IMG/VR virus record: IMGVR_UViG_3300026187_000056
Span: 1-31,916 of that record
Source: a virus
Lineage: Duplodnaviria; Caudoviricetes
DNA: 31,916 bases
Reading direction: 5' to 3' (one strand)
Each line of letters opens with the position of its first letter. Within the stretch, counting starts at the first letter, position 1. This document shows positions 1-31,916 of this stretch, piece by piece. Under the pieces are notes generated by a model that saw nothing but the letters and a program-made list of their open reading frames with translations, was not told the DNA's origin and did no database searches. The translations under genes were made by a program, and so were the position numbers.

Positions 1-145
1 TGATCATTCTTTGTATATATTCCGAATTGATCTGAATTCTGCGACAGCGAACCAAAACAAATATTTGACGCTCAGAAACAAAACTATTTCAAAAGAGGGT
101 TTGCTGATAAATACGGCCAGAGCAACATCTGCCACAACTCAAAGC
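1..145. repeat. Terminal direct repeat, left copy (circular assembly overlap)
   Basis: 1-145 matches 31772-31916 except positions 17 and 19 (tatATAttc vs tatCTGttc); positions 20-145 match exactly. Confidence 0.97.
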
Positions 146-283
146 AGTTATAATCGCCAGGTTCCATTCCGAATCAGCGAATGCACAGATTTTGAATTCG
201 ATGTTCAATCAAGCAGCGGATCGAACGAAGTCTCAATATTTGTCGAAGCAGTAGTATTGAAAAATCCCTGGGGGCGTGAATAA
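2..283 (+). CDS. 3' part of the junction-spanning 245-aa protein
   Basis: In frame with the 31317 ORF through the terminal repeat; stop TAA at 281-283. Confidence 0.85.
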   Translation, partial: DHSLYIFRIDLNSATANQNKYLTLRNKTISKEGLLINTARATSATTQSSYNRQVPFRISECTDFEFDVQSSSGSNEVSIFVEAVVLKNPWGRE

Positions 284-438
284 TGCCATTGATTCAGGGA
301 TATAGTGAGAAGTCTATTTCTGAAAACATCCGGCGCGAAATCAGAGCAGGAAAGTCGCGGAAACAAGCGACAGCAATCGCTCTGTCGGTAGCCCGTAAAG
401 CCAAAGCAAAGAGGAGCAAACAACGTGGGAAAACTTAA
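283..438 (+). CDS. Small basic phage protein, 51 aa (not in ORF track)
   Basis: TAATG coupling; MPLIQGYSEKSISENIRREIRAGKSRKQATAIALSVARKAKAKRSKQRGKT resembles the common phage MPL..G.S...IS.NI..E...GK..KQA.AIALS family. Confidence 0.85.
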   Translation: MPLIQGYSEKSISENIRREIRAGKSRKQATAIALSVARKAKAKRSKQRGKT

Positions 439-685
439 ACTCGCATTTGAAATCGGTCGATTCGTCGTTTTTATCGTCACTTCACTGAAAACTCTGGTTC
501 TGAACGCTGAAGAGCAGCTGCCAGAGGGCGGTCATGGAAAAGAGAAGTTCGAGGCTGTCAAAACTGCCATTCTCATGGCTGCGAAATACGCTGAGATCGC
601 TGACGAAGCAATAGAAGCTGTTGATGGCTTCATTGATGAGCAGATCGAGGGCGCTGTTTCCAAGTTCATCAACAAGCCTGAATGA
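425..685 (+). CDS. Putative holin-like protein (LL-H-type signature)
   Basis: N-terminal hydrophobic stretch, then AEEQLPEGGHGKEKFEAV motif; directly upstream of and coupled (ATGA) to the endolysin; SD gaggag upstream. Confidence 0.5.
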   Translation: MGKLKLAFEIGRFVVFIVTSLKTLVLNAEEQLPEGGHGKEKFEAVKTAILMAAKYAEIADEAIEAVDGFIDEQIEGAVSKFINKPE

Positions 686-1065
686 AATACTTCAATCTGC
701 GGGAATTCGCTTGCCAGTGCGGGGAATGCGACTCAGACGGCAGTGAAATGTCTGAAACCTTTCTTGAAGCACTGGAAGCCCTGCGCTACATCTGCGGATT
801 CCCGTTTATCATCACTTCCGGCTACCGCTGCCAGCTGCATCCCGTAGAACGCCGCAAGAAGGCTCCAGGGACGCATTCTGGCGGGGTCGCTGCCGACATA
901 TCAGTCAGCGGAGATAAAGCCCTGGCGGTGCTTAGAAACGCTCAGAACATGGGCGTATTCACCGGGATCGGCGTCAACCAGCGGGGCAGCGGCCGATTCA
1001 TCCATCTTGATATAGCCGGAGACTTTGAATTCGGCGCTCCACGACCGCACATCTGGTCATATTAA
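682..1065 (+). CDS. Endolysin, peptidase M15A family
   Basis: YF...EFAC.CG, ITSGYRC, H..G.AADI and FIHLD zinc-peptidase motifs. Confidence 0.9.
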   Translation: MKYFNLREFACQCGECDSDGSEMSETFLEALEALRYICGFPFIITSGYRCQLHPVERRKKAPGTHSGGVAADISVSGDKALAVLRNAQNMGVFTGIGVNQRGSGRFIHLDIAGDFEFGAPRPHIWSY

Positions 1066-1077
1066 TACCATTTTTTG

Positions 1078-1130
1078 TTGGCTTTTATGAACTGAACGGG
1101 GTATTCTCTGTGCTGCGGTAATTTTGCCGC
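1078..1130 (+). promoter_or_regulatory. Possible sigma70-type promoter plus leader hairpin for the recombination operon
   Basis: TTGGCT-N18-TATTCT (1078-1107), then hairpin GCGGTAA-TT-TTGCCGC (1115-1130). Confidence 0.35.
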
Positions 1131-1150
1131 GTTCAAAAAGGTAGCAAATA

Positions 1151-1876
1151 ATGAATCCAGATCAATTGGAAGAAGTTGTTCAGCTTCAGCAAAAACGCCA
1201 GGACTTGTTTGAAAAAGCGCAGCAGGAAGCGCTTGAATCAGACGTCTCTATAACTCCCGCATTTATCTGGGATACTTTATCTAAGATTGACTGCTCCAAG
1301 CATATCGAAAAGAAAGGCAACTTGACGTATCTGTCTTGGGCTTGGGCATACGGCATCATGATGGATAATTATCCAGAAATGCAGTTCTATATTGCTGATG
1401 ATGAAGTTCAGCAGGATGGCACGATTCTGGTGAATGTGATCGTCACAATTGGCGATATGACTCGCAAAATGTGGCTTCCGGTCATGGACAACAGAAACAA
1501 GCCGGTCGCCAATCCAAATGCTTTCCAGATCAATACGACAAGAATGCGCTGCTTGACCAAGTGCTTTGCGCTGTTTGGTCTGGGGCATTACATCTATGCG
1601 GGCGAGGATTTGCCGCAAAGCGATGAAGTCGATCCAGAATCGGATGCAAATGCGGGATATATAACAAAGCATCAATATGATGATCTGATGGGCCATGCTG
1701 AATTGGCTGGCGCTGATATAGGCAAATTTTGCGAATGGCTTGGAATTGAAGAATTGGCAGATTTGAAATACAAAGATTTCGATTATGCCTACAGTGCCAT
1801 GTGCGAAAAACTGCAAAGAAAAGTAAAAGAAGAAACGCAAGAGCAAATAAAGGAAACAAAAAATGAGAGTGAGTGA
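1151..1876 (+). CDS. sak: Single-strand annealing protein, Sak/DUF1071 (Rad52-like)
   Basis: IEKKGNLTYLSWAWA, MWLPVMDNRN and MRCLTKCFALFGLGHYIYAGEDLP motifs; adjacent to exonuclease and SSB. Confidence 0.88.
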   Translation: MNPDQLEEVVQLQQKRQDLFEKAQQEALESDVSITPAFIWDTLSKIDCSKHIEKKGNLTYLSWAWAYGIMMDNYPEMQFYIADDEVQQDGTILVNVIVTIGDMTRKMWLPVMDNRNKPVANPNAFQINTTRMRCLTKCFALFGLGHYIYAGEDLPQSDEVDPESDANAGYITKHQYDDLMGHAELAGADIGKFCEWLGIEELADLKYKDFDYAYSAMCEKLQRKVKEETQEQIKETKNESE

Positions 1877-2477
1877 GCATGAACAGGGCTCTCCGGGCTG
1901 GTTTGCTGCGCGGTGCGGGATTCCGACCGCCAGCAGTTTCAGCCGGATCATCACCGAAAAAACGGGCCAGAAAGCCAAAGCGATTGAGAAGTACATCAAT
2001 CAACTGGTCGGCGAGCGTGGCACTGGTCGCTGGAAGTTCACACCAGATACTCCGGCGACTCGGCACGGCAAAGAGAATGAGCCAATTGCGAGGAAGTATT
2101 ACGAATTTCTGTATGACACAGAGGTTTTTGAGATTGGCTTATGCTTGCACGACGATCTTGATGCGGGCGCAAGCCCAGACGGATTGATCGGCGATGATGG
2201 GCTTTTGGAGATCAAATGCCCGTATGAAGCTGATATTCACATCGGATATTTGCGCGATGGAGTTCTCCCTGGAATCTATAAGCAGCAAGTGATGGGCCAG
2301 CTGTGGGTGACTGAACGCGAATGGTGCGATTTCTTTTCGTATCACAAGGATTTCGAGCCATTGAAAGTTCGCGTCTATCGGGATGAAAAATTCATATCGT
2401 CCCTGGCTCAATATGTTGCTGAGATGTTGGAAGAAGTTGAAGAATTAACCGAAAAATACAAAAGGAAGGACAAATAA
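1863..2477 (+). CDS. YqaJ/lambda-exonuclease family protein
   Basis: [33 protein letters not shown] and [16 protein letters not shown] motifs. Confidence 0.93.
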
Positions 2478-2875
2478 TGGCTGGAGTAAATAAAGTGATT
2501 TTGGTGGGCAATGTTGGTCAAGATCCCGAAATGCGGGGAACCGACAAGCCGGTGGCGAATGTTAGCGTTGCGACCAGTGAAAGCTGGAAGGATAAAAACA
2601 CTGGAGAGAAGCAGGAAAAAACCGAATGGCATCGTGTCGTTTTCTTTGGGAAGCTGGCCGAGATTGTCGGAATGTACGTCAAGAAAGGCACGAAACTGTA
2701 TGTCGAGGGCAAGCTGCAAACCCGGTCGTGGGAGCAGGATGGCGTCAAGAAATATACGACCGAAATCGTCGCCAATGAAATGCAGATGCTCGATTCCAGG
2801 GGATCAACAGAATCGGTTGCAAAAACAACCAAAAAAGCTGATGATCGTGAAGGATTTGGTGATATTCCATTTTAA
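2477..2875 (+). CDS. ssb: Single-stranded DNA-binding protein
   Basis: [30 protein letters not shown] and acidic DIPF C-terminus. Confidence 0.97.
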
Positions 2876-2880
2876 TTAAC

Positions 2881-2910
2881 AAAAAAAAGGCCCGCTTTTT
2901 ACGGCGGGCC
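2881..2910 (-). terminator. Intrinsic terminator-like hairpin oriented on the minus strand
   Basis: A8 then GGCCCGC-TTTTTACG-GCGGGCC; the U-tract exists only on the minus strand. Confidence 0.55.
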
Positions 2911-2944
2911 GAAATCTCACATGGATATGAGAGGACAAACAACT

Positions 2945-3190
2945 ATGAACACCGACATTATAGATTTTGGCCAATGCGTTCGCAATGCGCAGGAGCGCAC
3001 GTTTGTGCGCCAGGCTGACATCGCAAGGGAACTGGGCGTCCGACCACAATCAGTTGCCAGATGGATTCGTGCCAAAGATGTGAAGTTGTCGATTGCGATA
3101 AAAATCGCTGCCGTTTGGAAATTGGATATCGGGGCATTTATTCATAAATACTCAGATATCAAAAACGCGCAGTGGGATTACAATGAGTGA
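2945..3190 (+). CDS. Cro/XRE-like helix-turn-helix regulator
   Basis: QADIARELGVRPQSVARW HTH; SD GAGGA before ATG 2945. Confidence 0.85.
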   Translation: MNTDIIDFGQCVRNAQERTFVRQADIARELGVRPQSVARWIRAKDVKLSIAIKIAAVWKLDIGAFIHKYSDIKNAQWDYNE

Positions 3191-4106
3191 TGTCATGGAC
3201 AAAGCCCGAGGTCGGTGGGCTGGCATACTCAGAACTCTGGGCGTCGAAGAACAATTCCTGAAAAACCAGCATGGCCCCTGCCCGATGTGCGGCGGCAAGG
3301 ATCGTTATCGCTGGGACGATAAAAACGGCGATGGCACTTACTACTGCAACAGCTGCGGCGCTGGTGATGGATGGCTTCTGGCCCAGAGGCTGACTGGCGA
3401 AAGTGCGAGCGCAGTGGCGAAGAAGATCTTCAACATGGTTGGCGGGATAGCTAAAAGCCAATCAAAGCCAGTTGATGATATGGAGCGCAATCGGCAAAGA
3501 TTGAATCGAATCATGCAGGGTTGCGATGTGGCTGCGGAAATCAGCGCTGTGCGGCTTTATCTGCGCAATCGCGGCTTGCCAATGTCGAACCATATCTTTT
3601 TCCATCCCGCGCTTTCGTATTACCAGGACGGCGGTGAGCTGGGCAAATATCCAGCAATGCTGACAAAGTTCTACCAGGGCGACAAAGCCGTCACCATCCA
3701 TGCAACGTATCTGACGCCAGACGGCAAGAAAGCCAATGTTCTGGCTCCGAAAAAGATATTCCCGAAGTGCGGAGAACTGGCTGGCAGCGCAATCAAGCTG
3801 ACCGAAGTCTATCCAGAGATGGCAATTGCTGAAGGCGTCGAGACTGCCCTGGCTGTTATGAAGATGTTTAACATGCCTTGCTGGGCGTCTGGTACTGCCG
3901 GACTAATGGAGAAGTTCAATGCTCCAGCAGAAGTGAAGCATCTGCACATCTACGCTGACAACGACTCCAGCTTCACGGGCCAGGCGGCTGCTTACAACTT
4001 GGCAAAGCGGCTCGCAAAACAAAAACTATTCTGCCAGGTACATGTCCCAGAAGATCGGGGTTTTGATTTCGCTGATTACATAGAGGAAAAAAGCAATGGC
4101 TTATAA
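3183..4106 (+). CDS. DNA primase: P4-alpha-type Zn-binding domain plus Toprim domain, no helicase domain
   Basis: HGPCPMCGGKDRY..DD..GDGTYYCNSCGAGDG; IAEGVETALA and IYADND Toprim motifs. Confidence 0.9.
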   Translation: MSDVMDKARGRWAGILRTLGVEEQFLKNQHGPCPMCGGKDRYRWDDKNGDGTYYCNSCGAGDGWLLAQRLTGESASAVAKKIFNMVGGIAKSQSKPVDDMERNRQRLNRIMQGCDVAAEISAVRLYLRNRGLPMSNHIFFHPALSYYQDGGELGKYPAMLTKFYQGDKAVTIHATYLTPDGKKANVLAPKKIFPKCGELAGSAIKLTEVYPEMAIAEGVETALAVMKMFNMPCWASGTAGLMEKFNAPAEVKHLHIYADNDSSFTGQAAAYNLAKRLAKQKLFCQVHVPEDRGFDFADYIEEKSNGL

Positions 4107-4308
4107 AACACGTTTCTACGCAATAAACAGAGGAAGCTCAATCAAACTAGAGGAAGTTTTCTGGGAAGTAATTGATGAGCAAGCTGAAAAAGATGGAATT
4201 CAATGGAAAAATTGGGTTGATCAGAAGCTGGAGAAAAGGCCCGAGAATGTTGGTCGGGCTTGCTGGTTGCGCGTTCAAATTGTAAATATTTTAAGAGAAG
4301 CCGCATAG
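4096..4308 (+). CDS. Ribbon-helix-helix (RHH_4-like) DNA-binding protein
   Basis: SSIKLEEVFWEVIDEQA ... ACWLRV pattern. Confidence 0.7.
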   Translation: MAYKTRFYAINRGSSIKLEEVFWEVIDEQAEKDGIQWKNWVDQKLEKRPENVGRACWLRVQIVNILREAA

Positions 4309-4309
4309 C

Positions 4310-4723
4310 ATGGAAGGGCAAACGTGGAAAGTGAACAGCAAGCACACAAAAGAAAACTTCTTAAAGCATGTCGATGAACTTTTTGAAAAGCATGGATATG
4401 TGAGTTTCAGCTGGGAGACCGGGCAGCAGCGCACTAAGAAGCAGAACAATTCGCTGCATTTGTGGCTTTCGCAGCTGGCCAAGATGTTGAATGATGCCGG
4501 GCTGGATATGAAAAAGACGCTGAAAGCAGAAACAGAGATTCCCTGGACAATGATTTCCGCGAAGGAACATCTTTGGAAGCCAATCCAGCAGATTGTGATC
4601 GGAAAGGAATCAACGGCAGAGGCGCAGCGAAAAGATTATAATGATATTTATGCTGTACTTAGCCGACATTTTTCCGAAAAACATGGAATTCGTGTACCAG
4701 AATGGCCATCGATCAATGATTAA
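4310..4723 (+). CDS. NinB/Orf-like recombination accessory protein
   Basis: RTKKQNNSLHLWL motif and ST-like C-terminal motif; lies near ninG. Confidence 0.6.
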   Translation: MEGQTWKVNSKHTKENFLKHVDELFEKHGYVSFSWETGQQRTKKQNNSLHLWLSQLAKMLNDAGLDMKKTLKAETEIPWTMISAKEHLWKPIQQIVIGKESTAEAQRKDYNDIYAVLSRHFSEKHGIRVPEWPSIND

Positions 4724-5252
4724 TTACAAAATCAGACAAACGTGGCGCGAGTTCAGCAAAGACGCAATTGTCGAAGAGGCGCTGAATCTCAAAACCATCA
4801 AAAAGGATCGCCAGTCTCAGGTTGTGGGCTTGATGGGCGAGCTATGCTTTGGGCGGTATTTAATCGATAACGAAATCGACTTTGAATATCTAGCGAATAA
4901 GAGCATGGATTTTGACTTTGAATCGAACGGCATTTTTCTTGATGTGAAAACTTCTTATTCAAAGTATCAGCCGCAACCGCATTGGATTTGTCGGATACCA
5001 GAATATCAGCATTTTCAGCGATCTGATCTTTATGTTTTTTCTGGCGCCGGTGACGCAGAAGTTCATCTATATGGCTGGATCAGCAAGCATGAATTTTGGT
5101 TCGGCGACAAGAGTTGGCGCGAAGAGGAAGGAACTATCAACGAGATCACTGGCAAGCTGAACCGGGCTGATTGTAGGGTGATGAAGATTGCAGATCTAAA
5201 CCCGATGGATGATCTGGTGACTTTTCTTGCACACAAGGGTGATGCGCACTAG
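4716..5252 (+). CDS. Putative PD-(D/E)XK restriction-endonuclease-like protein
   Basis: GLMGELCF...DFDFESNGIFLDVKTS fits E...D...(D/E)xK; later DLYVF and YGWISK. Start at ATG 4716 overlapping the upstream gene. Confidence 0.55.
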   Translation: MINYKIRQTWREFSKDAIVEEALNLKTIKKDRQSQVVGLMGELCFGRYLIDNEIDFEYLANKSMDFDFESNGIFLDVKTSYSKYQPQPHWICRIPEYQHFQRSDLYVFSGAGDAEVHLYGWISKHEFWFGDKSWREEEGTINEITGKLNRADCRVMKIADLNPMDDLVTFLAHKGDAH

Positions 5253-5811
5253 ACGCTGCTCACTCTGTCGCAAGAAAGTGCCAGCCGAGAATGCTGTAAT
5301 CGGCCAACTGCGGGCGTTTTGCTCGATGGAGCATTTGATTGAATATGCCAGAAGCGACAAGGGCAAAAAGATTGCAGAGAAGGGTTGGAGGCAGCAGAAA
5401 AGTGAGATACTCAAAAAACAGAAAACCTGGCGAGATTGGTGCAAGGAAGCGCAAAAGGAATTCAATGCGTACATTCGGGCCAGAGACGCCGGAAAGCCCT
5501 GCATATCCTGTCACAGATCTTTGTCTGAACGCTCTATTGGCGGGGACTACGATTGTGGTCACTTTCGCAGCGTTGGTTCTGCTCCACATTTGAGATTTCA
5601 CGCTTGGAATGCGCACGGCCAGTGTAAAAAATGCAATCGATATCTGGGCGGCAATTATTCAGAGTATCGGCGAAGATTGCTTACCAGGATTGGAGTAGAT
5701 AAAGTTGACAGTTTGGAAGCCGACTATTCGACAAAGAATTACACTTATCACGATTTGCAGAGAATTATAAAAATCTGCAAAAAACGGCGCAAACGCTATG
5801 GGAATCAATGA
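5242..5811 (+). CDS. ninG: NinG/Rap-family endonuclease
   Basis: CSLC...FCS..H, AQKEFNAYIRARDAGKPCISC, DCGHFRSVGSAPHLRF..WNAHGQCKKCN. Confidence 0.92.
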   Translation: MRTRRCSLCRKKVPAENAVIGQLRAFCSMEHLIEYARSDKGKKIAEKGWRQQKSEILKKQKTWRDWCKEAQKEFNAYIRARDAGKPCISCHRSLSERSIGGDYDCGHFRSVGSAPHLRFHAWNAHGQCKKCNRYLGGNYSEYRRRLLTRIGVDKVDSLEADYSTKNYTYHDLQRIIKICKKRRKRYGNQ

Positions 5812-5962
5812 TCCAGTTGTTCCAAACCAGAGCCAGGAGCAGAAAGACAAGCTGCGCGAGGATCTTGAGCGCCAGATCAAGGAATATTTGGAATCCGGCG
5901 GGAAAATCAAAAACCAGCCGATAATTACGAAAACAGTACACAAAAAAAAGCCCCAGAGGTAG
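5798..5962 (+). CDS. Small SutA-like (RNAP-binding domain) protein, 54 aa (not in ORF track)
   Basis: MGINDPVVPNQSQEQKDKLREDLERQIKEYLESGGKIKNQPIITKTVHKKKPQR; K..R..L....E(F/Y)L..GG(K)I motif. Confidence 0.65.
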   Translation: MGINDPVVPNQSQEQKDKLREDLERQIKEYLESGGKIKNQPIITKTVHKKKPQR

Positions 5963-5978
5963 CATTCTAGGGCTTTTT
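5945..5978. terminator. Bidirectional intrinsic terminator
   Basis: AAAAAGCCC-cAGA-ggtagcat-TCTa-GGGCTTTTT. Confidence 0.65.
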
Positions 5979-5981
5979 AAT

Positions 5982-6009
5982 GACTGATCAATCTGGTAGA
6001 TTATCAGTC
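5982..6009 (+). promoter_or_regulatory. Extended -10 promoter embedded in an inverted repeat
   Basis: TGgTAGATT at 5994-6002 inside GACTGAT-c-AATCT-ggt-AGATT-ATCAGTC. Confidence 0.45.
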
Positions 6010-6445
6010 TGTCGGTGGCGTTGACTGCGCCGGATGTACCGACCTGGGAGAGAGACGAAACAGATCGATACGCCGATGTGCGTATTATCTTGTGTCTCTC
6101 CTGCTAGGTCAACACTACATCTTGCGGTCACCATCGTCCGGTGGGATAAATTTCGACCGAAACTCCGAAATCATGGCAAGCTGATGCCTTTAACTACAGC
6201 TGCGGAAACGTGTAACCGAGCCAGCACTAATCCTGCTCTGTCGCGCCCATGACAACAGGGAACTGCAAACCCGAAAGGGACAAAGCCTGGCGAGGCAGCG
6301 AAGGAACGGGATGCGAGTGCATTCCTAGTACGCAGGGCAGACTCACCGCGAGGGTGGGCTGAGTAATGAGTACCACGGCGAAAGCCGTCCGCTCCGGCGG
6401 GTGCAAGGGCCAATCGCAGACGGCGCTGTCTGGGCTTTTGCAGGG
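6010..6445 (+). ncRNA. Large structured non-coding RNA of unrecognised family
   Basis: Seven stacked helices in 6013-6136 with G-U pairs that work only on the + strand. These are followed by hairpins with GAAA loops (6201-6212, 6270-6279, 6375-6388) and a cUCCGg loop (6389-6400). No credible ORF. Confidence 0.75.
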
Positions 6446-6477
6446 GAAAATGGGTGAATTGTGTTTGGGGGTAGCGA

Positions 6478-7956
6478 ATGATCAATTTATACGAGCATCA
6501 ACAGGCGGCAATCGATCAAATTCGGATGTCGTTCAAATCTGGGAATGAGAGGGTTTTGCTGGCCGCGCCATGCGGATTCGGGAAAACGATTGTCAGCGCT
6601 TGGATGGCAAAAGAGGCGCTCAGTCGCGGCAAGAAAGTGCTGTTTGCAGCTGACAGGGTGAAACTGGTCGATCAGACTCTGGCCGCTTTTGACAAGTTTG
6701 GGATCGATTACGGGGTGATCCAGGCTGATCATCCGCTGACCGATTACAGCAAGCCATGCCAGATCGCCAGCGTTCAGACACTTGCCCGGCGCAAACATAT
6801 CCCAGGATATGATCTCTGCATCGTTGACGAATGCCATACGGCATACAAATCAATGACCAAAATCATGGATCGATACAATGTTGCCAAATATATCGGATTG
6901 TCGGCAACGCCATATAGCCGGGGACTCGGGCTGATCTGGCAGGATCTGATCACACCAATCACGACCGAGAAACTGATCGAACTGGGATTTCTGACGCCGA
7001 TCCATTACTTTGGTGGGCGCTCTGTGGACGTTTCTAAGCTAAAAACAAGGGCTCTTGCTACTGGCGGCTCAGATTACGATCCAGGCGCCCTGGAAGCCGC
7101 CACAGACGCCGATACGGGCTTGGTGGGTGATATCGTTCGGAACTGGCTGGAACACGGCGAGAATCGCCAGACAATCGCATTCTGCCCGTCTATCAAGCAG
7201 AGCAAGTTTCTGGTGGATGAATTCAAGCGGCACGGCATCGAAGCCAGGCACATTGATGGATATGACGATGAAGGTACGCGCAGGGAGATCTACCAGGGCC
7301 ACGAATCCGGCGAATTCAAGATACTTAGCTGTTCCAAACTTCTGGGGGTTGGGTACGATAGTCCGAACACCAGCTGCTTGATCGACGCCAGGCCGTCAAA
7401 ATCGACGATTATGTACCAGCAGGCTGCGGGTAGGGTGATCAGATCCGCACCGGGCAAAGAATATGCGATCTACCTGGATCACGCCGGGAACGTCAAAAGG
7501 CACGGAATGAGCGAATTGCTTGTTCCAGACTCCCTGGATACCAGAGAAAACAAATTCTCCGAGCGCAAGCAGGTCAAGAAGGATGCCCCAGAAGAATCGG
7601 CGGTGAATGACTGTGAAAGCTGCGGCCAAATTATGCAGGGGCTGAAATGCAGCAGTTGCGGCCATGAGATTCACATCACCAAAGCACTGGAAAGCACCAA
7701 CGAACTGCTGGTTCGCATGACCGGCAAGAAAAAAGCATTCAGCCAGGAAGAGAAATCGATCTGGTACTCAAATCTGCTGAAATATGCCAGGCAGTCTGGA
7801 TTTAAAGACGGCTGGGCTGCATATCAATACAAGTCAAAATTCAAAGTCTGGCCCAGGCAAATAAAACTCGATGTGAATGCGCCGATACAGCCAGAAGTGA
7901 TAAATTATATACAATCAAGACAAATCGCCTATTCCCGATGGAAGGCGAAATCATGA
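6478..7956 (+). CDS. Superfamily 2 (DExH) helicase with C-terminal Zn ribbon
   Basis: APCGFGKT Walker A, IVDECH, GLSATP, QAAGRVIR, YLDHAGN; CESC...CSSCGH. Confidence 0.95.
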   Translation: MINLYEHQQAAIDQIRMSFKSGNERVLLAAPCGFGKTIVSAWMAKEALSRGKKVLFAADRVKLVDQTLAAFDKFGIDYGVIQADHPLTDYSKPCQIASVQTLARRKHIPGYDLCIVDECHTAYKSMTKIMDRYNVAKYIGLSATPYSRGLGLIWQDLITPITTEKLIELGFLTPIHYFGGRSVDVSKLKTRALATGGSDYDPGALEAATDADTGLVGDIVRNWLEHGENRQTIAFCPSIKQSKFLVDEFKRHGIEARHIDGYDDEGTRREIYQGHESGEFKILSCSKLLGVGYDSPNTSCLIDARPSKSTIMYQQAAGRVIRSAPGKEYAIYLDHAGNVKRHGMSELLVPDSLDTRENKFSERKQVKKDAPEESAVNDCESCGQIMQGLKCSSCGHEIHITKALESTNELLVRMTGKKKAFSQEEKSIWYSNLLKYARQSGFKDGWAAYQYKSKFKVWPRQIKLDVNAPIQPEVINYIQSRQIAYSRWKAKS

Positions 7957-8210
7957 TCCCAGCTGGCGGTGGATTGGGTTTTTGTTGTTATTTCCCCCAG
8001 AAAACACCAGCAGCATTCGATGGGTTACTCCCCTTGAGAAGTTCATTCGGCCCAGGCGCATGCCGTCCGGCCCACGCTACGGGCCACTAAAATGATCTGC
8101 GGAGACTGCTGGATTTACGCCGACGATCCGTTTTGTACGCCGGAATCGCACGAATCTGTGCAAAAATTGATCAAAAGTGAACAAAAAAGTGATTTATTTC
8201 ATCAAAACTG

Positions 8211-8266
8211 TTTACTTTTAGATTCAGATATAGATAATGGAACACATGGAGCGGCACGGTGCGGCT
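8211..8266 (+). promoter_or_regulatory. Probable early promoter with AT-rich upstream region and leader hairpin
   Basis: TTTACT-N16-GATAAT (8211-8238) preceded by A/T tracts, then imperfect hairpin GAGCGGCACGGTGCGGCTC and SD GGAG before ATG 8286. Confidence 0.45.
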
Positions 8267-8285
8267 CACAAACGGAGAAAAACGA

Positions 8286-8561
8286 ATGACTAACCCAGCA
8301 AACATCCAGGCAGTACAGGCTAAAGAACTGAAGAATGGCAAGTATGAATTCACTGCAATCCTCGAAGATGGCTCGCGGGAAATCATCAAAAAGGCTGGCG
8401 CTTTGAAGCCTTTCGTTAATGTTTATGAAGAGTATGTAAACGGCAACGGAAAACTTAATGAACTCAGCGCATATTGCACATACAACAACAGGCCCGGAGT
8501 TAAACAGGGCTGGCGCAGGAAAATATCGCCAATCAAATCAATCGAAGTCGAGTTGATCTAA
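8286..8561 (+). CDS. Hypothetical protein
   Basis: SD GGAG; coding-like composition. Confidence 0.75.
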   Translation: MTNPANIQAVQAKELKNGKYEFTAILEDGSREIIKKAGALKPFVNVYEEYVNGNGKLNELSAYCTYNNRPGVKQGWRRKISPIKSIEVELI

Positions 8562-8581
8562 TCAAAAACTGACAACCAAGC

Positions 8582-8607
8582 CCAGACCCGCTTAATTGCG
8601 GGTTTGG
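8582..8607 (+). other. Intergenic 10-bp hairpin without U-tract
   Basis: CCAGACCCGC-TTAATT-GCGGGTTTGG. Confidence 0.5.
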
Positions 8608-8639
8608 CGGTGAAAATAAACCAAAAAGAGGGCAAACCA

Positions 8640-8981
8640 ATGAACGAAGCGGTGAAAAAAATTGCGCAGGACTGTGTTTTTCAGATTATCAGATATGGCG
8701 ATTACGATCCTACCGATGCGGTTCTGGATGATGTTTTGGATGCATTGCTTGATACTGAGTCTGCTGGTGATATCTACTACAACGCAATAAACGGCGATGA
8801 GTTGCTTGCCGAGTTGCGTATTCGGCAGCATGACTTGAAGAATCTGGAAGCCCAAAAGATGGCAAATCGACGCGAAGCCCAACTGCTGAGAGAATATGCG
8901 GCTGATATTTTAGAATCGTATTCAAATGATTCTTGGATAGCGTGGGAAAGGCAAACAGGGCCGATGGAGGCATATCCATGA
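8640..8981 (+). CDS. Hypothetical acidic protein
   Basis: SD GAGGG before ATG 8640; coupled to the next gene. Confidence 0.75.
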   Translation: MNEAVKKIAQDCVFQIIRYGDYDPTDAVLDDVLDALLDTESAGDIYYNAINGDELLAELRIRQHDLKNLEAQKMANRREAQLLREYAADILESYSNDSWIAWERQTGPMEAYP

Positions 8982-9172
8982 AGAATATTGCAAAGGAAGC
9001 GTTCTACGCGATAGCAAGTTGTTTTCTGATGGTTTTCCTGGTGATGATGTTTTTGCACGGGATAACGTCAGCAGATCCGTATTACAGCGATGTCTGCGAA
9101 CAGCGCAGAGCATGGGAAGCAACTGGTCATGACTATGTTGGCATTCCTCCAGGAGCAGAGAACTGCTTGTGA
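8978..9172 (+). CDS. Small membrane-anchored hypothetical protein
   Basis: SD GGAGG, ATGA coupling, one hydrophobic helix. Confidence 0.75.
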   Translation: MKNIAKEAFYAIASCFLMVFLVMMFLHGITSADPYYSDVCEQRRAWEATGHDYVGIPPGAENCL

Positions 9173-9393
9173 AAAAAGATATGGTAAATAGCCCGCCGCA
9201 TTATGCTGGCCAGGGAGTTGAATGTATTGATTACATCAAGCAGCAACTCACTGCTGAACAGTTCAGGGGTTATTTGCTTGGCAACGTCACAAAGTATATC
9301 CATCGCCACAACTATAAAAACGGGCTGGAAGATCTGAAGAAGGCCCAGTGGTATCTGGGCAGGTATATCGACGAATACCAGGGTGATCAATGA
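9169..9393 (+). CDS. DUF3310 (SaV / T7 gp1.7-like) protein
   Basis: DMVNSPPHY...ECIDYI...GYLLGNVTKYIHR...KNGLEDLKKAQWYL. Confidence 0.92.
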   Translation: MKKDMVNSPPHYAGQGVECIDYIKQQLTAEQFRGYLLGNVTKYIHRHNYKNGLEDLKKAQWYLGRYIDEYQGDQ

Positions 9394-9569
9394 GACAAGA
9401 AAGCGAACTGAACATCATCGAACACTGCGACCAGTGCATTCACCAAATACGGGACAAAGTTAATCCGAATCGTTTATACTGTGCCAAACTCACTGACAAA
9501 TATGGGTTTGGAGTGGAAATATGCGTGAATCGGAATTTCCCAACGAGTTGCCCGCTGCCGAAAGTCTGA
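9390..9569 (+). CDS. Small Cys-rich putative Zn-binding protein, 59 aa (not in ORF track)
   Basis: ATGA coupling; MRQESELNIIEHCDQCIH...LYCAKL...FPTSCPLPKV. Confidence 0.7.
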   Translation: MRQESELNIIEHCDQCIHQIRDKVNPNRLYCAKLTDKYGFGVEICVNRNFPTSCPLPKV

Positions 9570-9571
9570 CA

Positions 9572-9784
9572 GTGAACAATCCCTGCGTTGGGGTATGTTC
9601 TACCAGTACAGTCGGATCAATCTTCTGCGTGGGCTGCAATCGATATTACAAAGATGTGATCGACTGGAACGCTTATAGTTTGGATGAAAAGATCCTGGCC
9701 ATGATGCGGGCTGTCGAGCATCGCAAGGCCAAAGAAAAGGGCTTTGTGGACGATAATCACGACTATCTGAAAACTATGCTATAA
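9572..9784 (+). CDS. DUF1289-family Cys-rich protein
   Basis: NPCVGVCSTSTVGSIFCVGCNRYYKDVIDWN; start uncertain (GTG 9572 or ATG 9521). Confidence 0.8.
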   Translation: MNNPCVGVCSTSTVGSIFCVGCNRYYKDVIDWNAYSLDEKILAMMRAVEHRKAKEKGFVDDNHDYLKTML

Positions 9785-9832
9785 TCCCTGCATCAGCTGC
9801 TTGGGGCGGCTGCGCATTTTGTACGGGGTACA
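9777..9832 (+). promoter_or_regulatory. Extended -10 promoter plus two leader hairpins
   Basis: TGcTATAAT (9777-9785); CAGCTGC-TTGGG-GCGGCTG; TGTAC-GGG-GTACA covering the SD of ATG 9834. Confidence 0.65.
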
Positions 9833-9833
9833 G

Positions 9834-10469
9834 ATGGCAAAAGACTTGATAGAGCATTCGGTTGTCTCAATAGACGATCTGATACCATACGCTCTAAATT
9901 CTCGCACTCATTCCGATGCTCAAGTGGCGCAGATTGCTGCCAGCATATCGGAGTTCGGATTTCTCAATCCAATCATCGTGGACGGCGAAAACGGCATAAT
10001 TGCTGGGCATGGCCGCGTATTAGCTGCCCGTAAACTGGGCAAAACCCATCTTCCAGTAGTCCAGGCAAAGCATCTGACAGAGGCTCAAAAAAGGGCTTAT
10101 GTCATCGCCGACAACCGCTTGGCTCTAAACGCCGGGTGGGACAATGAAATTCTTAGATTAGAAATTGAAGATTTGAAAGAACTTGATTTTGATGTCACGA
10201 TTTTGGGATTCGATGACAGTGAGCTGGATGCTTTATCATTTGGAGATGAATCTGATGTTCTGGATAAAATGCCAGACCTTCCAAGTGGTGATAAAGAACC
10301 TTTTCAGCAAAAAACTTTCATTCTGCATGACGAGCAAGTCTCTATTGTTGATGATGCAATCACTTTGGCGCGAACTAATCCGCTTGCTGATACCGGAATC
10401 AACGAAAATAGCAACGGAAACGCTCTTGCTCTGATTTGTAGTCAGTGGATAGAGGCCAATCGTGACTAG
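9834..10469 (+). CDS. ParB/Srx-like N-terminal domain protein of a DNA-modification module
   Basis: LIPYALNSRTHS..QVAQIAASISEFGFLNPII..IIAGHGRVLAA..AYVIADNRL; no methyltransferase domain follows. Confidence 0.9.
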   Translation: MAKDLIEHSVVSIDDLIPYALNSRTHSDAQVAQIAASISEFGFLNPIIVDGENGIIAGHGRVLAARKLGKTHLPVVQAKHLTEAQKRAYVIADNRLALNAGWDNEILRLEIEDLKELDFDVTILGFDDSELDALSFGDESDVLDKMPDLPSGDKEPFQQKTFILHDEQVSIVDDAITLARTNPLADTGINENSNGNALALICSQWIEANRD

Positions 10470-11223
10470 CGCAAAAGACATCGCCATCAAGCCAATAACT
10501 GCGCAAGCAGCTAATGCTCTAGTGAAGCGGGTGCATTATAGCGGTAAGCACACTCAGAACAGCCAATTGCATTTCGGGGTATTTTTAAGAGGAAGGCTTG
10601 AAGGGGCAATGCAATTCGGCCCTTCAATAGATAAGCGCAAAACGCAGTCGATTGTTGCGGGAACCAAATGGAATGGATTCATCGAGCTTAACCGAATGGC
10701 GTTTTCAGATATCTTGCCGCGCAACAGCGAGAGTAGAGCGCTTTCTATAGCATTCAAATTGATTCGCAATCATTATCCACACATTGAATGGATTATCAGC
10801 TTTGCTGATGCAACGCAATGCGGCGATGGTGCAATTTATCGCGCATCTGGCTTCATATTGACCGGAATTAAAAAAAATGTGCAGATGCTACTAATGCCAG
10901 ACGGATCAATAATCGCAAAAAAAACGCTCGATAATCCAAATAACATGGGGCCAAGTGGGGCGTTTGGGAGCCGTGCAGCAAAGGAATCTGGCGCTGTGCC
11001 ATTGCCGGGATATCAACTCCGTTATATTTATTTTCTCAACCGAGATGCCCGCAACCGATTAACAGTTCCAGAGCTGCCATTCAGCAAAATTGACGAAATG
11101 GGCGCAGGTATGTACAAAGGAAAATCAAAGCGCGTGAAGCAGGCTAATTCTGGTGACCAACCGGGAAGCGGCGGGGCAGCACCGACCCATGCGCTCCAAT
11201 TTCAAGTAGAAAATTCCACATGA
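10462..11223 (+). CDS. mom: Mom-family GNAT-fold DNA adenine hypermodification enzyme
   Basis: HYSGK, ELNRMAFSD.LPRNSESRALS, P.IEWIISFAD..QC..GAIYRASGF..TG and QLRYIYFL match the Mu Mom motif pattern; located just before terS. Confidence 0.85.
   Translation: MTSAKDIAIKPITAQAANALVKRVHYSGKHTQNSQLHFGVFLRGRLEGAMQFGPSIDKRKTQSIVAGTKWNGFIELNRMAFSDILPRNSESRALSIAFKLIRNHYPHIEWIISFADATQCGDGAIYRASGFILTGIKKNVQMLLMPDGSIIAKKTLDNPNNMGPSGAFGSRAAKESGAVPLPGYQLRYIYFLNRDARNRLTVPELPFSKIDEMGAGMYKGKSKRVKQANSGDQPGSGGAAPTHALQFQVENST
11130..11198 (+). tRNA. Non-canonical D-armless tRNA-Gly(ACC)-like element inside the mom 3' end
   Basis: Acceptor GCGCGTG/CATGCGC followed by TCCA; anticodon arm TCTGG-TGACCAA-CCGGG; T-arm GGCGG-GGCAGCA-CCGaCC. 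Confidence 0.7.
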
Positions 11224-11585
11224 AACGCGGCAGACAGGGTGAAGGCGGAGGAAGGCCCATGAGAGTATTTGATGAGGGCGAAGTCGCCCAGGTAGAAACC
11301 CTGGCCGCTGTTATGTCGAAAAAGCAGATGTCCGATTATTTCGGTGTCGGCGAGACCACTTTCCGCGAGATCGAGGGCAGACAGCCTGAAGTTTCCGAGG
11401 CTTATCAAAAAGGTAAAGCCAAAGCCATCGGATCGATCGGCCAATCTTTGATCCAGAACGCCAAGCAGGGCAATGTCACCGCGCAGATTTTCTATCTGAA
11501 AACGCAAGCTGGATGGCGTGAAAGCAATGAATCCGAATCGCAGCGCGAACCAATAACGATCAATCTGATCAAGCCAGATGGCTGA
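11220..11585 (+). CDS. terS: Terminase small subunit
   Basis: GGGRP start, HTH, AYQKGKAKAI..L.QNAKQGNVTAQIFYLKTQAGW; directly before terL. Confidence 0.8.
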   Translation: MKRGRQGEGGGRPMRVFDEGEVAQVETLAAVMSKKQMSDYFGVGETTFREIEGRQPEVSEAYQKGKAKAIGSIGQSLIQNAKQGNVTAQIFYLKTQAGWRESNESESQREPITINLIKPDG

Positions 11586-12816
11586 TATACGGCCAACTGC
11601 GCCGCAGTATGAATACATAACCAGCGATGCAAGATTCCCGGCTCTAGTGGCTGGGTTTGGTGCTGGCAAGACCGAGGCAGCGATCCTGCGGTCGATATTC
11701 GGCATTCTGCGCAACCCGGGCTTGAATCGTGGGTTCTATGAACCGACCTATGATCTGATTCGTATGATTGCTTGGCCAAGATTTGAGCAGACTTTGACGG
11801 AGATGAATGTCCCATACAAACTGCAAAAATCACCGCTGAACCAGATCACCATCGAGGGCTACGGCGTGATCTTTTTCCGAAGCATGGAGAATCCGAATAG
11901 AATCATCGGATACGAGCATGCCGATGCCGATATCGACGAACTGGATACTCTCAAGAAGGATGACGCTGCCCACGTTTGGCGGCAAGTGATCGCCAGGAAC
12001 AGGCAGCAGAAGCCAGACGGCATCAACTCTATCGGCGTGACCACAACGCCAGAGGGCTTCCGATTCGTCTATGACACATGGAAGCGCGATCCGCAGCAGG
12101 GATATGAAATCATCCAAGCGCCGACCAGATCCAACAAGCATCTCCCGCCTGGCTATATTGAATCCCTGGAGGATATATATCCGGCCAGTTTGCTTGATGC
12201 CTATCTCGAAGGCAATTTCGTCAATCTCACATTCGGCACTGTGTACAATAGCTATGAACGCGGGATGCACCATAGTCGGGAGACCATTCGCCCAGGCGAG
12301 CCGCTGTATATCGGATGCGACTTCAACGTCACCAAGCAGTGCGCGGTGGTCTATGTCCGGCGCAACGGCGATGAATGGCATGCAGTTGAAGAGTTGATCG
12401 ATATGTATGACACGCCGGATATGATCCGAATCATCGAGGATCGGTATTCAGATCATCCGATCTATATCTACCCGGACGCAACTGGCCGAGCCAGGAAAAC
12501 AGTGAATGCCAGCACTTCAGACATATCTCTGATCGAGCAAGCTGGATTCATGGTTCGCGTCAAGAAGTCGAATCCATCTGTAAAAGATCGCGTTATGGCA
12601 GCGAATGCTGCTTTTGAGCGCGGTGTGCTATACTGCAACGCTATAAATTGCAAGACTCTGGCCGAAGCATTCGAGCAGTTGGCTTATGACAAGAATGGCG
12701 AGCCGGACAAGAAAAGCGGGCTTGATCACGCCATTGACGCTGCGACATATCCGATTGCGTATGAAATGCCAATCCAAAAGCCAGTGGCCCATATACCAGT
12801 GAATTTCAGCATGTAG
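11578..12816 (+). CDS. terL: Terminase large subunit
   Basis: Walker A AGFGAGKT, Walker B DIDELD, TTTPEGF; nuclease motifs GCDFN and DHAIDA. Confidence 0.96.
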   Translation: MADIRPTAPQYEYITSDARFPALVAGFGAGKTEAAILRSIFGILRNPGLNRGFYEPTYDLIRMIAWPRFEQTLTEMNVPYKLQKSPLNQITIEGYGVIFFRSMENPNRIIGYEHADADIDELDTLKKDDAAHVWRQVIARNRQQKPDGINSIGVTTTPEGFRFVYDTWKRDPQQGYEIIQAPTRSNKHLPPGYIESLEDIYPASLLDAYLEGNFVNLTFGTVYNSYERGMHHSRETIRPGEPLYIGCDFNVTKQCAVVYVRRNGDEWHAVEELIDMYDTPDMIRIIEDRYSDHPIYIYPDATGRARKTVNASTSDISLIEQAGFMVRVKKSNPSVKDRVMAANAAFERGVLYCNAINCKTLAEAFEQLAYDKNGEPDKKSGLDHAIDAATYPIAYEMPIQKPVAHIPVNFSM

Positions 12817-12826
12817 AGGCATCGGA

Positions 12827-14200
12827 ATGTCTGTATCAAATACAAATGTCACTTATGACAAGGCAATGGACAAGTGGGAGTTGACCCGCAGCGCGGCTGC
12901 TGGCGTTTCTCTCAAAGATTCTCAAAAGTTCATTACCCGGCGAACGCACGAAGATGAAAACCAGTATGTGATTCGGCTTGAGAAAGCCATATATACAAAC
13001 TACACAGGGCGAACTCTGTCCGGGCTGAAGGGCGCGATATTTCGCCTGGAGCCGAGGGTTGAACTGCCCGATGATATGGAGTTCATGCGCGACAACGCTG
13101 ATGGAGCCGGGCAGTCAATCATTCAGGTTTCCAAGTATGCGACCGATGAAGTGATGCTGACGGGGCGTTTCGGCATGCTGGCAGATTATCCCAGCGTCGA
13201 AGAAGGGCTGACTGCCGAGCAGATCAATCGCATGGGCTTACAGCCGCACATCGCGACCTATACCGCTGAATCAATCATCAACTGGCATGTCCATACCTAT
13301 AATGGCAAGCAACATCTGGGAATGCTGGTTCTCAAAGAGCAGCAGCAAGTTCATTACGACGAATTCGTCTGGGATTACGTCGATCAGTACCGGGTTCTGC
13401 GGATGAACGACGAATATCAGTACACTCAGCAGCTTTATGACCAGGATGGCGACCCGGTAACCGAGGAAATCGTGATTCGGGACGCAGCTGGTCAGTCATT
13501 TGATCACATTCCATTCCATTTCATCGGATCGAATAACAATCTGCCCAGCATCGATGAGCCGGTGTTGTATGACATCGCTCGGGTGAATATTGGGCATTTT
13601 CGTAACAGTGCTGACCATGAGAATAATCTATCTGTTCATGGCGGCGGTACGCTGGTCGTTTCGACCGATATGTCTACCGAAGCATTCCAAGCTGCCAATC
13701 CTGGCGGGATCACTGTCGGCGAGAACGCTGGAATCATACTCTCCGAGGGCGGCAAGGCAGAACTTCTGCAATTGCAGTCTGCTGGTGCGCTCCGCGAAGA
13801 AATGGAGCATAAAGAGCAGATGATGGTTCAGATCGGAGCCAAGATCATCAGCAAGGGCGGCGGTCAGCGAACAGCGATGGAAGCCATGATCCAGGCGACA
13901 TCAGAGAATTCAATGCTCGACACTGTGGTCGGCAACATCGATGAATCAATGACCAATGTCATCACCGACTGCCGCAGATTCGTATCCACGACTGAAACAG
14001 AAATCGAGTTTCAGCTGAACAATGATTTCTGGCAGGACACGATTGCTCCGCAGGAAATTATGGCGATGATCCAGGGATACGATGCTGGAGTTATGCCGAA
14101 AGTCGAGATCGTGCGCAGACTCAAGGATGCGGGCTGGATTCAGAACGATGCGCTGCCAGAAGATATCCTGGCGGCTATTGATCAGGAATCTCCGCTATAA
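12827..14200 (+). CDS. Portal protein (DUF4055-like)
   Basis: Position after terL, 457 aa, YTNYTGRTLSGLKG, IPFHFIG and LYDIARVNIGHFRNSADHE motifs. Confidence 0.88.
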   Translation: MSVSNTNVTYDKAMDKWELTRSAAAGVSLKDSQKFITRRTHEDENQYVIRLEKAIYTNYTGRTLSGLKGAIFRLEPRVELPDDMEFMRDNADGAGQSIIQVSKYATDEVMLTGRFGMLADYPSVEEGLTAEQINRMGLQPHIATYTAESIINWHVHTYNGKQHLGMLVLKEQQQVHYDEFVWDYVDQYRVLRMNDEYQYTQQLYDQDGDPVTEEIVIRDAAGQSFDHIPFHFIGSNNNLPSIDEPVLYDIARVNIGHFRNSADHENNLSVHGGGTLVVSTDMSTEAFQAANPGGITVGENAGIILSEGGKAELLQLQSAGALREEMEHKEQMMVQIGAKIISKGGGQRTAMEAMIQATSENSMLDTVVGNIDESMTNVITDCRRFVSTTETEIEFQLNNDFWQDTIAPQEIMAMIQGYDAGVMPKVEIVRRLKDAGWIQNDALPEDILAAIDQESPL

Positions 14201-15241
14201 ATGTCAGCCAATGACTTTTTGCTTGATGCTGGAATACGGCATCAGATATTTGTCCAGCGATATGCGGGTGGCCAGGTGAAGGAATTGCTTGGCTACCTGC
14301 GCGATATGGTTGCCGATGTTGAGCGCAAATTGCTTGAAGCCCAGACACTAAGCGAGGCGCAGCGGCTTACTGCCGATCTGCGAGAAATCCAGAATGTCAT
14401 CGATGATGGTCTGGAGCGCATGAATCGTGGTTTGCTGGATAGCGTTTCCGATCTGGCCGAATATGAAGCGGAGTTCGCGGTAAAGACACTGAACACGGCA
14501 TCCACAATCGATGCGGTGCTGCCGCAGAGCGAATTGCTCCGGGCTTTGGTCACAACGACTCCGATGGGCTTGCAAGTCGGCAACGCCAGGCAGGAACTCA
14601 CAATCGAGCAAGCTGCCCAGACATACAGCCGCAAAAAGAGCGGTGAATTGCGCAGGATAATCCAGACCGGGTTTGTAGAGGGCGCAACAGTTCAAGATTT
14701 GACCAGCCAGGTTCGGCGAGTTGCCAAGCGGCAGCGATCCCAAGCAGAGGCGCTAGTTCGGACATCGATCAACCATATTTCATCTGAAGCCCGGCGGGAA
14801 ACGCATCTGGCGAATTCCGATATATTGAAAGGCGAGGAATTTGTCGCTGTATTGGATAACCGAACGACAATCGGCTGCGCGGCGCTCGACGGCAAGATTT
14901 TCCCATTCAATCGTGGCCCGGAAACACCGAGGCACTGGAACTGCCGATCTATACGGGTTCCGGCTTTGGATGATCGCTTCCAAGAAGGCGGGCTGGTTGG
15001 AACCAGGGCCAGCAAGGGATCGGATTTCACTGGCCAGGTATCAGCGAAACGAACTTATGGCGGTTGGCTAAAAGATCAAAGCGCGACATTCCAGGATGAA
15101 GTTCTGGGATCGGATCGCGGAAAATTATTCAGGCAGGGCGGTCTGAGCATCGAAAGTTTTTCCGATGATATGGGCCGACAGTATTCCCTGGATGAGTTGA
15201 GATTGCTGGAACCAGTGGCGTTTGAACGCGCTGGTGTATGA
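14201..15241 (+). CDS. Head morphogenesis/minor capsid protein (SPP1 gp7 / Mu gpF)
   Basis: AEALVRT, LDNRTTIGCAALDG, PRHWNCRS. Confidence 0.92.
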   Translation: MSANDFLLDAGIRHQIFVQRYAGGQVKELLGYLRDMVADVERKLLEAQTLSEAQRLTADLREIQNVIDDGLERMNRGLLDSVSDLAEYEAEFAVKTLNTASTIDAVLPQSELLRALVTTTPMGLQVGNARQELTIEQAAQTYSRKKSGELRRIIQTGFVEGATVQDLTSQVRRVAKRQRSQAEALVRTSINHISSEARRETHLANSDILKGEEFVAVLDNRTTIGCAALDGKIFPFNRGPETPRHWNCRSIRVPALDDRFQEGGLVGTRASKGSDFTGQVSAKRTYGGWLKDQSATFQDEVLGSDRGKLFRQGGLSIESFSDDMGRQYSLDELRLLEPVAFERAGV

Positions 15242-15254
15242 TTCTCAACATTTT

Positions 15255-15304
15255 TGCTACAATTCACAGAATGCTGCGGGGCAGCTTAAAAAGTACGGGG
15301 TACT
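15255..15304 (+). promoter_or_regulatory. Extended -10 promoter plus two GGG-triloop leader hairpins
   Basis: TGcTACAAT (15255-15263); GCTGC-GGG-GCAGC; AGTAC-GGG-GTACT over the SD of ATG 15308. Confidence 0.65.
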
Positions 15305-15307
15305 AGC

Positions 15308-15976
15308 ATGATCGAATATCAAGTGGATAGCATTGAAGACCTGGATGAATCTGTCCAGGGGCTGTATGAGCAAGACGGCGACAAGTTTGTTTTGAAAGTC
15401 ACCGGGATGCCGCAGCCAGAGGACACAACAGGGCTGAAAAACAAAGTCGAACAGTTGATGGATGAAGCGAAGGAAGCAAAGCGCAAAGCCAAGCAACTTG
15501 AAGAAATGAAAGCCCAGCAGGAAGAAGATATCGCCAAGGAAAAAGGCGAATTTAAAACTCTTTGGGAGCAAGCCCAGACCAGGCTGGCCGAAAAAGACAA
15601 TGAACTGAAAGAATTTACTGGTAAAATACAGCAAAAGGATATCGATTCGGCATCTGCGCAGATTGGTGCGCGGCTGGCCAAGTCAGATACCAAGCGAGCC
15701 GAGGTATTGAGCGACTACGCTTCAAAGTATGCTCGGCATGATGGTGAGCGTGTACAATTTTTAATCGGCGGCATGGAAGTTGATTCTGCCGCTTTAATGG
15801 ATCACTTGAAGAAAGAATTTCCATTTTTAGTGGACGGCTCAAGCGCGACCGGGGGTGGTGCATCGAGTTCATCAAGCAGCGGGGCTGCGAAACAAATCAG
15901 TCGCTCTGAATTTGATCGAATGACTCCAGACAGGAAAATGTCATTCATCAAAGACGGGGGCGCAATCGAAGATTAA
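15308..15976 (+). CDS. Capsid scaffolding protein
   Basis: Coiled-coil, G/S-rich linker and short C-terminal helix pair; directly before the capsid gene. Confidence 0.85.
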   Translation: MIEYQVDSIEDLDESVQGLYEQDGDKFVLKVTGMPQPEDTTGLKNKVEQLMDEAKEAKRKAKQLEEMKAQQEEDIAKEKGEFKTLWEQAQTRLAEKDNELKEFTGKIQQKDIDSASAQIGARLAKSDTKRAEVLSDYASKYARHDGERVQFLIGGMEVDSAALMDHLKKEFPFLVDGSSATGGGASSSSSSGAAKQISRSEFDRMTPDRKMSFIKDGGAIED

Positions 15977-15997
15977 TCCCGACAAGGACTTTTTATC

Positions 15998-17152
15998 ATG
16001 GCTAATACACTTACAAACTTAACACCAGATTTATACGAGGCTCTTGATACAGTCTCGCGTGAACTGGTTGGCTTGATCCCTGCTGTGACTCTGAACGCAT
16101 CTGCTGAAAGAGCCGCAAAGGGCCAAACTATCCGCAGCGCGGTTGCTCCAGCAGCATCTGCCGCAGATATCACTCCAGCGCAGAAAGCGCCCGATACTGG
16201 CGACCAGACCATCGGCAACAAGACTCTGAGCATCAGCAAGTCTCGCGGTGTGGCTATTCGCTACAACGGCGAAGAGCAGCGCGGTCTGAACGCAAATGGC
16301 CCTGGCTACCAGAATGTCCTGCGTGACCAGTTCGCTCAAGGCATGCGTACTCTTTGCAACGAAGTCGAAACCGACATTGCTGCTCTGTACGCCAGCGCAT
16401 CTCGCGCATATGGTACTGCTGGAACTACTCCATTCGGTACTGCTGGCGATTTCACCGATGCTTCTTTTGCTCTGGAAATCCTGAAAGACAACGGCGCCCC
16501 GCTGACCAGCAACCAGCTGGTCGTTAGTTCAGCTGCCGGAGCCAACATGCTTGGCAAGCAAAGCCGTGTTGACGTACAGGGAAATGATTCTCTGCTGCGC
16601 CAGGGCGTAATGCTTTCAACTGCTGGCATGGATATCCGTGAATCAGCACAGATCAATGCGCACACCAAAGGCACTGCAACATCTGCTACAACTGACGATT
16701 CTGGTTATGCTGTCGGCGCAACTGAAATCACTCTGGCCTCTGCCGGAACCGGCACAATCGTTGCTGGTGATGTGATCACTTTTGCTGGCGACGATAACAA
16801 GTATCTGGTCACTTCTGGTGACGGCGATGTTTCTGGTGGTGGAACCATCACTATTGCCGAGCCTGGCCTGAAGGTTGCTATCGCTGGATCAACGACTGCC
16901 ATCACTGTTGGCAATGATTTCGCCGCAAACATGGCTTTCAACCGATCTGCCATTGTTCTGGTTACCCGCGCACCAGCGCGTCCAGAGGAAGGCGACCTGG
17001 CTGAAGATGTTATGCTGATGACTGATCCACGATCTGGCATCACTTTTGAAGTGAGCATGTACAAAGAATATCGACAGGTTCACTTTGAAGTCGCACTGGC
17101 ATGGGGCGTTTCTGCCATCAAGCCAGAGCATATGGCTGTACTTCTGGGCTAA
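15998..17152 (+). CDS. Major capsid protein (P22 coat-like, with an inserted beta domain)
   Basis: ANTLTNLTPDLYEALDTVSRELVG start, ALAWGV..IKPEH end, biased codon use. Confidence 0.9.
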   Translation: MANTLTNLTPDLYEALDTVSRELVGLIPAVTLNASAERAAKGQTIRSAVAPAASAADITPAQKAPDTGDQTIGNKTLSISKSRGVAIRYNGEEQRGLNANGPGYQNVLRDQFAQGMRTLCNEVETDIAALYASASRAYGTAGTTPFGTAGDFTDASFALEILKDNGAPLTSNQLVVSSAAGANMLGKQSRVDVQGNDSLLRQGVMLSTAGMDIRESAQINAHTKGTATSATTDDSGYAVGATEITLASAGTGTIVAGDVITFAGDDNKYLVTSGDGDVSGGGTITIAEPGLKVAIAGSTTAITVGNDFAANMAFNRSAIVLVTRAPARPEEGDLAEDVMLMTDPRSGITFEVSMYKEYRQVHFEVALAWGVSAIKPEHMAVLLG

Positions 17153-17164
17153 ATTGTCTGAAAT

Positions 17165-17202
17165 GGAAACGCGGGTGGCGCTTGCTGCCCGCTTTCCTAT
17201 TT
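17165..17202 (+). terminator. Intrinsic terminator after the capsid gene
   Basis: GCGGGTGGC-GCTT-GCTGCCCGC followed by TTTCCTATTT. Confidence 0.7.
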
Positions 17203-17213
17203 GGTGAGCAAAT

Positions 17214-17708
17214 ATGGCGACTCTCATTGTCGAAGATGGATCAATCGTATCCGGTGCAAACACTTATGTGACTGTCGCTGAATTCACGCAGTTCTGTTCT
17301 GATAGAAATATCACCATTACCAGTACATACGGCGATGAATCAGAATTGCTAATACAGGCGATGGATTATTTCGAGCAGCAGCCATTCAAAGGCATCAAGT
17401 TCATTGAAACCCAGCCGCTGCAATTCCCGCGATCTGACTTCTACCTGGACGGATATCTGACTGATTCAGATGCAATTCCGCAGCTAGTCAAAGATGCGCA
17501 GATCACAATCGCAGTCTCAATCATGCAAGGGAATGATCCGCTCACTACTCTGGATCGCTCTGTGAAGCGCGAACAGATAGATGTGCTGGAAATTGAGTAC
17601 ATGGACAACGCTGGGCCATCCGTAATAATTCGCAGCATCAGCAACATTATGCGGAAATTGGTTGTCAGCAGTACAATGGGCAGCAGTTTCAGAACCATCA
17701 GGGTATAG
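17214..17708 (+). CDS. Head-tail adaptor (DnaT-like annotated family)
   Basis: LIVEDGS.VSGANTYVTVAE, QPLQFPR, IP..VKDAQ. Confidence 0.82.
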   Translation: MATLIVEDGSIVSGANTYVTVAEFTQFCSDRNITITSTYGDESELLIQAMDYFEQQPFKGIKFIETQPLQFPRSDFYLDGYLTDSDAIPQLVKDAQITIAVSIMQGNDPLTTLDRSVKREQIDVLEIEYMDNAGPSVIIRSISNIMRKLVVSSTMGSSFRTIRV

Positions 17709-17711
17709 ATC

Positions 17712-18074
17712 ATGGCGATCAACTACACTGCTCTGCAATCCACAGCTGAGAATCTGCTGCGGGACAATGGTCAAAGTATCACATTCAGTTATACCGGCGG
17801 CGCTGTTATAGATCCGGCAACGGGCGTTGTGAGCGATTCTGGAACCACCGAAACTGTTACAGGGTATGGAATAGCCACAAACTTTCAAAACGCTGAGATC
17901 GACGGAGAAACAGTTCTGGCCTCTGATCTCAGGCTCATTGCGAATAACGTGGCAGAAGAGCCGAAACCGGATTGGACGGCTGTGGTCAACAGCAAAACCT
18001 GGCGCGTGATGAATGTTCAGCCAATTAATCCAGCAGGGACAAATGTGATCTACATTTGCCAGTTGAGAATATGA
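17712..18074 (+). CDS. Head closure / head-tail joining protein
   Basis: Position; DPATG, IDG..VLASD and W.VMNV.PINPAG motifs. Confidence 0.75.
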   Translation: MAINYTALQSTAENLLRDNGQSITFSYTGGAVIDPATGVVSDSGTTETVTGYGIATNFQNAEIDGETVLASDLRLIANNVAEEPKPDWTAVVNSKTWRVMNVQPINPAGTNVIYICQLRI

Positions 18075-18484
18075 GCGCAGCGGAAAAAGACATAAACACG
18101 GCACTTTCGGTGCGATTGAAGGCATTCCAGACCGCTGGAGAGCCGCCGATAGCGTATGAAAACACGCAGTATGAGCCGACCGAGGGCAGTCTGTATTTGC
18201 AGGAGGCGTTTCTGCCGAACATCAAGGCAATTGTCGGCGTTTCGCATACCAGTTCAGATGATTACGAGGGCATCTATCAAATTACTGTGGCCGATGGCCG
18301 GGGTGATCGCAGATTCGACGCCCAGGAGCAAGCCAGGCTGTTATCTTCGCACTTTCCGCGTGGCGCAGAATATACATACAACGGGGTGACTGTGAAAATT
18401 GTCCAGACTCGCGTCAACGGCGCGGTGATCGAGGATAATTGGTACAATGTCCCGGTCACTGTTGAATGGCGGGCTTTTGCATGA
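18071..18484 (+). CDS. Tail terminator (DUF4128-like)
   Basis: IAYEN..YEP, GIYQITV, HFPRG, WYNVPVTVEW; ATGA coupling. Confidence 0.75.
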   Translation: MSAAEKDINTALSVRLKAFQTAGEPPIAYENTQYEPTEGSLYLQEAFLPNIKAIVGVSHTSSDDYEGIYQITVADGRGDRRFDAQEQARLLSSHFPRGAEYTYNGVTVKIVQTRVNGAVIEDNWYNVPVTVEWRAFA

Positions 18485-18870
18485 GTTTTGAATCTGATTG
18501 GGAGAAGGTTTCTAAGAAGCTGGACAGAACTCTCAGCGAAGGGATTCGGGCGACTTTGTTTGAAGTTGGCACTGCCATAATCAAGGAAACTCCAGTTGAT
18601 ACTGGTCGCGCCAGGGGAAACTGGCAAGCCAGCGTAAATGATGCTTCTGGGGGTGAATTGAGCAGAACTAGCGAAGGAGCTGCGATTGCTCAATTAAGCC
18701 AGGAAGCAAGCGCTGCGGTTGGTAACACTTTTTTCTTCACCAATAACTTGCCATATATCCGAAGGCTAGAATATGGCTATTCTGAACAGGCTCCGCAGGG
18801 GATGGTCAGACGCAATTTACAAAATTTTAATCGACTGCTTGCTAAGAATTTGAAAGCAGCCGCAAAGTAA
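18481..18870 (+). CDS. HK97 gp10-like tail completion protein
   Basis: TPVDTGRARGNW, NNLPYIRRLEYGYS.QAPQGMVR. Confidence 0.85.
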   Translation: MSFESDWEKVSKKLDRTLSEGIRATLFEVGTAIIKETPVDTGRARGNWQASVNDASGGELSRTSEGAAIAQLSQEASAAVGNTFFFTNNLPYIRRLEYGYSEQAPQGMVRRNLQNFNRLLAKNLKAAAK

Positions 18871-18892
18871 TTGATTTAATAGGAGCTATATC

Positions 18893-19345
18893 ATGGCTAT
18901 TCAAACATCAGCAGGCACAACGCTGGGATTATCTACAACTCTACCGACTACTTTCGACGATGATGGCGGTACTGGTTATCCATCGCTAACATTCACAACT
19001 GTGGGCGAGATCACTGAGATCCCTGCTTTCGGTTCTGTTTACAACTTGATCACTCACAATCCGCTTGGTGAGCGCCGGGTAACAAAGCGCAAGGGTTCCA
19101 TCAATGATGGCACTCTGACTCTGACTTTCGCAGCAGATGCCGCTGATACTGGACAGGCAGCACTAAAAACTGCTCACACCAGCGACAGCGAAATCGCAAT
19201 TGCTATCACATATCCAGATGGCGAAGATGATTATTTTACTGCTTTGATTATGTCTTTTCAGATCAACGCTGGCGGCTCAGACAGCATCAAGCAAGATACT
19301 GTAACGCTTGAGCTGACTCGCGCACCAGTAAATGTCTCCGCTTAA
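18893..19345 (+). CDS. Major tail (tube) protein
   Basis: VGEITEIPAFG, KRKGSINDG, D.GQ; strong SD AGGAG. Confidence 0.85.
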   Translation: MAIQTSAGTTLGLSTTLPTTFDDDGGTGYPSLTFTTVGEITEIPAFGSVYNLITHNPLGERRVTKRKGSINDGTLTLTFAADAADTGQAALKTAHTSDSEIAIAITYPDGEDDYFTALIMSFQINAGGSDSIKQDTVTLELTRAPVNVSA

Positions 19346-19364
19346 TAAAAAGGGTAATTAATTC

Positions 19365-19769
19365 ATGGATTTGGCAAACATTGATCTGCAAGCTGCCGCA
19401 GAGAACGGCATCGACGTATCATTACAGCATCCCGCCACCGGAGACTTTTTGGTCGATGATGGCGGTGATCATTTGGTTATAACTGTTCTAGGCAAAGATA
19501 GCGAAATTTGGCAGACCGCTGCGAAGCGAATCAACACCAAAAACGCCAATCGGTACAAGGGCAAGAATGTGCCAAACAGTGCGCTGGAAAATGCGTTGTA
19601 TGAAATACTCAGCGAATGCACAGTAAAGTGGACTAAAAACATTGAGTTCGACGGCGAGGCACTGAAGTGCAACAAAGAGAACGCTTTGATGTTATATGAG
19701 AAGCGGAACTGGATTGCAGAGCAATTGGTCGAGGCAGCGGGGGATCGCGCCAGCTATTTTTTGAAATAA
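19365..19769 (+). CDS. Tail assembly chaperone (G-like)
   Basis: LQHPATG..ITVLGKDS; lies between tube and tape measure; ends at a slippery site. Confidence 0.85.
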   Translation: MDLANIDLQAAAENGIDVSLQHPATGDFLVDDGGDHLVITVLGKDSEIWQTAAKRINTKNANRYKGKNVPNSALENALYEILSECTVKWTKNIEFDGEALKCNKENALMLYEKRNWIAEQLVEAAGDRASYFLK

Positions 19770-20218
19770 CTTCACTGCTGGAACTATATGTCCGGCAGTG
19801 GGCCTGGTTGAATACCAGAGCCAAAGACCAGTCAAATCCTAGAATCGAGCATCTTGAGATAGACTCGATAAGCGAGCGGTTCCCAGATGTGGAGCCGTTT
19901 GCTTATCTGGTTGATTTGCTTAGTCGCCTGGGAGTAGCCATCAACAATGGTTCAGGCGTCCAAGCAATAACATGGCAAGAGATGGATGCGTTCGTGCAGC
20001 GCACCAGAATACCCATCACATCATGGGAAGCTGAGACACTGAAACGGCTTTCGGCTGTGTATGCGGGTTCTGTGGTAAAATACGATAATCAAGACGCTCC
20101 AGCGCCATATCGCAATGCCGAAGAAACCAAGCGCATTGCAACATCGATGAAATCCGTACTACGGCAAGTTGTGATAAAGGATAAGCATGGATCTGGCCAC
20201 GATACAAATCAAGGTTGA
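19757..20218 (+). CDS. Tail assembly chaperone extension (GT-like) reached by -1 frameshift
   Basis: T TTT TTG heptamer at 19757-19763; the -1 frame is open (FEITSLLELYVRQWAWLNTR...) to 20218; ITWQEMDAF...WEAETLKRLS..Y motif. Confidence 0.82.
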   Translation, partial: FFEITSLLELYVRQWAWLNTRAKDQSNPRIEHLEIDSISERFPDVEPFAYLVDLLSRLGVAINNGSGVQAITWQEMDAFVQRTRIPITSWEAETLKRLSAVYAGSVVKYDNQDAPAPYRNAEETKRIATSMKSVLRQVVIKDKHGSGHDTNQG

Positions 20219-23200
20219 TACCAGGGAAGTCAATGCTGCGAATGATGCAGTTGGCAAACTTGGAAAAACCGGCACAAAAGTCGGAAAAGATTTAAATGCT
20301 GCAAATGATAGTCTGGCCAAAAGCACTGGCGGCGTTTCGGCAGCATATAAAGCCCTGGGCGGTGTTATGGCCGCGCTTGGGGTTGGTGCATTAGTCAACT
20401 CATTCAAGAATACAGTGACCGAGACAGAGCGTCTGAAGGGATCTCTGGTCACTATGACGGGAAGCACAGAGAATGCTGGGATTGCATTTAATGCTTTGCT
20501 TGGTTTTGCTTCTTCAACTCCCTTCACATTAAATCAATCTGTTGAATCATTTATTAAGCTGAAATCTTTGGGACTTGATCCATCTGAACGCGCATTGCAA
20601 TCCTATGGGAACACTGCTGCGGCGATGGGCAAAGATATGACCCAGATGATTGAAGCAGTAGCAGATGCTTCAACAGGTGAATTTGAGCGATTGAAGGAAT
20701 TTGGCATCAAGGCCAGTTCAGAGGGTGATCGAGTAAAGTTCACTTTTCAGGGCGTAACAACTGAAATCGGCAAAAACGCCGATGAAATTCAGGAATATCT
20801 TCTCGGCATCGGCGAGGTCAATTTCAGCGGCGCGATGGAAGATCAGATGAAGCGTTTGCCGGGACTTCTGTCTAATTTATCTGATCAAGTAACCAAGCTA
20901 TTTCTCAAAATTGGCGATTCTGGAGGGATAAAGTTATTCACAATCGCCATAGGTGCTGCCAGTTCAGCAATCGGTTTGATAACTGAAAATCTTGATATTT
21001 TGGGAATCTCCCTAGCAGCAACAGCTGCCGCGATGGTTGCTTTTAGCGCCGGTTCGATTGCTTCTTCAATAATCGCAGGGCTTGGCAGAATAAAAACTGC
21101 CGTGATTGCTCTGAATACTGCAATAAAAAGCAATCCGATTGCTTTTGTGGCCAGCGCAGTTGCTGCTGCCGCTGTTATTATGTATGCAAATTTCGACAGA
21201 GTGAGATGGGCGGCAACGAATGCGGCCACATTGATCGAAATTGCTTATCTGGAATTGAAATCGTTTTTGTTGAGAACATTTATTGCCATTGGTGATTTTT
21301 TCTCCAAATGGTGGGAAAACGCGGCAAATATTGCAGAAAAGGCCATTGAAAAGATTGGAAATTATTGGGAAATCTTCAGAACTTGGTTTTCTGGATTCTT
21401 GACCGGGCTTTTGAACAATTATGTGAAGCCTGCAACGGAAAAGATTGCTGAGTTTTTCAAAAAGGCTGCTTTGAACATTGAAATCGCTTGGAATGCTTTC
21501 AAGGTTTCTTTTCTGACAATGGTTGGTGGAATTGTTGATGATGTAAAAGAGGCGTTTAACGATTTAACTAATACCATCATTGCAACAGCAACAGCGGCCA
21601 AAGAAGCAATTATGGACCCGCTGAATGCGGTTGATACATTCACGCAGACATATCAAACAACTCTCGAAACTCTGGCGACTACAGCACCGGATAAAATAGC
21701 GACATTCAGCACAGCGATTGACGATGCAAACGAAAGCATCATCAGCGCAAAAGATGAGCTGGTCACTCTGGACACTCAGGTCGGAACGACAACGACAAAT
21801 ACCAACAGCCTGGGAGATGCGCTCGCAGATGTTGGTGATGACACTTCTGGATTGGATACTTTTGACACTGAACTGGAAAATACCGAGCAAGATCTCGCAG
21901 ATGCTTATTCTAAATTAACAGAATTTGATGGCGCTGTTGCGGCTACAGGAAGCAACACAGAAGGATTGGAAACGCTTGATACCATTCTGGGGGATGTTGG
22001 AACATCTGCCGAAAATGCAAAAACGAGCATTCTGGGGATTCAGACTGAGATCAAGAACACTGGCGATGATATTGATTTCACTTTTGGCGATGGCCCGGAG
22101 AGCGTCAAATTCACTTTGAGCGGATTGTTTAGCGATTTCCTGCAAAACGGAAAAGATGCTTTTACAGGCATTTTAGATGCGTTTAAGCAATTGATTGCTG
22201 ACATGATTGCTAAGTGGGCAGCATCAAAACTGATTGAATTGTTCAGCGGAACATTCAGTTCAATAGGTTCATTATTCTCTGGGCTTATGTCATCAATTGG
22301 TGCTGGCATTGCGAGCCTGGCATCATCTGCGGCAAATGTTGGTGCGGCAGTTGTCGGGGGTGGCGGCGCAGCTGCTGCAACTACGGCGGCAACTACGGCG
22401 GCAGCAACTACCGCAGCAGCAACTACCGCAGCAGCAACTACCGCAGCAACAACTGCTGGAGTAAATGCGGCAGCACTGGCTGCTGGTTCCGGGCTTGGTG
22501 CTGGAACCACTGCCGTATTTGCTGCGCCAGGCGCACTGGCTGGCACAACAGCAGTAACAGGGCTGACTGGTGGAACAACTGCCGCCACAACAGCTGCAAC
22601 GACAGGCACAACAGCAGCGGCAACCGGCGGTGGCATCAGTTCTGCATTGCAAACTCTTGGCCCGGCTGCGCTATTTGCTTATCTCGCACTCAAGTGGGAT
22701 ATATTCGGATTGAACAGGCCAAACTATCCATCATTCGATGAATTGCCGCCAGCTGTCCAGGCGAAAGAAATGTTAGAGGCATTTGAGGCCAATGCCCAGC
22801 CGTTCATGATGGGATTAGGCCCAGAAGATACCGAAGGCATGGCTGGATTTGAGCCTGCAGTGCTGATTGATCTTTACAGGCGCATCAAAGGCAGGCTCGG
22901 CACTGACGCGTCAGATACGCTTTCCAAGATTGAGAATCATCCACTGCTGCAGACTTCGCTGTACGATATGGTGGATGGATCATTCAAGGATGGCCTGTAC
23001 AATGTGCCGCATGATGGCTTTGTTGCTGAATTACATGCTGGTGAGCGAGTTCTCACTGCCCAGCAAGCCGATGCTGCCGATACCATGTCAGCAGACTTTG
23101 CGGCGCTGCGGGGATCAATTGAAGAGATCATGATCGCAGTCGCCAGGAACACAGCGAAATCTTATCGACTTTATGATCGATGGGATAAGAATGGATTACC

Positions 23201-23219
23201 GCCGGAGCGTACAACATGA
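20187..23219 (+). CDS. Tail tape measure protein
   Basis: FASSTPF, AVADASTGEFERLKEFGI; Ala/Gly-rich helices; C-terminal GL..VP.DGF.AELH.GERVLTA. Confidence 0.95.
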   Translation: MDLATIQIKVDTREVNAANDAVGKLGKTGTKVGKDLNAANDSLAKSTGGVSAAYKALGGVMAALGVGALVNSFKNTVTETERLKGSLVTMTGSTENAGIAFNALLGFASSTPFTLNQSVESFIKLKSLGLDPSERALQSYGNTAAAMGKDMTQMIEAVADASTGEFERLKEFGIKASSEGDRVKFTFQGVTTEIGKNADEIQEYLLGIGEVNFSGAMEDQMKRLPGLLSNLSDQVTKLFLKIGDSGGIKLFTIAIGAASSAIGLITENLDILGISLAATAAAMVAFSAGSIASSIIAGLGRIKTAVIALNTAIKSNPIAFVASAVAAAAVIMYANFDRVRWAATNAATLIEIAYLELKSFLLRTFIAIGDFFSKWWENAANIAEKAIEKIGNYWEIFRTWFSGFLTGLLNNYVKPATEKIAEFFKKAALNIEIAWNAFKVSFLTMVGGIVDDVKEAFNDLTNTIIATATAAKEAIMDPLNAVDTFTQTYQTTLETLATTAPDKIATFSTAIDDANESIISAKDELVTLDTQVGTTTTNTNSLGDALADVGDDTSGLDTFDTELENTEQDLADAYSKLTEFDGAVAATGSNTEGLETLDTILGDVGTSAENAKTSILGIQTEIKNTGDDIDFTFGDGPESVKFTLSGLFSDFLQNGKDAFTGILDAFKQLIADMIAKWAASKLIELFSGTFSSIGSLFSGLMSSIGAGIASLASSAANVGAAVVGGGGAAAATTAATTAAATTAAATTAAATTAATTAGVNAAALAAGSGLGAGTTAVFAAPGALAGTTAVTGLTGGTTAATTAATTGTTAAATGGGISSALQTLGPAALFAYLALKWDIFGLNRPNYPSFDELPPAVQAKEMLEAFEANAQPFMMGLGPEDTEGMAGFEPAVLIDLYRRIKGRLGTDASDTLSKIENHPLLQTSLYDMVDGSFKDGLYNVPHDGFVAELHAGERVLTAQQADAADTMSADFAALRGSIEEIMIAVARNTAKSYRLYDRWDKNGLPPERTT
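22377..22445 (+). repeat. In-frame tandem repeats in the tape measure gene
   Basis: (GCAACTACGGCG)x2 then (GCAGCAACTACCGCA)x3, encoding ATTA/AATTA. Confidence 0.9.
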
Positions 23220-24133
23220 AGCTAATACGACCGGAAACAGTCACCGACAGCGTTCTCCAATCATCTACTGTTGCAGAAACTGATGAAGCAGAATGGGCGT
23301 CTGGCACGACTTATGCGGATGGCGATCTGGTCATGGTTACCGGGACAGGTGGCGGCGCTGCAACTGCGACTCACAAGATTTATGAATCGGAGGTTGGCAG
23401 CAATGTCGGCAACGATCCGACAATTGATGATGGTACAAACTGGACAGAGATCTCCAGCACCAATCGATTCAAAATGTTCGATGATGTCGTGCAGGATCAG
23501 ACTGTCAAGGCTGGTGGCTTCAATGTCGTTTTGCAGTCTCCGGCAGTGATCAATTCTGTCGGATTTGTAAATGTTGATACCGCTTCAATCACCATCCAGG
23601 TCGATGATGCTACCGAGGGAACTGTATACAACGAAACTTTCAACATGGTTTCAGATTCGGGCATAAATGATTGGTATGCGTATTTCTTTGAGCCAATCGT
23701 CCGGGATGATCGCCTGGCTGTCACTGATTTGCCGCCGTATGCGAGCGCAGATATTACTGTGACATTCACCGATACCGGCACAGCGAAGTGCGGGGCATGC
23801 GTAATCGGAGCATTCGCGAATCTTGGCTTGTCGCAGCACGGAATGAATCTGTCGATCATTGATTATTCGACCAAAACGACAGACGCGAATGGCAGGGTGA
23901 CAATCACTCCCGGAGCATTCGCAAACAAGATGGAAGTGGATGTTATTTTGGACACTTCCACGTTTAAGCAAGCCAAAGACGTTTTGACAGATGTTAGAAC
24001 AACGCCATGCGTCTGGATCGCCGAAGATGACAATCGCGGCTCAATCGTTTATGGCTATTATCGGGAATTCGACATAATTTTGACCAATCCAACACTGAGC
24101 CGATGTGCTTTGGAAATTGAAGGGCTTACATAA
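23216..24133 (+). CDS. Distal tail / tail-tip protein with N-terminal carbohydrate-binding-like motif
   Basis: Follows the tape measure gene; W.SGTTY..GDLV...HKIYES motif; TNRFKMFD, IIDYSTK, YGYYREF. Confidence 0.7.
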   Translation: MKLIRPETVTDSVLQSSTVAETDEAEWASGTTYADGDLVMVTGTGGGAATATHKIYESEVGSNVGNDPTIDDGTNWTEISSTNRFKMFDDVVQDQTVKAGGFNVVLQSPAVINSVGFVNVDTASITIQVDDATEGTVYNETFNMVSDSGINDWYAYFFEPIVRDDRLAVTDLPPYASADITVTFTDTGTAKCGACVIGAFANLGLSQHGMNLSIIDYSTKTTDANGRVTITPGAFANKMEVDVILDTSTFKQAKDVLTDVRTTPCVWIAEDDNRGSIVYGYYREFDIILTNPTLSRCALEIEGLT

Positions 24134-27100
24134 TGACTATTAGCACGATTACTCCATTACCCACCGCACCATCCAGGGATGATGCTCCGGCCACGTTTAT
24201 ATCCAGGGCGAATGCTTTCCTGGCTGCAATGGTCACAATGGGAACCGAACTTAATACCAGCATCGGCCAAATGAATACCGATATTGCTGGGGTGAATCAA
24301 GATGCCCAGGATGCTGCCGACTCTGCTGCATCTGCAATTGCATCTGCCAATTTCAAAGGCGCATGGTCAAGTCTCACTGGTGCGCTGAATATACCTGCAT
24401 CAGTAAGTCACAGCGGCTCGATCTGGATTCTGTTAAACAATCTGGCTGACGTTACCGCTTCTGAGCCGGGCGTTTCTGCGGATTGGCAGGATTTACCAAT
24501 TATTCCAAGTCAAACAGGGCAATCTGGTAAATATTTAACGACAGACGGCTCAAGCACCAGCTGGGGCGAGTTGACAGTATCAGCCGGTGAGAAAACATTT
24601 GTTGCGACCGGATCAATCACTGCTGGCCAGACGGTAGGACTAAAGACAGACGGAACTGTTGAGATAATCTCTGGCACAGCGGCAGCGCAAATCTATAACG
24701 AATCTGCTTATCAAGAATATTCAATAACAACCACGAATATTTATGATTTCAATTTTGCCTATGACTCAGTAAATCAAAAAGTTTACGCATTGTATGCACA
24801 AACTGCTGATCTCTATGTACGAATAGGAACTGTAAGCGGTGACCAAATAAGTTTTGGTTCAGATGTACTGGTAACGAATGCAAAATATGCAAATCAGTGG
24901 ATGGACTTTGCTGTTAATTACGATCCTGATCAAGATCGCATGGTCGTTTTTTATCAAAATTCGTCTAATCTTCTGACTGCTGTTGCTGGCGTGGTCGTTG
25001 GTTCTACAGTCACTTTCGGAAGCCCTGCGTCATTAGCAACATATAATTTTCAAGAATCTCGCGGATTTTCATTTTTCTATGATACCGAACACAATACGCA
25101 TCATGTTGCTTTCGAATCATCAACACAGGGCAATGCCGCTCTAGCACCATTTACTGTTAGCGGAACAACAATTACATGGGGCAATTTTTTCAGGCCGAAT
25201 AGCGGCCACGGAGTGAATGGTGCATCTGGGGATTTCTGCCCGTCAATTAACAAAATAATTGTCGGCGCATTTGGTACATCTACAACTCACTATTTTTATC
25301 TAGTTGATTTTGACGGTACAGACTACACGCTAGAAGCAACAGAGACATTTACAAGCACAGGAGCTGCTACTGCCGAACACACGCAGCTCTATTATGATGA
25401 TGATACTGCGACCGCTGTAATGGCTGCATATCATGATGGAGAAAATAAAGGCGTTGCCGCGACTGTAACATCTTCAACAATTACAGCCGGAACAATTATA
25501 AATTTAGCCAATTCAACTAGCCAAAATTATGGCCGACTGGCATATAACCCAAACGCAAACCATTGGTGGTATGGAACCAGCGGAAACGATGTTTTTGAAC
25601 TCAGAAAAATAACTGTATCAGGCACGACTATAACATCTGTGGATGCTGGTTTTTTTAGCGGTACATTATCTCCAGATGGCAATTATGCCAGAATGATAAA
25701 TATATTCACTGACACCACTACAGGAATGAATTTCGCATTCTTAACTCACCAAGGTTTCAATGAATGGCTTTCAAGAGGATGGCTGGAAGGTCAGTGGAAT
25801 ACTAATGCCGATACTTTTGTCGGTATTGCAAAGCAGACTGTGACAGATGGACAAAATGTCACAGTAACGATAACCGCTGGCACAAATGAAAATGTGACCG
25901 GATTGAGTACCGGCGTGGATTATTGGGTTAATTACAATGGCGACCTAGTAAATTTTGCAACATCATTTTCAAAGGTTGGCAGAGCGTTATCAGCGACAAA
26001 AATACTAGTATCCGGTTCATCTGACAGTCCATTGGAAGATGAGCATACATCCTTCTTCCAAGCTGGTCAGAACATGACAGCCGGGGATATGGTTTATCTG
26101 GATTCGTCTGGGGTTCTTGGCCCTGCTAGTTATTCTAGAGGTGATTTTGATACGAATGTCGCAGAGGCGAATGATAGTACCAACTTTTATTCTGCCAGTT
26201 GGGGTGCGACTTGTTATGTATCACCAAATTCAAGCAGGGTTCTATATGTTTGGTGGGGTAGTAATCAGTACCTTTACGGACGACTGGGTGAATATGATAA
26301 AGCCACTGGCTCTTTAACATTCACAACAACGCCTAGCGTTTTAGAATCGACTGTCGGCAAGTTACAAACTACGCAAGGCGGTATTAAAATTGTATATAAC
26401 ACAACGAACAGTTGTTGGTATGTTTTATATTTCAACAGCAGTCAATATTTAAGAGGGCGGTCCGTAAAAGATCAGGCAACACTTAGCACTGCTGTTGCGA
26501 CTCTTTACTCTGGAACGGTCCACGATTCATCGAATGGCGGCATGAATGTTTCTTATGACAGAACAAATAATCAAGGTCTTGCCACTTGGAGATATGATTC
26601 GTCTTCGATGCTTTCTCGATCTTTCAAAGCAAATGGGAATGGAGCGCCATCAACTTCTGGAATGGGCAGTTCTTACTTATCTGGAATAAGCGGCTTCCCA
26701 ACGAGCAACTGGAATGTTGTTTCTTGGTATGATGATGTGAATTTGGTTCACAGGGCAATGTATCCGCACCAATCTGCCAATGTCAGAATCTTTGCTTATG
26801 ACTTAATAAACACACCGACAGTGACACCATTGCCAAGCACAAACGGCTTTCAAACTAATATAATTACAAATTCTGCCAGTGGCCAGATATTGGGTGCTTG
26901 GTGTAAAACGCCCAGCAGAATCGCGTTATTTTATAGAGACACAAGCAACAATAACCAATCACGGCTAATAGAAGTCACTGGAGCATCTACTTATGATCTC
27001 GGTACATCGGGAAGTACACAACTCACTCAAAATGCTTCAACATGGATTCAATATTCTTTTGCTTGGTGGAGTGAAGCATTGCAAAAACTTTATTTCACCA

Positions 27101-27504
27101 ACTCAAATATAATCTGGCAATATTCATTGAATACAGCAACCAGTAATGGAGTTACAGACGATCCTGTCTATTTTGATGTTTGGAATAACTGGGGTAATAC
27201 TTACTTGGAAGCTAGTTGGGATGATGAAACAGGATGCTTTATGGGCGGCGTATGCATATCCAGCAATTATTATATGAAGGTCTATTTTATGGATGAATTG
27301 GCTGGTTCATGGATAGGTGCTGTTGATTATAGTGTTACAACGCCATCGAAAACTTCTGTGTCTACGGTTGGCGATGTCAATAACAACCAGACAGGTTTAA
27401 TAGCAGGATCAAAATACGAGCCATCTGGAAACACCCTCAAAGCATCTAGCACTGGAAGAATGACTGCTGTCAGTTCAACAGAATTATTTATCAGGAGCCT
27501 GTAA
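24133..27504 (+). CDS. Tail fibre / receptor-binding protein, 1123 aa
   Basis: N-terminal PTAPSR.D.PATFISRA.AFL and ANFKGAWSSLTGALN anchor, PSQTGQSGKYLTTDG linker, S/T/N-rich beta repeats (YD....). Confidence 0.85.
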   Translation: MTISTITPLPTAPSRDDAPATFISRANAFLAAMVTMGTELNTSIGQMNTDIAGVNQDAQDAADSAASAIASANFKGAWSSLTGALNIPASVSHSGSIWILLNNLADVTASEPGVSADWQDLPIIPSQTGQSGKYLTTDGSSTSWGELTVSAGEKTFVATGSITAGQTVGLKTDGTVEIISGTAAAQIYNESAYQEYSITTTNIYDFNFAYDSVNQKVYALYAQTADLYVRIGTVSGDQISFGSDVLVTNAKYANQWMDFAVNYDPDQDRMVVFYQNSSNLLTAVAGVVVGSTVTFGSPASLATYNFQESRGFSFFYDTEHNTHHVAFESSTQGNAALAPFTVSGTTITWGNFFRPNSGHGVNGASGDFCPSINKIIVGAFGTSTTHYFYLVDFDGTDYTLEATETFTSTGAATAEHTQLYYDDDTATAVMAAYHDGENKGVAATVTSSTITAGTIINLANSTSQNYGRLAYNPNANHWWYGTSGNDVFELRKITVSGTTITSVDAGFFSGTLSPDGNYARMINIFTDTTTGMNFAFLTHQGFNEWLSRGWLEGQWNTNADTFVGIAKQTVTDGQNVTVTITAGTNENVTGLSTGVDYWVNYNGDLVNFATSFSKVGRALSATKILVSGSSDSPLEDEHTSFFQAGQNMTAGDMVYLDSSGVLGPASYSRGDFDTNVAEANDSTNFYSASWGATCYVSPNSSRVLYVWWGSNQYLYGRLGEYDKATGSLTFTTTPSVLESTVGKLQTTQGGIKIVYNTTNSCWYVLYFNSSQYLRGRSVKDQATLSTAVATLYSGTVHDSSNGGMNVSYDRTNNQGLATWRYDSSSMLSRSFKANGNGAPSTSGMGSSYLSGISGFPTSNWNVVSWYDDVNLVHRAMYPHQSANVRIFAYDLINTPTVTPLPSTNGFQTNIITNSASGQILGAWCKTPSRIALFYRDTSNNNQSRLIEVTGASTYDLGTSGSTQLTQNASTWIQYSFAWWSEALQKLYFTNSNIIWQYSLNTATSNGVTDDPVYFDVWNNWGNTYLEASWDDETGCFMGGVCISSNYYMKVYFMDELAGSWIGAVDYSVTTPSKTSVSTVGDVNNNQTGLIAGSKYEPSGNTLKASSTGRMTAVSSTELFIRSL

Positions 27505-27792
27505 ATGAACGTTGTCGTAATAACTGAAACAAACGAAGCCGCTTATGTGACAAGTGATGACGTATCAATCCATTTGCAATCAAATCAAATACTTGTTGGC
27601 ACATTGCCGGTTTTAGACTTGAACGAAAATAATTGCACAGTCCAAGTTTCTGATACTGTTCCATCTGATTATGTTTCTGGAAATTATTTGTACCACGTTG
27701 ATGCGGCAGAAGGTCAATCTCCATGGGAGAAAAAAGCGGACGATTGGCAAGCACCAAAACCAGACGGCTGGGTTGATCCGACTGCCGAATGA
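27505..27792 (+). CDS. Hypothetical protein, possible tail-fibre accessory
   Basis: Abuts the fibre gene; VPSDYVSGNYLY...W motif. Confidence 0.65.
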   Translation: MNVVVITETNEAAYVTSDDVSIHLQSNQILVGTLPVLDLNENNCTVQVSDTVPSDYVSGNYLYHVDAAEGQSPWEKKADDWQAPKPDGWVDPTAE

Positions 27793-27798
27793 TGCGCA

Positions 27799-28017
27799 AT
27801 GATTCATGTTTTTGTCTTGGTTGTGGTCATAAACGGGCTGGAGGCATCTGATTCCTGCGCGAATGGTGCGATGTGCTTTTACGATGTAAATCGGTGCAAC
27901 TATTTCGCGTCCAGAATAAGACGGAACACATCATCACCATCAACCAGTGATTCTGTAATCGCTTACTGCAAGCCGACTTTCATTGATCCAACAACTGATG
28001 GTCTGCGAGTGTACTGA
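27799..28017 (+). CDS. Hypothetical small Cys-containing protein
   Basis: MIHVFVLVVVI N-terminus, CNYFA..., AYCKP; coupled to the next gene. Confidence 0.7.
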   Translation: MIHVFVLVVVINGLEASDSCANGAMCFYDVNRCNYFASRIRRNTSSPSTSDSVIAYCKPTFIDPTTDGLRVY

Positions 28018-28487
28018 TGGCGATTGCAGAAATAAGCATGGCAATTGCCGGAGCGAGGAAGGCGGTTCAGTTTGTCAAAGCTGTTGCCGAAGCAAAGGGC
28101 GATTTCGATCAGTGTATTGGCAAGATTCATAATTTCTATAACTTCTATGACACAGTGCGCGAGGCAGAAGTCAAAGCGCAGAATGGTGACTATTTCAGCA
28201 GAAATAGCCCGGAGGCAATCGCGCTAGAGGAGATCCAGGCCGCATACCAGATGGAACAGATGGAAGAGCAAATGCGCTTCCTGATCCACTACAACATGTC
28301 GCCAGAGCATTTCAAGCGGATGATGCGACGCAGAAAAGAAATCCGCGCTCAAAGATTACAAAAAGCAAAAGCAAAAGCAGAAAGGCGCAAACTGTTGATC
28401 GATGGTTTGTTTATATTTGTTTGCGTGATCGTTATTTTTAGCACGATTGGATATGCGGCAAGTCTAATTATGGGGGCAAGGGCATGA
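28017..28487 (+). CDS. Hypothetical coiled-coil protein with C-terminal TM helix
   Basis: TGATG coupling; C-terminal hydrophobic segment. Confidence 0.75.
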   Translation: MAIAEISMAIAGARKAVQFVKAVAEAKGDFDQCIGKIHNFYNFYDTVREAEVKAQNGDYFSRNSPEAIALEEIQAAYQMEQMEEQMRFLIHYNMSPEHFKRMMRRRKEIRAQRLQKAKAKAERRKLLIDGLFIFVCVIVIFSTIGYAASLIMGARA

Positions 28488-28894
28488 TTCTTAACTTAGT
28501 TCAAAGTCTGGCAGAGCCAGTAACAAAAGTTCTGGATAAAGTAATCGAGGACAAAGATCAGAAAGCTGCTTTGGCCCATGAGATTGCAACGCTTGCCGAC
28601 AAGCAGGCGCAAGAGCAAGTCATGGGGCAGATGGAGATCAATAAAACCGAGGCGCAGCATGCTTCACTATTTGTGGCTGGCTGGCGACCAGCAGTCGGCT
28701 GGGTTTGCGCCCTGGCGATGCTTTTCAACTTCCTGCTGATTCCATTCATCAATCTTGGTTTAGATGTCGGTGGCTTAGATATTCAACTCGATTTGATTGA
28801 TATGGAAACAATGATGCCGGTTCTGTTTGGCATGCTTGGTTTGGGCGGCATGAGAACTGCCGAAAAGATCAAAAAGGTAGAGCGCAACAAGTAA
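28484..28894 (+). CDS. Holin, 3TM (GTA holin-like)
   Basis: INKTEAQHASLFVAGWRPAVGWVC...LFGMLGLGGMRT.EK. Confidence 0.9.
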   Translation: MILNLVQSLAEPVTKVLDKVIEDKDQKAALAHEIATLADKQAQEQVMGQMEINKTEAQHASLFVAGWRPAVGWVCALAMLFNFLLIPFINLGLDVGGLDIQLDLIDMETMMPVLFGMLGLGGMRTAEKIKKVERNK

Positions 28895-30120
28895 TGACAA
28901 AGCACTGGGAAAATAATTCAACTCGGAAAACGCCAAGCCGGGAACTTCTGAAATATTGCAAAACTCAGCGCCAGATTGAAATTTTGTCTGCTTATATTGA
29001 TCACGGAACATCCGAGGCTGCGGCCAAAGTTGTTGGTTGCAAAGCTAGAAATGTGCGGCAAGTAATTGCGTCGATCAAGAGAAGCGCGGCAGAGCAGGGG
29101 TGGACGGAATCATTCGACGCGACCAGATTTGTTGATCCCGGTCAGGTAATCACCGGAAAATCTACGCTCACAAAGGATGAAGAAGGCAACACTGTCTGGA
29201 TCAAGACAAAGGCGCAGCAAGAATCACAGCGCAAAGCATTCTTTGAATTCATCGAGGGGCTGAACTCCGAAATAATCCCAGCAAAGCCAAAGAAACCCAC
29301 CAGCAAAAAGAAACTCAGCGAAGAGATCATGCCAGCCATATTCATTGGCGATGCTCACATTGGTATGCGGAGCAGCAATCAGGAAACGAAAGCCAGGTCG
29401 TTTAATTCCGAGACAGCCAAGAGCGAAATCTGCAATGCCGTTGATGATCTGGTTTCTGTCGCCCCAGATGCTAATACAGGGCTTTTGGTCAATGTTGGTG
29501 ACTTTGTTCACGCCAACAACTCAAACGGCACAACGGGCAAGGGGACGCCGCTTGATGTGGATTCTTCATATGAGAACTTCATGCGTACGGCTGCGGAGAC
29601 TCTGCGATATTCAATAGACGCAATGCTGGGCAAGTTCAAGCGGGTAGAAGTAGTGATCGCCAGGGGAAACCACGATCCCGATGCCGCTGTCGCATTGCAG
29701 ATGATCATGGAGTTCTACTATTCCAAGGAAAAGCGCGTCAATATTCTGCCGAGTCGAGGATTTTTCCATTATATAAAATATGGTAACTGGCTAATCGGAG
29801 TGCATCACGGCGACAAGGTAAAGGCTCAAAAACTGGCTAATATCATGCCCAGGGACATGCCAAACGCTTGGTCGGACACAACTCACAGAATGTGGGCTGT
29901 GGGACATTTTCATCATTCTCATGAAATAGAGTGCGACAATTCGGTCGTGGTGAAGAAGTTCGGCACTCTAGCGCCGCCAGACGATTGGCATGCAAGCCAG
30001 GGATACGGATCAAGCCATGTAATGGAAATGATCGTATTCAAGCGCAACGGCGGCAAAATGCTGTCCTATACATACGAAATCCCCAGTGAAAACAGGCAGC
30101 TGGACGCAGAGATTTTTTAA
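28894..30120 (+). CDS. Calcineurin-like metallophosphoesterase with N-terminal HTH
   Basis: GDAHIG, NVGDFVH, RGNHD, HHGD and GHFHH motifs; N-terminal SEAAAKVVGCKARNV. Confidence 0.88.
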   Translation: MTKHWENNSTRKTPSRELLKYCKTQRQIEILSAYIDHGTSEAAAKVVGCKARNVRQVIASIKRSAAEQGWTESFDATRFVDPGQVITGKSTLTKDEEGNTVWIKTKAQQESQRKAFFEFIEGLNSEIIPAKPKKPTSKKKLSEEIMPAIFIGDAHIGMRSSNQETKARSFNSETAKSEICNAVDDLVSVAPDANTGLLVNVGDFVHANNSNGTTGKGTPLDVDSSYENFMRTAAETLRYSIDAMLGKFKRVEVVIARGNHDPDAAVALQMIMEFYYSKEKRVNILPSRGFFHYIKYGNWLIGVHHGDKVKAQKLANIMPRDMPNAWSDTTHRMWAVGHFHHSHEIECDNSVVVKKFGTLAPPDDWHASQGYGSSHVMEMIVFKRNGGKMLSYTYEIPSENRQLDAEIF

Positions 30121-30131
30121 ACAAATATTCG

Positions 30132-30140
30132 TGATAAAAT
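30132..30140 (+). promoter_or_regulatory. Extended -10 element, probably giving a leaderless mRNA
   Basis: TGaTAAAAT ends 7 nt before ATG 30148; no SD. Confidence 0.5.
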
Positions 30141-30147
30141 TACTGTT

Positions 30148-30543
30148 ATGGCTTACACAAAACCACAACTCCGCGAACGTCTGAAAGACAAAATAATGCG
30201 CAGCGGGAAGGGCGGTCAACCGGGCAAATGGTCGGCCAGGAAAGCCCAGTTATTGAGCGCTGAATATCGAAAAGCTGGCGGTGGATATACCGGCGGCAAG
30301 ACAAAGGCCCAGAAATCGCTGTCCAAGTGGACTAAGCAGGACTGGGGAACCAAGTCTGGCAAGCCGTCAACAGTGGGCAAGAAAGCAACCGGAGAACGAT
30401 ATCTGCCGAAAGCCGCCAGGGACGCACTTAGCCCGCAGGAATACGGCGCAACGACTCGCAAGAAGCGGGAAGATTTGAAGAAAGGCAAATCGGTGTCCAG
30501 GCAACCGAAGAAGATAGCCAAAAAGACTGCTCGCAAAAGGTGA
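30148..30543 (+). CDS. Highly basic conserved phage protein (DUF5872-like)
   Basis: YTKP.LRER.K..IM...KGG.PG.WSARKAQLL..EY.KAGGGY; LSKWTKQDWGTKSGK. Confidence 0.8.
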   Translation: MAYTKPQLRERLKDKIMRSGKGGQPGKWSARKAQLLSAEYRKAGGGYTGGKTKAQKSLSKWTKQDWGTKSGKPSTVGKKATGERYLPKAARDALSPQEYGATTRKKREDLKKGKSVSRQPKKIAKKTARKR

Positions 30544-30547
30544 AATC

Positions 30548-30829
30548 ATGGCCAAAGATCCAAGACTTACAAGATTGGGGCTTGAAGGATACAACAAGCC
30601 AAAACGGACGCCGGGCCATCCAACAAAATCACATGTTGTGGTCGCGAAAGAAGGCGATCAGATCAAGACAATTCGATTCGGACAGCAGGGCGTCAAGGGA
30701 TCTCCCTATCGAGAGGGCGAATCCAAGGCAAACAGAGCGCGGAGACTAGCCTGGAAAGCCAGGCATGCTGAGAATATCAAGAAAGGCAAAATGTCAGCTG
30801 CTTACTGGTCAAACAAAACCAAATGGTAG
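30548..30829 (+). CDS. Highly basic conserved phage protein
   Basis: GYNKPKRTPGHPTKSHVVVAK.GD..KTIRFGQQG...KARH...SAAYW. Confidence 0.8.
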   Translation: MAKDPRLTRLGLEGYNKPKRTPGHPTKSHVVVAKEGDQIKTIRFGQQGVKGSPYREGESKANRARRLAWKARHAENIKKGKMSAAYWSNKTKW

Positions 30830-30839
30830 GAGGAAAAAA

Positions 30840-30884
30840 ATGCCGTATCACAAAAACAAAAAGAAAAAGCCGAAGGGCAAATAA
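30840..30884 (+). CDS. 14-aa Lys-rich micropeptide MPYHKNKKKKPKGK
   Basis: Perfect SD AGGAGG at 6-nt spacing; fills the gap exactly up to ATG 30885. Confidence 0.65.
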   Translation: MPYHKNKKKKPKGK

Positions 30885-31082
30885 ATGGAAAAGTATGATC
30901 CTGTCGAGCTGATACTGTCGATCATTTATCATGGGCAGGGGCAATACACTCCAGAAGAAGTGCAAGAAATCATCGAGTTGATGTATTTGTATTCCGGCGA
31001 GCAAGAGAGCGCAAAAGACGAAAAGAAAAAAGGCTTCAAAGTAGTATCAATCAATACTCTTGATAATGACGATTATGAATGA
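30885..31082 (+). CDS. Hypothetical protein
   Basis: Contiguous in the operon; coding-like. Confidence 0.65.
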   Translation: MEKYDPVELILSIIYHGQGQYTPEEVQEIIELMYLYSGEQESAKDEKKKGFKVVSINTLDNDDYE

Positions 31083-31317
31083 CGCAGAGTTAGAAATATT
31101 GCTTGATAAAGCTGCGAAGCGCGGAGCCGCTCAAGCCCTGCGTGACATTGGTCTGTCGGATGCCGAAGCATACGATGACATGAAGGAACTCCGCTCCCTG
31201 CTCGATATTTGGCGGGATACCAGGCGCACAGTCGGTCAGACCATAGCTAGAGCGTTCACAATGGGCATTCTGGGCTTGATTGTGGTCGGCGTATACTTTG
31301 AATTCGGCGGTAAATAA
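31066..31317 (+). CDS. DUF6127-like small membrane protein
   Basis: AAKRGA..AL..IGL.D..A..D..ELRSLLD.WRD and a C-terminal TM helix; start 31066 or 31075. Confidence 0.7.
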   Translation: MTIMNDAELEILLDKAAKRGAAQALRDIGLSDAEAYDDMKELRSLLDIWRDTRRTVGQTIARAFTMGILGLIVVGVYFEFGGK

Positions 31318-31916
31318 TGAGCGAATACACTAATCTGAGCCCGTCCGGGCATTTTCTGTTCGATGTGGCCAGGAATAACATCGCCGAAGCCAGAGCGCTG
31401 AATCTGTTTGGCTATAATGCTGATGTGGGAACTGACTATGAAACGATTTGGAACTTTGGCGGGCTTTACGCTAGACCAAGCTCTGCGGTCGTGATGTCTG
31501 TATCCAGTTCAGATGCCGGAGATACTAATAAGCGAATCAGAATCACTGGTCTTGATGAGTTTTATGATGAAGTGGTCGAGATCATCACAACTGATGGCAC
31601 TGACGCCACAACTCCGGTCGCTGGCTCTCAAGAATTTTTGAGAATTAATCAGGTTTTAAGCCTAGACGATACGAACGCAGGAAATATTTCAGTAAAGAAC
31701 GGCGCAACTACTTATGGCTACATTGGTGCGAGCGAAGGTATCTCGCAGATGTGCGTTTATACTGTCCCGGCTGATCATTCTTTGTATCTGTTCCGAATTG
31801 ATCTGAATTCTGCGACAGCGAACCAAAACAAATATTTGACGCTCAGAAACAAAACTATTTCAAAAGAGGGTTTGCTGATAAATACGGCCAGAGCAACATC
31901 TGCCACAACTCAAAGC
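31317..31916 (+). CDS. 5' part of a 245-aa hypothetical phage protein spanning the circular junction (continues 146-283)
   Basis: ATG at 31317 overlaps the upstream TAA. The frame MSEYTNLSPSGHFLFDVARNNIAEARALNLFGYNADVGTDYETIW... is open to the window end and joins in frame with ORF 11..283. Beta-rich composition, possibly virion-associated. Confidence 0.85.
   Translation, partial: MSEYTNLSPSGHFLFDVARNNIAEARALNLFGYNADVGTDYETIWNFGGLYARPSSAVVMSVSSSDAGDTNKRIRITGLDEFYDEVVEIITTDGTDATTPVAGSQEFLRINQVLSLDDTNAGNISVKNGATTYGYIGASEGISQMCVYTVPADHSLYLFRIDLNSATANQNKYLTLRNKTISKEGLLINTARATSATTQS
31772..31916. repeat. Terminal direct repeat, right copy
   Basis: Same sequence as 1-145, ending ...gccacaactcaaagc. 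Confidence 0.97.

What the first reader, a model, noticed from the sequence alone, without database searches (positions are those of the whole stretch)
6010..6445. ~430-nt densely structured non-coding RNA between a terminator and the helicase gene
Seen: this is the largest gene-free gap in a tightly packed genome, and it follows a terminator and a candidate promoter. The 5' domain is a 124-nt rod with these helices: 6013-18/6131-36, 6022-29/6123-30, 6032-38/6116-22, 6041-47/6104-10, 6050-56/6094-100, 6062-65/6087-90 and 6068-73/6080-85. Several G-U pairs work only on the + strand. The 3' domain has CCC-GAAA-GGG, GGGAUGC-GAGU-GCAUUCC, CAGaCUCACC-GCGAG-GGUGGGCUG, ACGGC-GAAA-GCCGU, CCGC-UCCG-GCGG and UGCAAGGGCC/GGCUUUUGCA enclosing CAGACG/UGUCUG. 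GNRA and UNCG tetraloops are hallmarks of folded RNA. I see no group I/II intron, RNase P, tmRNA or SRP signature. Inference: a large ncRNA of unknown class. It lies in a replication region with no initiator gene and is followed by G-runs, so an origin/primer RNA (ColE1 RNA II-like) or a helicase-regulating leader are testable ideas.
Basis: partly seen in the sequence, partly recalled or inferred. Interest (0 to 1): 0.85.

Follow-up and report, generated by a model that had tools for sequence, protein, structure and literature searches.

The report
Antisense-controlled pseudoknotted phage origin RNA
The gap is a conserved, non-coding, heavily pseudoknotted element of about 445 bases with a predicted small antisense partner, sitting ahead of the helicase gene in aquatic phages that have no recognisable replication-initiator gene, and it likely starts phage DNA replication as an RNA, in the manner of RNA-based plasmid origins.

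Summary
The element is real and more elaborate than reported. It runs from about 6010 to 6455 and is conserved in 30 of 70 helicase loci; a related second class covers 27 more. In a 34-sequence alignment of the 3' core, 10 of 44,551 column pairs covary at E<0.05, all at least 91% standard pairs. The core holds a long-range helix and six pseudoknot pairings of unequal support. A sense promoter sits just ahead of the 5' motif. A convergent promoter lies 55-72 nt inside (52 of 61 rows) and a minus-strand terminator upstream (39 of 44), predicting a ~135-nt antisense RNA over the 5' hairpin. No integrase or RepL/O-like initiator was found in the near-complete genomes tested, while some cultured relatives carry a Rep-type gene in this slot. 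There is no Rfam, ColE1 or plasmid match. Best reading (0.55): an RNA-based replication origin with RNA I/RNA II logic, as in MRB and ColE1 plasmids, but a new RNA family. Origin activity is untested, expression evidence is weak, and 5'-domain covariation was not significant.

The parts
5798..5962 (+). Upstream gene, 54-aa protein with a SutA RNAP-binding domain (context, not part of the RNA)
   Evidence: Pfam PF20661, E 1.3e-7
5941..5978 (-). Intrinsic terminator for the predicted antisense RNA; bidirectional in the window
   Evidence: Listed on the minus strand. A-run plus GC hairpin in 39 of 44 members; 18 of the 39 lack a plus-strand T tail
5941..6077 (-). Predicted antisense RNA of about 137 nt (RNA I-like), complementary to the first ~67 nt of the long RNA
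   Evidence: Promoter and terminator; multi-hairpin fold, z -5.7 including the terminator. Transcript not observed
5974..6002 (+). Predicted sense sigma70 promoter (TTTTTA-17-TAGATT; weak -35 in the window, TTGCAA/TTGTCA in relatives)
   Evidence: Best site ends 3-8 nt before the 5' anchor in 53 of 61 rows, one of them mis-anchored; 59 of 61 score above the shuffle mean. Not listed
6011..6044 (+). Nascent 5' hairpin P1 (GUCGGU/ACCGAC with inner GGCG/CGCC); its loop is the likely antisense target
   Evidence: The 45-nt prefix folds to P1 in 13 of 14 members folded; GUCGG invariant in A3; loop is the most variable window in one of four subgroups
6013..6136 (+). Long rod, mutually exclusive with P1
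   Evidence: All seven helices pair; rods fold in relatives; no significant covariation
6084..6112 (-). Predicted antisense promoter TTGACC-17-GATAAT
   Evidence: start at +55 to +72 in 52 of 61 rows; TTGACA-17-GATAAT in L294
6139..6171 (+). H-type pseudoknot PK1 (6139-42/6156-59; 6150-54/6167-71)
   Evidence: Pair 6140-6158 E 0.01, pair 6152-6169 E 0.12; 98% and 97% of cells paired
6175..6201 (+). H-type pseudoknot PK2 (6175-78/6185-88; 6179-83/6197-6201)
   Evidence: Second stem 98.5% paired; cognate over swapped scores; no single pair at E<0.05
6201..6214 (+). GAAA tetraloop hairpin
   Evidence: Three pairs at E<0.05
6220..6291 (+). Pseudoknot b (GCCAG 6220-24 / CUGGC 6287-91)
   Evidence: At least 4 bp in 34 of 34; cognate 15.0 vs swapped 8.0; 17 distinct helices; flanking pair 6217-6295 E 0.02
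6232..6259 (+). Hairpin P5, whose loop CCCAU (6246-50) pairs with AUGGG (6450-54): pseudoknot c
   Evidence: Pair 6241-6252 E<0.01; c at least 4 bp in 34 of 34, cognate 17.2 vs swapped 11.7
6263..6443 (+). Long-range helix d (CUGCAAA 6263-69 / UUUGCAG 6437-43) closing the 3' domain; local alternative e uses 6402-6409
   Evidence: d 100% paired, 6 of 7 pairs with double changes; pair 6266-6440 E 0.01; cognate/swapped 22.2/11.9 for d, 13.1/9.7 for e
6294..6430 (+). Pseudoknot g (GGCAGCG 6294-6300 / CGCUGUC 6424-30)
   Evidence: At least 4 bp in 25 of 31; cognate 13.9 vs swapped 9.9; 17 distinct helices; best pair not significant, E 5
6338..6400 (+). Three hairpins around invariant AGUA; CC 6373-74 pairs with GG 6444-45 (2-bp pseudoknot)
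   Evidence: Hairpin 6375-6388 has three pairs at E<0.05; pair 6373-6445 E 0.02
6478..7956 (+). SF2 helicase (RadD-like), the constant downstream partner
   Evidence: phrog_16 E 6e-89; RadD E 1.7e-20; downstream on the same strand in 32 of 34 motif-only loci with at least 2.6 kb, window excluded

Best explanation
The gap holds a conserved, non-coding, multi-pseudoknot element that is likely transcribed as a ~445-nt RNA and likely serves in cis as the phage's replication origin, with a predicted ~135-nt antisense RNA that would switch it off. Shown: the folded core, the absence of a conserved reading frame, the two facing promoter-like sites, the minus-strand terminator, the link to the helicase and the absence of a recognisable initiator. 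Inferred steps: (1) host sigma70 polymerase starts at about 6010; (2) hairpin P1 forms first; (3) without the antisense RNA, P1 refolds into the rod and the core folds, closing helix d and pseudoknot c over the 3' end; (4) the folded RNA stays at its template and either supplies a primer/R-loop or loads the RadD-like helicase and primase, doing the job RepL or O-like proteins do in relatives; (5) the antisense RNA kisses the P1 loop and blocks this, which would set timing or exclude phages with the same loop. Which of the two routes in step 4 is used cannot be told.
For: Core structure: 10 of 44,551 pairs at E<0.05 under a tree-based null, all at least 91% standard pairs; 7 of 43,365 in a second alignment of 31; 90.4% of cells paired and 38 of 60 pairs with double changes, against 32-41% paired when slid. 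Non-coding: 301 of 374 indels are not multiples of three. Antisense layout; it recurs in classes with no detectable core homology (L005/6, L007/8). Size and two-RNA layout match MRB origins (488 bp; RNA II at least 465 nt, RNA I 68 nt; PMC3035462). No integrase in 5 relatives' records (none among window ORFs), no RepL or phrog_678 initiator in the window and four relatives rated 99-100% complete, and no initiator or DNA polymerase among the ORFs scanned. Slot: directly ahead of the homologous helicase, HS1 has RepL, Vibrio 1.148.O an annotated RepL, AP1 a replication/partition protein, PS-1 a 613-nt gene-free stretch with z -4.8. L294 pairs a short form of the RNA with a 114-aa protein matching only positions 218-289 of 346 of an O-like initiator. 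One copy per genome in 5 of 5. The first downstream gene varies and L044, L048, L055, L063-65 have their own promoter behind the RNA. Transcript-dependent origins exist in lytic phage c2 (PMC7150918) and mycobacterial prophages (PMC7157519).
Against: No origin activity was measured. GC skew shows no inflection at the locus. No sequence similarity to ColE1 or to any plasmid; the MRB sequence could not be obtained. No 3' terminator, so in most members the RNA probably reads on into the next gene, as a leader would. The G-runs are explained by pairing, so no dedicated R-loop tract is evident. 5'-domain covariation is not significant. The antisense promoter exceeds shuffles only modestly per sequence (mean excess 1.35) and the rows are related. 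Loop hypervariability ranks 1 of 469 and 11 of 440 in two subgroups but 140 of 407 and 60 of 473 in the others. Phages with no sign of lysogeny have no obvious need for copy control. Five further relatives (OS31, PA2, Baldr, FoX2, Alux-21) show neither a clear initiator nor a comparable gap in the slot. RNA evidence is a few unstranded contigs of depth 2-4.
Confidence: 0.55

Rival explanations
1. The RNA is an antisense-controlled leader that sets how much transcription enters the early operon containing the helicase (attenuation or antitermination, giving timing or immunity), and the origin lies elsewhere.
For: No 3' terminator; a start codon follows 14-51 nt behind the element in most members; helicase is always downstream on the same strand; alternative helices d/e and P1/rod suggest a switch.
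Against: The next gene differs between members, and six members have a separate promoter behind the RNA. No terminator hairpin or occluded ribosome-binding site was seen in either state. Six pseudoknot pairings are more than known attenuators need (recalled). It leaves the missing initiator unexplained.
Confidence: 0.22
2. The core is a trans-acting ornate RNA (GOLLD/ROOL-like scaffold, helicase cofactor or anti-defence decoy) cut out of the transcript; the antisense RNA only tunes its level.
For: Self-closed core of about 320 nt; RNA-library contigs cover the core, 6143-6462, not the 5' end, in two runs of one study; parts of the core occur in unrelated phages without this helicase nearby (L081, L294).
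Against: Always in the replication region; several different RNA classes fill the same slot, as alternative origin types do in c2-like phages; contig depth is only 2-4.
Confidence: 0.15
3. The structure acts as single-stranded DNA (an ssi/oriC-like primase or helicase loading site), and transcription only opens the duplex.
For: Covariation cannot tell RNA from ssDNA; Weinberg et al. note this for plasmid motifs (PMC5737381).
Against: An invariant U-G pair and other G-U pairs fit only the + strand; GNRA and UNCG loops and A-rich pseudoknot linkers; a positioned promoter and an antisense unit.
Confidence: 0.06
4. The gap is a degenerate or recoded protein gene.
For: Short ORFs overlap it in the window (72, 60 and 104 aa).
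Against: No family match for those scanned; 301 of 374 indels break frame; median longest open stretch 59 codons.
Confidence: 0.02

Closest known systems
MRB (marine RNA-based) plasmid origins, pB1067 (PMC3035462; parts 1-4 of 6 of the text and the supplementary figure text read)
   Same: About 490-bp Rep-less region; long RNA of at least 465 nt plus a short antisense RNA with its own terminator; specificity set by loop sequence; RNA II mechanism unknown.
   Different: There RNA I (68 nt) lies wholly inside RNA II. Here the predicted antisense RNA is about 135 nt, overlaps the first ~67 nt and ends upstream of the sense promoter. Here it is in phages with their own helicase. Sequence homology could not be tested directly; no PAGEV or other Rfam hit.
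ColE1 RNA II / RNA I (PMC8683028, passages)
   Same: Convergent promoters, antisense RNA against the 5' end of a long structured RNA, kissing-loop logic.
   Different: No sequence similarity (RNAI 22.6 bits against a cut-off of 47). No Rop seen. Pseudoknotted core; phage helicase and primase nearby.
Lactococcal phage c2 (Ceduovirus) origin with the PE1 transcript (PMC7150918, passages)
   Same: Lytic phage; non-coding transcript needed for origin function; several unrelated origin types in one slot; can adjoin divergent gene clusters.
   Different: No antisense RNA or pseudoknot core in the passages read; c2 origins need no phage protein; Gram-positive host.
RNA-based origins of extrachromosomal mycobacterial prophages (PMC7157519, passages)
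   Same: Non-coding RNA region of 400-500 bp takes the place of repA in related phages.
   Different: Those phages are temperate and carry parABS; none was seen here.
GOLLD, ROOL, ARRPOF, GEBRO, PAGEV (PMC5737381, passages)
   Same: Large structured RNAs of mobile elements; ARRPOF, GEBRO and PAGEV lie in replication regions.
   Different: No Rfam match at gathering score in the window or 20 related loci.

Membership tests
Any Rfam 15 family | Covariance-model score at or above the gathering threshold | tested here: not met
   0 hits in the window and in 20 loci; best sub-threshold hits are terminator-driven
ColE1-type origin | Sequence homology to the ColE1 origin | tested here: not met
   Profiles and model against NC_001371: no hit in the origin region; no plasmid match
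ColE1-type origin | Antisense RNA complementary to the 5' end of the long RNA | tested here: inconclusive
   Promoter, terminator and fold predicted and positionally conserved; transcript not observed
ColE1-type origin | Persistent RNA-DNA hybrid cut by RNase H and extended by Pol I | not testable with these tools
   Needs biochemistry
MRB replicon | About 500-bp region without Rep ORF or iterons | tested here: met
   515-nt gap, no conserved frame, no RepL or O-like gene; iterons judged by eye only
MRB replicon | 68-nt RNA I with two stem-loops wholly inside RNA II | tested here: not met
   Predicted antisense RNA about 135 nt with three to four stem-loops, ending upstream of the sense start
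MRB replicon | Homology to the 110-bp RNA I core of pB1067 | tested here: inconclusive
   Record not in the collection; blastn against 72,556 plasmids found nothing
MRB replicon | Autonomous replication and loop-specific incompatibility | not testable with these tools
   Loop variability only partly supportive
tmRNA / tRNA | tRNA-like domain and tag frame | tested here: not met
   ARAGORN found 0 genes; no Rfam hit
Group I / group II intron | Interrupts a gene and carries the catalytic core | tested here: not met
   Flanking genes are whole (helicase matches from residue 1); no Rfam hit
Fremin et al. 2023 viral csRNAs (PMC10690425) | Listed among the 8,495 IMG/VR candidates (29-151 nt) | tested here: inconclusive
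   Five motifs absent from files 3, 5 and 6; file 4 was not searched for them, and two zip files and three large files could not be read, so a fragment may be listed there

The most novel reading that the evidence does not exclude
The folded core is an RNA initiator: it replaces the origin-binding domain of an O/RepL protein and loads the phage helicase directly. L294 would be an intermediate, with the RNA beside an O-like protein reduced to its C-terminal domain, and three relatives keep only a zinc-finger remnant of primase, so the RNA may also supply the primer.
Probability: 0.2. Interest if true: 0.92.

Novelty: new variant of a known kind. Interest (0 to 1): 0.76.

Why it matters
How helicase-primase phages without an initiator protein start replication is open. 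This gives a bounded 530-bp candidate origin with a predicted control RNA and a covariation-backed map, so it can be tested with one cloning step. If true, it would be an antisense-controlled RNA origin in apparently lytic phages, a further independent RNA replicon family after ColE1 and MRB, and one of the most pseudoknotted phage RNAs, worth a cryo-EM structure. Even under the rival readings it is an uncatalogued large structured RNA family.

Tried and rejected
Rfam by gathering and E-value: nothing above threshold. blastn of the element against cultured phages and plasmids: no match; PS-1 gap matched only YA3. GTDB pattern scan: 78 loci, none matching beyond the motif, so no host. A pattern for the L007/L047 class gave 120 loci, only one of them in this context. 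A looser core pattern gave 119 loci and no new member. Covariation in class 2 (18 rows) and in the 5' domain (24 and 16 rows): no pair at E<0.05; the L010-group 5' alignment had five over-long rows. Pairing ACUC 6162-65 with GAGU 6368-71, and of d with GCAG 6331-34: cognate no better or little better than swapped, so not claimed. mis-bracketed two crossing pseudoknots and is superseded. The 5'-core model did not hit L005/6, L007/8, L044, L047, L032, L048, L051, PS-1 or ColE1; the YA3 hit (E 0.02) overlaps the helicase start and is treated as chance. The MRB origin sequence was not obtained. Parts of the element without RNA-contig cover are no finding. Group I intron, RNase P, tmRNA and HDV-like ribozyme resemblances were considered from recall and dropped. 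Literature searches found no description of this element; subscription papers are not covered.

Full report
Setting. The window is an essentially complete 31.9-kb tailed-phage genome: its ends overlap by 126 exact bases and it is rated 99% complete. It encodes Sak, exonuclease, SSB, an HTH protein, primase, NinB, NinG, a SutA-domain protein, an SF2 helicase and structural genes, with no integrase, initiator or DNA polymerase hit among the 47 ORFs scanned. The helicase's best solved relative is RadD. The host is unknown; Gammaproteobacteria is an inference from the SutA domain and the nearest cultured relatives.

Observation. The + strand folds at z -3.8, the - strand at -1.0. Folding energy alone does not single out the locus: the core scores -0.3 and two of 14 sampled windows elsewhere score near -3. 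The case rests on comparison.

Homologues. Of 70 loci found with the helicase, 30 carry this element (class 1) and 27 a second class (26 by motif, plus L044). Class 2 is linked to class 1 through L063-65, which share the two 5' pseudoknots. Six loci hold other structured gaps (L005/6, L007-9, L047; z -4.2, -2.3 and -4.4 for L005, L007, L047). Five end at or within the helicase, L060 holds only 1.1 kb upstream, and L070 (34% identity) has a short gap. Many loci are near-duplicates. Searching by RNA motif alone gave 33 viral and 56 metagenome loci; of the 34 metagenome loci with at least 2.6 kb downstream, after removing the window's own record, 32 have the helicase 0.2-3.4 kb downstream on the same strand. 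The element occurs once per genome in 5 of 5.

Core structure. In A2 (34 of 50 unique sequences: 14 redundant and 2 short dropped) my own G-test with average-product correction and a tree-simulated null found 10 of 44,551 pairs at E<0.05, all at least 91% standard pairs. A second alignment (31 of 115 rows after a 97% filter, without the L010 group) gave 7 of 43,365, all at least 97%. This is not R-scape. The named structure pairs in 90.4% of cells with double changes at 38 of 60 pairs, against 32-41% when slid. The core has two tandem H-type pseudoknots, a GAAA hairpin, hairpin P5, long-range helix d, and pairings b, c, g and CC/GG that cross other helices. A swap test supports b (15.0 vs 8.0), c (17.2 vs 11.7), d (22.2 vs 11.9) and g (11.2 vs 7.9) in A2, with two control region pairs at 7.1 vs 6.3 and 6.5 vs 6.9. 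PK2 and g have no individually significant pair. There is no coding signal: 301 of 374 indels break frame.

5' domain and antisense unit. A short hairpin P1 forms in the nascent 45 nt of 13 of 14 members folded, and longer rods form later; covariation here was not significant. The best sense promoter ends 3-8 nt before the 5' anchor in 53 of 61 rows, and the best minus-strand promoter starts at +55 to +72 in 52 of 61 rows. Three rows were mis-anchored and one lacks most of the 5' domain; all are counted as examined. The rows fall into about six lineages and are not independent. A minus-strand terminator lies upstream in 39 of 44 members, and 18 of these lack a plus-strand T tail. The predicted antisense RNA folds into several hairpins in 8 of 8 examples, z -1.5 to -5.7 with the terminator included. 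The P1 loop is the most variable 7-nt window in the L010 subgroup (rank 1 of 469), high in a second (11 of 440), and unremarkable in two others.

Expression. Three RNA-library runs from two studies (one only guessed to be RNA) each have their longest contig inside the element: 6195-6462, 6143-6388 and 6070-6329, depth 2-4, unstranded; two of the runs also hold scattered pieces elsewhere. This is a weak hint, not proof of transcription.

Function. No integrase was found in five relatives' records, and no RepL or O-like initiator in the window and four relatives rated complete; family scans of 114 of their ORFs, chosen as mostly non-structural, showed none either. Among cultured phages with a 30-35% identical helicase, the slot ahead of it holds RepL in HS1, an annotated RepL with short repeats in Vibrio 1.148.O (no Pfam hit), a replication/partition protein in AP1, long poorly annotated gaps in PS-1, YA3 and ENT39118, and neither in OS31, PA2, Baldr, S-H1, FoX2 and Alux-21. 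L294 carries a shorter RNA with P5, c and d, a near-consensus antisense promoter, and a 114-aa protein matching only the C-terminal part of an O-like initiator, closed upstream by a stop. In G001, G002 and G004 the primase-like gene is a 141-151-aa zinc-finger protein with no Toprim hit. The first gene behind the RNA varies, and six members have their own downstream promoter. Together these favour an origin over a gene-specific leader. Against it: no 3' terminator, no skew inflection, no dedicated G tract, and no clear reason for copy control in phages without lysogeny genes.

Comparison. The layout works like MRB and ColE1 origins but is a member of neither: sequence tests against ColE1 and plasmids failed and the antisense geometry differs from MRB. 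Precedents for RNA-dependent phage origins are c2 and mycobacterial prophages. Papers seen: PMC3035462, parts 1-4 of 6 and supplementary figure text; passages only of PMC7157519, PMC7150918, PMC8683028, PMC5737381 and PMC10690425; for the last, key supplements could not be read and might list a fragment. Nine searches found no description of this element.

Verdict. A real, uncatalogued, multi-pseudoknot RNA family with a predicted antisense regulator. Most likely an RNA-based origin (0.55); leader 0.22; trans-acting RNA 0.15. New variant of a known kind; interest 0.76.

Noticed in passing
window 5798-5962: Phage-encoded 54-aa protein with a SutA RNA-polymerase-binding domain; also found in G001, G002 and G003 (just under the cut-off in G003). 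It may tune host polymerase.
   Followed up: partly
L294:3840-4190 and 4641-4985: Short form of the RNA followed by a protein that is only the C-terminal domain of an O-like initiator, in a phage with no helicase hit within 4 kb.
   Followed up: partly
L081:470-780: P5, d and c elements retained in an unrelated AT-rich phage, followed by a very AT-rich tract with TA repeats that looks like an unwinding element.
   Followed up: partly
L159:4334-4759, L161:6753-7196, L166:16197-16652: Primase-like genes reduced to 141-151 aa with a CHC2 zinc finger and no Toprim hit, directly behind the helicase.
   Followed up: no
L005:2510-2990, L007:2520-3000, L047:300-900: Further structured ~450-nt classes ahead of the helicase; L005 and L007 keep the two-promoter layout but show no detectable core homology.
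   Followed up: partly
L104:2390-3000 (Pseudomonas phage PS-1) and L110:1500-2229 (YA3): Structured gaps between cro and the helicase in cultured temperate phages (z -4.8 and -2.7); PS-1 is a practical test system.
   Followed up: partly
L107:2790-2976 and L108:1395-1603: G-rich stretches ahead of the helicase in OS31 and PA2, each behind a ~97-aa unknown ORF; possibly a third origin type.
   Followed up: no
window 5980-6008: Imperfect palindrome over the sense promoter; a hairpin in the antisense RNA, but it could also be an operator for the HTH protein at 2921-3190.
   Followed up: no
window 9801-11223: ParB-like nuclease-domain gene next to a Mom-family gene: a likely DNA-modification pair; relative G003 has a queuine tRNA-ribosyltransferase-like gene nearby instead.
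   Followed up: no
window 6259-6359: Close relatives swap this ~100-nt block for 94 other letters while keeping both flanks.
   Followed up: partly
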